From assembly GCA_001599295.1 (NCBI GenBank), contig BCGN01000001.1, positions 1,550,001 to 1,614,000 of the forward strand: 64,000 nucleotides of DNA. The letters run 5' to 3'. Every line of letters begins with the position of its first letter. Positions within the stretch are counted from its first letter, which is position 1. The DNA comes from Sporopachydermia quercuum (lineage: Eukaryota). The translations under genes and the position numbers were made by a program. Below the pieces are notes generated by a model that saw only the letters and a program-made list of their open reading frames with translations, did no database searches and was not told the DNA's origin. Positions 1 to 64,000 of the stretch are shown one piece after another.

Positions 1-855
1 TTGCCTACAAACTCAAAAACAAAATCTTATGGAGTTCGAGAATCTACTGATAGTTCACCTTCTGCTCCAACAGCCCAAACACAAACAATATCGTCTGAAT
101 CCAGTAGTATGATGAATGACGAGGGAAGCAATTCCAACGCCAGCAATGATTCTGATGCTTTGCCATTCATAGGATCAGTAGATCCAAGAGTTATGTCTGA
201 TATAATTATTGGTCTGTCCGATGGATTGACTGTGCCTTTTGCTTTAACAGCCGGATTGAGTAGCTTAGGTAATACAAAAATGGTTATTACTGGTGGAATG
301 GCTGAACTAGTATCTGGTGCCATTAGTATGGGCTTAGGTGGTTTTCTAGCTGCTAAATCAGAGAATGAGTATTACTATGCTCAAGTGAATAAAGAGAAGA
401 ACAACTTTCAACAATACCCTGAACTTCTAGCAGGTGAGGTGGAAGATATTTTATACAACTACAATTTATCTGAGAATACGATCAAGAGTTTTATTGAGGA
501 CCTGCAAGCTTCTCCTGTTGACATGATTGATTTTATAATTCGTTTCGGTAAAGGATTGGAAGAACCACCAGAAGGTAGACAATTTTCATCTGCTGCTACT
601 ATTGGATTATCATATTTTTTTGGAGGGTTTGTTCCTTTGCTTCCTTATTTTTTCACCTCTTCTGCTTATGAAGGACTTTATGTATCTGTGGCGGTGATGT
701 TTATCACGCTGTTTATATTTGGGTACGTGAAGTCTGTTATCTCTATGGGCTCTGATTGCTCTCTATTAGAAAGATTCTATTCTGGATTGGTAATGGTGCT
801 TACTGGGGGGGTTGCTGCTGGTGCTGCTTGGGGTTTGGTGAGAGCCATAGAATAA
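1..855 (+). CDS. CCC1: Vacuolar Fe2+/Mn2+ transporter (VIT1/CCC1 family); 5' end probably outside the window
   Basis: DPRVMSDIIIGLSDGLTVPFALTAGLSSLG, AELVSGAISMGLGGFLAAKSE and GGFVPLLPYFF motifs; frame is open from base 1. Confidence 0.95.
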   Translation: MPTNSKTKSYGVRESTDSSPSAPTAQTQTISSESSSMMNDEGSNSNASNDSDALPFIGSVDPRVMSDIIIGLSDGLTVPFALTAGLSSLGNTKMVITGGMAELVSGAISMGLGGFLAAKSENEYYYAQVNKEKNNFQQYPELLAGEVEDILYNYNLSENTIKSFIEDLQASPVDMIDFIIRFGKGLEEPPEGRQFSSAATIGLSYFFGGFVPLLPYFFTSSAYEGLYVSVAVMFITLFIFGYVKSVISMGSDCSLLERFYSGLVMVLTGGVAAGAAWGLVRAIE

Positions 856-1255
856 AGATAAGTCATCCCTTTCAAACTACGACCCTCAACCATTAATGGC
901 ACTAATATTTTCTTCAAATACACCACATATTGGCGTCATATCCATCTTTAACTGCATATACATAAAGACCCAACTGTCACTTTTAGATATCTGGCTTGAC
1001 ACACCTCTCATTTCCCCTCATCTTCCTAATGGCTTTTTATCATTCTGTACGATATTTAATGTTTCATATACTTTGTTTACTCCAGTCTAAACTACTATTC
1101 TCTTCACACAGCTAAATAAATCATGTTTAATAATTGTTGTCATGTATTAGCCGTATTGTACATCAATTATCGTTATAACATTAAGGAATATCACTATCTG
1201 GGATATTTAGATTACATAATCATTAAGTATTTCATAGGACATCTAATGTATCTAC

Positions 1256-1263
1256 GAGATGAG
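1256..1263 (+). promoter_or_regulatory. PAC element upstream of ribosome-biogenesis gene RSA3
   Basis: GAGATGAG about 200 bp upstream of the RSA3 ATG; an RRPE-like GAAAGAATTTT lies near 1327. Confidence 0.5.
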
Positions 1264-1462
1264 ATCCGAAGATATTTTGGGCTTAAAAAATATTTACAAT
1301 TAGGAACAAAAAATAATACAGAACTGAAAGAATTTTGAATTGATTGCAAGCAAGATCTCTTTCATAATACGATGTTAGAAACCTACTTGTTACGGTCTAA
1401 GATACACTATTATACTTTCTAGTTGTAAAAGATTCTATTCTAAGTGTATTGTATGTGTGAAT

Positions 1463-2144
1463 ATGAGTATTGCCATCCCAAATAAATCTATAAGAGACAG
1501 CGGTAAGAAGTCAAAGCGAAGAAGGAAGAAGAGAAGAACAGAAGGTATGTTGAGTTGAATATATTTTTATAAGCCAGCCATTCACAATTTTTTTTTTGAG
1601 AACGGCACTTGTTTTGAGTCGACATAAAGGTCTCTAACATAATGATTCAGATTTCTCGTCTGATTCATCTTCAAGTTCAGAAAGCGAGCAGGAGACTACA
1701 GAACGTTTACCCCATAAGCGAAATGTATTAGATGATAATAACGTTGAGGTGAGACCAATAGAAGATGACGTCGAAATGAGAATGGATTTCTCTGAGCATT
1801 TCAGTGAAGAAAAAGAAGATAGGTATCTACGATTACAGTCTGAGCTTTCAGCATTGCAAGCGCCCACCAAACCTTTAAAATCAGCGTCTTATTTATCTTA
1901 CAATCACATAAGACCTTTACGTTTTAACGATTATGAAAATGAACAACATTATGAGACGGGCCGAAACAAATACTTGGAGTTGATAACGTTGGAACTATCC
2001 GATGATATAGATCAACTACGAAAGAGCGATGATTTTAACGTGGGGATGATTCCAACTATTGTTGATGCATTGAAATCAGGGGTCAACATGTTCGATAAGG
2101 ACGTGTTTGATGTTATTGTTCAGGGATCGGGAAATAAACATTAA
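1463..2144 (+). CDS. RSA3: Ribosome assembly protein 3; exons 1463-1544 and 1651-2144
   Basis: Intron GTATGT(1545)...CTCTAAC...CAG(1650) joins KSKRRRKKRRTE to DFSSDSSSSSESE in frame; C-terminal YLELITLELSDDIDQLRKSDDF...DALKSGVNMFD matches Rsa3; adjacent to CCC1 as in S. cerevisiae. Confidence 0.88.
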
Positions 2145-2272
2145 TTATATTTTGGTAGGAATTATGTGTACATGTGCGTTTATTACAACTTTTTGCTTCT
2201 CAATAATTACATTTGATCTGTAGAATACATTTAGTCCATTTTAATTCAAAAGATTAGAAATAAGGAGTTCGC

Positions 2273-3585
2273 TTATTGCTTTTTGGATTTCTTGCTATTA
2301 AAATCTGATGCTTCTTCTGGTGACCTTTTGTTCTCTTTTTTCTTCTTTTTTACCAACGAATTAATATCTGCAGCTGAAGCAACATGTATATTCGGTGTCA
2401 TCAGTGAGCTGTTTAGTAAAGCACCAAGAACTTCATTCTTCTCGCTATCTAATAAAGCTGCACTATCTGATTCGTTAAGTTCAGCAAGCTACAAAGATGA
2501 ATAGTTAGAATTAACTTCCACCCACTCTTTTGAAATNGGACAACTTTTGTCTCGACAAAAACAACAACCAACACTTACTCTAGCTTTCAGATCTGATAAC
2601 AAACTTTTATCATTTGTTTGTCCTGCTTTTTCCCTTTCTTCTACATAGTGGATGGCCTTTTCCATATGTTGCACTGCCCGTGCCTTTCCATCAGGAATAT
2701 CCACACATAACTCCAGAGCTAGCGATATTTTATAGTGAGATTCAGAAATCAGTGTGGAGTTAGGGTTATTCAACTCTTCACGAATTTTTAATGATTTCTC
2801 AAGATCCTCAGCTGCTTGTGGGAAGTTTTCTGAAAATTTGTTAGAGTTCATCAAAACTATGTTGACTAATTATGATTTTTGGTAGAATAGTATGAGTATA
2901 ATAACAAGTACGACTTACCTGACTCCAAGGAGACTTCCCCCAACAAATCATACGTATCGGAAAGTTTTCTCTTTATCTCTTTGATATTTTCACTTTCATC
3001 CTCTTCTTTGTTTGTACTTTGTTTTGTTTTATTGGATTTATTACTATCATCCAGCTTTTTTTCAAATAATGCCCTGGCCAAGTCTAAAATTTCCCAAGCA
3101 AGTTCAAAATCGGATTGTTCTTCCTCTCCATCTCCATCTCCATCTCCATCACCATTGTCACCCTCATCACTTTCCTCATCGTTACTATTATTATCACTTT
3201 TCTCATCATCATTATTTTCTGGCTCCTCGTTTTCATTTGCATCATCATCATCCTCTCCTATTCTTGTATCTTCACTGAACTGGAAGATTCCCTTTGCTTC
3301 GTTCTTTTCATCGTTAGTAGTTACATTTCCATTGTCCACTTGCTCATTACCTTCAGTAGCTGATGCACCACCCAACACTTCCGATTTACTAACTCCTATT
3401 TGAAAAAGAGTTTTGCCATATAGATAGAGTAAATTCGGATCGTCTTCCCCGTTGTAAGCTTGGTTGTATAGCTCACAGGCAGATGCATACTTATCCGCAG
3501 CAGCTTCAAACTTCTTTTCAGCATAAAGCTTTCCTCCTTCTTCTAGAGCAGCTGATGTCTCTTGTGAGTAACCTAAGCTTGTCAT
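2273..3585 (-). CDS. HIF1: NASP/Hif1 histone chaperone (SHNi-TPR); exons 3585-2919, 2829-2579, 2488-2273
   Basis: YLYGKTLF, acidic insert, SDFELAWEILDLAR and LGEVSLES|ENFPQAAEDL restored by two GTAAGT...CTAAC...YAG introns; basic C-terminal NLS. Confidence 0.88.
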
Positions 3586-4493
3586 AATGAAAAATGCGGA
3601 AGAGGTTGTCGGTTACTCTTGCTGGAGCACTATTGTCCATTTTCAGTTAATATACGCATCATCAACAGTTTAAAATGCCTTCCAAACAATTGGATTTAAT
3701 TGGATTCGATTCAATTATACGTAATGACGACTCAACACCTTGAAGGATTCCTTCAAAAACGATCGACGCTTCATTGCCATTCAACAAGAGAGATTATGTA
3801 CTACTATAATCGTTATTAAGCACAAGTGATCGACTTACCAGAGAAGTACCAACTAGTAGGCCTAAGAACGTTCTTAATTACCCCAAAGAAGGAAGTCTTG
3901 TTAAAACCAAATGCAGTTCTAATCCACATTCAATCATTATCATCTTCGCTTTTGTCTATGGAGTTATTATGTAACAGTTTATAACCATTCTTCTCCCATG
4001 TCTTCTGTCATCCTTCAGATATTAACGCGATTTTCTAAGGCGAGACGCTATGTCTAATATCATGATTACGTCTCCTTTTCTTACGACTTTGCAACACGAA
4101 CGCGAAAAATAAATAGTCACATGACGTTTCAATGATCTAGACATCCAAACACCTCATAACTTACAGATACTCATACAAAGATGAAACACGTACAAATATA
4201 AGAAACTGTATTAAAAGAACACAGATCAAGCTTGTTCATTGCAATTCATCTCTGACTTTTGTCATCCATATTAAAAGAGTAGAACAACTGAGGATTTTTT
4301 ACGTGCAATAGTAGTTTTATAGTTGAATAAGGTTCATAAGTTATTCTTTTGTTTGTTGTGATAGTTGCTCGAAATACTAAGGCTCCAGAGCAGAACGCAA
4401 ACACTGTTAAGCGCTCAGGNAACAATTGCGATCATCGAATAGCAATTGTGTTGATACTACGTTTTTACAGCAGAGATATATATCATTACTACA

Positions 4494-5918
4494 ATGGCAG
4501 CTGCTGGTATGTATATATTTGAGACTCAAACGAGGAAATATGTTGACAACAATGTTTTGATATGGATCTGTACTGTGCATTTATTAACATTGCGTTTAGT
4601 GGATCCAGGTCTTGTAGACGAGTTTGAGCAAGCTTCAGCGATCTCAGAGTCCGTATCTGCACCATTTGGAGATATGCCAACTAAAGCAGAAGTGATTTCT
4701 AATATTGTTTGCAAGAAATTAAACGGCTTTGTTGGATTTGCTAACTTCCCTAATCAATGGCACAGAAAAAGTATAAAATTGGGTTTCAATTTGAATATCA
4801 TGATTGTTGGCTCAACAGGATTGGGTAAATCTACATGTATCAATACATTGTTCAACAGAGAATTGTACCCTGCCAAACCTTTAAAAAGTCCTGCCGAGTT
4901 GGCATCATCACCAGTTTCAATTGAGGTCGTTCAGGCAGATATAGAGGAGAATGATGTTAAGTTGCATTTAACTGTTGTTGATACCCCCCACTTTGGCGAT
5001 TCTATCAATAATGAAGAATCGTGGAGACCAATAATTGAAAACATTGATAGTAGGTTTGATGACTATTTGGAGTCAGAAAGCAAGATTAACCGGAATTCCA
5101 TTGTTGATAACAGAATTCACGCTTGTATTTACTTTCTGGAACCTACTGGTCATTCTTTGAAAGCTTTAGACGCGGCCGTGATGAAGAAGTTGCATGAAAA
5201 AGTCAATTTGATTCCTGTGATTGCAAAAGCAGATACAATGACACCAGAGGAAATAGAGGAGTTCAAGAGAACTATTCTGGCAGATATCAAACAACACGGG
5301 ATCAATACATTCGAACCACCATGCTATAGTGATGACGAAGATGAAACATCAACAAGAAATAATATCATTTCAAAGATTCCTTTNGCAGTTGTTGGATCAT
5401 CCGATCTGGTTACTGCTAGTGACGGTAATCAAGTAAGAGGTCGTGCTTATCCATGGGGTGTAATTGAAGTTGATAATCCTGAACACAATGACTTCGTCTT
5501 TTTAAGACAACTGCTTATTCGAAGCTACTTAGAAGAATTAAGAGAAAATACTGCAAATGTATTGTATGAGAATTATAGAACTGAAAAACTAAAGTTGTTG
5601 GGTGTTGCTCAAGATGATTCAGTGTTCAGGGAATTCGATCCCAATGTACGACAAGAGGAACAAAAAGCACTACATGAAGCAAGATTAGCTAAAATGGAAG
5701 CAGAATTGAAAAACGTATTTGAGAAGAAGGTTGCTGAAAAGGAACAAAAGTTAAAGAACTCTGAAACAGAGCTATTTGCAAGACACAGGGAAATGAAAGA
5801 AAAACTAAACAAACAATTGAAATTATTAGAGGAAAAGAAATCTCAATTAGAAAACATGCGCAATCATCCAGTCGATGAAAAGACAACAAAGACCCGAAAG
5901 GGGTTTTCGCTTCGTTAA
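4494..5918 (+). CDS. CDC3: Septin Cdc3; probable 93-nt intron 4507-4599
   Basis: GFVGFANFPNQWHRKSI, P-loop GSTGLGKS, AKAD, GRAYPWG, coiled coil and KGFSLR C-terminus. Confidence 0.93.
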   Translation: MAAAGMYIFETQTRKYVDNNVLIWICTVHLLTLRLVDPGLVDEFEQASAISESVSAPFGDMPTKAEVISNIVCKKLNGFVGFANFPNQWHRKSIKLGFNLNIMIVGSTGLGKSTCINTLFNRELYPAKPLKSPAELASSPVSIEVVQADIEENDVKLHLTVVDTPHFGDSINNEESWRPIIENIDSRFDDYLESESKINRNSIVDNRIHACIYFLEPTGHSLKALDAAVMKKLHEKVNLIPVIAKADTMTPEEIEEFKRTILADIKQHGINTFEPPCYSDDEDETSTRNNIISKIPXAVVGSSDLVTASDGNQVRGRAYPWGVIEVDNPEHNDFVFLRQLLIRSYLEELRENTANVLYENYRTEKLKLLGVAQDDSVFREFDPNVRQEEQKALHEARLAKMEAELKNVFEKKVAEKEQKLKNSETELFARHREMKEKLNKQLKLLEEKKSQLENMRNHPVDEKTTKTRKGFSLR

Positions 5919-6594
5919 GAAACAAAAATGGTCTCTATATGGATACTTTGGATCAGAAATTTATGTTGTTATGCTATGGTAAACTCTTAGGCCAGTTCTT
6001 TGTATTTTCGGTTATTTAATTATTAGGCTTATATATTTGTTATTCAAACAGTTGTAGATTCCATCGAGATACTTATTGGANGAAATCAAATCTATTCACC
6101 TTTTCACTTTTCGGTCATTACATTTATTTATTCACTACGATTTCGTCCATTTCACTTCGTCATAAACATATTCAAAGCTCACACAAAGAGAGTTCCAAGG
6201 AGCTTTTAGCACATGACTAGTCATGTGATAGCCATGTATTATGACGTAAATTTACTTATGCCTCACTAGTTTAAACTCAAGTATGAATAGATGTTCTATA
6301 GAAAATTCAAAGTAAATCGTAGAATTTGCTAGAAGCCTCAGACACTTATCACCATTTTGAAAGAAAACTTAATGTCCAAAATAGGAAGTGTAATAAATTT
6401 GTTTATTACGTACATGTAACTAACATATTTAAACTCTCTCAATTAAGTTGGATGAATATTCAAGATACTACGTGGAATCACTGATGATTAAATGAAAAAA
6501 TCAAGAAAAAATGGATGAAAATGATGATAAAAATATAAAAATAAAAATAAATAATCGATGAAATATAATCTAAAATACCTCCTATATCGGTGAT

Positions 6595-6671
6595 GAAAAC
6601 TCTGGAATATTCTAGTATGTTGGAGAAGCTTCTAGAAGGTAAGAGAACATTGTAGAATGGTCTGGAAGTTC
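6595..6671. promoter_or_regulatory. Heat-shock element (HSF) cluster upstream of HSP70; TATA box near 6755
   Basis: Perfect nGAAnnTTCnnGAAn (AGAAGCTTCTAGAAG, 6624-6638) flanked by further GAA/TTC units; TATATAAA downstream. Confidence 0.85.
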
Positions 6672-6990
6672 AATGGCGATGAGGCAGGATGAAGTGAAAA
6701 TCACTGATAGTGACGGGTTCACCTCAATCCTTTGTTGAGGAAGAATCTTCAATTATATAAAGAGTAGTGGAGTACCACTTTGTTTGAATTCCACTTAACT
6801 TTCCTTTAAGTTTAATTAGTTTGATACCTTTTTTTCTTATTTTATTTTATTGTCGAGGTTGTATATTATAAAAGTTGAATAGCAAAAGTAATATATGCAA
6901 TAACAGCTGAAGCAAATACAGTTTATTCACATTAATTCATTACTATCCTATTCATATTCTTGCACATAAAACACAACAAATATACGCACA

Positions 6991-8946
6991 ATGTCAAAAG
7001 CTGTCGGAATTGATTTGGGTACCACATACTCTTGCGTTGCCCACTTTACCAATGACCGGGTTGAAATTATTGCCAACGATCAAGGTAACAGAACTACTCC
7101 ATCTTTCGTTGCCTTCACTGATACTGAAAGATTGATTGGTGATGCTGCTAAGAATCAAGCTGCTATGAATCCTGCTAACACCGTTTTCGATGCTAAGCGT
7201 CTTATCGGTAGAAAGTTTTCTGACCCAGAAGTTCAGGGTGATATGAAGCATTTCCCTTTCAAGGTTATTGAAAAGAGCGGAAAGCCATACATTGAGGTTG
7301 AGTTCAAGGGTGAAACTAAGGTTTTCACTCCTGAAGAAATTTCTTCTATGATTTTGACCAAGATGAAGGAAACTGCTGAGGCTTACTTAGGTGAAAAAAT
7401 CACGGACGCTGTCGTCACAGTTCCTGCCTACTTCAATGACTCTCAACGTCAAGCTACCAAGGATGCCGGTTTGATTGCTGGACTTAATGTTATGAGAATT
7501 ATTAACGAACCAACTGCTGCCGCCATTGCTTATGGCTTAGATAAGAAGGAAGGCGGTGAAAAGAACGTTTTGATTTTCGATTTAGGTGGTGGTACTTTCG
7601 ATGTCTCCTTACTTTCTATTGAAGATGGTATTTTCGAAGTCAAGGCTACTGCTGGTGATACTCATTTGGGTGGTGAAGATTTCGATAACAGATTGGTTAA
7701 TCACTTTGTCGCTGAATTCAAGAGAAAACATAAGCAAGACTTATCTCAGTCTCAAAGAGCTTTAAGAAGATTGAGAACTGCTTGTGAGAGAGCCAAGAGA
7801 ACTCTCTCTTCCTCTGCTCAAACCTCTGTTGAAATTGACTCCTTATACGACGGTATTGATTTTTACACTTCTATCACCAGAGCTAGATTCGAAGAATTAT
7901 GTGGTGATTTATTCAGATCTACTTTAGACCCCGTTCAAAAGGTCCTTTCTGATGCTAAGATCGACAAGGGTGCCGTAGATGAAATCGTTTTGGTTGGTGG
8001 TTCTACCCGTATCCCCAAGGTTCAAAAGTTGGTTTCTGACTTCTTCAATGGTAAACAGCCTAATAAGTCCATCAATCCTGACGAGGCTGTTGCTTACGGC
8101 GCTGCTGTTCAAGCTGCTATCTTGTCTGGTGACACTTCTTCTAAGACTCAAGATTTATTACTTTTAGATGTGGCTCCTCTTTCTCTTGGTATTGAAACTG
8201 CTGGTGGTGTCATGACCAAGTTGATTCCAAGAAACTCTACCATCCCTACTAAGAAGTCTGAAGTTTTCTCTACATATGCCGATAACCAACCTGGTGTCCT
8301 AATTCAAGTCTTCGAAGGTGAAAGAGCTAAGACCGCCGACAACAACTTGTTAGGTAAGTTCGAGTTAACTGGTATTCCACCTGCTCCAAGAGGTGTTCCT
8401 CAAATTGAAGTCACCTTTGATTTAGACGCTAATGGAATTTTGAATGTCTCCGCTGTTGAGAAAGGTACTGGTAAGACCAACAAGATTACTATCACTAATG
8501 ACAAGGGTAGACTTTCAAAGGAAGAAATCGAAAAGATGGTTGCCGATGCTGAAAAGTACAAGGAAGAAGACGAAAAAGAATCTGCTAGAATTTCCGCTAA
8601 GAACGGTTTAGAATCCTACGTCTACTCTTTGAANAACACCACCTCTGAAGACTCTTTCAAGGAGAAGGTTGACGCTGAGGAACTTTCCAAGTTGGAAACT
8701 CTTTTGAAGGAAACCGTTGACTGGTTAGATAACAACACTACTGCTACCACTGAAGAATTCACTGATAAGCAAAAGGAAGTTGAAGCCGTTGCCAATCCTA
8801 TCATGACCAAGTTCTACCAAGCTGCTGGTGGTGAAGGTGCTGCTCCTGGCGGATTCCCTGGTGCTCCTGGTGGATTCCCTGGTGCCGGTGCTGGTGCCGG
8901 TGGTCCTCCTCCTGCTGACGGTCCAACTGTTGAAGAAGTCGATTAA
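6991..8946 (+). CDS. SSA1: Cytosolic Hsp70 (SSA family)
   Basis: [19 protein letters not shown]-terminal GPTVEEVD; strong codon bias; exact SSA paralogue cannot be resolved. Confidence 0.97.
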
Positions 8947-9479
8947 ACAATTCTCATAACATAAGTATAATGATTTGGGTTTTTCAGTTTTACATAGTCT
9001 AATGATTTTCGGTAGAGCAAACAAAAATATAAATGCTATTAATTTATTCAAATTCAGAATTATACTGTAGAATCGAAATTTTGTGAAAGGGTCACTATTT
9101 ATTAATATTAACCTCTTAAGTTACAAGTTACTATGTGAATGGTGGCTTCCATAACGTGAGTATAAACTGTGGGTATAAACTGCTTCAAGGAACTGTTTTA
9201 TGCCAATCTATAGAAGTGATTCACACATGTCTCTTACTTCATAATGAATTAGAACAATTTTGAGATTGTACGTACGTAGAGCTTTTCAATTGAAACCACA
9301 AACAAGACACAAACAAGCGCACAGACGCTACTCTACTATAGTAAAATCTGTCGCTTCTAATTATGAATTCCAATATAAATCGAACCAGGAGTAATCTTTT
9401 AAAGGAAGTTTTTAACAAGTAAACTAAAAGATGAGATTCTTAACGGAAATGCATATTGATACGTGATTTTCTACATATT

Positions 9480-10935
9480 ATGTTGAAAGTTCTGGAGCAA
9501 AAGGTTTGAAGTTTCATTTTCCTCCACTACAATACAAGAGATAAAACCTTGCTCGGGAGAGAAGCCCAATATTATGACATTGTAGATCATCAAGTGCTGG
9601 GGTAATCCTTNAATTCAATCAAATATATAGAATAGATTCCTACAAACAGGTATTTAGCATTTGTTATCTATTAACAAACTACTGTAGGTTTAATCAAATC
9701 TCAAGAATATAATATTTTGGATTTGAGAAATTTCTGGAGAGATCTCTCATCTTATGCCGTATACATCCATTCTCTTCACTATATTTTTCGTATTCACCAG
9801 AAAAGATAGAATCTAAATATCTCGCTTTGCCAATGTTTGCCAGCATTGCCGAGAAATCAGCAGCCGATTCGTAGATAAGTCCTTGCTCTCCATTAATTTT
9901 ATTGCCTTCAATCCGAGTTACCCATCGTCATCAAAACCATCCAATAAGAGGGCCTTCTCATCTCATCACCCATTGCATTCTCATTCTCATATTATAGACA
10001 GAACACCCCCCAATTAAGACCAATGAGCGAAGCAGACATACAATACCAAATGACATATTCACGATACATTCATTATTTTAAAATAATGCGGGCACTCCTG
10101 ACTAATGAGAAACGTTTAAGAAAGCCATATTGTTATAAAACAATTAAGAAAGCGCTAACTGACCACGGTCAACCAACCACTCGTTTCCTTGGATGAACAA
10201 GTGAACGTCATAACTCTCCTATCTCATTACATCCCCTATGGATACTGAAAAGTTTCAGCGTTCAATTTATTATGTACATGAGAAAGTGTAAAATAAATAA
10301 CGTTTTCCACTAATTAATTGAAACTGCAGAACTGTACATTTTTCTGCAGGACAATTAGTTCTTGTCAGTTTGTCAGAGATAATAATTGTCAACAAATTGC
10401 TAAATAATGACAATTGAGTAATATGAGCAGTATTGCATTNAGTAAGCACAACATAGTAGTGTACCAATCAGTTTAATGAAATTAATATCAAACTTGAGAA
10501 ATTCACCACACTCTAGTGTTCCATTGCATCTTAATCAAGGCAATCAATTGAGGACTTATATGCTTTATTGTTCTCAATGGATAATAGAATGTGTCATCAT
10601 TTAAGTTTCAAAGTAGTTTCCTGACATAATTCTCATCAATGATGATAGAATTACTGTAGCAAATGTGGTGGATATTCGACTTACCACACCTACAGTAAAT
10701 ATATCGCTAAATGGTGAATTGTCAATATGAACTACAAGATAATTAGTTGTAATTCATGAAATATGATAAAATGAGTCAACTAATGCAACTATAATATTCC
10801 AATATCACTACTACTCTAGAGTTTCAATCGTGTCCCAAAACGTGATTCGGGTTTAAACCCCTCTTGTGGGCTGTGAGACTACTCTANCTATGCCCAAGTA
10901 AATAAATGTCAAGATCTCCAGAACCTCCTATTTAT
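9480..10935 (+). ncRNA. Candidate large structured ncRNA, possibly telomerase RNA
   Basis: No long ORF; TATAAAT 9374; end-to-end pairing 9489-9497/10916-10924; about 120-nt hairpin 10613-10735; template-like CCTATCTCATTACATCCCCTAT 10218-10239; TACTAAC 10987. Confidence 0.45.
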
Positions 10936-11357
10936 GTCGTAATAGTGATTTTCCTCTTTTGGCCATGTCATGACTGACTTGCAGATTACTAACTCTTTCC
11001 GAGATTTGAAATTCTCCACGATACGACGATAGGTGGAAATGGAAACCCACCATTGAAAAGTCGAGTTGTTTACTTTCTTATGCGAATTGAAGAATNNGAA
11101 TATTAAGGAAAGAACTGTTGATAAAAGGTTTNTAAGACATAAAGTCTAGTAATTATCAGTCATCAATTTGATTTTCAGTGAAAGATCGCGTCTGTCTGTT
11201 GTTCATTTTATAGTATAAGGGGGAGTTTTGTGTACTTGACCAGCTACGTTTCATACAAGCACCTATTTCACATTATTGCCTTTGGTGTTAAGTGTTATTC
11301 ATTGAAAAGTTTGAACACTTCTATTACAACAAAAAAGTTGATATTGGAACAAAGAGA

Positions 11358-13208
11358 ATGACAACCAATAGTCCGAAAGATCTTCTATCATCATCAGTGA
11401 AAGCCTCAAGCAAAATGAGCATTGCTGAGTTAACTGCAAGTACAATCGCTCCGGTTAGTGATAAAATCTCCACGAAATCTGGGGTTATTATAGAGCCGGA
11501 AACAAGTGTCAAAACCAATTCAATGACAAAAGATAATTTACCTACAATAAATTCGACGATTTCGAAATCGATTGATGATTCTAATGCAAATATTTCTTCT
11601 AAGTCTAATAATGGTGACCATGATACTGGGCCCTCCAATGCGGCTAATATGTTAACAAGCCATGTACAAAGGGGAACATCGTCCTCAATTAATCCAAGCC
11701 AGATATCAACATCATCTCCTATCGGGTTNGCAGCAGCTTCTGCTGTAACTCCAGATAAATTATCAAAGCTTTTGACATCACAAGGTCCCTTGGCTATACG
11801 ACATCTTACATCTCATTTGGCAATGTCGATTCCTGGTTTTGCTAATCTTTCATTATCTAAACAACGGCGATTGATAATGGCAGCTTTAGAGACAGGTGAT
11901 GTTGCTAATAGCATAGTATTTCAAAAAGTAGGATGGGGTCAATGGGCTGCTAAGAAAGTCACACCAGAATCTTTTGAGTATCATCGGCAGAAAATACTCC
12001 AAGCAAATAGTTCAAGCCATGGTGTTGCAAGTGCCAATACTGAGAATGGATCTAATGGTAACACCGACCCTTCTTCTTCATCAACAAGTCCTAATCCTGT
12101 TATTGGCCACTATTTATCTGCTGGAAAGAATAATAAGAGTCTAAACATTCGTCGTGAAAGTNTTACTAATCCTCAAAATGATGCACATGCTACCAGAGTT
12201 CCTTTTTCTCCTCCATTGAAATCAGGATCTTTTAGAACCGGTAATGAGAGTGGTTTAGTTGATGATGACGAGGACGATGTGGACGATAATGAGCATGCAA
12301 TTTCTGACGATTCAGAAGATGATATCGTCTACGATGAGAAACAAGGACGATATGTTTCGAGACAAGCAAGGGCTAGTAGTGGCCGTAAAGGATCGAGCAC
12401 ATCTCCTTTTGCAAGAGGATCTTTGGCAAATGGTTTAAGAGATGCCCCCGTTTTTGATGATGATGACGAGGAAGATGCAGATGAGGGGATTTTTCAAATG
12501 AATGTCGATGATGATGTCGATCTGGCTGATGATGATATGATGTTTCATAATAGACCTTCCGTGTCAACCAGTAAAAAGCAAATAAAAGCTAAGAAGAACA
12601 GAAGTCTGAGTAGTAGCGCAAGCACCAAATATGGAGCATACAGGAAATTATCGACGGAAAGAATAAGAAGAAAAAGCGGCAATCACACACGTCCCATGAC
12701 GTTATCATCATCTTTTACTAATTCTTTAACAAACGATTTCTCCCTTTACTCTCCATCCAATTCCTCCTCATATTCAGAATACTCTACTTACTTACCTGCA
12801 TCGCTGCCTCAACCATACTCTTCTTCTTTTGTGCTTTCAAGTACTCGAGGATCTCAATCAGATAAACCTCCAAACTTCTCTACTTCGCCTGGAGTTAGCA
12901 CACCAAAAACCTTATCAGTTCCTGTGCCAAATAAAGAATACAGGGTAAAGAAAGAATCATCATTATCACATTCATACACAGGTGCAAGAAACAAGTCAAT
13001 TGGTTCTAGTAGTGTGGGAAAACTGACTTCTCATAAGAATAGGAGAAGTTCTACATCATCACATCCGTCTGAAACAGAAGACGAAGATTGGCAATCTATG
13101 GGTCCTGAATCTTTGAGACGCGAGAGTGATTCTCATTCTAAATCAAGCAGTATTGAGCCTAAAGAAGAAGATGCAGTGTTAGCTCTAGTCAATTTGAGCG
13201 CTGTATGA
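11358..13208 (+). CDS. STB3: Sin3-binding, RRPE-binding transcription factor Stb3
   Basis: TPDKLSKLL...GPLAIRHLT...IPGFANLSLSKQRRLIMAALE...FQKVGWGQW domain; C-terminal ETEDEDW and EDAVLALVNL; first ATG at 11358. Confidence 0.9.
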   Translation: MTTNSPKDLLSSSVKASSKMSIAELTASTIAPVSDKISTKSGVIIEPETSVKTNSMTKDNLPTINSTISKSIDDSNANISSKSNNGDHDTGPSNAANMLTSHVQRGTSSSINPSQISTSSPIGXAAASAVTPDKLSKLLTSQGPLAIRHLTSHLAMSIPGFANLSLSKQRRLIMAALETGDVANSIVFQKVGWGQWAAKKVTPESFEYHRQKILQANSSSHGVASANTENGSNGNTDPSSSSTSPNPVIGHYLSAGKNNKSLNIRRESXTNPQNDAHATRVPFSPPLKSGSFRTGNESGLVDDDEDDVDDNEHAISDDSEDDIVYDEKQGRYVSRQARASSGRKGSSTSPFARGSLANGLRDAPVFDDDDEEDADEGIFQMNVDDDVDLADDDMMFHNRPSVSTSKKQIKAKKNRSLSSSASTKYGAYRKLSTERIRRKSGNHTRPMTLSSSFTNSLTNDFSLYSPSNSSSYSEYSTYLPASLPQPYSSSFVLSSTRGSQSDKPPNFSTSPGVSTPKTLSVPVPNKEYRVKKESSLSHSYTGARNKSIGSSSVGKLTSHKNRRSSTSSHPSETEDEDWQSMGPESLRRESDSHSKSSSIEPKEEDAVLALVNLSAV

Positions 13209-14181
13209 TCACTTGATGGATAACGACTATGAATGAAAGGTAATGTGTATTGGGTATGGGATATTATAAATGAATGGTGAATATGATTGGATATATTTTA
13301 TGTACTATTAGTTGGGAATTTATGATAGAAAACTGGAGAAAGGAAATAAATTGAGAAATGGAGAACAGAAAGAGGAAAAAGCAAAGGGAATACTGACAAG
13401 AGGAAGGAAATAAGGGATTGACAACAAACAACAAGTAACAAAGTGTTCATTTTAGTGGTTTAATTGGTTGATAATTTGGTTATTGACAAATATTTTAGTA
13501 GTTAATATAATATTGCACTTATTATTGATCACTGTATCATTGTTACTTTACCGTCATTACTGTGTTCCTTCTGATTGAACAAAACATTTCTTGTATTACT
13601 ATTTACCCTCGATGATACCATTTAAAAGCTTTATCAGCATGATTAATATGATAAAATAATATGACAAACTAATCAAACACTATACAAAGTGTCTGTTTCT
13701 CGTTTTTATATATAATGTATAGATATGTCTGATAATACTAATAATAATCCATTTAAACGTATAGATTAAGTCTAATAGGATCCATCAAATTACCACTCTC
13801 ACTTGTTCTTCCTTCCTTTATTTATTTCCTTCTAATAGATATTAAATATAGTTCACCTTATTTGAGTTAAACGTCTTTCCCTTTTCCTTTCTCCTCCTTC
13901 TCTTTTTCCCCTCTCTTTCTCTTTTTCATTCGAATAAAAGTTATAGGAAAATAATTCAGTACTTTCATATATAATCATCACTAGCATCATAGATGCAAAT
14001 CCCCAGTTACTTCCTGAAAAATAAAACCGAAATTAATGAAAGAGAATAATAAAAATAAAATAACATGAAATAACATAAAAATAAGACCCCCCCATAGACA
14101 CATCATCATCATCAACTGACAGAACAAAATCTAAAATCTAATTTCCTTTCCTTTCATTGCGTTTACTTCGCTTTTGTTCAT

Positions 14182-14238
14182 ATTTCTTCTTTCTTTCTTC
14201 TTTCTTTCTTCTTTCTTTCTTTTTTCTCTCTTCTTCTT
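14182..14238. repeat. Pyrimidine low-complexity tract (TTCTTTCTTCT-like units)
   Basis: Directly visible tandem units just 3' of the GAC1-like stop codon. Confidence 0.7.
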
Positions 14239-14242
14239 TAGT

Positions 14243-15922
14243 TCACTTCAATGGAGCTTGATTTAAATAAAACTCTGAAGCAGATAGATTAGGGGATCCT
14301 AACGTGTCATGATCCTCTAATGTTGGACTTCCACGATAAAAACAATAACTGTCCAGCAGATCTTTGTACTTTACTGAATCTATAGAAGGTCTTTCATCAA
14401 GAATTGAACCAACTTGAGAACTATGAATATTATCAAACATATTTGAGGTTGGTGGCCTAAAAGGCATTGGTGATTGCCACGGGGATTGACGAGCAAAGTT
14501 CCCTTCGATACCAGTACTAGGAGATTCAAGATCACCAGCTAACGATGATGTTGTTGATGAAACGGAAAGACGCTGTGATCTATCTCTTTTTTTCCGTCTT
14601 TGAGGTTTTATTTTGCTTAAGACAATTGTATAGTTTCTCTTCAAATTATTATCCCAGAATTCTTGTCCTCCAACGTTATATCTAATACATAACTGCATTG
14701 TTCTAACACTTTGCGATGGTCCAGGTAAATCTTTTAAAGCAATGGTAAAAGTAAATCTATCGTAGTTCTTCACCTTCAATTTATGAGGATTATCATTATT
14801 ATAACTAGCAGGTCTTTCAGTAATTGTTTTCCATCCATCTAAGGTATACCTTATAGATACCCATTTGTGAAAGTCTATGTTTGAGACTGCAATATGACCA
14901 ATTAATGTTTTAGAATCTCCACTTAGAAATAACTTATCAAGAAACACGGGTTGAGGAGGCTTTTGTGTAGGCAAGGAATCACACAGCAGATTAAATCTCG
15001 GAGGCATCCGAACTCTTCTTCTTCTTAAAATGATTGGAGTCGATAAAGGATTTGCTGACTCCACATCAGAATCACTATCAGAATTGAAATCAGAATTGAA
15101 ATCAGAATCAGAATCAGAATCAGAATCAGGATTTAGGATATCTGAAGATAACCTGTCCAATTCTAAGAAATCCGGTTCATGTAAGTCATAATCATCATTA
15201 CCATTTCCTGATAAAACAGGAGATGAACCTGCTGAAACAGCAGCAGGTTTTTCATTATTTCGAAACCTTCTAACATCAACTAAATGCTTGCTATCAAAAT
15301 GAACAAACTTAGCATAAGTTGGAGTTGAAGGTAAAGAAGCTGAATACTTTAATGATGATTTAACCAACTCTCCAGATTTCTTGCGAACCAATGTTGGAGT
15401 GTGTTTCAAAAATTCATCATTCTCATCAATAGATGAGGAAATACTAGTATTCCTAGAATGCAATGGGCTATTGTTTGATGTATCAACAATCAAGTCGTCT
15501 CCAGTTTCTGGGGCTATTGATATATGCTTATTGAAGTTGGTAAATGTAGGTGTGGGCTCAAATTGATAAGTTGAAGATCTTGGTGGCGGTAAATTTAATG
15601 GTAGCTTTGTTGCAATCGGTACATTGTAGTACGATTCTAGGTCATCTGAATGAGGTTTACTTTTGGGATCTATTCCATTTGAACTATTTTCGTCATTCTG
15701 TATGTTTACACTTGCTGCAGGAGGTGATGAGGTGAGTTTGAAAAAAGCACCACTGCCATTAGATGAGATAGTACTTCTTGCTGTCAAAGTAGCAATAGAG
15801 GTATTGGCGATGGGGGCTATACTATTAAAACCATTAGTACCAGTAGGTGGAGTAGAAACTGACCCAGTTTCTACTTGAGAATTCAATCCTGGTCTAGTTT
15901 TAGGAGGTGGAATATATGGCAT
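14243..15922 (-). CDS. GAC1: Glycogen-targeting PP1 regulatory subunit with CBM21 domain (GAC1/PIG1 family)
   Basis: RKKSGELVKSSLK, SLPSTPT, RVxF-type KFVHF, CBM21 (GHIAVSNIDFHKWVSIRYTLDGW...CIRYNVGGQEFWDNN); Asp-Ser tandem repeat 15065-15128. Confidence 0.8.
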   Translation of the reverse strand: MPYIPPPKTRPGLNSQVETGSVSTPPTGTNGFNSIAPIANTSIATLTARSTISSNGSGAFFKLTSSPPAASVNIQNDENSSNGIDPKSKPHSDDLESYYNVPIATKLPLNLPPPRSSTYQFEPTPTFTNFNKHISIAPETGDDLIVDTSNNSPLHSRNTSISSSIDENDEFLKHTPTLVRKKSGELVKSSLKYSASLPSTPTYAKFVHFDSKHLVDVRRFRNNEKPAAVSAGSSPVLSGNGNDDYDLHEPDFLELDRLSSDILNPDSDSDSDSDFNSDFNSDSDSDVESANPLSTPIILRRRRVRMPPRFNLLCDSLPTQKPPQPVFLDKLFLSGDSKTLIGHIAVSNIDFHKWVSIRYTLDGWKTITERPASYNNDNPHKLKVKNYDRFTFTIALKDLPGPSQSVRTMQLCIRYNVGGQEFWDNNLKRNYTIVLSKIKPQRRKKRDRSQRLSVSSTTSSLAGDLESPSTGIEGNFARQSPWQSPMPFRPPTSNMFDNIHSSQVGSILDERPSIDSVKYKDLLDSYCFYRGSPTLEDHDTLGSPNLSASEFYLNQAPLK

Positions 15923-17619
15923 TATGCTATGTTATGGTAGCAATGTGGTAGCAGCGAAGGCTCTGACCGAGCCAAGGAACAACCTGTTTAATGAATATAA
16001 ATTCAAGATGAATTGGAGTTGAAATTGGTAATATAATACCACCAAAAAGAAAAAAGACAAAAAGAAAAAAGACAACGTTGTTCTTTTTCTTTTTCTTTCT
16101 TTTAATTTTGCCTCGTTGAATTATCGTAGAATGATAAGTTGTTCCCCAAGTTTATGAATAGTTTATCTCTTCAAACGATGCTGCCCCCTCTGCTTCCTGT
16201 GTCCTTATTAGAGTGCTTCAGCTATAGATAACGTAACGTTATCAAAGGGTATCTATGGTCTTCAATAGACTAATAGTTTTAGTTTCTTAATCTAATCAGC
16301 ATAAGATTTTTTATTGGTTCATTGAACAAACTTTTGATGAGAAGTGGTAACTTTCAATTTCTAAACGACAAATAATAAGAAAGACAAAGAAATGTTGAAC
16401 AAGCGAAACGGTGATCATCATATAATAGGACTTATTATTAATAACGTAAGGGGCCTCATCTGCACAATCCGCATTTGTGTGCATGCAATTTTTGTATACG
16501 TAAAGTGAGGGGGGCATTAAAAGATACGTACTGACAATAGAGTGAGGTTTAGGTTTAGTAGCGAAGAAAATGAAATATAAATGCATGTGTCTGTGACTTG
16601 ATTCAAATTTAATGACTTTAAAAATGAGAAGACGGAATTAATTGGCAATAAAATCAATCATGAAGCTCATATTCTAAACATTGGATAATAGAGAGTGTAT
16701 CTCATATTTTGTAATAGTAAAAACCATTAGTTTTTAACTGCTCAAAGGCTGCTAAAGTTTGGCGTTATACGCGAAAGGTTAAAGTTTATTCATAGAAGAA
16801 ACAGAGGTGAAATTTCAAAAAGTCGAATGAAGATATAATTATTAATAAGACACCAAAAGGGTTGGTACCAACAGGATAGAAACACTATAACCAAGGTGAA
16901 AGAATCGAATATTAATAGATTGATCGTATAGAATTAGTTGATAGTGTGATTCTCGTAAGAGGAGGAGCAATTGTATTTGATTTATGTAATTCGAATAGGG
17001 TAAGAAAGAGAGATAAAATGATTAGTTTTTATTGGTTGATTGGTAATTTTCGATGATTAGTGAACAGTCCTTATTATTTTATATACAAGACGAGGTTAAT
17101 AGCATGAGATAACAATAATGGGTGATGTATGACTGAGATACTTTGAATGGATTGACAATGGTAAGAAGGAGCTGAGAATAGATATACCAGTAGTGGAATC
17201 ATAGGAATTGTATATAGGAATTGAAAATAATTGAATAGAGGTTGAGGCATCAAAATCGAACGATGGAACAGAAGCATTAGGTGGTGAGTCAATAGCTGCA
17301 CTAAGTGGTGGTAGGAAGCCTCGTAGAACTAGGAAGGACAGCCATCCTAACAGGAGAATTAATTTGAATAAATATGAGTGAATGATAGCTTTTCAACCAA
17401 TTTTTTTGAGGCTCAAGCATTACTAAATTCGAGTAGCTGAAAAGAGTAGCGAATATGGATTGAACTGCTTATCACTGAAAATTGTCGGTACTACTGGTCT
17501 CATTATCACCAACTAAAAATTTACAGGTCAATGAAAGAAACTACAAATAAACTACTGGAAATAGGGAAAAGTCCACAGTTTCATTATATGATCATTGCAG
17601 GATCAATTACGAATTATGA

Positions 17620-18770
17620 GGTCGCAACTAACTAAGAGTAAACAACAAACAAAGGTGTTTGATTTTATATTTTAGTTTCTGCATGCGCATTAAGTTTTCT
17701 ATTTTAAATGACCTACCCATGTTACTACTAACCGGAGGTGAGTAACTGTTAGCCGAATAATTGGGATTGATATACAAATCATGTATTTTGACTTGCTTCA
17801 ATGGACCTTAACTAAATGCATATACTATATAATCAATCTTCTACATTTTCTTTCGTTTACGTATTGCTTCTTCTCCACTAAAAGATTTGACATTCTCCAA
17901 AATATATGAAATTCAGATTCAAGATGTATTCAAGCCTTACCAACATGCTTTTTAACTTTAGAATGCCCGTTTCTCTCCGGTATTGCCTTTTTCTCTGGTT
18001 AAACAAAAAAGTAACACATCTTTAACAAGGAGGTTGAAGATACTAATTAATGTACCAATAGACCCTTGAGCAGTAGGGGCTCGTTTATGTTGGATGTCTA
18101 TGCTCCCACACCCTAAACAGGAAAAAATGCTATGCACTCCGCATCAGGTGCTGCTTAGTTGCATTGTAATGCATTGCAGCACTTATGTTAAATGCAAGTT
18201 GCTTTGGAAGCCACAGCATGCCATGTAACAAGCGATGATGGTATAGAAGCTATGAGAATGCTCATTTCTGTTCCGTTTTGTTTCCAATTTTGAGAGACAT
18301 CCAGCGTTTAATATATACACTAACTGAATATCAATGAATGTTATACATCGGGATTCTGAACTAGTTGTCAGTCTATCATCATAGTTTTATGGCAGAACTG
18401 ACGATACCTTTTAAAGCTTCACTAGTGGAAAGATGATGAGAAGATTGCTCAATGTGGAGACTTTTATGCAAGAGAGGAGAATCTATTAGCGAAAATGAAA
18501 GGGTCTGGAAATGTACGGATAATGAATGCAAGAAAATGCAAAGGTGGTTAGGTCTTGAATAATTCTGCATGATTAAGCATTGAATTTGTTTTAAATAATT
18601 GTACAAAGGAGTTGGTAACTAAAGCGATAGAACATGGAGAGTTGCAGCAAGAAGTAAGTAGTCATGGTTGCTGATAGGAGCTTCAATTTATGGTAATGGC
18701 TGGTTGTACAGATGTGATTGATAATATCTTTACTCGAATTGAAAGGATTCTAGATATTTATATAACAGAG
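17620..18770 (+). ncRNA. Candidate giant fold-back ncRNA, possibly a long H/ACA snoRNA
   Basis: About 10 nested colinear helices between 17624 and 18671; H-box-like ATAGGA 18674 directly after the basal stem; pocket complementary to 25S helix 69. Confidence 0.45.
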
Positions 18771-18996
18771 TAAAAAGCTCATCAAAAAATGAATTGGAAC
18801 ACATCCCGTAAACAGTTAGCTTCATTTAAACTAAGTATATAACAGTAAAATAATCAAATGACAGATCAGCAAAAAATAAAGGAATAAAATACGACAGTTT
18901 GAACTTTTTCTTTTCTCTCTTTTGTCTCTTTCTTTCAATANTGTAAATGCATACATATATAGCATTAATTCGTTCTGCCGATGAATTCTACCAAAG

Positions 18997-20419
18997 CTAG
19001 TTGAAATCATTATCACCTGCAGGGGGAGCAGGAGGTGGAGTAGGGAAATCAACAGACTCTGATGCGCCATAAGCAACATATGAAATTGTGAGTTTCCTAT
19101 TACCATAGATATAACCATGAAATTTAGCAATAGCAACGTCAGCCAATTCATTACTATCAAACTGAACTACACCATTACCAGCAGATCTTCCGCTACTTTC
19201 TAACTGGATTTCTGCCTTAATGACTGGTCCAACAGTTTCGAAAAGCTCAACTAAATCTTCATTTGTGGTTGACCATGGTAAGTTACCAACAAAAATACGA
19301 TTCGATACAGGTCCATTTCCTCTCGCATCATCGGTAAATTCATTAGGNTCAGGAGCTCTAATAGGTTCCTTAGGTTCAGGCACACCCTCATGTTTACCAT
19401 CTCTCTCACTAGATCTTCCACCAGCGAATTTATCTTCGCGAACTTCTAAAGGTCTNCCTTCCCATTCGTATCCGCTGAATTTTTTAATGGCATCTTGAGC
19501 TTCTTCTGGTGTTTCATATCCAACAATACCACTTCCACGTGATCTTCCACGAATGACATTTACATCAGCTCTTGTTACTTTACCAGCACCACTGAAAAGA
19601 TCTTTTAATTCTTTCCAACCAACACTCCAAGGTAAATTACTAACAAATAATTGAGTGCCTGGTGTAGCAGGAGGATAGAAGCTTGGTGGACGACCAAAGA
19701 ATGATAAGGGTGGTGCAGGAGGACCTCTTCTGAAATCTCTATCACGATCTCTATCACGGTCGTATCCTCGTTCTCTATCGCGGTCAAATCTTGAAGGTGG
19801 ATAAGATGGAGGTGGACCTCTTCTAAAGTCACCACGGTCCCCACCACGGTCTCCACCTCGGTCTCCACCTCGGTCTCCACCACGTTCGCGATCAAATCTG
19901 GGCGGAGATCTATTTCTTGGGGGACCACTTCCAACTCTGTCTTCACGTAAAAAGATCGATCTTCCCATCAAATCAGTATTTTGGAGAGTACTAATAGCTT
20001 TTTGAGCATCTTCCCTGTTGCTATATTCAACAATACCACAGCCCTATAACAATGTTAATACTTTGTATAGTAAAGGCTATAGAACTTGAAACAGTCTAAT
20101 CACATACCTTTGATAAACCACTTGGTGTTTTTAAAATATCTGCATAGACAACTTCACCAGCTTGACGCATGAAATCCTTCAAATCAGTCCACCTAACATG
20201 ATAGCTTAGATTTCCAATATATACTCTTTTATCTAAATCAAATGAGCCTCTAGCTGGTGGGCTTCTACCACCTCTGAATGAAGGTCTATCACGATCTTCT
20301 CTAAATCGACGATTACTATATCTATCATCGCCACCTCTGTTGGGAGAGGGACTTCTTGAGGATCGTCTTGGTGGGGATCTGGGTGGAGATCTCGAATAGC
20401 CTCTATTCTCTGATGACAT
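18997..20419 (-). CDS. GBP2: SR-like triple-RRM mRNA-binding protein Gbp2/Hrb1; exons 20419-20108 and 20043-18997
   Basis: RS-rich N-terminus, three RRMs ([16 protein letters not shown]), (GGDR)x4; intron GTATGT(20107)...TATTAAC...TAG(20044) restores SK|GCGIVEY. Confidence 0.9.
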
Positions 20420-20429
20420 TTTGTTACTT

Positions 20430-20505
20430 CTATCAATTAGTTAGCTTCCAAAATCTTTCTCCTAAATTCTCTTCCTTCTTTCTGAGTATTAACGCCTCCA
20501 CATAC
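20430..20505 (-). other. 5'-UTR intron of GBP2/HRB1 (76 nt)
   Basis: GTATGT at 20505, AGCTAAC branch near 20440-20446, TAG ending 20430, 10 nt upstream of the ATG. Confidence 0.7.
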
Positions 20506-20632
20506 CAGTAAACTAGTACTAATATCCCAACCTTCAACAAATTAGAACAAAACACCATCTACACATTAACACGTCAGCAACTCATCTACCATAGTTTTTT
20601 TGGATTTCTTTAATATCGATCCATCTTTACAT

Positions 20633-20633
<1 letters not shown>

Positions 20634-20677
<44 letters not shown>
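20634..20677. repeat. (TGAT)11 microsatellite
   Basis: Perfect tetranucleotide repeat. Confidence 0.95.
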
Positions 20678-21413
20678 AAATCTGCATTCAAACAACAATT
20701 ATGACGATCAGATAATTGTAGTCTTGCCTCAAGTGTTGACACTTTTCTGCACCAAGTTAACCAAGGTAAACAAACAACACAACAACGCTTTCAATAAACA
20801 TTATAAATGTTATTGACAAGCTCATTGTTCCAAAGCAACTACAATCGATCACCGCAAATGCAAACAAAAAAACAGTCAAATTTCATCAAATATTCTCAAT
20901 TCTTTCAAACGCATTGCTCCCTCTTTTCTGATCTTCATATCGTTTGTTCTCAATAGTCAAAAAAAAAAAAGAAATTTCTTTTAGAAAATTTCTATCTCCT
21001 TGATTTCAATAATCAATCAAATCAATTCCAAGTTTTATGACTATAATATCCATTTTATCTTGCACGCCACGTTAACAGACAGTTTCAACTTCTACTCATT
21101 GTTTTCATTCTCACATACCAATTTCTTCAACTTCAACTCAACTCGATCCTAAAACAACCGACTATGCATACAGTTATACACAATTCTTTAGATTGATAAA
21201 AGTATGTGTATCTAATATTAAATCTATANACACAAGCAGAAGTAAGGTAGCTCGAGATACAATCCTCTGTTTGTTATTAGCAACAGACAAACAATTACAA
21301 CTGGAAATTTTCTTATTCCGTTGTGAGACGTATTATTCTACTAAAGTTTACTATGACATCGCCACAAGTACAATGNGTGATATACCAATCGGGTAGCTTT
21401 AGTGAAAAAGCCA

Positions 21414-21422
21414 CCGGGTAAC
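21414..21422 (+). promoter_or_regulatory. Reb1-type site in the GBP2-STS1 divergent promoter
   Basis: CCGGGTAAC. Confidence 0.5.
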
Positions 21423-22034
21423 TTCCCTAGAAAAGGGTAAGTTTGATAATAGACTATTGGGGGATACGGAAGATATTAAAAAACGTAGAATGATATTTAA
21501 AATTGACGTAAGCATAAATTGCTTATCACAGGCAAAGAATTTTTCTGTGGTAAAAATTATGTAACACTATTTTGTCATACAAAAAGGCCTCTCCGGTTGC
21601 CATTTGCATTGAGAGAACAAAGAATTTTGGAACGATAACAAATACCGAATAATTCCTGAACCTTGAGCCATACAGCTTTCTTTGATAGTAACAAAGAAAA
21701 ATTGAGTTATTAATCGAAAGACAGTAGAACTATTATTTATGTTGTTGCATAATTGAGGGAAGATCATAGAAGTCGAAAGAACGGGGGGACTCAGTTGTGT
21801 GAAGGGTGTTTGTTAACTGTGGCACCAACGTACTAATAACAGGATAGTTTAACTATTTTTATGATAAGTCAGCAAATATTGGTGTAAAAGTATTTATTGG
21901 AAAGAATCTGTTTAGTATCTGTTTCTTCTTGTCAATAACTAATAGTTTATTGCGGGCCTGTGCATATATTTGTTAGCTTTGCTGTCCCAAAGACAAACAA
22001 GAGAACTCTACAAGAAAAGACTGCCATTTGAATT

Positions 22035-23267
22035 ATGAATGGAGTTCTTCCTTCAGCCTTTGCTTGGGGGTGTCATAACACCAAGAATACCAACAAAGAT
22101 GAAAATAAATCGGTTCGGAATCAAAATAAACCAAATGTGAATAATCGGTTGAAAGGTAAGGACAATGAATCCGAAAGGAATGCGAAGTCACCAACGACCA
22201 CAGCACTATTCAACCGATCTAATCAATCTAAAGGTTCAACCAAGCCGGGATTAAAACGCAAGTTCAGTGTTGAACATAATCTATATCTTGGTAATGAAGA
22301 ATCAGAAAATACGGACAATTCTCTGTTATCGGCATCACATCGAAGCTTCACTCCAGCAAATTTATCAAGAACGTCACCAAAGAAAGTCAACAAGTTACCA
22401 AAACGACATAAAAGTGGTCATAACTTGTCTTCATCTTTAAGTGCACTCACTGGTGCTCAATCCAATGTTGGTAGAATCAATGGGTGTGCATTACCTATAA
22501 GCAGAGTACTTGAGTCACATGATGCCAAAGAATTGAGAACAATAATTGAGTCTTTAGTATATAATCATCCAGAGTTACAACACGAAGTCATTACGAAAGC
22601 ACCTAGACCAACAATCCAATCATCATTGAACATTCTGAATAAATATTTAGATAACATCTTTGAATCATTCCCCTATAGAGTTGATAAAGACTCTGATTAT
22701 GCTTANTTAAGAGTCAAAGGATCTTTAGACGAGTTCTTCAAGGCTCTCAGCGACTACACATTACATTTCTTACCACCGAATGAAACTAATCATTTCGAAT
22801 CTCTTGAATTTCTTGATGAGGCTACAAGTTTATTGCATAAGCTTCCAAAATGGAACAATGAATTAATTAAGAACTATNCCAAGTTCTTAGCATATGAAGA
22901 ACTATCAACAGTTTGGTGCTCAATACTCAAAGAATCTTATCAATGTAAGAAACTGAACTTGATCAATTTTATTAGTGGAAACTGGGAAATGAAAATAAAC
23001 AAACATAATGAACTATCTGAGGGGAAATTAGTATCTGTTGTTGAGATGATTAATCTAATCAAACAAGGTCTAGAAGTAGATACATCAGGTTTTCAGCAGA
23101 GTGAGATTTATGATAANGAACTATTTCATGAACAAGATAATGAAGAACAATTTGGTTCTTCTGATGGAGACACAAATTTCGGAGTAAACAATAATTTTGC
23201 TTTTGATAATTCGCCTTTACGATCAAGTTATCAAAGTCACAATGGGATGATTTCTGAGGGTATTTAG
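22035..23267 (+). CDS. STS1: Nuclear proteasome tethering factor Sts1/Cut8
   Basis: Basic NLS clusters, GCALPISRVLESHD, PY...DYAxLRVK, DYTLHFLPPNE...SLEFLDEAT...LPKW. Confidence 0.88.
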   Translation: MNGVLPSAFAWGCHNTKNTNKDENKSVRNQNKPNVNNRLKGKDNESERNAKSPTTTALFNRSNQSKGSTKPGLKRKFSVEHNLYLGNEESENTDNSLLSASHRSFTPANLSRTSPKKVNKLPKRHKSGHNLSSSLSALTGAQSNVGRINGCALPISRVLESHDAKELRTIIESLVYNHPELQHEVITKAPRPTIQSSLNILNKYLDNIFESFPYRVDKDSDYAXLRVKGSLDEFFKALSDYTLHFLPPNETNHFESLEFLDEATSLLHKLPKWNNELIKNYXKFLAYEELSTVWCSILKESYQCKKLNLINFISGNWEMKINKHNELSEGKLVSVVEMINLIKQGLEVDTSGFQQSEIYDXELFHEQDNEEQFGSSDGDTNFGVNNNFAFDNSPLRSSYQSHNGMISEGI

Positions 23268-23552
23268 AAATTTAAAGGAGGTAACTCGGCGATCATATAG
23301 TTATGAATTTATAGAAAGTGTCGGGAATAATGAACGTGTGCTTAAGTTTACGTCAACTGACAGCGTTTGGACAATACGTCCTGAGCTGGTAGATAAAATG
23401 CTTCTACTGTAGTGGAAAACGAACCATAAATAGTATTGCGTATATGAAATGGTACCTGAAATTACATTCTTCTGACCCTCGTCTGAACCCATTGATCTAC
23501 AAATCTGATCATAATATAAATCCAATTTATTATCCTACAGTTCCTTCTCTAA

Positions 23553-24199
23553 TTATTTACAAGTTGCTAACATATTCGATATAACACCCAAAAGTTGTTC
23601 ATTCTCACATGCTGCTGCAACCCTTTCTTTATCGTTGAGTTGTTTATTTACTTGCGTTTCACTCTGATGCGTTCCTTCTTTTACAAGGATACTGATTCGA
23701 AATCTTGGAGGGAGGGATCTATCAAGTCTGACTCTAATTCCCAATCCAATCAGTGTCGCTAATGAACAATGCGTGATTGTTGGTGTAATCCTAATAATGA
23801 CCTCAGCCATATCTTCTTTATTCCCATTGTCAATAACCTGAATATCTTGTAGATTTACCACGGCAAGTTGACCTAAAGTTAAAGGGTGCTCCGGGTCAGA
23901 TATAGTAGCTATTAGATCTAATCAATAATGTTAGTTCAGATATTCATAATATTCATCAAGGTTCATTAGTACTACTTTGCTCATGAATACTTACCATATA
24001 TTTCTTGTGAGTCTATCGGTTCTTCATACTCCTCATCGCCATCGCTTAATTCCTCACCATCTTCATTGAGTAACGATAGAGAAACTAAGGATTTTAATGC
24101 TGTGTCATCATAGAAGGTCACTGGCGCTTTTTCCTCATATCTTGTAGGTAGAGAAGCCACATCAAGGACTGTTGGATTAGCATTGATAGGATCTGACAT
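23553..24199 (-). CDS. CIA2: Cytosolic Fe-S assembly factor Cia2 (FAM96B); exons 24199-23995 and 23917-23553
   Basis: INANP; EIY|DLIATISDPEHPLTLGQL restored by intron 23994-23918; TPTITHCSLATLIGL; VNKQLNDKERVAAA. Confidence 0.93.
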
Positions 24200-24475
24200 C
24201 TTAGTGCTATACGATTAATTAAACTTATAAAAATGAAACTCACAGTTTTATCAAAACAGTTTAATTAATATACAAAGAGGTTTATGAGGTCCAGGAGAAA
24301 ATAAAAAGCTAATCACGAGGTTGAAGAATAATTATGGTTTTATGACTTTTTTTGATAAGAAGAAATAAGGGCGAATAGGAGAATTTTCAAGTCTATTAGT
24401 AAGTAACTCAAAGCTTTGATATTTGCAGATATATGCAGATATTGCAAAATAATGCATATTATAGTAAGAATGTAT

Positions 24476-24485
24476 ATCACGTGAT
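24476..24485. promoter_or_regulatory. Cbf1-type E-box upstream of CIA2
   Basis: ATCACGTGAT; similar TCACGTGA sites near 55754 and 62237. Confidence 0.5.
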
Positions 24486-24736
24486 GCACATAAAAATCAA
24501 TTGAGTTCTAAGGAACTAAGGCTATTTCTTGCTGATGGTAATTGAAAATAGGATAATAAAGGGGCACTTGTAATCAATTGTTTGTTTCTGTATGATAGAT
24601 GCATTTGTACTGACACAAGAAACATGAATCTCACTTTTCTCTACAATATACGAAGGACAAGCTATAATTCTACAAATGTTACTCGTTTTTAAAATAATCT
24701 AACCCACGAATGAAAACTAATTATACATAAAACCAA

Positions 24737-27700
24737 TCAAACAAACTGAAATAGATCTGTCATACTAACATATCTTCTACCACAATCTTTCAAGTATTTC
24801 CCAGTAACACTTCTACAACGTTCAAACGCTAAACGGTTCATCTCAGCAACAGCTTCTAACTCTTTAGTACAAGACTTCTTGATATGATCAACATCAAATA
24901 AACGATCAAAGTATAACAATTGATTATACAACTCATTGTCGCTATATTTATAATGCATAACTCCTTTACATCTTACACCACCATGACTAGTCTTACCAAT
25001 ACAACGTTTGCCATAGACAGAAATTTGTCTTGTTGCTAATTCACATGCCGAATCATCACATTCTAACCAGCCAGCATAATACTTCGCAATTAAAAATCTT
25101 AGTTGAGTTTCTAACTGAGAATTCAAAGACAATAATGGTATCACGCTATTACATTCTTTGCAACAAATACCTTTGTTGTTCACCACATAATCTTTATTAC
25201 CCATAGTATTAATGCCATTATACTTGAATTGAGATTTGCATTTACCACAACGTAAAATCAAAGCTTGGCAATGCTGAAATCTTTCCGCATCACTTAACGT
25301 GCTTTGTAATGGTTGCAATTCAAAGTCCTTGTTATTCGAGGAGCTAGTATTACTATTATGAGAAATAGCATACTTAGTTCCTTCAAGACCCAAACAATGT
25401 GCTAACTGATATCTATCAGTTCCTTCAATATTCTCACACAATCTCTCAACCGGTGCCAGTAATTGTTTTGCTAGATAGTACTCATAATCAGGTTTAAGCT
25501 TATCAGATATCTTCATTTCATGTAAAGTATAAGCTCTCTTAGCGACGTCTTCTTGNCCAGCACAAATAATATAAGAAATAACATCATTAGCTTTGATCAT
25601 TTTACCATTGCTTCGAAGTCTCAAAGCAACTTGTACTTGAGGCATAGAATCACCAATTCCTCTATAATCTTTAGGATCTTTACCTAATTTTGTATGAATA
25701 ACAAATTTATCTAATCTGATGTCGTCATCGTATATTTTCTGTTTGATACTTCTCAAATCATTATGAATTGATTCAACCAAAGATTCGGAATTTTCATCTC
25801 GATCAACATTCAAAATCTCATCGAGAATAGTTTTAGACACGTCCTTTGATAACTGACAAAATTCTCTTCTTTTCATATCCAAACCTTTGACTTCTAAACT
25901 TGTTACTACTTCACCATCTTTATTCAGTGACATATTAACAGCAGCGTATTTCTTCTTTGAGTGTAGTAGAAGTTTCTGGAAAACGTTATCGATATCAATT
26001 TCTAGTAGTCTATAACGTTCGTTAACTAATTGTTTGAACTTCTCTCCAATTTCAATTGCTTCTTCATACTTTTTAACGTTTGAATCAACCATAACTGAAT
26101 CAGTATCACCATAGACAACTCTGAGTCCATTCTTTTCAGCTAACTCTCTTGTATTTGTGAGAATCTCTCTACCTTTCACTGTAACTAGAAGAGCTAAAGC
26201 ACGAGCATAAAACCGTGATTTGGTGAATCCTAGACAACCATACATAGAATTAGCCGTCAGTTTCAATGCTTGTTGCTTAATGTCATATTGGGCTCTTTCA
26301 CCAGCAGTAATGCGAGGATCTTTTAGTAATTTCTTTACTTGAGCACGCCTATTTACTAATGTTGCCAGCAAACGTGGTAAAATACCCTGAGGAACATCAG
26401 CTTCAGGCAATGCAGGTGGTTTCTCGTCAGTGTATTCCAAAGCTTTATCTCTCACAACAGTTGTGAAGCAAATATTATACTCTTGAATAATGCTGGGATA
26501 CAAACTATTGAAATCCATAACTAACACACAGTTTTCTTGCAAACCTCTCTCGGGCTCGAAGACTAAACCACCTTTATACTTGTTTTTCTTTTTACTGCTA
26601 CTTTCTTCAGAGTTGCCTTCAGGTCCTTCTAAATCGTTTTCACCTTCATTGGCATTGAAGTCTTCAAATCGGGCTTTCCGAGCATTTTCATTCTTATTAC
26701 CACGGAAATTACCAGCATTACCACTATTGGTTTTCAATGGTTGATTACCGAACTTATCAGGCACGATATAATTAGCTCTTGTGAATTCGTGCAGCAAAAT
26801 GAACTCATTTCTGTCAGATCTTGAACCAGCTAAAGTTCTTGCCCAAGCATTTCCAGCAAGATTAGTCAATTGTCTGCTTAAAGATAAGATTTGAATTTTG
26901 AAAGAAATATCAGCAATAACTTTTGATCTCACTTGATTGTCTCTAATGACAGACAATAACATATCAGCATCTTTAGTATAAATCTCATCATTCAAATCAA
27001 CTTCACCGCTTGCTTCAGATATGTACTTTTTACCTAAAATCACTTGACACATCTCTGGTAAGCTCCAAGAAGTACATTTGCTCATTAGTGATTTACCTAA
27101 ATCATTAGCTAAATCGCACATTAATCTACCAGAAACAATTTCTTTTTCAATATAATGCGCATGCTTTTTCATTAATCCATTTGGCCAAGCCTTTCTATTT
27201 CTTCTACCCAAAACACTCCAGTTGAATACTTTCAAGGCATTCATTCTGGAAATGATCATTTCAAGGTCAATATTTTCTAGCTGATGACCAATCAAAACAT
27301 CAGGATCAGTCCTTTTCACTAGAGCAGCAAAATTGCTTAATAGGGCCTTTTCACTTGGTTCCAATCTAACGTTGCCTTTACACAGTTCTTTCATCTTACT
27401 AGGGAAACCTAGCTGCGAAACAGGTCTAACCATTGTATATGATTCAAATTTGATATCTGATACGTTTGGAGCAATTTCTTGGGGAATATCCTTATAAACC
27501 ATCACGCTAATAGCAACGATTTCTTGCTGATTCTTTGACCTATTCATGATTGTTTTCAATGAAATCGACATCAGATTTAGTGGTGGAGCGGCCGATAAAT
27601 AATCTGGCGCATCAGGAGTATCTAATGAGAAGACAGGAGTAATAAACGTTGGTTTTACACATTCGACTTCGATTGGACAATGGGAAGTATTATGAAGAGC

Positions 27701-29173
27701 TGAAAAATCACCATTCTTCACTTCCAACCAACAAGGACCCATAACGTTTCTTGAAAGTACAAACTGTTCAAACACACCAGTATTAGTACCAAATACGCGC
27801 GAGAATGTTTCACCTGATAAATCACTTGGCAAAGGTGAAACAGTGAAAGGTAGGACAACCCGCAAATATTCAGTTTCCTGTGGAATATTTGGTAATTCAA
27901 AAGCATATTTCTTTGTAACAGGCATTGATCTTAATTGATTGACAGATCTTGTTTTAGAGAGGATTGAAGCCACTTCATCAACAACGTCAGACATCTCGAT
28001 TGATTCTCTAGGTAAAAAAAACAGGTCGCGGGTTAAACCATTGACTCTTACCATACAAGAAACAAAATTATCTGATTTCACAAGTTTAGTTTTACCATAA
28101 AGAAGGAGAGTCCCATCAATTTCAAAGAAATCAGTCCAGTAGAAAAAGAATGAATTACTACCTTCATCAACAACATCGCTTTCAGTCATTTTGCTACTAC
28201 TGAACAATGTAGGTGGATCACTTGATGGGATACTTATAGTATCCGCAGGTTTTGATTTTTCATTGGCATTACTATTAGAAGCCAGTGCTGTCTTTGGAGT
28301 TGGTAGTTTCCTAACTTCTTTGGTCGCAGATAAATTAATACGGTTGTAGTCATTTGATTTTGCTCCAATCACGCGTTTTGATATAATCATATCCTGCTCG
28401 TCTTCGTCGTCACCATCATCGTCTTCGTCTTCTGCTTCGACTTCACTTTCAATATTAGCCTTCAACGGGCCATTTTTTGGTTTCAAAGATTCAGTAGATG
28501 ACCTCAACAAATCTGGCTCCTTCAACGCAGGGAGAGTTTTCTTATCATCAAGAATATCTTCATTCTCCTTATTAGCATTTGAATCATCAATATCTTGAAG
28601 CATAAAAGCAAAACCAGCGTTCTCAGCATCGGGAAACAATTCAAATTTTGGTACGGAAATCTTGTTACTATTATTATTAAAGGAAGAGCTGTTCTTAGCT
28701 CTGTTTAGCTTAGTGACTAATGATGGTTTTGGTTCTTTCTTTGTTTTACTACTTCCTGCTGATTCTAATTCAAAGGCTCCGAAAATGTCATCAACTATAA
28801 CATCAGCCTTTAATTTAGCCTTTGGAGCTTGAGATACTTTTAATTTAAGCAATTGACTGATATCGCGTTTAGGCTGCTTCTTTCTTTTCTTGTGAGAATC
28901 CTTCTTAGATGATTCATCATCATCACCTTCATCAGAGTCATAGCCTTTATACCGGTTGTCCCACTCATAGACACCAGTATCAACATAGCCTTCACCGTTA
29001 TCATCCACCACGAAATCATCTTCAAGAATATTGGCTCGCTTAATTGATCGAAACTCTTTGTCATCTACTTCTTCATAGATATCAATATCTTGAGCTACTT
29101 CGAATTCCTTGGATCTAGAACCTCTTTGTTGACGAGCTTGACGAAGCGCGTCGATAGCACTTCGTTTAGCCAT
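24737..29173 (-). CDS. POL1: DNA polymerase alpha catalytic subunit
   Basis: DFVVDDNGEGY, DFNSLYPSII, KLTANSMYG, YGDTDS, C-terminal Zn fingers; ATG at 29173. Confidence 0.97.
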   Translation of the reverse strand: MAKRSAIDALRQARQQRGSRSKEFEVAQDIDIYEEVDDKEFRSIKRANILEDDFVVDDNGEGYVDTGVYEWDNRYKGYDSDEGDDDESSKKDSHKKRKKQPKRDISQLLKLKVSQAPKAKLKADVIVDDIFGAFELESAGSSKTKKEPKPSLVTKLNRAKNSSSFNNNSNKISVPKFELFPDAENAGFAFMLQDIDDSNANKENEDILDDKKTLPALKEPDLLRSSTESLKPKNGPLKANIESEVEAEDEDDDGDDEDEQDMIISKRVIGAKSNDYNRINLSATKEVRKLPTPKTALASNSNANEKSKPADTISIPSSDPPTLFSSSKMTESDVVDEGSNSFFFYWTDFFEIDGTLLLYGKTKLVKSDNFVSCMVRVNGLTRDLFFLPRESIEMSDVVDEVASILSKTRSVNQLRSMPVTKKYAFELPNIPQETEYLRVVLPFTVSPLPSDLSGETFSRVFGTNTGVFEQFVLSRNVMGPCWLEVKNGDFSALHNTSHCPIEVECVKPTFITPVFSLDTPDAPDYLSAAPPLNLMSISLKTIMNRSKNQQEIVAISVMVYKDIPQEIAPNVSDIKFESYTMVRPVSQLGFPSKMKELCKGNVRLEPSEKALLSNFAALVKRTDPDVLIGHQLENIDLEMIISRMNALKVFNWSVLGRRNRKAWPNGLMKKHAHYIEKEIVSGRLMCDLANDLGKSLMSKCTSWSLPEMCQVILGKKYISEASGEVDLNDEIYTKDADMLLSVIRDNQVRSKVIADISFKIQILSLSRQLTNLAGNAWARTLAGSRSDRNEFILLHEFTRANYIVPDKFGNQPLKTNSGNAGNFRGNKNENARKARFEDFNANEGENDLEGPEGNSEESSSKKKNKYKGGLVFEPERGLQENCVLVMDFNSLYPSIIQEYNICFTTVVRDKALEYTDEKPPALPEADVPQGILPRLLATLVNRRAQVKKLLKDPRITAGERAQYDIKQQALKLTANSMYGCLGFTKSRFYARALALLVTVKGREILTNTRELAEKNGLRVVYGDTDSVMVDSNVKKYEEAIEIGEKFKQLVNERYRLLEIDIDNVFQKLLLHSKKKYAAVNMSLNKDGEVVTSLEVKGLDMKRREFCQLSKDVSKTILDEILNVDRDENSESLVESIHNDLRSIKQKIYDDDIRLDKFVIHTKLGKDPKDYRGIGDSMPQVQVALRLRSNGKMIKANDVISYIICAXQEDVAKRAYTLHEMKISDKLKPDYEYYLAKQLLAPVERLCENIEGTDRYQLAHCLGLEGTKYAISHNSNTSSSNNKDFELQPLQSTLSDAERFQHCQALILRCGKCKSQFKYNGINTMGNKDYVVNNKGICCKECNSVIPLLSLNSQLETQLRFLIAKYYAGWLECDDSACELATRQISVYGKRCIGKTSHGGVRCKGVMHYKYSDNELYNQLLYFDRLFDVDHIKKSCTKELEAVAEMNRLAFERCRSVTGKYLKDCGRRYVSMTDLFQFV

Positions 29174-29354
29174 GGTTGAATGATTCTGTCTGATGAAAAC
29201 AGTCAATAACTAATCCGGATGCTATCAACTGGAAGGAAAAGCATTGAATGTCGATGGTTTGATAATATAGACTGAATTATTTATAATAATAGTAGCAGGG
29301 AATATGTAAGATAGATAATAGCAAACCAGCAAAAAGAACTATCATAGCTAGACC

Positions 29355-29411
29355 ACGCGTTTTATTACAGAAACGATGAATGTTTGTGCACGATGATGCG
29401 TGAAGACGCGT
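29355..29411. promoter_or_regulatory. Two MCB (MBF) elements upstream of POL1
   Basis: ACGCGT at 29355-29360 and 29406-29411. Confidence 0.8.
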
Positions 29412-32400
29412 TCACGTTAAAATAAAGGATTATGTGAACATTATTGTTCTGCTGGTGTGAGGAAAGACNGAAAGGCCCCCGGAAGAATTATTTGATTGCG
29501 GTAATTAAAGCTTGAAAAGCTTGGGTTTAAGTGTTCCAAATGAGTTGTGATAAGAAATATAATAATTTAAAGGGATAAATAGAACTTCAATTCTACAAAA
29601 GTTTCCATTCTAATTGCGTGATGGCATCATCATNACCCTCCTACAAATTATTTAATTCAAAGTGATTACTAAAAAAAAGCGGAAAAGATGAGGAGAACAA
29701 TATAATCATCCAAACGTACGCAGGAAGAATGTTGAATATTTTTCCGAGGTGCAACATTTTTGAAGCGCATTGGACGAACATTATTTCTTACAGAATAGAA
29801 TTTAAAACAGTAATTCTATGAAGAACTCTTTTGTTTTTTGGTTTTGGCATTAGATCTTTGAAATTAACCATATAGGAAGATTTTTGTTTTATCTTTGTTA
29901 TAACGACCCATGAACTACATGCCTCCCAACTACATTATAGTTCTTCGTCATTCCTATTCAATCAATAGTGGAAATTCTGCACCTGAAAACAAACTTATTT
30001 CTTTCCTATTTAAGTTAAAGGTGAAAGTTTGTTGACCCTATCCAGATTGACTTCAATCAATTCTTCTGCACCTTGCACACCTTCTTTAATAATTTGTCTT
30101 TTTATTGTTAAACATCTTATTGAGAAGTGACCTACTACTACTATCCTTACGATCAAAATGCAAAGCAATTTTGCAAGAGAGAATATTTTTATTTGTATAC
30201 ATAATTATTCACTGAAAGCTACAAAACAAAAAGACAATAGATCCAAGTATATGTTTCCATATAAGCTTTAAGCTCTCAGATTTAGGCCACACTTTATTTG
30301 AGTTTAGCGCAGTTGAAAATAAAGTATAAAAACATTCGCATCTATTTTACTTANCTAGTTTCTACAAATGAAAGATTGATTTACTGATATATGTTTTATA
30401 CTTTTGTTTCAAGAATAAATGAATGAGAATTAAGTATGAATTTGGCATAGAAAGATTAGCAAGGTGAAGAGAGTTTGAAGGCAATCTTGTAGAAGAATGA
30501 CAGATTGAATCTGGCATAAGAAAGAAAGGCTCGGGTTGTCATACTTCTCAGCTTCCAACAAAGTAGTTACAGTGTTTTAGGGAATTCTATAGTTTGTAGA
30601 AAGACTTACGACAAATGGAATGATTGCCAGGTATTTTTTCTGTAGGTTTTCTAAAGATATATCAGATCCAGCTAGATATTGTGAAGATGAAGATCATTCG
30701 TGACTTTATCAAGCTGATAGGAACCCCAAACGGGAGAGTTTTTTAAGTGCCTAGCCATTTATCACCTCAAGACTTCTGTTTGATAACGAAAGACACTTCT
30801 TCTGAGGCGAATGGATCTAGTCAATCTCTAAAACTGCGTAACTTCTAATAACAAGTAATTTTGGATATTCAAACAATAATCAATCAATGCATTGTTTTCA
30901 GTGACATCTGGATGTGTAATTGTTCGAACGTGCAGAGTAATTTTCATCACAGCATACTATTAACTTTTTGACAACTTTGTTCATACGTAAGAATAAACAA
31001 GACGTCAGGACATAGAAAGTTACATGTAGCTGGCTCTATTGAGCCAGTTGTATGGTTAAACTGGAAAAGGCATTTAAGAACATGTTTGAAGTTTCTGTAA
31101 GAANACAGCTAAAAATATAAGTATTCGAGCAACTTATTTTGTTCAAATACCTATTTTTCTCTTCTTTCAATAACTCAACTGACTGATGAAATGAATATGT
31201 GAATCACATAGATCTTTTAATATAGTATTGGCTGGTGCTTCCCTAGTTTACATGAATAGTTTAGAAACTAGTAATCATTCAATCTATTTTCTTCTTTCTA
31301 CAGGATCCACTTCGTTCGTTGACCTTTCATTGTACTCCCACTTAATAAATGAATCAGATTCGATAATGTGATGAATTTGACAAGCAACTACCTCTTTTGG
31401 AGTTAACCGATCTATTATGTCTAACCTTAATTATTCAACTGTCTTATGCACCTTAAACTGATAATTTGGGTGACATACTGGTTGTGTTCCCTGAAGGGCT
31501 ATGGTTTGAAAATAGAATGAAGTACTCTAATCTCACACCAAACGCTGGGGAGAAGCATGTCCATATGGATAGTATCGTATCATTCCCAGTTTTTCGACAG
31601 GTGCAGATTTATTACCAATCTCTATGATCCTTTATTTAACTTCATGTCTCCTACAATTTTCTTCATAAAGTTTCCGATCTAGTTATAGAGCAGATCCAAT
31701 AGCTAACTCAAAGTAGTTAACAACAAGTTTCAAAAGATTATCAGTATCAATTATTGATTTTATTCATCAAGGGGTCCTATCTTATCTTCCATTCAATTGT
31801 TCTAACAATGGACCTCCAGAAAATGAAATGATGAAATGACATTGCTATTGAGAAGATCAACGTAAATAAAGTTTCAACGTTTGATACGAAGATGTGTCAT
31901 TTTTAATGTGTCCGCAACTTACTTTTTCACTTCTTTTCAATTGTTGTCTCCACCAAAACAACGAAACTGTCAAACGTAGAAAACTGTTCATAAAAAAAAA
32001 ATATGACGAAATTCTTGCCTACTCGGTTTCTCAGAGCATTTTTTTTTCCAGTAGGGAAACAATCGCTCTATAGGGTCAAGTAGATGCATACTAATCCTCG
32101 CTAATAACGATTTCAATGAGCCAAACTTATTCATCTTGCACAAATTCATCGACCATTTTCTGCCCCTGATGTTTCGCTCTATTCGTAAAGTTGGACATGT
32201 TTATGTCTGATTTGAATTTTTGACAAGCGGTATTACGCCATAAGTTTTTGCGATCATCATCATCATTGGTCACACTATTGTTGATTCTGAAATCAAGGAG
32301 AAATAAATTTCTGTTCTTTATANAAACAGGATTTTAGGATGTTATTGAATTTTGTTCTCTTCATTCATCTTATTTTCTTACCTCTTTCATTCTCTCATTA

Positions 32401-33440
32401 TCTTTGGTTAACGAGGGAACCACATGCTCATCTCATCTCTCTTGCAAAATGTGACATGACTATTCTTCCGTATACCTTTTTGAATCTTACATGTTTTTTC
32501 TTCTTCATCTTTAATCTACCCACAATTCATTTCCTTCCTGCCTTGCCTCAGAGCTCTCCCAGGCTGGCAACCAAAAAATCAAGAACTAATATCTGCAAAT
32601 TTCCCCTCTATCTGAGCATTGTTGATTCCAGTATTCTTCAACAAACTCTCATACTATAATAATCAAAACAAATTTTTAGCACTGAGCTTGACAAGAGTAT
32701 GTATAGTCAGCTAAGATAATCGGTCATTAATTTTCATCTCTTGTATTTTTACCTCCCAACTATCCACGAACCAATATCAAGCACAAGTGGAGGTCGAAAT
32801 CCATAACGGCTTAAAACACAAACACATCATATCAGCGGTTATATGTCTTATAAATGATTGCTAAGCGTGTCTGCTTGATCAACTTGACATTTGCCATAAC
32901 ATATCAACATTTTTTTTTGTTATTGTACTGTAGTCATATCGTCATTGTCAAGGAAGCAANGAAGTTAGGAATTGTTTGTTTGTCTATTCATTTATCTTAT
33001 TTTTGGTTACCTGATTAGAAAAGGATTTTGGATAGAAGCATCGTGATAGTTTTGTATTGTACTCTGTTGAAATTATTACATGTCCTGATTGTAGTGCTTC
33101 CAACTCATTCATCAGCTTACATTGCAAGTAGTATTCTTACTAAAGCACTGGTTAATGAAAGAAACAAAAAGTTCAAGTTCACCTTCGGTTGATACATAGC
33201 AGGATTTATTGTTCCAGCGGGACGAACAACAGGAATTTCTTTTGAATTGAAGTCAACATCGATTTGTCCTAGATTAATACCATTGCAACAACAATAAGTT
33301 TGATAATTCATATCTTATCATACCACAGAAAATACTATACTCTATTTCATTACTATAGAAAGGAAAAGTTTGCATTATTTGCTACAACTTTGTTGGCGAA
33401 AGCAAGTATAAGGGATTTGAAAGAGCAAGAATCGTCTTAA

Positions 33441-35703
33441 ATGTCACAACAACCACACCTCTTACCAACGGGGTCAGTGGTNATTTCGGACGTCAATGTT
33501 TCCGATCAAAGGCAGACACTGAACGCGTTTATCTACGATTATCTCCTGAAAAATCATTTATTTGAAACAGCGAAATGTTTTGCTCGTGATGCTGATGTAC
33601 CAAGAGTCATTGATAGGTTGCCCGGAACTTCTTTAGCAACAGTTGTTGAATCTCCTACCTCGACTGGCTCTGGATTGCCAGGACCTGCTGCTAGTGCAGC
33701 CCGTTTACGTGACATTAGAGCAAAATATCCTGAACATGAGCTACCTGATGCTCACGTATCTATGAATTCTCCACAGAGTTTTCTGTACGAATGGTGGGGA
33801 GTGTTTTGGGATACTTATAAAGCTAGAGGTAATCGCGGTGGTTCTTTAGCTGCAAAACAGTACTTACAGCTGCAAAACATGCGACAACAGCATGAACAAT
33901 CAATGCATAATATTTCATCACAGCAACAGCCATCCTATGTTCGTGGAGGGCAGGGACAGGATTATCTCATTGGTGATTCTGGTGTGGTGCCTGGAGTTAT
34001 ACCTAATCAAGCTGCTGTTGCTGCAATGGTCAATGCTCGAAATCTGGCACATTCTTCTCCTGATGGCGTAAATGTTCCAGTGGTAGAATCTGATCGTCGG
34101 GGAAGAGTTGGTATGCCAAAAATATATTCAATGGGTCAACCAGGTGGTCCTGGGGGTCCCGGAGGTCCAGGTGGCCCTCAAATGTCGGTTGCACAACAAA
34201 TGTCTCAACAGAAACCAATGCATCAATCTCCACAACCCCCACCACAACAATTTTCACAAATGANTACTCAACCGCCATCAGCTTACCCAAATCCGTCTCA
34301 AACTCCTATAGATCCTTCTAAGCCCCAGTTTCCATCTCCTAAACGACAAAAAGTGTCACCAGACGAGGTTTATGGTCATGTTCAAGGAATGGATATGAAT
34401 CCAAATGGTCTCAATGGTCCAAGTGGTCAGAATGGAGCAAACGGTCCATCACCACAAGTTTTCCAGGTTAAAACAGAAGCTCAGCCACAATTATATCAAG
34501 GTCCTCAACAAGGCATGAGGGTAGTCTCCCGAAATAGTCCCACCAATCAGCAATATCATCCCGGGATGCCCCAAAATGTTCCAAATGGTCCAAATGGTCC
34601 AAATGGCGGTTTAATGGTTAAAGGACACAAGCCAAAACAGGAACAAATCGGAATTCCCGGGAGCGCATCAAATCAAGCTCCACGAGCAGGTAACCTGAAT
34701 GCTCTGCAGGATTATCAAATTCAGTTGATGTTATTAGAAAGACAGAATAAAAAGAGGTTAACTTCGAGACATAATGGAGAACCAGGATTGGAGCCAAATG
34801 GCAATGAACCAATAGGACCAAATGTACGTGCTAGATGGAATATGGCACAGCAAAGACAACAAGCTGGTCAAGGACCAATGGTTGTTCATGGTGGCCCTGG
34901 AGGTCCTGGTGGTCCTCAATCCCAGATTCAAGCTCAATCTCAAGCCCATGCTGGCACTGGGACCAACGTTGATGGTAACGGAGACGGGAATCTTCTTGGT
35001 GGAAATCCTAACTCGGCTCTTGGACACCAGCGTTCGCGATCCATATCTGTTTCCCAGACCCATGGTCCACCTCCAGGTCAACTTCAAGGAGGTCCAGGAC
35101 AAATACAATCTCAAACCAAATCGCAGCCACAACAGATTCAGCCACAGCAGCAACAAGGTGGACCAGGACAGAGCCAAACGCAACCGCAGGATCATACATC
35201 AATACAATCAAAAGGTATTCCAGACAAAGAGAGCCTGATCGAAATGTTACCGCCATCTAGTAATCCGTTGATGCAACAACGGAACACACCGGTATCATCC
35301 CCAAATGTTCCTCAAACCCCTAATGGGGGTTCTGCCACTACTCCCGGTTCTGTAATGGTTCAGAAAGTAGCCACTGCTGCAGCTGTTGCGAATAAACGGA
35401 AGAAAGGTGAACCACGGCAAAGAAGAGCAAAGAAAGGAACCAGCGGGGGTCCTGGAACCCCCAATGCGTCAGAACCACCTACTCCAACTACTCCTTTGAC
35501 ACCACATCCACCCGCAGGCGGGCAACCTGTTGTTAAAAGAGGTAAGAAGTCATTCTCTTCTGCTCCACCCAATCAAACCATTATTCAAGCAAGGAATGGC
35601 TACGATCAACAACAGCATGATTCCAGTGGTGCCAATCCTATCATTCAAATGGATATATCGGCAGCTGTTTCACCTAATCGAATAATCTCACAAGGATCTA
35701 CTC

Positions 35704-35767
<64 letters not shown>

Positions 35768-36233
35768 GCAACAACAACAGCAACAACAACAGCAACAACA
35801 ACAGCAGCAGCAGAAGCAAGGCCAACAATTACAACCTCAGAATCAAATCCCGAACAAAACTCCCAACCAAAACTCCACTCAACCTCAGAATCAAAGCCAG
35901 AATCAACCTTCTAACGAATCCCGACAACCCACTGGACAGAATATTCAACTACAGAACAACAACAATAATCCTACACCACAACAAATTTCCTCGTCACATA
36001 ATCCGACACCTCAGAGTGGCTCTGCCAGTGCGCCGGCCACAGGTCTAGAACAACAAGATTCTTCCGTGTTCTTATCATTAAGTGAATTTGAAACAGGTGG
36101 AGATACAGGTGGAACTGATTTGGACTTCGATTTCAATTCTTTCCTTAATACAGGAGATCATATATCCAATAATGTCAATTTTGATTCCACATTCAACTGG
36201 GGAGAAAGTGTTGAAGCTTCCGGTGATGTTTAA
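33441..36233 (+). CDS. FLO8: LisH-domain transcription factor Flo8/Som1 family
   Basis: LNAFIYDYLLKNHLFETAKCF (LisH), FLYEWWGVFWD, PSPKRQK, ALQDYQIQLMLLERQNKKRL, acidic-aromatic DFDFNSFL tail. Confidence 0.85.
35703..35813 (+). repeat. (CAA/CAG)37 polyglutamine repeat in FLO8
   Basis: 111-nt trinucleotide tract. Confidence 0.95.
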
Positions 36234-36572
36234 CAATGATAATATTCATTCATTTACTTGTTTAAAAGAAAAAAAAAATACTGTTTCCTTTTTTTCTCTT
36301 CTTTGCTTCTCTTTACGTAATATTATTAATAACTAATTTTATTAGTAATAATCATAACTATAATGTTGACATTGATGTGGATCTCGATCCGGATGTTGTA
36401 TAATATAGTGCTACGGTTTAATAAGAAATGATGGATTTTCATAGGGCCAATATGTGATATAAATAATTATATGCAATATATATTACACAATTAAGCCTTT
36501 TTTGACGAATTGTTGTTGTTTCTTCATGTCTATGTAATTGTGCTTAATATATTATATTGATTATGCTTCTGT

Positions 36573-38027
36573 TTACATATTCTTTTTTCTGTTATCTTTT
36601 GTAGCTTTGTTTCTTCCATAATAACAAGGGCTTATAATAACTATTAAAGAGAGCACAACCAACACTGAGCTCCACCATCTGGAAGGGAAAATATTCCATG
36701 CTGCTTCCTCAATAAACCAAACGAAAAGTGCAATCCACCAGGTATAGTTTTTGCTCAGGATAAAAGGAACCATAAAGTAGAACCATGAATAAAACTGGAA
36801 ATGCAAAGATCTTGCACAGAGAATTCCAATTAAATTCACCGTTGATAAAATATAAAACATATCAAATGGACTCAAAACACTTTGGGTGAGGGTTGGTTTC
36901 AATTCGGCTAAATCGAATATCACTTTAGGTATAAGTTTCCATTGATCACTAGCAAGTACTTGTTTAACAACCTTCAGTCCAAAAAGCATCAGTAAAAGTA
37001 GATGAATAAGCAATAATGTAGAAGCAAAAGCTTTCGATTGGAACAATTCTTCAGGGATAAATTTCCAGTTAACTGACCAATAGTAAATGAACTGTCTGCT
37101 GAAATCAAAAGCTCCTGATATATATGATGTTGCATTGCCATCGAGAAAGAAATCACTACCAACTAGCAATTGAATAATTGAGACAGAAACAAATGCAATG
37201 GCAATTGTTTGGATTAGATTCCTGTTCAGAAGAGTTATTATCAACATTCCTGGAAGAAGTAGCAAAGCATTCATTTTGATGGTTGTAGCAAATGCGTAGC
37301 TCAGCCAGCTACCAATAAAGCATAATTTTCGAGTCTTCTCCGAGGTCGCTTTAACGGATCTCTGAAGTAAATATATTGTGAGAATCACAAAAAATGTTGT
37401 GAAACAATCATTGAACAATCTAAGAATGTAAATCGAATGCAATCTCTTTGACAATACTAATAAGAAGAGCGACCATGGGGGAGCTTGAGCTTCAATGTAT
37501 ACAAGAAAAGTAGCCAACTGAGTTACTATATATAATCCGGCAAATAAATACTGGGCTTTCAGTACATTTGAGCCGTTATCTGTAATCTCTAATAAAATGT
37601 TGTATATTCTGACATATCCTGCAGGATATACTATAGGACCTGTAGCACCAGTTATCCTCTAAAAGNTTAATCAATGTTAGCAAGAGTTGGTAAAGAGTAT
37701 CGGCTATCACTTTATAAAACTTTGAAAAAGTGGCTTACAGAATAATCACGTTCTCCATTTCGTATTAATGTGATTTGCTCCATATAAGTGCTCCAATCGA
37801 TTTCCGTNTCTAGAGATAATCGTTAGTAGTTGAATAGGTGATATCAGAGAAATGCGTAGTACAGCAATGATCCAAATAGAATACAACATACAGGGCACAT
37901 ATAAGATGATCAGATAGCACAGTGCTACTTCAAAGAGCACTAACAGCGGAACATAATAAATAGAATATTTCGGCTCTGATACAAGCCGAAGAAGTCCTAA
38001 TGTCAGCCTCGGAATAACCAAAGGCAT
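36573..38027 (-). CDS. ALG3: Dol-P-Man alpha-1,3-mannosyltransferase; exons ~38027-37892, 37809-37739, 37658-36573 (start uncertain)
   Basis: Splicing restores VPYTEIDWSTYMEQ...GERDYS|RITGATGPIVYPAG; SKRLHSIYILRLFND, KMNALL, WSVNWKF, RSLHFQFYSW. Confidence 0.92.
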
Positions 38028-38972
38028 ATTCGGCTGAAGTTCCAATTGCTTCTTGAGAGGTACGCGTTGAAGAGGTCTAATTATAGAGCAATTGACGCTT
38101 CATAATATAGCAGAATCTGGTTTTGAAATAACCAAACAATTTGAAGTCTAGAATTCATTTTCAAAGTACACCTCCGCCATTTGCAGATTTTAAATTTTAG
38201 CGGTGGTTCCGAGATTATTCCGCATTTCTGTTCATCCGATCCGAATCTTTCACCTATATTTACAGATTATGTAATCAATGGTTAAACAGTATTTCATCAT
38301 TAATCAATATCGCATCTCCTTTCCAAATACTTGTATAGAGTGAGACTTCAACTTACTATAGTCTGTACTCATATTTACTTACAGTCTCATAAATACATAA
38401 CACTCCTAAATGAGGAAATTACATGGGGAACTCTCGAGATCTCAATTCACAAGTAATAACAACAACACTGAATTTTCACTATAAGAAAACAATTGTCTGT
38501 GTTGATGTTGATGGATCAATCATAACAGAGTGATCCAGTCATAAAAGCGAGTTGATAAAGTTCTTTGAAACAATACTGAGGTTTGGCTTTTGGTTTCAAA
38601 AACATTCGATTACATTTTTGAGCTTCAAGACTTTCTATGGTTTGAGAAATCATATCGCAGTTGTGTAACAATTGGACAGGTTGTCTTACCCTCTGCTGCC
38701 TGACTCTTTGATCTGGTTGAGAATTTGAAGAGCTGTTGCATCTTCAAGCGAAAGAGTACTCTCTACGGGTAATTCTATCATTTGGGTGACTTTGATTGCT
38801 TCTGTTGGCCTTTGTTGATAGTTCAATCCGATAGCAGTGGATGCTATATTGATAGGGGATCTTTAGCAACTATTCGCATATACCAGTTGCATTGATTAAT
38901 TTATATTGTGTTGAATAATTATTGACAACAGTCGTACTCAACAATAATAAGAAACACAATAAAATTNCGATA

Positions 38973-41900
38973 ATGTCACAGTTTGAATCCTTCTGGGGTT
39001 CTGAAGCTACTCGCCCTGATGGATCAATCAATGACTCAACTGGTGGTGCTCTTCACCCCGAAGGCTCAAAACAGGAGAACAACAGAATCCAAAATGGACA
39101 ACCAACGGTAATCAATCCGTTTAGCAATATATCGAATTACAATGCTGGAAGACCTGTTGCACAAATAAATTTAACAGGAAATCAATTGTTCTCTAATAAT
39201 TCCAATTTCAATACCAGCAAAAGCAACAATAATTCTCTGAATGTCATAACATCTAATCAACAGAAACTTCGAGTTCCTACAGGAAACGTGTTTCCTGTTC
39301 AACTTCCAACAAGAACAAGTGGAATGCAAATATTACCACAACAGGAAACTGAACCGCCAGCTCATGTTTCATCTTCTTCTGCATCATCACCCGCAGAGTT
39401 AGCTGCTCTATTGATTGATAAGTCTATTGATCGTGATAGCAAGTATCCACCATTAGATTCAATTTTGAATTCAACATCTCAAATTCCATACTCTGATGAA
39501 ATCCCACCTTTCCAAGCAGAAGCGGCTATTGATATTCCTAATTCAATTATTTCACTGGCCCAATCTGCTGAAACTCTTACGAAAACTGTCATTCTATCAG
39601 AAATCAGCATGCTTTGTATCATTGTTGATAGTAAATTATACCTATGGGATTATCGGCACGCAACTAAGAATCTTCATCTTCAGAATTTACCTTATACAAT
39701 TACTGGTGTTAAACTAGTAAAACCAAAACCTAATGTATTTATCCCTACTGTGAATTTCCTTCTGATTGTTGCTACAACCCAACATATTCATGTATTACCT
39801 GTGACTTCTACCCCGGGTAACCTGAAGTTTCACGAATTCCCTTTACAAGCTCCTACTCATGGCCTAGCAGTAAACGAGTTTGTGAGTGATCCCAAAACTG
39901 GTAGGGTGTTTTTTGCTGAACCAGGCACTCTGCATATATGGGAGCTTATTTATACTAACAAGGAATCATGGTTTGGTTCTAGTTGTCGGATAACTTGTTT
40001 AACAAGGTTTTTCTTAGGGACCATGTTTATGGGTATCAGTAAAACATCTGCATCAGAATTAATACACCAACATGAGCTTAGTCAGCTTGGTAGGAAATTA
40101 AGGAAAAACACGTTGGCTCAATTGGTTGTTGACAGCACGCGATCACGGCTTTATGTTCTAACAACGCGTTCTGATATCCTAACGTATGACCTATCAAATT
40201 CACAGTTCAATCATGTGGTCACATACACATTCAGAGATTTACTTGCAAATCTATTGATTATGACTGGACGAAACTCTGTATTAACAAAGAACACTCATAT
40301 AATTCGGTTATACACTATTCCTAAGCCATTATCTGATCGAATGTGTCTTGTAGCGTTAACAGATTCCGGATGTCGAATCTTCATTCGTTCTGGTAAAGCT
40401 GATTTTGTTCCTGGGCATATTATGCAAGCTGCTTCTGTTAAATTCCCCTTAGTTGGAGATGATGGAAGGGTTCTTATGACATCTTTGCCAACGTCTGAAA
40501 TATTTTTTGGATCATACTTCTTCAATTTCTTTACCTCTGGAGAATCATATCAGCCATATTTATTTGTATCTGCCCCGTCTCTTGGTCGCAATAGAGCTCT
40601 GTCAGCTGTCAGGCCTGATGAGTTCAATCAAATTATTCCTTTACCAGACCCAGTGGAAGAAATTGCTTTGGAACCTGTTGCCAATACATCGCTAGACTTA
40701 TTCAATGAATTGGCTACTCAGTTTTCTGCTCCCAGTATGAATGCTGTTGTTTTAACTTCTCGCCAGGTGATTATTTTCTCCAAACGATTACCTTATCAAG
40801 TATTCAAATCACTTGGTCCTGATAATCAATTATTCTACAATATGTACGGGGCAACAGAAAACTGTATAGCAGCACTTCATGTTTATTGTGATCGCAACTC
40901 AACACAACAAGATAAAATTAATAGTGCTAAAGCATTCCTTGATCGCTCTGAAGTTCCTAAGCATGCAAATCAAGTTGTTTCCCGCAAAGATTTCTTATCC
41001 TGTGATGATGTTTTGTTATCTGGAAAAGCATCTGGTATTGCAGGTTATTTAGGACGTATATTAAAATCTGTTTGGACGAAAAACGTGTTTGAAAAAGTGA
41101 TCAAAAATGAGCCTGATGATACTATCAATGTTACTATGGGGCTTAAACCTGGATTTATATCCGAAACACTATATAGAATAACGGAGCTAATCCATTTCAT
41201 TGACACTATTGCTGCACCGACAGATATATCAGCAAATATAAGAAATTTGGCTGATAAAACAATTACTTCTGGCAATAGCAACGGTGAGAATAACTCAACA
41301 GCAGCGTCCAATCAGAAGACTATCAATGAAGCACTGGCTGCACAATTAATGGAGCAGCGAGTTATTGATGGACTATTGAAATCCGCGAAAGGAATGAAAG
41401 AAGCTTTGGAATTCTGTTATTTATTGCTTCAGCAAACAAGAATTGATGAATTTGATAGTGACACCTCCAACAAAAGTTCTCCTTCTTCACCTGCTCATTC
41501 ATTCAGTTCGGTGTTCTCTTATGCTGAACCAAGTACTAGAAAGAAACTTCTATCAGTAAAATTCCGTAATTTGGTCATTCAAAGAGGTGCCATTGATGCA
41601 GTGAAAGGCCTCATTAAAGCTGTGATCGATAAGAATATTCACGATGGTAAAAAGATTCAAGATACAATTGAAGCCTTATTCAAATGCTGTCCGAGCTTTT
41701 GCTCAAAGGAAGACGCATTGTTATTTAGAGCTAATGAGCTATTAGAGTATGCGAAAGCTATTGGAGATCAAGATCAAAATTTAAAACGTCAAAAATTGAC
41801 AGAAGCCGTTGAAATATTTGAAAGAATATCAACTGAAGTATCATCAAGTGATGCACCATCTATTTCTTATGATTCTATTCGTTCAGCAATCAATGAATTA

Positions 41901-43520
41901 GTTCAACTATCTTTCTTTTCGGGAGCAATCTCATTTGCATTATCAATGGCAGCAGCTATTGACAAGAATAATTTATCACCAAAGATTGAGAAAAACCCTA
42001 ATGGCTTCAAAGAAAGCGAAATCAGCATTTATGAAAAGCGTATGGATCTTTATCGTACAGTTTTCATTATAATTGAATATTTAGATGAAGTGGCTGTTAA
42101 AGAAAGTGCCAACTATGAAGAATTGAAAGACAAAACACCTGCTGGTTTACTCAATCGTCATCTGCAGGCAATTCAAGTAAGAGATGAAGCTTATATTACT
42201 ATTTTCACTACCGGTGATGACTTCTTTCATTATAGCTTTTGCAACTGGTTCTGGAACAAAGGGAGATATGATAGTATTCTTGATTTCAACTCGACATTCG
42301 TTATTAATTTCTTGGAGACTAAATGTCGTGAAGTTGTTGGTAGTAGTAATAATGATTCTAAGAGTGCTTTAGAAAAAGATAATAATGATAGAGATAATAC
42401 CAAGAAAGAAAATGAGAAAGAGAATAAGAATAAGAATGAAGATATTGTTGATCTGATATGGAAATACTATACCAAGAGGAATTTATATGCACCAGCAATA
42501 GTTAGTATTAAAGAACTTGCAGAGGATAATACAATAAATCTATCGTTGTATAAACGAATTGAATTACTATCAAGAGCAAGAGGATTTTCTAATATTGCAG
42601 CCATTCCTTCTAATCAAGGTCAAATTGTTGAATTGAATAAATCCATTAAAGATTTACTAGATGTGGCTTCAATTCAAGTTGATATTATTAATGAGTTAAG
42701 CAAAAGGAGAAGAAACAGTAACTTCAATACCAGTACCAATGCTAACTCAAANAAGGAAGCTAAAGATAGTGTTCAAGATGACATTCATAATCTTGAAAAA
42801 AGAATTCTTAATTTAACTACTTTATACAATAATTATGCTAAGAAGTATAATTTGTTCAAAATATGTCTTAGCATTTTGAACGTTTCTGATAGTGGAGAAT
42901 TTGAAGAAGTTATTAATAACTGGACAGAATTATTCAATGAAATTTACCAGCAATGTTTAAATGATAACTCAAGCTTTAACCTTGGATTTGATATGTTCAA
43001 AGAGCTGATCACTGATGTTGGAACTCAATATATTACTAATAAGACAGTTTTCCCGTTAGATAAAATTGTTCAGCTACTGATATTCTTTTCCGTGAATTTG
43101 GTTGTTAATACCAATAGTAATACTGGGAATGATATTAATATCGACAGTATTATCAATAATGATGAAAGAATAGTTGATGAATTCAACTGGATCGTTAGTA
43201 TATTTATTAATAATACTAAGTTTCAGAATCAAGTATCATATCAAAGCTTATATCAAGTGTTGTTTGAATTCATTGATTACCCTGTCGAACCTTTCAATAG
43301 GAAACAATATTCTGTTGTTGCATCTAATTTGGCCATTTATACTCTTCAACAATGGTTTAATACTATTGCTGATATGGAAGATACTTTAGGCACAACGTCC
43401 AGCATTTCTGAGACAGAACTTTCACAATTGGTACAACCTTACGCTCTAATTCAGAAGGTTCAAAATCATGCTGCGAATGCCAAGGTGAGAGCTGTTAAAT
43501 CGTTATTGAATTTACAGTAA
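38973..43520 (+). CDS. NUP170: Inner-ring nucleoporin Nup170/Nup157 (Nup155 family)
   Basis: About 1515 aa; VDSKLYLWDY, VKLVKPKPNVF, ESWFGSSC, NELATQF, CPSFCSKED, RIELLSRA, LTTLYNNYA; near ALG3 and FLO8 as NUP170/NUP157 are in S. cerevisiae. Confidence 0.85.
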   Translation: MSQFESFWGSEATRPDGSINDSTGGALHPEGSKQENNRIQNGQPTVINPFSNISNYNAGRPVAQINLTGNQLFSNNSNFNTSKSNNNSLNVITSNQQKLRVPTGNVFPVQLPTRTSGMQILPQQETEPPAHVSSSSASSPAELAALLIDKSIDRDSKYPPLDSILNSTSQIPYSDEIPPFQAEAAIDIPNSIISLAQSAETLTKTVILSEISMLCIIVDSKLYLWDYRHATKNLHLQNLPYTITGVKLVKPKPNVFIPTVNFLLIVATTQHIHVLPVTSTPGNLKFHEFPLQAPTHGLAVNEFVSDPKTGRVFFAEPGTLHIWELIYTNKESWFGSSCRITCLTRFFLGTMFMGISKTSASELIHQHELSQLGRKLRKNTLAQLVVDSTRSRLYVLTTRSDILTYDLSNSQFNHVVTYTFRDLLANLLIMTGRNSVLTKNTHIIRLYTIPKPLSDRMCLVALTDSGCRIFIRSGKADFVPGHIMQAASVKFPLVGDDGRVLMTSLPTSEIFFGSYFFNFFTSGESYQPYLFVSAPSLGRNRALSAVRPDEFNQIIPLPDPVEEIALEPVANTSLDLFNELATQFSAPSMNAVVLTSRQVIIFSKRLPYQVFKSLGPDNQLFYNMYGATENCIAALHVYCDRNSTQQDKINSAKAFLDRSEVPKHANQVVSRKDFLSCDDVLLSGKASGIAGYLGRILKSVWTKNVFEKVIKNEPDDTINVTMGLKPGFISETLYRITELIHFIDTIAAPTDISANIRNLADKTITSGNSNGENNSTAASNQKTINEALAAQLMEQRVIDGLLKSAKGMKEALEFCYLLLQQTRIDEFDSDTSNKSSPSSPAHSFSSVFSYAEPSTRKKLLSVKFRNLVIQRGAIDAVKGLIKAVIDKNIHDGKKIQDTIEALFKCCPSFCSKEDALLFRANELLEYAKAIGDQDQNLKRQKLTEAVEIFERISTEVSSSDAPSISYDSIRSAINELVQLSFFSGAISFALSMAAAIDKNNLSPKIEKNPNGFKESEISIYEKRMDLYRTVFIIIEYLDEVAVKESANYEELKDKTPAGLLNRHLQAIQVRDEAYITIFTTGDDFFHYSFCNWFWNKGRYDSILDFNSTFVINFLETKCREVVGSSNNDSKSALEKDNNDRDNTKKENEKENKNKNEDIVDLIWKYYTKRNLYAPAIVSIKELAEDNTINLSLYKRIELLSRARGFSNIAAIPSNQGQIVELNKSIKDLLDVASIQVDIINELSKRRRNSNFNTSTNANSXKEAKDSVQDDIHNLEKRILNLTTLYNNYAKKYNLFKICLSILNVSDSGEFEEVINNWTELFNEIYQQCLNDNSSFNLGFDMFKELITDVGTQYITNKTVFPLDKIVQLLIFFSVNLVVNTNSNTGNDINIDSIINNDERIVDEFNWIVSIFINNTKFQNQVSYQSLYQVLFEFIDYPVEPFNRKQYSVVASNLAIYTLQQWFNTIADMEDTLGTTSSISETELSQLVQPYALIQKVQNHAANAKVRAVKSLLNLQ

Positions 43521-44332
43521 ATGTATTTCTTTCACTGACATACTAGTGGAAATCGAATGGAGTATGAAGGATAAATGATGGAATAAATGAAAATTGACAA
43601 TAATGTATGCTACAAACGATACTTTCTGAACAGTATTGGTCCTACAATATAATATATCTTATCTTTGTTAGTTAACAAACAAATGTGCATAAGTAAATCT
43701 ATACTTGATATGTAAATGTTTGTTTGAATGAATAATGTCANTATGATTGAATAATCTTTGGTAATCTGCCAAGTTCACAGTGTGTATAGGTTTATTATCC
43801 TGTTGTTATAGTGAAAATTCATGCAATATCAGATTTGTATCGGTATTGTTTAAAAACCAAGGACAATAAATTAAGTACCTCGACACATACTAATAGACTA
43901 ATAGAGCCCAAAAAATTGTTTATAGTAGCAATATAGATTTAGCATAGCATTAACTATTGCTCCCATTTGATGAAAAGATCCCGTTCAATCGAATCCTATC
44001 AATGGTCAATTGCAGGAAGACACTTTAACGCATCACAATAATTGAAAGAAAGTCAAATTCCTCTAATGTTACGGAAAAAGTGCATTGAATACTATTATTA
44101 TATCCGATTTCATATGTTCTTTATCTCCCTCTTCAGCCCCCATTAGTAGTAGTAGTAATAGTAGTAGTAGACTTAACATTATTGAATTAAGGTTATTGAC
44201 GAGTGTTATTCCAGTCAACAGAAACTTTTCATCACCTTACAATAATTGCCAAAATAATAAATAGATTGAAAATTAACTCAACTTATTTTTATTCACTTGC
44301 CAGATAATCTATATTCACATTATTCATAACTA

Positions 44333-46126
44333 TCATATATCCAATTTCCCAAAACTATTAGCAAATTTCTCCATTGCATTTGGCTTCTTTGGCTTCTTTT
44401 TATTACTATTTGTTCGTACATCAAATTGTGTTTCATCTTTCTTAACCACTAGCTTTTTACCTTTAACATCATACTTATCTAAGAACTCATCCATCAAATC
44501 TTCTAAGTCATCACGTTCAGCTGACATATCGAACTCTTGATATTCTTCTTTTCCGTCATCGTTGTCATCATTATATAGCTCTTCAATTTTATCAAATCGA
44601 TCATCTAATAATGTTAATCCTTCATTGCGGAATAATGCAGAACTTGTCATCGAAAATCCTGACAAATCCGTCATTGTTCCCATCTTCCTGCGTCTGCTTC
44701 TTCTTGACGTTCCTGTTGTTCCGGCAGAAAGTAATGATGATGCAGTTGATCCTCCAGTTATCTTATTCCTCCTGTTTTTGCTATTCTTATTCTTGATATC
44801 TGGTAAATTACCGAGTTCATCTTCATTTTCAAAATCATCATCGCTATCATATTCATTTCTTCTTAAGCCAAATCGATCTGCATCTTGTTTAAAGGCTCTG
44901 AAATGAGCTTCCCATTCCTCTTCTCCTTCAAGTTTTTCGATCACTGCTCCTTGAATTTGCTTTGGTTTTCTCACTTGACCAAACTCTTCAAAATCTTCGT
45001 CAGAATTCAATCCGTCAAAATCAAAATCTTCATCATAGAATTCGTCATAATCTTCATATTCGTATTCGTCATGTAATAATTCATCTCCTATATTTCCACC
45101 TAATAATTGTTTAAACACGTCTTCATCTTCTTTATCATCTAGATCGACTTCAGGTTCGATTTCTACGGGTTCTTCTGCTTCAGTAGATTCTTCTTCATCT
45201 CTCTTTTCATTCTTTGTCCTCTTTTTAATGGTTGAAAATCTTTCTTCGGTTACAACAAATGCGTCATCTTCTAAAGCTTCTAAAGCTTCACGTAAATCAG
45301 GATTCATATCAGGTTTGAAACCAGCGATATCATCAGGTATATTTTGTTGATTTTGGTAATTTCTTTTGACTGTATACGTTGGAGGTAAAATTTCTTCTGG
45401 TAAAAGTTCAGTGATATCTTTTGGTTTCTCTTGAGCGGGTCTTGGTAAATCCTCTTTGAATANCACCCCTGTTTTCAAACCCCCTTTCTTACCAGTAGCT
45501 AAAGCTCCATGGCGCTCAACAAATACTGCATCTTTATGTTGACCAATGGGACGCAAATGTTGTGTATAGTCGTATTTTGAGTCATCAAAGAAAATACCGT
45601 AAGCTGCTGCTTCACCTACTTTATCTCCTCTTAATGGTTTGGTTTTGGTAGCCTCAGACTTCGGTATTGCTGNGGTGGCAGAACTTGAGCCAGATGAGTT
45701 ATTTGCTGTTTCATTTTTTGGCTCTATATAGTTCCTGGCAGTACTTTGTTCTTCATGGNTTTCTTCTTGTTGCTGATCGTCTANGAATTCTTCCTCAAAT
45801 TCGTCTTCAAACTTTTCTCCTAACTCTTCTTCGAAGTAACTTCCATCAGTATCTTCATTCACTAATCGTACCTCTTCATCTGCTATTAAATCATTGATAT
45901 TTGTTCCTTCTTTCTGCAATTTTTGTACAAATTCTTTCCTTGCATTGTCTTCAGCTGCTTCTAGTTGCTCCGCTATCTCACTCTGTTTCTGTTTCTGAGG
46001 GTTTGGCACTTTCACCATAACCATGCCTGGTGCATCATTATCATAGAATCGAGGATCATCATGTGAGCGATGAACCAGTACGAACTTCTCAGCATTTTTT
46101 TTGCTGAAAATGTTTCTTCTACCCAT
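44333..46126 (-). CDS. LTV1: 40S biogenesis factor Ltv1
   Basis: FSKKNAEKFVLVHRSHDDP, GEAAAYGIFFDDSKYDYTQHLRPIG, GFKPDMNPDLRE, SMTSSALFRNEGLTLLDDRF. Confidence 0.95.
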   Translation of the reverse strand: MGRRNIFSKKNAEKFVLVHRSHDDPRFYDNDAPGMVMVKVPNPQKQKQSEIAEQLEAAEDNARKEFVQKLQKEGTNINDLIADEEVRLVNEDTDGSYFEEELGEKFEDEFEEEFXDDQQQEEXHEEQSTARNYIEPKNETANNSSGSSSATXAIPKSEATKTKPLRGDKVGEAAAYGIFFDDSKYDYTQHLRPIGQHKDAVFVERHGALATGKKGGLKTGVXFKEDLPRPAQEKPKDITELLPEEILPPTYTVKRNYQNQQNIPDDIAGFKPDMNPDLREALEALEDDAFVVTEERFSTIKKRTKNEKRDEEESTEAEEPVEIEPEVDLDDKEDEDVFKQLLGGNIGDELLHDEYEYEDYDEFYDEDFDFDGLNSDEDFEEFGQVRKPKQIQGAVIEKLEGEEEWEAHFRAFKQDADRFGLRRNEYDSDDDFENEDELGNLPDIKNKNSKNRRNKITGGSTASSLLSAGTTGTSRRSRRRKMGTMTDLSGFSMTSSALFRNEGLTLLDDRFDKIEELYNDDNDDGKEEYQEFDMSAERDDLEDLMDEFLDKYDVKGKKLVVKKDETQFDVRTNSNKKKPKKPNAMEKFANSFGKLDI

Positions 46127-46267
46127 TTTAATGATTATTATGTCTAATGCTCTTTGTTTTAACTATTTGTGCGNAAAGAAACGAGCTATTTACTTTAATT
46201 GACCTTTGGAAAGATGGAATATCCTTCGATATACTTGGTTGTTTGATAAGGTGAATTCTCCTATAAT

Positions 46268-46281
46268 AAAATTTTTTTTTC
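46268..46281 (-). promoter_or_regulatory. RRPE-like element upstream of LTV1
   Basis: GAAAAAAAAATTTT on the minus strand about 150 bp upstream of the ATG. Confidence 0.5.
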
Positions 46282-47054
46282 TGCTCTGATTGCTTTTAGG
46301 AAGGAGATACTTGAGGTGGACAGCAAAAAGAATTTTTTTCCTATCTAGAAATATTGTTACCCATTTTGACTATAGATGCATGATCTATACATATGNATGC
46401 TTGTAGGGTCGCGTTTGAGTGGGAAGTATATGAAAGGAAAGATGAAGAGTCTAGGAACAAGATATTGAAATTGTGANTTTAGAAAATTATAATTAAAATT
46501 AATTTAGGAGTATAAGCTGTAGAAAAATATGGAGCAGAATTTCCACTATATTGTGCTCTATCGTTGGATATAGTATGATAGAGATAGTATAGGTGTGGTA
46601 GGCACCATAGTATAGAGTTTCTAACCGACTAACTTTATCTGGTAATTACTCATTTAAGAAGCACTCCAGATTAAGTTTAAAGGGAAGACAAAAAGAAGAA
46701 AGTAAACACTTCGAACCGTAAACAATTAGACTTGTCTCCTTATTTTACAATGCTAGGTGAAAGCAAAATCATTTCAAGAATTAGCAAATATCCTAAAAAA
46801 AGTATAATTATCTCATATTTAACTATGGAAAATGTGCTGATGTTTTCATAAATATTTGAAATAGAGGTATTGGGATAATCTGCTAAACCAAATGGGAATA
46901 AAGTTTNTAAATTAAGGTTTACGGTTTAGTTGAATCTACATTAAATGCTCTAACTTTAACTCAACAGCCAAACATTATCGTTCTCTTTGGAATTTTCAAT
47001 TGATCACTCATTCCTCTCTGTCGAATATTATTAGACCTAGAGTCGACCCGTTGC

Positions 47055-47225
47055 TTTCTTTTCTCAGCAAATGATANTAANACACAATTTACCACCATGA
47101 CAGTAGTGATTGATTCCTAGGTTCTGTTATGCTTCCCGCTCAGGAGGAATCATACGCGGTGAGCCCTTCCTCCTTTAGCAATTGGGNGGACTCAGTTTAG
47201 CGTGTAATTAGCTGAGAAATAGAAA
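47055..47225 (+). ncRNA. Candidate box C/D snoRNA with structured insert
   Basis: 14-bp terminal stem 47055-47068/47211-47225; C-like ATGATAN 47071; D' ATGA 47097; C'-like GTGATTG 47106; D CTGA 47212; rRNA-complementary segments before D' and D; UGUAG/GUAG motifs just downstream. Confidence 0.55.
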
Positions 47226-47848
47226 AAGAATGTAGATCGTAGCTGGTTTGGAAAAGTGAATAGGACATAAAATTTTAAAATGCTNATTTAATTTCAAAGC
47301 AAAAAAGGGTTTAGATACAGTTAAACTATGTTTTCACTTGTCAGTTTAAGTATGAGAATCTGCTTTCGTGAAAATCTATTTTGGATCCAATAATGTTAAC
47401 TGTTATTAGGTATTCGATTTCTATTACGTTAAGATCAGCGTCCATTGTGGCTATTTATGCCGTACCTTCACAAATTTTAATGGATAAATAAGAAACCACC
47501 TGCCAAAGTATTAGGAGCACTATGGCTGGTTAGAAAGTGAACAAAAACTATTGGTTCGTTGGGAAATTTACTAAATATGTTCAAACTTATATACGAAAGT
47601 TCATATGTATTAAGGTGAGCTGACTGCTACTGCTAATACTGCTACCATTATCATCAGAACAGCCATATAAAATGAGTATTTTAAACTACACTAACTAATA
47701 AACCGGTTACTACATAAACAATTTACTAACTAATATAACCAATTCTTGAAGCTAGTGCATCATGATGTAATACGTAAAAAATTTTTCTATCAGTAATTTC
47801 AATCTAATATTGAATACTAGTAAGATCTTATCAAATCATCTTACCAGT

Positions 47849-48730
47849 TCAGAACTTGAAAACTTGTTCCTTGGTATAGCCTAATTCCTTCAAAGCACCA
47901 GAAAGTTCACCTTGATCACTTGGAGAAACCTTATTACCAGAAATAGCTTTATATAAAGGATCAGGACCACATACAAAAATCTTAACATCTTCAGATGGAC
48001 CAGGGATGTGAGACTTCAAGAAGTCCTTCGAAATGTAACCAGTGAATCCCTCCCAAGTAGCAACCTTTGAATCAACAAAATAGTGGATCTTGAATTGATC
48101 TGGATACTTCTTTGATAATTCATCTAACTCGTTTTTCAAGATAACATCTTTTTCAGTCTTGTTACCATAAACTAGAGTGACTGTGGTCTTATCGCTAGGA
48201 TTAGAAGTAATAGCCTTAATCAACTGATACAAAGGAGTAATACCAGTACCACCACCGACTAAAACAACATCTTTATAAAGATTTGGAGTCCACTTGAACT
48301 TCAAAATTGGACCCTTGATTGATAAAGTATCGTTGGGTTTGAGGCCAAAGATATGAGAACTCATCTTACCACCATCATACTTCTTAATGATGAACTCAAC
48401 AAGTCCCTTAGCATCAGGGTCGGAAGTTGGAGTATATGGACGAATGAGATTCTTACCATTGTCTTGCAAGTATTTAGCGACAATGCAAGAAGCAACTTCT
48501 AAACCAGAAACTTGGTCAGAAGAAGGTAATTCAAAAATGAGCTTTCTGGTATCGTGAGTTAGATCAGTGAAAGACTTAAGCTTGATATCAATCCAATCAC
48601 CAGTCAAAGCTGCCTTTGCTGCTTCGTTTCTCAAAACGCTTTGTCTGTATTGATAATAAGAGAAAGCGCCAACAGCTGCTGTAGTTCCCAAAGCCAATGG
48701 AACAAATGATCTAGAGAAACTGAAAGACAT
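47849..48730 (-). CDS. MCR1: Mitochondrial NADH-cytochrome b5 reductase
   Basis: Targeting peptide plus hydrophobic anchor, RPYTP, GGKMSSH, GGTGITP, CGP, QGELSG..KELGY..EQVFKF. Confidence 0.95.
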   Translation of the reverse strand: MSFSFSRSFVPLALGTTAAVGAFSYYQYRQSVLRNEAAKAALTGDWIDIKLKSFTDLTHDTRKLIFELPSSDQVSGLEVASCIVAKYLQDNGKNLIRPYTPTSDPDAKGLVEFIIKKYDGGKMSSHIFGLKPNDTLSIKGPILKFKWTPNLYKDVVLVGGGTGITPLYQLIKAITSNPSDKTTVTLVYGNKTEKDVILKNELDELSKKYPDQFKIHYFVDSKVATWEGFTGYISKDFLKSHIPGPSEDVKIFVCGPDPLYKAISGNKVSPSDQGELSGALKELGYTKEQVFKF

Positions 48731-50847
48731 CTTCTTCGATACTTCAAATCAAATAAAAGGGTAAAGCAATGTGTATTATAGACTGTTAGACAAGTNGTTC
48801 ACTTAACGTATTCTTGCTAGTCGCTATGATGGTTGAATAGTGTTATGTTGACAATAGTTGATGCTATCAAATGTTGAAATTTCAAAAGAAGAGTTGAATA
48901 GTTTGCCTCATTAATAAGGGAAATCTTATGAAAGTAATTCTCCGTTAAATGGCCAATAGGGAAGAATTAGACTTAAAGTTCGAATATAATCTGAATTGAG
49001 TTTGGGGTAATTGTGTAAAACACGGAAATAATGATGAAAACGGAAATGAAAAGGGGGTAATTGGAAATATAATAGCGGAGATTATATTACCTTCCTTAAG
49101 AGTGAACCGATAGTGCTTGGTGAGAATAAATAGGGAGTTGAGGATTAATTATATATAATTGTTGATAAATTGAATCTATTGGTTTGATTTGTTTATGTAA
49201 TAGAATAGATGAGTTGCTTGGATTGTAAATAAGGGGGGTAATTCCCGGTGAAGGATGCTGCTTTATATAGAATGTGATACGAGGCTTTTAAGGCAATGCG
49301 CATGGTGGAGAAACAATTGCAGGCATGAATAGATTTTCTTGGTAATTTTATAATAATTAAATGATGAAATAGCTTGTAACTGTGAAAAAAATAATGAAAA
49401 CTAGAGAAACTATTTGGATCATTATTATTTAGCTATAGAAGTCATAATATCATGCATTCTTAGTGAATGATCAATAGATGATCAGTATGTTAATGTTATA
49501 CTGAAAGATATGGCTACTACAAATTGATCCATATTTGATTACTATTCGTTGTCATACTCAAATGCTTTAACCCTGGCAATAATCGTGTCAAAGAAGAGTT
49601 ATTCGCAATAAGGCTATTAATTCCCCACATTTTCCTTTCGAATCTTTCTGATTAAAACGAATGAACATTGCCAATAATAAACGAGCAAATAGAGTACCCA
49701 TTCTGACTAAGCATTATATCACAAGGCTAATAACAACTGCGTTTTCTGGCAGGTGCCGGCATTAGTACTGCATAAAATAATTCATCTAGACGACGAGAAG
49801 CCGTCAAAATGGATAGCAATATGGGGATCAATTGTTGAGATAATATGCGTTTGAATTAACTAATTAACGATAATGATGAGATTTATTTGCTTTTAGTTGA
49901 TTGACCTGACTGATTTTAATGTAGTAGTTCATGTCAAAGTCTGAGATGGGAAACACTGGTGAAACTGTTCCTGCGTATGTCCTGTTGGTTACGTCATGTC
50001 CACAATACAGTCTATCAATTGAAAATATGGGAAACAATGTGCCTTGTACGACCCAGTGGTTGGTCAGCCCTGGAATGTCGGCATTAGAACTAAGAAAGTG
50101 AAAGCTGATAAGATTTGGCAATTTCATTGCATTATTTATTAATTGTGTCATTGGTTCAAATGATTGGATATTGAATCATTTTGGTGCTCTTCGCTGGAAG
50201 TATNTGTCGCATAAGGGAAGAGACGTCATCAAGTAACACCGGCTGAGACCAATTTTCAAATATTGCCAGCTGATAAATCATCTCAGAGTGTTATCAACCT
50301 GAAATAATTAATTCATGTTTCGTGATACTTATTCTTAGTGAACTTATTCGAACATGAAGAACACCTTATCCATTTTTCTTATCTATCTGTTCCTATCATT
50401 AGGTGTATGTCTCCATAGAGATGACCGAAGATACTAGCACTAACATATACTGTCAAACATCCTTATCTACATCAACAATTATGTTTCAAACATCAAGTAG
50501 CTCCGTAATGATAAGTTTCTTATTATCACCTTATATCAAATCATACTTTCAATACTTTTAATGCATCTGATTATCACATGATCATCGTCTTTCTGTTATC
50601 TAAATGAGGATACCTGTTTTGGGACAATCTCATCTTCCCCATCTTTATTCGTTTTTTAGCGACGAACCCCTATTTTAAGACGAAAATTGGCCATAACAAA
50701 AATCAAATGGAACAAAGTCTCTCTCTTTATGTTGATGATCACTCACTAGTCAATACGGTTTTGAACGTGTATAACTATGAAAATATATGTCAAAGAGTAA
50801 ATGGATAGATTAGTTTTGTATATTTGGGTATATTTAGGTTATTAATT

Positions 50848-51957
50848 ATGTCTTCACCGCTTACCTCGAAGAGTATTCTTAACCAAGTTAAGAAGATCAT
50901 CCCTCCTTTATTACCGAAGTTCCATAAAGGACAAGCTGGTCGAATAGCTGTTATTGGGGGATGTCAAGAGTAAGTACATTTTTCACTATCTAGAACGTTG
51001 TTTGAGAAGAAAAAAAGCGTCGCTCTCTAACATTATTTTGTAATTAGCTATACTGGAGCACCCTTCTTTGCTGCATCAGCAGCAGCTCTTCTAGGTGCTG
51101 ATATGGCTCATATTATTTGCGATCAAGCTGCCGGTACAGTGATCAAAACATATTCACCAGATATAATGGTACATCCTTATTTATTCGAGAGAAGTACTAT
51201 TCCTGATAAATATAATGATACCAATGATAGTTATGTTGTTGAAACAATCATTATGCCAAAGGTTGGCCCTTTCCTTGACAGGGTTCATGCTATTGTCTTA
51301 GGCCCAGGTTTAGGTAGAGATGACTTAATGCTACTTACAGCAGAAGCAATCATTAATAAGGTGAAAGAGAAAAAAATGCCAATAGTGATTGATGCAGATG
51401 GTTTATATTTGATTACGAAAAAGCCAGAATTAGTTAAAGGATATGAGAACTGTATTCTAACTCCAAATGTAGTGGAATTTTCAAGGCTAATTAAAGGGTT
51501 AGGATTGAAAGGAGATGCATCTATTGAAGATGCTGCTAATGAATTACAAGGAGTAACAATTATTCAAAAAGGTTTAGTTGATAAAATATCAAATGGTAAA
51601 CAAACAATTTCTAACGATTTACGGGGAGGATTGAAAAGATGCGGTGGCCAAGGAGATACGCTGTCAGGCACTCTCGTTACATTTCTAGCATGGAAAGTTG
51701 CTTATCAGAATAAATTGTGGGATACTGAAGAACTCAAGAATGACGGTAAAAATGAAGTTATTCATGATAGTGAGGATAAATCCTTGAATTTATTAGCAGC
51801 ATTTGGTGCTTCGAGTATCACCAGGTACTGTTCGAGAGCTGCTTTCAAAGTAAAAGGTAGATCAATGCAGGCAAGTGACTTAGATGATTATATTCAAGAG
51901 GCATATGAGGTTTTATTTGATAATAAACGTAAAGCCGAAGATGAAGAAAAGCTTTGA
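50848..51957 (+). CDS. NNR2: ATP-dependent (S)-NAD(P)H-hydrate dehydratase; exons 50848-50969 and 51048-51957
   Basis: [23 protein letters not shown] restored by intron 50970-51047; [30 protein letters not shown]; divergent from MCR1 as YKL151C/YKL150W. Confidence 0.93.
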
Positions 51958-54527
51958 TTGACAACTTGCGATTAGCAAAAGAAACAAAGACTAATGACGT
52001 TTTCATCATAAATCTACATCTTGACACACATTCACGACTGAGAATAATAGTGTGGTGATAGAATTTATGCTTATTACTAACTGCACTTTGTTCAAAATGT
52101 TTTATAAAACCGAACTCAGCTTAGTTAGATATAATTTGCTGATAATTTGGTTTCTATTGCATGTATGGCCTGAATCCATACTGGCTACAACCGATGTTTC
52201 ATATAGACAATGGACTACTTGTCAGTTCTTATGGTAAGCTGTGAACTAAGACCATCAGTATTTTATCGCGCTTTATAAGATTAATCATATGATCATTATT
52301 ACTTTATTCATGAAATTTTATGTGGCCTATTTTGGATGAAGGAAGTTTTGGTATCTGTTTACGAATGAGTAGGATGATTACCTGATTTTTAGTTTACGTT
52401 GGTGGGTTAGAAAATTCAATGGGTTGATTAACATATATGAAGGATTCATGGTTGTCTGTCCAATCTGGTAATAATCGATTATGTGATGATTTCAATTATG
52501 TTGTCGAGTTAGTGATGTTTTACCCTAATAAATGCATCTGGTCTATTCGATGCCTAGTTTTANAACCTTTGATGATCTGATTTACTGAGATTTAGCATAA
52601 TCGGATTGATTATTACGTTTCTTGACACCTTTTTNTTAGTCAATAGCTTTATTTGATGATTTATGTATTCTAGATCTAGTAATTCTGCACAATTTTATTT
52701 ATTCTACCCTACTTTCATTTTAGAATCAATTTCTATATTTTTCAGGAAAAATGATGAGTTGCTCTNTAGATTGGAAAAGTATATAAATAAAGTGCACCTC
52801 TCTCCTCCAAATGTTTCTTTGAANCTATAATATCTTTTAGTTTCTCGTAGGGAGGATTAGCAGATATATTTTTCTTTCTTCTTTTCAGCATTATCTTTCC
52901 ACTTGTTGTGACATATTAGTGGGACGAGAATTAATTTCCAGTATGTCCCTACCATAAATAAAAGAATGTTAAAACAGAACTGGATGCTGTTGATTATTGG
53001 ATTATTGGTATTTGATTCANCCTGTTACCCCTTATTGTCAACTCTGCAGATCAACGGTTCAATAAGTGGAAATTTGGTAAACAGGAGTTTTTCAGAAAAC
53101 TCACTAGGTTGCTAGCCAGATTTGCAAGTGGTGTGGTGATCATCATCATAGCCATAGCAACACCTGCTTCCAACTCGATTGTTTCAAAGAAGCATTTCCA
53201 TGTTCAATCACNCATCAAATCGTACCACATTATACCATACCTATTTCCTTTTTAGANCTTTTACCTAGTTGCAAGATTATTGTTGGATTGACTAACANTT
53301 TGAAATATTCAATTGGATGTTAAAGTGATCCGATCTGGTCATCTCAGAATTGAATCAAGAGAAATACTATGNAGCATTAGGGTGATTTTTTCCTTATGAT
53401 GAGGTTCACTTTCCCTTTTAAGAAGAAATAGAGTGAACAAAAGGTCTAAACTATATGCATGTACTCAGAAGTACAAACTCTAAACTAAACATGTACATAG
53501 AAAGTAAATTTTGAAGGTTTGAGAAGACGTAGTTTGGGATGTGGTAGAACATCATTTTCTGTGGGAAGAATCAGTCCACTAGGTTACATTCACACCTTAT
53601 GAAACTCTAAATAAGAATGCGATCATTTCCAAACTTTAAGTCATGAGACTTAATTAAATGATTTGACCATTATAATAATTCTCAAACTATTTACCATTTT
53701 ATGGGGAAGAATAATTATAAAATTTCATTAAGGGGAACTATTGTCAGATGATTTAATTGAGAAATGTAGTATGNAAGAAATCACACTTGTATATTGAGGA
53801 AGATTGNTNTCAAACCCGTAGCCAAATTAATTATGAGAAGTCTCCAGTAGAGATGCAGAACTGGCAAACATAATTCCATAGGTAAATACTTCCAATTGTA
53901 GAAGTAATTGATAAGGCATNCTGGGCTTGTATTTGTAGAATGAAATTACGTAGTATGTGGGCCAGTTCTGATTATCAAGTTTCCAGGGTTGTTAATCGTC
54001 ATATGAATCAATAACTGTAGGAGCAACCATATCATGTTTCGTTTAATTGCTGGAAAACGAGCAAGAATCTCCAGCAAATTAGTTCATTTATTTTCAGCGT
54101 CTCTCTCATTCATCAATAAGTTTTTCTGGTAAACACTCAAAATAGTTCATAATTCTTGCTATTGATAATTCAAATATCATTCAATAAAACCATCAAAGTT
54201 TACAATGGCCTCGCTAAATGACTTGAAGTTTAGATTTAAGTTCAGATTAAAACTATATTCTTAAACTTAAATGTGGTCTTTTTTTTTTTAAACAACCAGA
54301 GTAACAACTGGGTCAAATAATCTGCTTCATAGTATAAAAAGATATAGAATTCCTGTTTTTGTTCCAATCTTTTAGTATTGCTATGTCTTGTATTCTCTTT
54401 CGAATTATCACCAAACAAAAAAATAGCATTAAGATCAATTGTGGGTTTTACAAGCATACGAACTACTGCAGAACAACCAAACACTGGTTAAGAACTGGAA
54501 ACTNCAATTACATAATCACTATTCAAA

Positions 54528-54716
54528 ATGAACCCAACCTTTTTGAGAATGGCCACTGCTGCTGCTTCCAAGCAGACATTCAGAGCTTCTGAAGGTAGAA
54601 TTGCCTCAGAATTCAAGAGAGTCGCTCCAACCATGTTGCAATGGGGTACCTTCATGACCTGTTTCTTTGGATGGCCTTATGTGGTCTACTCCTATAACTA
54701 CAACAAGACCCATTAA
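54528..54716 (+). CDS. COX26: Small mitochondrial membrane protein, Cox26-like supercomplex subunit
   Basis: 62 aa; basic presequence, GRI..E.KR..P...QW......GWP..VY pattern as recalled for Cox26; optimal codons; AAAATG context; TATAAAA near 54334. Confidence 0.72.
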   Translation: MNPTFLRMATAAASKQTFRASEGRIASEFKRVAPTMLQWGTFMTCFFGWPYVVYSYNYNKTH

Positions 54717-55872
54717 ATGTTACATTCGATGCCAAAATGGCTCATAAGACACATACTTAATGAAGGAGAAGACAAAGAAAGAAAGAAAAATTGGTTCAAA
54801 AGAAAATGGCTTGGAAAAGATTGATTCTTTTGGGTTGTTTTGCACCATGATTTTTATCTATATTCATGATTGGTTTTAATGACGGTTTTATATTTAATGC
54901 ATTTATATATTATATTATACTCACATTTCAGGTTGTAAGACGGTAAAGCGGATATTCATTTGACTAGAAGCTTCAGATAAGTTGATAAGATCGGTTCAGC
55001 CCCAAATATAAGAAATGGGGCGGCGAATAAGCTAGTCAAAAGTAGCATTTTAAGTAGAATGGGATCACTTATCGCACAGGTTCCCCGGATGTTGACACCA
55101 AATGGCTTCGTTTCCTATTGATAATATTGTCCAAACGTTCGGGTATGTAGAAGTCAACTATAATGTGGACATCTTTGAATATCACATCGCAAAATATTTC
55201 CAACTGATTGCTTTTTCAACTCTCAGCTCTTCCATCTTCCCTTCTGCATCTTCCGTTCTTTGTCTTTTATTATCCACCTTTATTATGTCAAACGTGGACT
55301 TTGAATTGAAAGTTTCTGAGCTATGAAACTAAATATTACACAACTTCCCATGAATCCAAGAAGGTTGAAAAACTAGAAANAAGAATTGAGTTAATAAATC
55401 ATATTATCTAAATCATTTTTAATACATTGATCTATGCATTTATCAACTTATTATGATGATTCCTGTCTTTTTGGACTTACTGCTCTTCTACTGTATTTCC
55501 TTTCTTCTTCTTCAGTCCTGAATGAAGCGAATATTCTCCTTAAATTCGGTATCTGCATTTTTTCTAGTTGTCAGCTTGATTCTCATTAATTGCCTTCTCA
55601 ATCAGCTGATAAGAGTTGCGATCATTTTATTTCAGCATTTATTCGATTCATTTACAGGGANCGAACCTGCTATTCTCATCTTGGTTATTGTGTTGAAGAA
55701 AGGAAGACGAATGTGATGTTCACTCAGTACTTGGGAGAATTTGCTGTTCAGGATCACGTGACCTAATAGGCCTTCAATATAAGAATGAGCCTGATCATCA
55801 ATTAACTATTCAGCATACGCGNTCACAGAACAATCAATTTATAAACAAAAAAAAATTAAGGATTGATAAAAA

Positions 55873-56185
55873 TTACTCTGTAAATGTTGATCGGTATCGA
55901 GTGCTGAGTAAATAATCTCAGTCCACGCATTGCACTTAAGAGATCTTAGTGCAAGAAGAAAGGCACTAAGTCCAATTTCCCGCAAGGAACTTCCATAAAC
56001 TGATAGCAGTTTGAAATTTCTGATGTCCCTGCCCAGCGTTTCCACGCTTGGAAGCTCTCAAGAGCAAACTCTCGTGATGAGAATTACAACTAGGGAAAAG
56101 TGTATCACCGAATTTCCCACCCAGGGTTTATTACCTCGATGAGGTCCTTTCGTGTCCGGGTATGCGTGAATCATCGCAGAGTAAC
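55873..56185 (-). ncRNA. RPR1: Nuclear RNase P RNA
   Basis: All five conserved regions in order on the minus strand: GGGAAATTCGGTG (56118-56106), ATCAGAAAT, ATGGAA, AAGTGCAATGCGTGGAC, ACTCGATACCGAT (55902-55890); P1 TTACTCTG/CAGAGTAA; T5 Pol III terminator at 55872-55868. Confidence 0.95.
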
Positions 56186-58261
56186 AATTGATGACATCTT
56201 TTAGCCATTTAGACAAAAGTTGCAACATTTGTTAACTTTATTTCACAAACTAATCTGTGATCAATAATTACTTTATAAGAATAAACTAGATATTGATCAG
56301 GTTAGAAAATATAGGGGTAAAAGGATCTGAGTGTTTTGACTTCTCGTTTGCTGGCGCTTAATGAAAGTTCAATCTATATTAAGTACTCTTGGAAAAAATT
56401 TGGATATATAAATACCACGGTTTCGTGATGTTACCTCTATTGATACTACCATAAAGTAATGAGTGATTCATATTATTCTTTATTCCTAGTGGCCGGATTC
56501 CCTTGTTCCCTATGTCCCTGAAATTCATTCAATTAAAAACAAAAGAGGAAATTATTACTTTCAAGCTATTATTGTTATGAAACTACTATTATGCCTTCTC
56601 TTCCTTTACATTCTCTACAGTCAGAAGTGTAAATATACATTTCGGTCAACACCGGATTTCCGATGAAGATGAAGCAAACTGTGTGTGCTTCAAAATTGAG
56701 TGTTTTAACACAAATTGCCGTTCGTTTTTTCAATAACTTTTATGCTTGGATAATTTTTGGCCCGATAAATTATATCTAGATATTTCAACACTTTTCTTNC
56801 TTGTTATTTAATTGTTTAATGTAATAATAGCCATCAAATCAAAGCTTCAATATGAATCTCTTCGGTTTTTTTTTTTTGGTTTACTTAAAGTTTAGATATG
56901 TGAACTTTATCCAACTTTTTCCTCTTCGTAAATTCGATAAGAACCTTCCTATTTGATAAGAAAGATGTGGGTTGCAGTCAATTTTGCAATAAAACTATCC
57001 AAATTGGTATATAAATAATCCACAATTTTAGTAAGTGAAAACAATTTTTATCCCTGTAAAGAGTTTCAAAGCTTAAATAGTAGTGAAGAGAAGTAGAAAG
57101 GGAATAGATGGAGGTTAAAGGTAACGTGAAAACACAGCAGTAACATAACTCATCTCAACATTGCATATTGACACTACTGATATTCATCATTTGATTACTA
57201 GGTAATTATATAGCTACTGCATTTTCTTATTATTGGTAGGTTGTTATTAGTTCAATGTTAAATTATTATGCATATTAGTTCTCTTCAGCTGTAACATTTG
57301 GAGTGTATCGATGCTCGGAGACTTCCCATAATGATGTACACCAGACATAGAGAAACTATGTATATGTCCGTCCAATAAATCCATACTAAAGAGTGTATAC
57401 TCAAGCGTGCTGCAAACAAATTATAGTACTTCATAATATTTTCACTCTAAGAAGATACATCATTATCAGTAGTTTATCGCATGAAGTAATACAATCAGCG
57501 CATGGATCTAAGCAAGGTTCCCAAATCATCGCTTCTGAGCCTCTCCTTCATTCCCATCTTTACAAAAGACTTGAAGACTGTGTTAAAACTTACAAAACCT
57601 GGAACTTCTTTGATATAAACTCTTAAATTTACTCTCATCTAAACTAACCATAAGTTTAATTAAGTACTTATTAGTTCTAACACCATATCATTGCCTCCAA
57701 TTAAGAATTGAACGGAGGTTTATATAACTTCTCTTATCCTTCATAAAAACTTAATTTACTATGTTCTCTCCTATCATATTATCTTAAGGTTAGAATCTTA
57801 ATTTAATGTTATACTATTTATGGTATTTATACACCTTAAATCGTCCTTTCTCGAAGTTTAAAATAGGCGTACCTCATAAGAACTTCTTTGGCATCCAAGT
57901 TACCTACTTTTCTTTTACTCCTTCACCTTTCTTTTCTCTCTCTTTCTTTCTTTTTCAAAATANCAAAATGATCGCAATATGCTATCAAGTTAGATTCTGG
58001 CGTTCTACTTTATTTTTCTGGTGAATTGAATGGGTTAGAATTATTAAACTGGTAATATAGTTCGAGTACATTTGATGTTTCCGAGTACTTGAGTGATTGA
58101 CTGTCCACCTACCATAAGTCTCTCGTTAACTGGATAAGAGAATATTGATAGTCATTACGACTTGCATTCTGCGGAAGCAGATAAAGAAATTTTATAAACA
58201 ATTATAGAGGTAATTTATTTTACTGTAGAACGACAGCAATTTGGAAGCATATAAATCAACA

Positions 58262-60970
58262 ATGGCTCCCTGCTCAAAAGAGTTCCATAGAGAATGGAGC
58301 CTGTTTCGAACAGTTAAGCATAACAGACCTAACAAAAGGTTTTTCAATGACAATGGAGAACAAGGAACGTTACAGGAGGGAAATGAAAATACCATTGAAG
58401 GTGAAATGAATGAAAAATGTGCTTTAGAAGCAAACTTCAATGAGTATTCTGTTCTCAACGGAGATAGCAAATCCCAATTGAATGAAAAAGATTTTTTGTT
58501 CGATGAGAAACGTGCGACGATATCACAAAATAAGTCGTCATCAGTTTTTAAGGCATTCATAAAATCAGCATCTGTGGTACTTGTCTGTTTATTAGTAACA
58601 GGCTTTACTCATAAATGGTTTACTCATCATTCAAACGACGATATTAGTGATCCTACTGAGTTCAATTCTCATCTGCTCCATAACTTTTATCCTAATGGAT
58701 TTAGCTCTTACTCCAATGTATCTCACAATGCTACCAATGTTTTTCAGGTTGCATATCCGTTACCAGAGCTGCCAAATTTAGTTCAAAAACAAGTTCTGGT
58801 TGATACAGTTTTTGGTGACTCATGGGGTAAACCATTTGTTGCATCCTATTCTCCACCCCAGAAGAATTTCACTCATGTATATGCTGAACTTAGTATCAAA
58901 GTATCGGGTGTTCAATATGACAGATTGGCTCATTTCTATATAGATGATTTCTATTTGTGGAGAACATCCACTCCAGAACCTATTGGAAAACATGTGGCTT
59001 CTTCCCACACTAAAGATTTATCTGAATATCTCAATGTGTTCAAGAATGGTAAGAAAGTTACATTCCAACTTGATAACTTACTGACTGAAAGACTCACCGG
59101 AAGGTTCCATGTTGTTCTGACTCTTTCTTATTACAATGTTCCAAGTAAGAAAGCTGAGGAGTCAACCTTCCCTTACCTTGAAGAATCATCAAAGCATGGA
59201 AATGGTTCACATGTTAATAAAACAAAACCAGTAGATATTGAACATGTCATTTCAACTGGGAATTCAGCTCCGGAATTTGTTTATTCTATTGCACCTAAAG
59301 GCGGAAAAATGTTCAATTTGCCAGATGAAATTGCAGCTGTAACAGTTCCAAAACTTCCTGCAAACGTCACTAGAGCAAAACTAGCTATATTTTCCTCTGG
59401 TAATGCCGACGAAGAATTCTGGTACTCAAACGTCCTTGATCAATATACTCACTTGTTTTCAAAGTATCATCATGTGTTCCAAGGACATGGTCCCTGCAGA
59501 ATTATCAACGTTTTCGTTAACGAGATATTAGTAGCTTCTGTTAATCCTTTACCTGTTATATTCACTGGTGGCTATAATCCTTCCTTATGGAGTCCTATTG
59601 TCAATATCGATGCTTTTGATATTGTAGCATATGAGGTTGATCTTACTGCATTATTACCATTGTTCTGGCAAGGAGAAACTCTAATTGAATTAACTATTGG
59701 TAATTGTCTAGAAGATGCACAGAGAAATAATTTTGATTCTAATAAAATGCCAGAAGAATTTGTTTTCAGTATTGATAGTCAACAGCAGGAAGCTATTAAC
59801 AGTGGTTCAAAACCTGTTGGAGAGAATTGGTGGACAAGTGCTAATTTGCTTGCGTATACTTCCAGCAAGGTTATCTCGTCCTCGGGCAGTATTGAAAATG
59901 TAGATCATTACTCTCATGCTTATAAATATGGGCATGAAATCAGATACAACCATGGCTTGAGTCAAATAGTTCAATCTGATTTCAGATCAACAGTTTGGGC
60001 GTCATTGAACTTCACATTGTCTGATAGCTCTGTCCATCATATCAAAGCTAAATCTAACTATGTGACATCGACACATAATTTTCAAAAGATTAGCGAGTTT
60101 GGTGGTAAACAGTTTGTGAGTCAGAATGCAAAGGAAACCAAATCTTTGGAATTGATTGAAAACGTGAAAGCTGTTGGAGGTTTGACTGTAGGAAAGGAGT
60201 TGGTAAATGAAGAAACAAAATTGTCGTACCCTATCGTGCTTTCTACTAAGGGTAGATTTGAAAAGGATAAGCTATCATTTGCTGTTGATATTAAAGATGG
60301 ATATAAACTGAAGAATGAAGATTCATATGATTTGAATGTCGTCATTGACACGCTACAGAAAGCCAAGTCATATGTGAAGATAGGAAGTGGTTATAAACAT
60401 GACAGCAGGCATGCTACAACCTTCCAGAAGTATGCCTACAAGAACAAGCATTTGAATGAATATAATGATGAATTTGACATTGGCNAGCTAGTTGATAAAT
60501 ACCTAAGAGTTGTTGAAGCAAAGAATGGCGTATTGGTCCACAATAAAGAACATTTGAAGATCAGTGCTGATGTAGAAAATGATGAACCTGCTAAAGAATG
60601 GAGAATTTTAGAAGAAGCAGAGAAAGCTTCTGATTGTGGTGCTGATAAATTTGATTTGTTTGTCACTGGCTTGAATCCAGAGAATGCAGTTCAGTTGGAA
60701 CTATTACAACGGTTTGAAACAGATAGGGAGCTTGTAACTGCATATATTGAGTCAATTATAAACTACGTCAAAGTTCTACATATCATTGACATTGAAGAAG
60801 AAGATATCGAGAACACTTTTACTGGTGAGTCTGAGGAAGATAAGGATCAACAAATGTTATCAGAAGCAAATGAACGATTGGAAGAAATTGAGCAGTTCTG
60901 GAGTCAATTCTCTGAAAAAGAGGTTATTGAAGTACAGGAACAAAGTAAGAAGCTAATTGGGAGATACTAA
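58262..60970 (+). CDS. PNG2: Peptide-N4-(N-acetyl-beta-glucosaminyl)asparagine amidase A (PNGase A family), N-terminally membrane-anchored
   Basis: FGDSWGKPF, GVQYDRLA, WRTSTPEP, SGNADEEFWYSNV, GHGPCR, PVIFTGGYNPSLWSPI; single TM near residue 105; ATG at 58262. Confidence 0.85.
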   Translation: MAPCSKEFHREWSLFRTVKHNRPNKRFFNDNGEQGTLQEGNENTIEGEMNEKCALEANFNEYSVLNGDSKSQLNEKDFLFDEKRATISQNKSSSVFKAFIKSASVVLVCLLVTGFTHKWFTHHSNDDISDPTEFNSHLLHNFYPNGFSSYSNVSHNATNVFQVAYPLPELPNLVQKQVLVDTVFGDSWGKPFVASYSPPQKNFTHVYAELSIKVSGVQYDRLAHFYIDDFYLWRTSTPEPIGKHVASSHTKDLSEYLNVFKNGKKVTFQLDNLLTERLTGRFHVVLTLSYYNVPSKKAEESTFPYLEESSKHGNGSHVNKTKPVDIEHVISTGNSAPEFVYSIAPKGGKMFNLPDEIAAVTVPKLPANVTRAKLAIFSSGNADEEFWYSNVLDQYTHLFSKYHHVFQGHGPCRIINVFVNEILVASVNPLPVIFTGGYNPSLWSPIVNIDAFDIVAYEVDLTALLPLFWQGETLIELTIGNCLEDAQRNNFDSNKMPEEFVFSIDSQQQEAINSGSKPVGENWWTSANLLAYTSSKVISSSGSIENVDHYSHAYKYGHEIRYNHGLSQIVQSDFRSTVWASLNFTLSDSSVHHIKAKSNYVTSTHNFQKISEFGGKQFVSQNAKETKSLELIENVKAVGGLTVGKELVNEETKLSYPIVLSTKGRFEKDKLSFAVDIKDGYKLKNEDSYDLNVVIDTLQKAKSYVKIGSGYKHDSRHATTFQKYAYKNKHLNEYNDEFDIGXLVDKYLRVVEAKNGVLVHNKEHLKISADVENDEPAKEWRILEEAEKASDCGADKFDLFVTGLNPENAVQLELLQRFETDRELVTAYIESIINYVKVLHIIDIEEEDIENTFTGESEEDKDQQMLSEANERLEEIEQFWSQFSEKEVIEVQEQSKKLIGRY

Positions 60971-62723
60971 GCCCTAGGCAAAGCTAGTTACTTTGGGAAG
61001 AGGTAACAAATTTTGATAATAGGTTTGTAGATTATCACATTTTGATTTTGGTTAAGAGTAGACAGATATATTCATTTTGATTTATATATAGATAGATGTT
61101 ATATGATAATCATGACGTCCTTCGTATTCATTTATGCCTTTAGTCGTCGTTTTATTTTGACATATGAATGTTGTTTGTTGACGTAATCAATAAATCTGTT
61201 ATGGTAAGGGTGGTTTCAAGGAAACAGTATAGCGTATATGACATGACAATCACAATGCTAAATGACTATCAAAAATAACCTAAACAACGTTTAGATCAAT
61301 TGAAGTTGAAATATGTAGCTAGCAGGTTTTTGNTATATCGCTATTATCAGCTTACTTTATGTTCATTCGTATGTTAAATTGCACAGAATCGCAAGAGACT
61401 AGGTAAATCTTTCATTGCGGGGGGACATTGCAAGATCATTAGTAAGAATTACTCGGAGCATTTCGGATTGAAGCCTGACAAATGTGACAAAAAGGTTAGT
61501 GATAAAGAGTGAGTTTTTCAAAGAAACACTGAACATGCATGCTATTTCTAAAGATTCTTTAATCAACGAAAACAGATGCAGCGTTTACTCAGATGGGTTA
61601 AATCTATCATTTTCACCCAACTTTTAATTTCATTCTGGAGGTTGTGTGATATGAGAGCTATCACAAGACACAAAATAGAACAAGAAAGAAAATGGGACAT
61701 GCCAAATCAAGAAACTACTCAACTCAACNATATCACCCTCAATAAACCTGGCAAATTTCCATCAGGTGTTACTCGTAAGTAGTACTAACGTCAATCATCT
61801 CCCTAATAAATAACAATTTCTTGGAGANCGGTTCTAGAAGATTAGCAAAACATTCAGCTAATAGCATCCAAAACTCATTTTCTTTGGGTAGCGTGAACAT
61901 TTTCTTGTATCTCCTGCTCCTTGGCTGAAGAGATAATGTCCTAACTATCTCATTGCTATTGTCATGATACTGTTTACCTTATCATTCCTTTGTGATTGCC
62001 CAATTCAAGGTTTTGACCTAGTTTACCTATCTTAACCATTTTATACCAAAAGAATCCTCGCGACATGCAGATCTAAAAACTAAGATAATTCTCAAAAAAG
62101 CCAATATTTAATCCTATTTCTGTCTCGTATGGAAAATCTCTCCATTGAAAACCCCACTGCTCAAGTACACCTTATCTAAGAAATGGNCTCCGTGTCACGC
62201 TTAATAATGACACAACCTCGAAAAGTTCCTTGTAATTCACGTGACAATCCCTACAATGCATCAGCCAAATTTGTACCATTCTGTGACTTTCTGTAGGCAA
62301 AAAAAGAAAAGAAACATCCTTTTTCTCCCTTTCTCCTATATCCTTAAGTATGACCTAAACACACTTGTTATTATTGAACTGTTGATAGAATGAATAAGAA
62401 GCATATAACAGTAGTTTTTTATTGATAACATTCTTCAAAAGTGGTGTTAGAGTTGTAATAATTTTTTTGTTGATTTCTAATATACATTTAAGCACTCAAG
62501 GTACACAGATAGTTGAGAGTTGAAAGTTGAAGGTGACCAGAACAAGCGTTTGATGGTAGAACAGATAGTAGTTGTTTTTCCCAGTAGATAAAAGAACAGT
62601 ATTGATTATAAGATATATAACAGCCTTTTTATATCATCAGAAGTTACCAGAACTGTTTCTCAAGATTCAAACAAGCAAACTACAAGAAAATAAAAAAGAA
62701 AGTAATACGTAATATTATTCAGA

Positions 62724-63640
62724 ATGTCCAGTGGAAGTGCAGCTATCCTCGCTCGTCAATACAGAGAGTTAACAGACCCCAAGAAGGCTATTCCTTCATT
62801 TCATATTGAAGTAAGTAGATATTGTAACGTACTGTTTTATGGAATGTAAATGATTCTTTGGATGAATTATGATACTAACTATTTTTCATAGCTTGAAGAT
62901 GATGATATATATAGATGGTAAGTTAATGGTTTTCGTTTTCGCGTCTAATTAGTTCTGATACCAACAGAATAAACTTGATTGCTATAGATACATTACTAAC
63001 TAAATAAAACAGGAATGTTGGTGTTATGGTATTGAATGAAGACTCTATTTACCATGGCGGCTATTTCAAAGCTCAAATGAAGTTTCCTATTGACTATCCA
63101 TTCCACCCTCCTACATTCAGATTCACTCCTGCTATTTATCACCCAAATGTTTACAGAGATGGTAGATTATGCATTTCCATTCTCCATCAAGGTGGAGATC
63201 CAACGTCAGGAGAGTCTGATGCTGAAACATGGAGTCCCGCACAAACTGTTGAATCTGTATTGATTTCTATCGTATCTCTATTGGAAGACCCCAATACCGA
63301 TTCACCAGCAAATGTTGATGCTTCAGTGGATTGGAGGAAAGACAGAGAGGCATTTAATAAAAGGGTTTTGATGGACGTAGAACGATCAAAACAAGATATA
63401 CCNGAAGGCTTTGTTATGCCAAGCGCTTCCACAGCATACGTGTCATCAAAACCAAATCCGACACTTGAAGAACCTGTTGATGATGATTTCTGGTATGAAT
63501 CCGAAGATGATGATGAGGAAGATGAGGACGATATTAGTATTGATAGTGAAAGTTTAATGGAGCAGGACGATGATGATGATGACGACGAAGACGAAGAAGT
63601 AAGCAGCGCAAATGAGGATGAAGAAATTAAAGGAAAATGA
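62724..63640 (+). CDS. CDC34: Ubiquitin-conjugating enzyme Cdc34/Ubc3; exons 62724-62810, 62892-62917, 63013-63640
   Basis: RQYRELTDPKKAIPSFHIE|LEDDDIYRW|NVGVMVLNEDS; HPNVYRDGRLCISILH with acidic loop; DDFWY and acidic tail; two GTAAGT...TACTAAC...YAG introns. Confidence 0.96.
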
Positions 63641-64000
63641 GTGTCTTTCCAACAATGCATACTAGGTACTTTCAGTCTTAATGGACTAATAGATTTCTGT
63701 TCTTACATTCTCGGAGTATCACAATATATTTGGATCAAATCCTGAAGAAGTATTGACATCAACAACATATCCAAATAACAAGGAAATATGAATAACAATG
63801 ACAATGACATTACAATTAAGATAGTTCATTGTTGAATCAGCAGCTGATCCTCGCAACATAATACCCTCTTTTTTTTCTTCTTGCTTATCCGCTATCACCA
63901 TTTATTTCTACTTTTTGTTTCTATGACTGGAATGTCAATTCTCCTCAGTGATCCTCATTTCTCTTTTTCTTTGTATTACATTTTATTTTGTTCCTCACAT

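Follow-up and report, generated by a model that had tools for sequence, protein, structure and literature searches.

The DNA that separates an SSA-type Hsp70 gene from STB3 in this yeast is probably, though well short of certainly, an ordinary intergenic region together with the STB3 leader, in which a 22-nucleotide string with the shape of a telomerase template is a chance look-alike. The initial annotation of the window (the whole stretch of 64,000 nucleotides that was analysed) had read positions 9480–10935 as the species' telomerase RNA, adding (GGATGTAATGAGATAGG)n to chromosome ends. We regard that interpretation as unlikely in any form, and as very improbable in the exact 9480–10935 version, which accounts for only a share of that likelihood. 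The evidence obtained leans against it—the clues are at chance level, the Sm and Rfam comparisons are negative, the template is predicted to be paired, and the 5′ third is unstructured—while a TACTAAC/AG signal, an over-structured core of about 850 nt, and a predicted repeat of the GGATG type keep the idea alive. Features are collected in Table 1.

Table 1. Positions of features in the Hsp70–STB3 gap, its flanks, and the local introns used for comparison.
Feature	Position	Strand	Remarks
SSA-type Hsp70 gene, left flank	6991–8946	+	651-aa ORF; Pfam HSP70, E 1.7e-261
ORF-free gap	8947–11357		2,411 bp, between the Hsp70 gene and STB3
TATAAAT	9374–9380	+	string only, putative
5′ arm of proposed terminal helix, GTTCTGGAG	9489–9497	+	perfect 9-bp complement of 10916–10924
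ATG ORF of 57 codons, shortly before the 22-mer	10023–10196	+	probably no gene
Over-structured core	10040–10886	+	z −3.13 and −2.91
Local 9-bp hairpin	10182–10207	+	ends 10 nt before the 22-mer; minimum-energy structure of 9480–10935
Template-like 22-mer, CCTATCTCATTACATCCCCTAT	10218–10239	+	17-nt unit plus 5-nt overlap
Partner strand of 22-mer centre	10272–10283	+	11 Watson–Crick pairs with one bulge, to 10222–10232
GTAAGC, nearest 5′-splice-site string of local-intron type	10442–10447	+	545 nt upstream of branch point
GTGAGA, 5′-splice-site-like	10873–10878	+	114 nt upstream of TACTAAC
3′ arm of proposed terminal helix, CTCCAGAAC	10916–10924	+	complementary also to 9732–9740
ATTTATG, weak Sm-like string	10930–10936	+	outside the AU(5-6)GR consensus quoted in PMC3851723
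CTCTTTTGG, second weak Sm-like string	10954–10962	+	without the consensus leading A
TACTAAC branch-point consensus	10987–10993	+	string match
First AG past branch point, possible 3′ splice site	11002–11003	+	ends 10 nt after TACTAAC
STB3 gene, right flank	11358–13208	+	616-aa ORF; Pfam Stb3, E 1.7e-29
ALG3 intron (GTATGT; TACTAAC)	37885–37890; 37822–37828	−	spliceosomal
UBC gene introns	62812–62891; 62919–63013		spliceosomal

In composition and size the gap is unremarkable: its GC content is about 0.335–0.344, that of other gaps 0.25–0.36, and among the 18 gaps listed for the window 9 exceed 1.4 kb. The description of the locus as ORF-free was borne out, the longest non-Hsp70 stop-to-stop frame within 8960–11290 being 82 codons. 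Pfam gave no match at E ≤ 1 on six frames tested in the gap (the sole match was Ribosomal_L39, E 9.6), and the 57-codon ORF drew none, together with two weak matches (E 3e-5) among 1.84 billion proteins, both made of several matched stretches. A hidden protein gene was therefore rejected, the six frames lacking a Pfam match and the 57-aa ORF real relatives. The TATAAAT named in the initial annotation is present, and further TATA-like strings lie at 9990–9997 and 10134–10140. The Hsp70 protein is 87–88% identical to Hsp70s of Sugiyamaella, Geotrichum, Yarrowia, and Lipomyces; among named yeasts, the closest matches to Stb3 and the Pol1 core reach 45–55% identity, and a collection of 15 billion proteins contained none of eight window proteins. 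To judge by these proteins, the species would belong among the isolated, early-branching Saccharomycotina. An STB3-based search for syntenic loci in metagenome contigs returned 24 pattern matches, none of which was confirmed.

The 22-mer itself is where it had been reported, with CCTAT at either end and those ends 17 nt apart. This one-repeat-plus-5-nt form speaks for a telomerase RNA, and it is the target of a published template-search method (PMC6115765). That the shape exceeds chance, however, did not hold up: a count over the whole 64-kb window of G-less strings with a unit of 6–30 nt and a terminal repeat of at least 5 nt yielded 432 look-alikes, the unit being 17 nt long in 16 cases. The C-richness class of the 22-mer (at least 40% C, unit of at least 8 nt) held 24 of these strings, and CATCC was present in 10, as compared with 284 G-less strings, 9.6 C-rich, and 4.8 with CATCC in block shuffles. 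When a C content of at least 40%, CATCC, and location in a gap are combined, the 22-mer stands alone among the 432, and this too favours the telomerase reading. Set against one telomerase RNA gene per genome, 432 look-alikes in a single window give a base rate from which we infer chance; the prior is low, and every clue first put forward for the locus is at chance level. No tandem array of the predicted repeat was found in the window, and the absence of exact 22-mer matches from metagenome, prokaryote-genome, and viral contig sets is uninformative because these sets contain few yeasts.

The 17-nt repeat predicted from the 22-mer contains both GGATG and TAGGG. The TER1 group of Candida/Debaryomyces, the subject of Gunisova et al. 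2009, reportedly has GGATG-ending repeats. Both motifs, at similar length, recur in the repeats of Debaryomyces hansenii (TTGAGGTGTAGGGATG) and Candida psychrophila (TTATGAGGTGTCTGGATG) (PMC7857110), and splice-type signals lie downstream of Candida/Debaryomyces telomerase RNAs (PMC6746865); the window proteins, however, are not close to that clade. By eye, GGATG occurs in roughly one-sixth of the published yeast telomere repeats in Table S1 of PMC7857110 and repeats of this type in six yeast families. The GGATG character of the prediction is thus a point in favour of telomerase, as is the TGTAATGAG that it has in common with the Ambrosiozyma kashinagicola repeat, TGTAATGAGCCAGGG, of the same table. 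By our estimate, however, it is not clear that a 9-mer match to a single repeat out of about 190 listed exceeds chance, and the lineage is an early-branching one, where most repeats in that table measure 7–11 nt. Also weighing against the telomerase reading, 12-mers covering all rotations of the predicted repeat on both strands were absent from the telomere papers in the literature searched, and Table S1, searched as a whole file, contained no exact or near-exact match. A search for TGTAATGAG in telomere-related literature brought up nothing relevant by title or abstract. The 17-nt repeat of Ascoidea asiatica, tried as a template, gave no matches at up to three mismatches.

In size, paired ends, and central template, the 9480–10935 model copies the architecture of Saccharomyces cerevisiae TLC1, an RNA of 1.2–1.5 kb (Rfam family Sacc_telomerase). 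The locus departs from that model in several ways. The Sm motif AATTTTTGG, perfectly conserved in Saccharomycetaceae telomerase RNAs (PMC6115765), is absent, and the 5′ third is unstructured. A cmscan search of 8500–12000 with a cutoff of E ≤ 10, covering 4,227 Rfam families, returned four matches, none of them to a telomerase family; this is to be expected in divergent yeasts, and large structured yeast RNAs missed by Rfam are most often telomerase RNAs (PMC6115765), which counts for the telomerase reading. As to the paired ends, the complementary arms exist, as do TGACATT at 9575–9581 and AATGTCA at 10905–10911, and 9489–9497 has a pair probability of 0.54–1.0 when exactly 9480–10935 is folded. 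Their frequency is nevertheless that of chance, the gap holding 23 perfect 9-bp inverted pairs separated by at least 300 nt where 50 shuffles gave 20.7 ± 6.3, and TTCTGGAGA at 9732–9740 is as good a partner for the 3′ arm. We agree with the initial annotation that a canonical Sm site, AU(5-6)GR, is missing near the proposed 3′ end, where ATTTATG sits as reported. An ATTTTGG occurs at 9714–9720, distant from every proposed 3′ end. The missing site is not fatal to a telomerase RNA, since HpTER of Ogataea (Hansenula) polymorpha lacks one too.

The claim of many plus-strand hairpins stands for part of the locus. On the plus strand, 10040–10439 and 10442–10886 reach the z values given in Table 1, in that order, with none of 100 shuffles as stable in either case; of 42 strand-windows, each 400 nt long, from other gaps, one reaches a z of −2.9, although the limits of the two segments were picked after viewing a 200-nt scan. 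The minus strand is likewise over-structured (z −2.49 and −1.94, respectively), and the proposed 5′ third, 9613–10039 on the plus strand, has no excess structure (z +0.39); both results count against a telomerase RNA. Because the minus strand of the core is also over-structured, palindromes at the DNA level fit, and the inspected helices are indeed Watson–Crick palindromes (CATTATTTTAAAATAATG at 10069–10086, CTGCAG...CTGCAG at 10323–10349, and 10222–10232 with 10272–10283). These observations would suit a feature that acts, or formerly acted, at the DNA level and has no RNA function, such as a decayed mobile-element fragment or palindrome-rich DNA; we consider this improbable, as inverted repeats at the ends are no more frequent than the shuffles predict and no transposase-like frame was found in the gap.

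Within the 22-mer, the single-sequence ensemble prediction gives the centre (10222–10232) a pairing probability of P ≥ 0.87 and a probability of being unpaired of 0.00–0.13, and only 10218–10221 and 10233–10238 are predicted to be free. The helix with 10272–10283 recurs in a 400-nt fold. This predicted pairing of the template centre argues against a telomerase RNA, since the template is single-stranded in published models (HpTER, PMC3851723). The 9-bp hairpin at 10182–10207 is the only candidate template boundary in the predicted structure. The minimum-energy fold of 10442–10886 is multibranched, and neither reading of 10240–10935 nor the predicted folds, all from a single sequence, yielded a pseudoknot of the U-tract/A-tract arrangement; nor could a three-way junction or Sm site be placed, a further point against telomerase.

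Downstream of the core lie the signals that most resemble splicing. TACTAAC occurs 15 times in the window against an expected 7.04 ± 2.62, and 3 of the 15 fall in the introns examined (62873, 62994, and 37822–37828). In these three introns the AG ends 12 nt after TACTAAC, as compared with 10 nt in the candidate, and the 5′ splice site lies 62–76 nt from the branch point, as compared with 114 nt. Local introns begin with GTAAGT, GTATGT, or GTAAGC (the last being the 5′ splice site of an ALG3 intron in the window), whereas the candidate has GTGAGA, unseen among the local introns examined, and would sit in a non-coding leader. The 540 nt preceding the branch point contain none of the three local forms, only GTGAGA. 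All three frames read after 11003 stop before 11292, and therefore any intron there is non-coding. Since TACTAAC and its distance to the AG are like those of local coding-gene introns, an intron of the downstream gene suffices; the TACTAAC/AG signals are explained equally by an STB3 leader intron or by chance.

An ordinary intergenic region would thus be laid out as follows. The first ~0.5–1 kb of the gap would take in the 3′ region of Hsp70 along with unstructured spacer, and the hairpin-rich 10040–10886 would be the STB3 upstream or leader region, its palindromes folding about equally on either strand. STB3 transcription presumably starts within the gap. GTGAGA at 10873, TACTAAC at 10987, and AG at 11002–11003 may delimit a 130-nt STB3 5′-UTR intron, if the leader intron is used, or may have arisen by chance, the TACTAAC at 10987 then being among roughly seven expected from window composition. 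The centre of the 22-mer would be just one strand of an 11-bp hairpin. Several points count against this account: two adjacent plus-strand segments of ~400 nt have z ≤ −2.9, a local-type 5′ splice site is absent within 540 nt, the part of the STB3 leader left after the intron, at least 355 nt, would be long, and the predicted repeat contains GGATG together with TAGGG.

A telomerase variant that fits the fold data better than the 9480–10935 model is a compact RNA of ~0.8 kb, roughly 10030–10872, with its template (10218–10239) some 190 nt in from the 5′ end and its 3′ end formed by the first splicing step at GTGAGA 10873 using TACTAAC 10987; the two models jointly make up the small likelihood that we allow telomerase. 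Spliceosomal first-step 3′-end formation is found in fission-yeast telomerase RNAs also. HpTER has mature forms of 680–689 nt, a template at 170–187, GUGAGU at 690, and UACUAAC at 720, and is without a canonical Sm site (PMC3851723). The candidate is thus like it in compact size, in a template near the 5′ end, in a GUGAG-type site followed by UACUAAC past the mature end, and in the missing Sm site, and these parallels favour telomerase, as does the way in which the over-structured region ends at GTGAGA 10873 with TACTAAC and AG to follow. Atypical 5′ splice sites are moreover typical of telomerase RNA processing (PMC4299874). The two differ in that the branch point of HpTER lies 30 nt from the 5′ splice site and that of the candidate 114 nt, and in that the HpTER template is single-stranded and the candidate's predicted to be paired. 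Counterparts of the HpTER Est1 hairpin, AUGA-hairpin pseudoknot, and three-way junction were not placed in the candidate, which is a sequence prediction only.

The same core and downstream signals could instead belong to some other structured plus-strand RNA at 10040–10886, such as a long leader or a non-coding regulatory transcript ahead of STB3, which would be spliced from 10873 or 10442 to 11003 and would contain the 22-mer merely as a stem strand. The plus strand is somewhat more strongly structured than the minus strand, the splice-type signals lie on that same strand, and the centre of the 22-mer is buried in the predicted helix. The two strands differ little, however, no Rfam family is found at E ≤ 10, and the evidence points to no known class, so that such an RNA also seems unlikely to us. 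Least probable is a combination of these elements: a compact ~0.8-kb telomerase RNA from an isolated, intron-rich lineage, with a 17-nt GGATG-type repeat and a spliceosomal cut at GUGAGA, whose precursor would run into, or be common with, the STB3 leader. If true, a single transcription unit would have two alternative products: telomerase RNA when splicing halts after its first step, and STB3 mRNA when splicing runs to completion.

The preferred reading, an intergenic region with a chance look-alike, has a consequence for the search for such genes: in an AT-rich yeast genome, one repeat plus an overlap is matched hundreds of times per 64 kb and, without the telomere sequence, predicts next to nothing. 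Most budding yeasts outside Saccharomycetaceae lack an annotated telomerase RNA, because the fast evolution of these RNAs defeats homology searches (PMC6115765). Should the telomerase interpretation nonetheless be true, the locus would provide a new telomerase RNA from an isolated lineage, together with the repeat that it specifies and the way in which its 3′ end is formed. The RNA would be of a known kind, and would add a further data point on the "runaway" evolution of yeast telomeres.

The C/A-rich 22-mer CCTATCTCATTACATCCCCTAT, taken in the initial annotation as the template of a telomerase RNA (TER) with a 17-nt repeat, is present at 10218–10239 on the plus strand, as are TATAAAT (9374–9380) and ATTTATG (10930–10936); it is real as sequence yet not beyond chance. 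The window is yeast nuclear DNA (35% G+C), its 74 N being apparently scattered singly or in pairs (e.g., 9612, 10440, 10887, and 11097–11098). The gap holding the 22-mer is of ordinary size (9 of the 18 listed gaps exceed 1.4 kb), and the candidate's GC of 0.344 lies within the 0.25–0.36 of other gaps. The gap is ORF-free as claimed, the longest stop-to-stop frame outside the Hsp70 gene being 82 codons. There is no sign of a hidden protein gene: frames are short, no Pfam match at E ≤ 1 was found in six frames, and a 57-codon ATG ORF (10023–10196) drew only two weak matches among 1.84 billion proteins (several short stretches each, E 3e-5). Elsewhere, a 930-aa ORF without a Pfam family (33441–36233, +) carries a (CAA)33 tract at 35703–35803 and several 9–24-nt coding repeats, and a perfect (TGAT)11 microsatellite (20634–20677) lies in the gap upstream of a Cut8-family gene.

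Features of the locus and of local introns (window positions)
Feature	Position	Strand	Remarks
SSA-type Hsp70 gene	6991–8946	+	651 aa; Pfam HSP70, E 1.7e-261; left flank
ORF-free gap	8947–11357		2,411 bp; between Hsp70 gene and STB3
Predicted local hairpin	10182–10207		ends 10 nt upstream of 22-mer; could serve as boundary helix
TACTAAC, yeast branch-point consensus	10987–10993	+	
First AG after TACTAAC	11002–11003	+	
STB3 gene	11358–13208	+	616 aa; Pfam Stb3, E 1.7e-29; right flank
ALG3 introns (at least 2)	37822–37890, 37661–37738	−	
UBC gene introns	62812–62891, 62919–63013	+	both in first ~300 nt

Template-like strings, defined as G-less strings in which a 6–30-nt unit is followed by a direct terminal repeat ≥5 nt long, number 432 on the two strands of the window (206 plus, 226 minus; block-shuffle mean 284). 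Of these, 16 have a 17-nt unit, 24 are at least 40% C and have units no shorter than 8 nt (block-shuffle mean 9.6), and 10 contain CATCC, the complement of GGATG (4.8). Only the flagged 22-mer combines C-richness, CATCC, and a position in a gap; by our extrapolation to a whole yeast genome, this criterion would find hundreds of equals. Other plausible-looking "templates" are CTCATTTCCCCTCAT (1007–1021, +) and AAATATACCCAAATATAC (50818–50835, −); with 17201–17223 (−), these lie in other ORF-free gaps, have overlaps at least as long as the flagged one, would specify repeats like GGGTATATTT or TGAGGGGAAA, and show how often the criterion fires. The end pairing proposed for the 1.45-kb model exists (9489–9497/10916–10924 and 9575–9581/10905–10911), but 9-bp pairs occur in the gap at chance frequency (23 perfect inverted pairs with a spacing of 300 nt or more versus 20.7 ± 6.3 in 50 shuffles), and the 3′ arm 10916–10924 could pair equally well with 9732–9740. 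Taken singly, none of these initial clues is beyond chance, and an ordinary Hsp70–STB3 intergenic region plus STB3 leader, in which the 22-mer resembles a template by chance, is slightly favoured as the true state of affairs.

With up to three mismatches allowed, the window has a single copy of GGATGTAATGAGATAGG, namely the template (26 of 100 shuffles contain at least one match), and no tandem array of it was found in the 64 kb. A full-text search with 12-mers over every rotation of the predicted repeat, on both strands, found no telomere paper containing them; they are also absent from the whole of Table S1 of PMC7857110. Scans of metagenome, prokaryote-genome, and viral contigs gave no hit to the 22-mer, and no STB3 relatives were found in metagenomes. 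GGATG appears in roughly one in six of the yeast repeats listed in that table, from six families (by-eye count). The Ambrosiozyma kashinagicola repeat TGTAATGAGCCAGGG has TGTAATGAG in common with the predicted repeat, the other nearest look-alikes being those of Candida psychrophila (TTATGAGGTGTCTGGATG) and Debaryomyces hansenii (TTGAGGTGTAGGGATG) (PMC7857110 Table S1); by a rough estimate, chance is not clearly exceeded when a 9-mer is shared with one of ~190 purine-rich repeats. Early-branching lineages in the same table have mostly 7–11-nt repeats, which makes a 17-nt GGATG-type repeat less likely a priori. The source itself looks, from its genes, to be an early-branching budding yeast, isolated and rich in introns: none of eight window proteins is present in a 15-billion-protein collection, and the best named relative of Stb3 is from Saccharomycopsis crataegensis (45% identical across 34% of the query). 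The Pol1 catalytic core shows only 50%–55% identity to every yeast listed, and Hsp70 shows 87%–88% to Sugiyamaella, Geotrichum, Yarrowia, and Lipomyces and 85% to Ascoidea rubescens. The source seems to be a draft assembly without annotation, from a species without close sequenced relatives.

In favour of a telomerase RNA is the Ogataea (Hansenula) polymorpha-like arrangement of TACTAAC/AG just downstream with GTGAGA. The only 5′-splice-site-type strings upstream of 10987 are this GTGAGA at 10873 (−114 nt) and GTAAGC at 10442 (−545 nt). The account of the O. polymorpha RNA (HpTER) in PMC3851723 gives GUGAGU at 690, UACUAAC at 720, and the template at 170–187, without a canonical Sm site; fungal telomerase RNAs outside Saccharomycetaceae are described as gaining their 3′ ends from the first splicing step, frequently with atypical 5′ splice sites (PMC4299874). 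A compact ~0.8-kb TER, from ~10030 to 10872 and matching the structured core, would be cut at GTGAGA, with ~190 nt between its 5′ end and the template. This model would fit the HpTER-like pattern better than the 1.45-kb one, whose terminal helix would then fall inside the intron. A 130-nt STB3 leader intron would explain TACTAAC, AG, and GTGAGA equally as signals, and TACTAAC occurs 15 times in the window versus 7.0 ± 2.6 expected by chance, hence about half are noise. For a budding yeast, the genome is rich in introns, judging from the UBC gene and ALG3, whose introns have GTAAGT, GTATGT, or GTAAGC as 5′ splice sites, at a distance given as 62–76 or 50–76 nt from a TACTAAC or NNCTAAC (e.g., TGCTAAC) branch point; three of the four have the AG end 12 nt past this heptamer, and the other has it at 18 nt.

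The "many hairpins" assigned to the plus strand survive in part. The plus strand is over-structured across 10040–10886 (z −3.13 for 10040–10439 and −2.91 for 10442–10886, with 0 of 100 shuffles as stable for either), but 9613–10039 has no excess structure (z +0.39, with 65 of 100 shuffles at least as stable). On the minus strand, the two core segments are also over-structured (z −2.49 and −1.94), and thus the signal would come largely from Watson–Crick palindromes, with a modest strand preference. This ~850-nt core, its limits chosen after seeing a 200-nt scan, is unusually structured in predicted folds: in other gaps, z −2.9 was reached by 1 and z −2 by 5 of 42 400-nt strand-windows, and z −2 by 9.7% of 124 200-nt strand-windows. 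Some other structured plus-strand RNA is an explanation to hold as doubtful, and a DNA-level feature or mobile-element relic is quite improbable. Strongly negative values also occur in other gaps, at 21169–21568 (−; 400 nt, −3.80) and, among 200-nt windows, at 31024–31223 (−; −4.35), 15973–16172 (−; −3.50), and 55908–56107 (−; −3.49).

An Rfam scan of 8500–12000 (all 4,227 families, E ≤ 10) gave four weak matches and no telomerase family, a silence expected in divergent yeasts (PMC6115765). A canonical Sm site is indeed lacking: near either proposed 3′ end there is no AU(5–6)GR, only ATTTATG and CTCTTTTGG (10954–10962). Neither a triple-helix pseudoknot nor a three-way junction could be placed in the candidate. 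Published models have the template single-stranded beside a boundary helix (HpTER, PMC3851723). Against a telomerase RNA, the template centre here (10222–10232) is predicted to pair with 10272–10283 (11 pairs, one bulge; P(unpaired) 0.00–0.13 in the ensemble of 9480–10935), leaving only the two CCTAT ends free, and this helix recurs in the 10040–10439 fold. On these predictions, the paired centre is the most damaging result for the telomerase RNA reading.

With a single telomerase RNA gene in each genome, the prior for a 64-kb window would be ~0.5%, and that for each template-like string far lower. Roughly, C-richness, GGATG, and gap location jointly raise the odds by about two orders of magnitude, the splice-type signal perhaps tenfold, and the structured core a few-fold; the paired template, the missing Sm site and pseudoknot, and the early-branching placement take back some of this gain. 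A telomerase RNA at this locus, mostly as the compact variant, thus appears unlikely on present evidence; if true, it would be a new telomerase RNA of an already known type.
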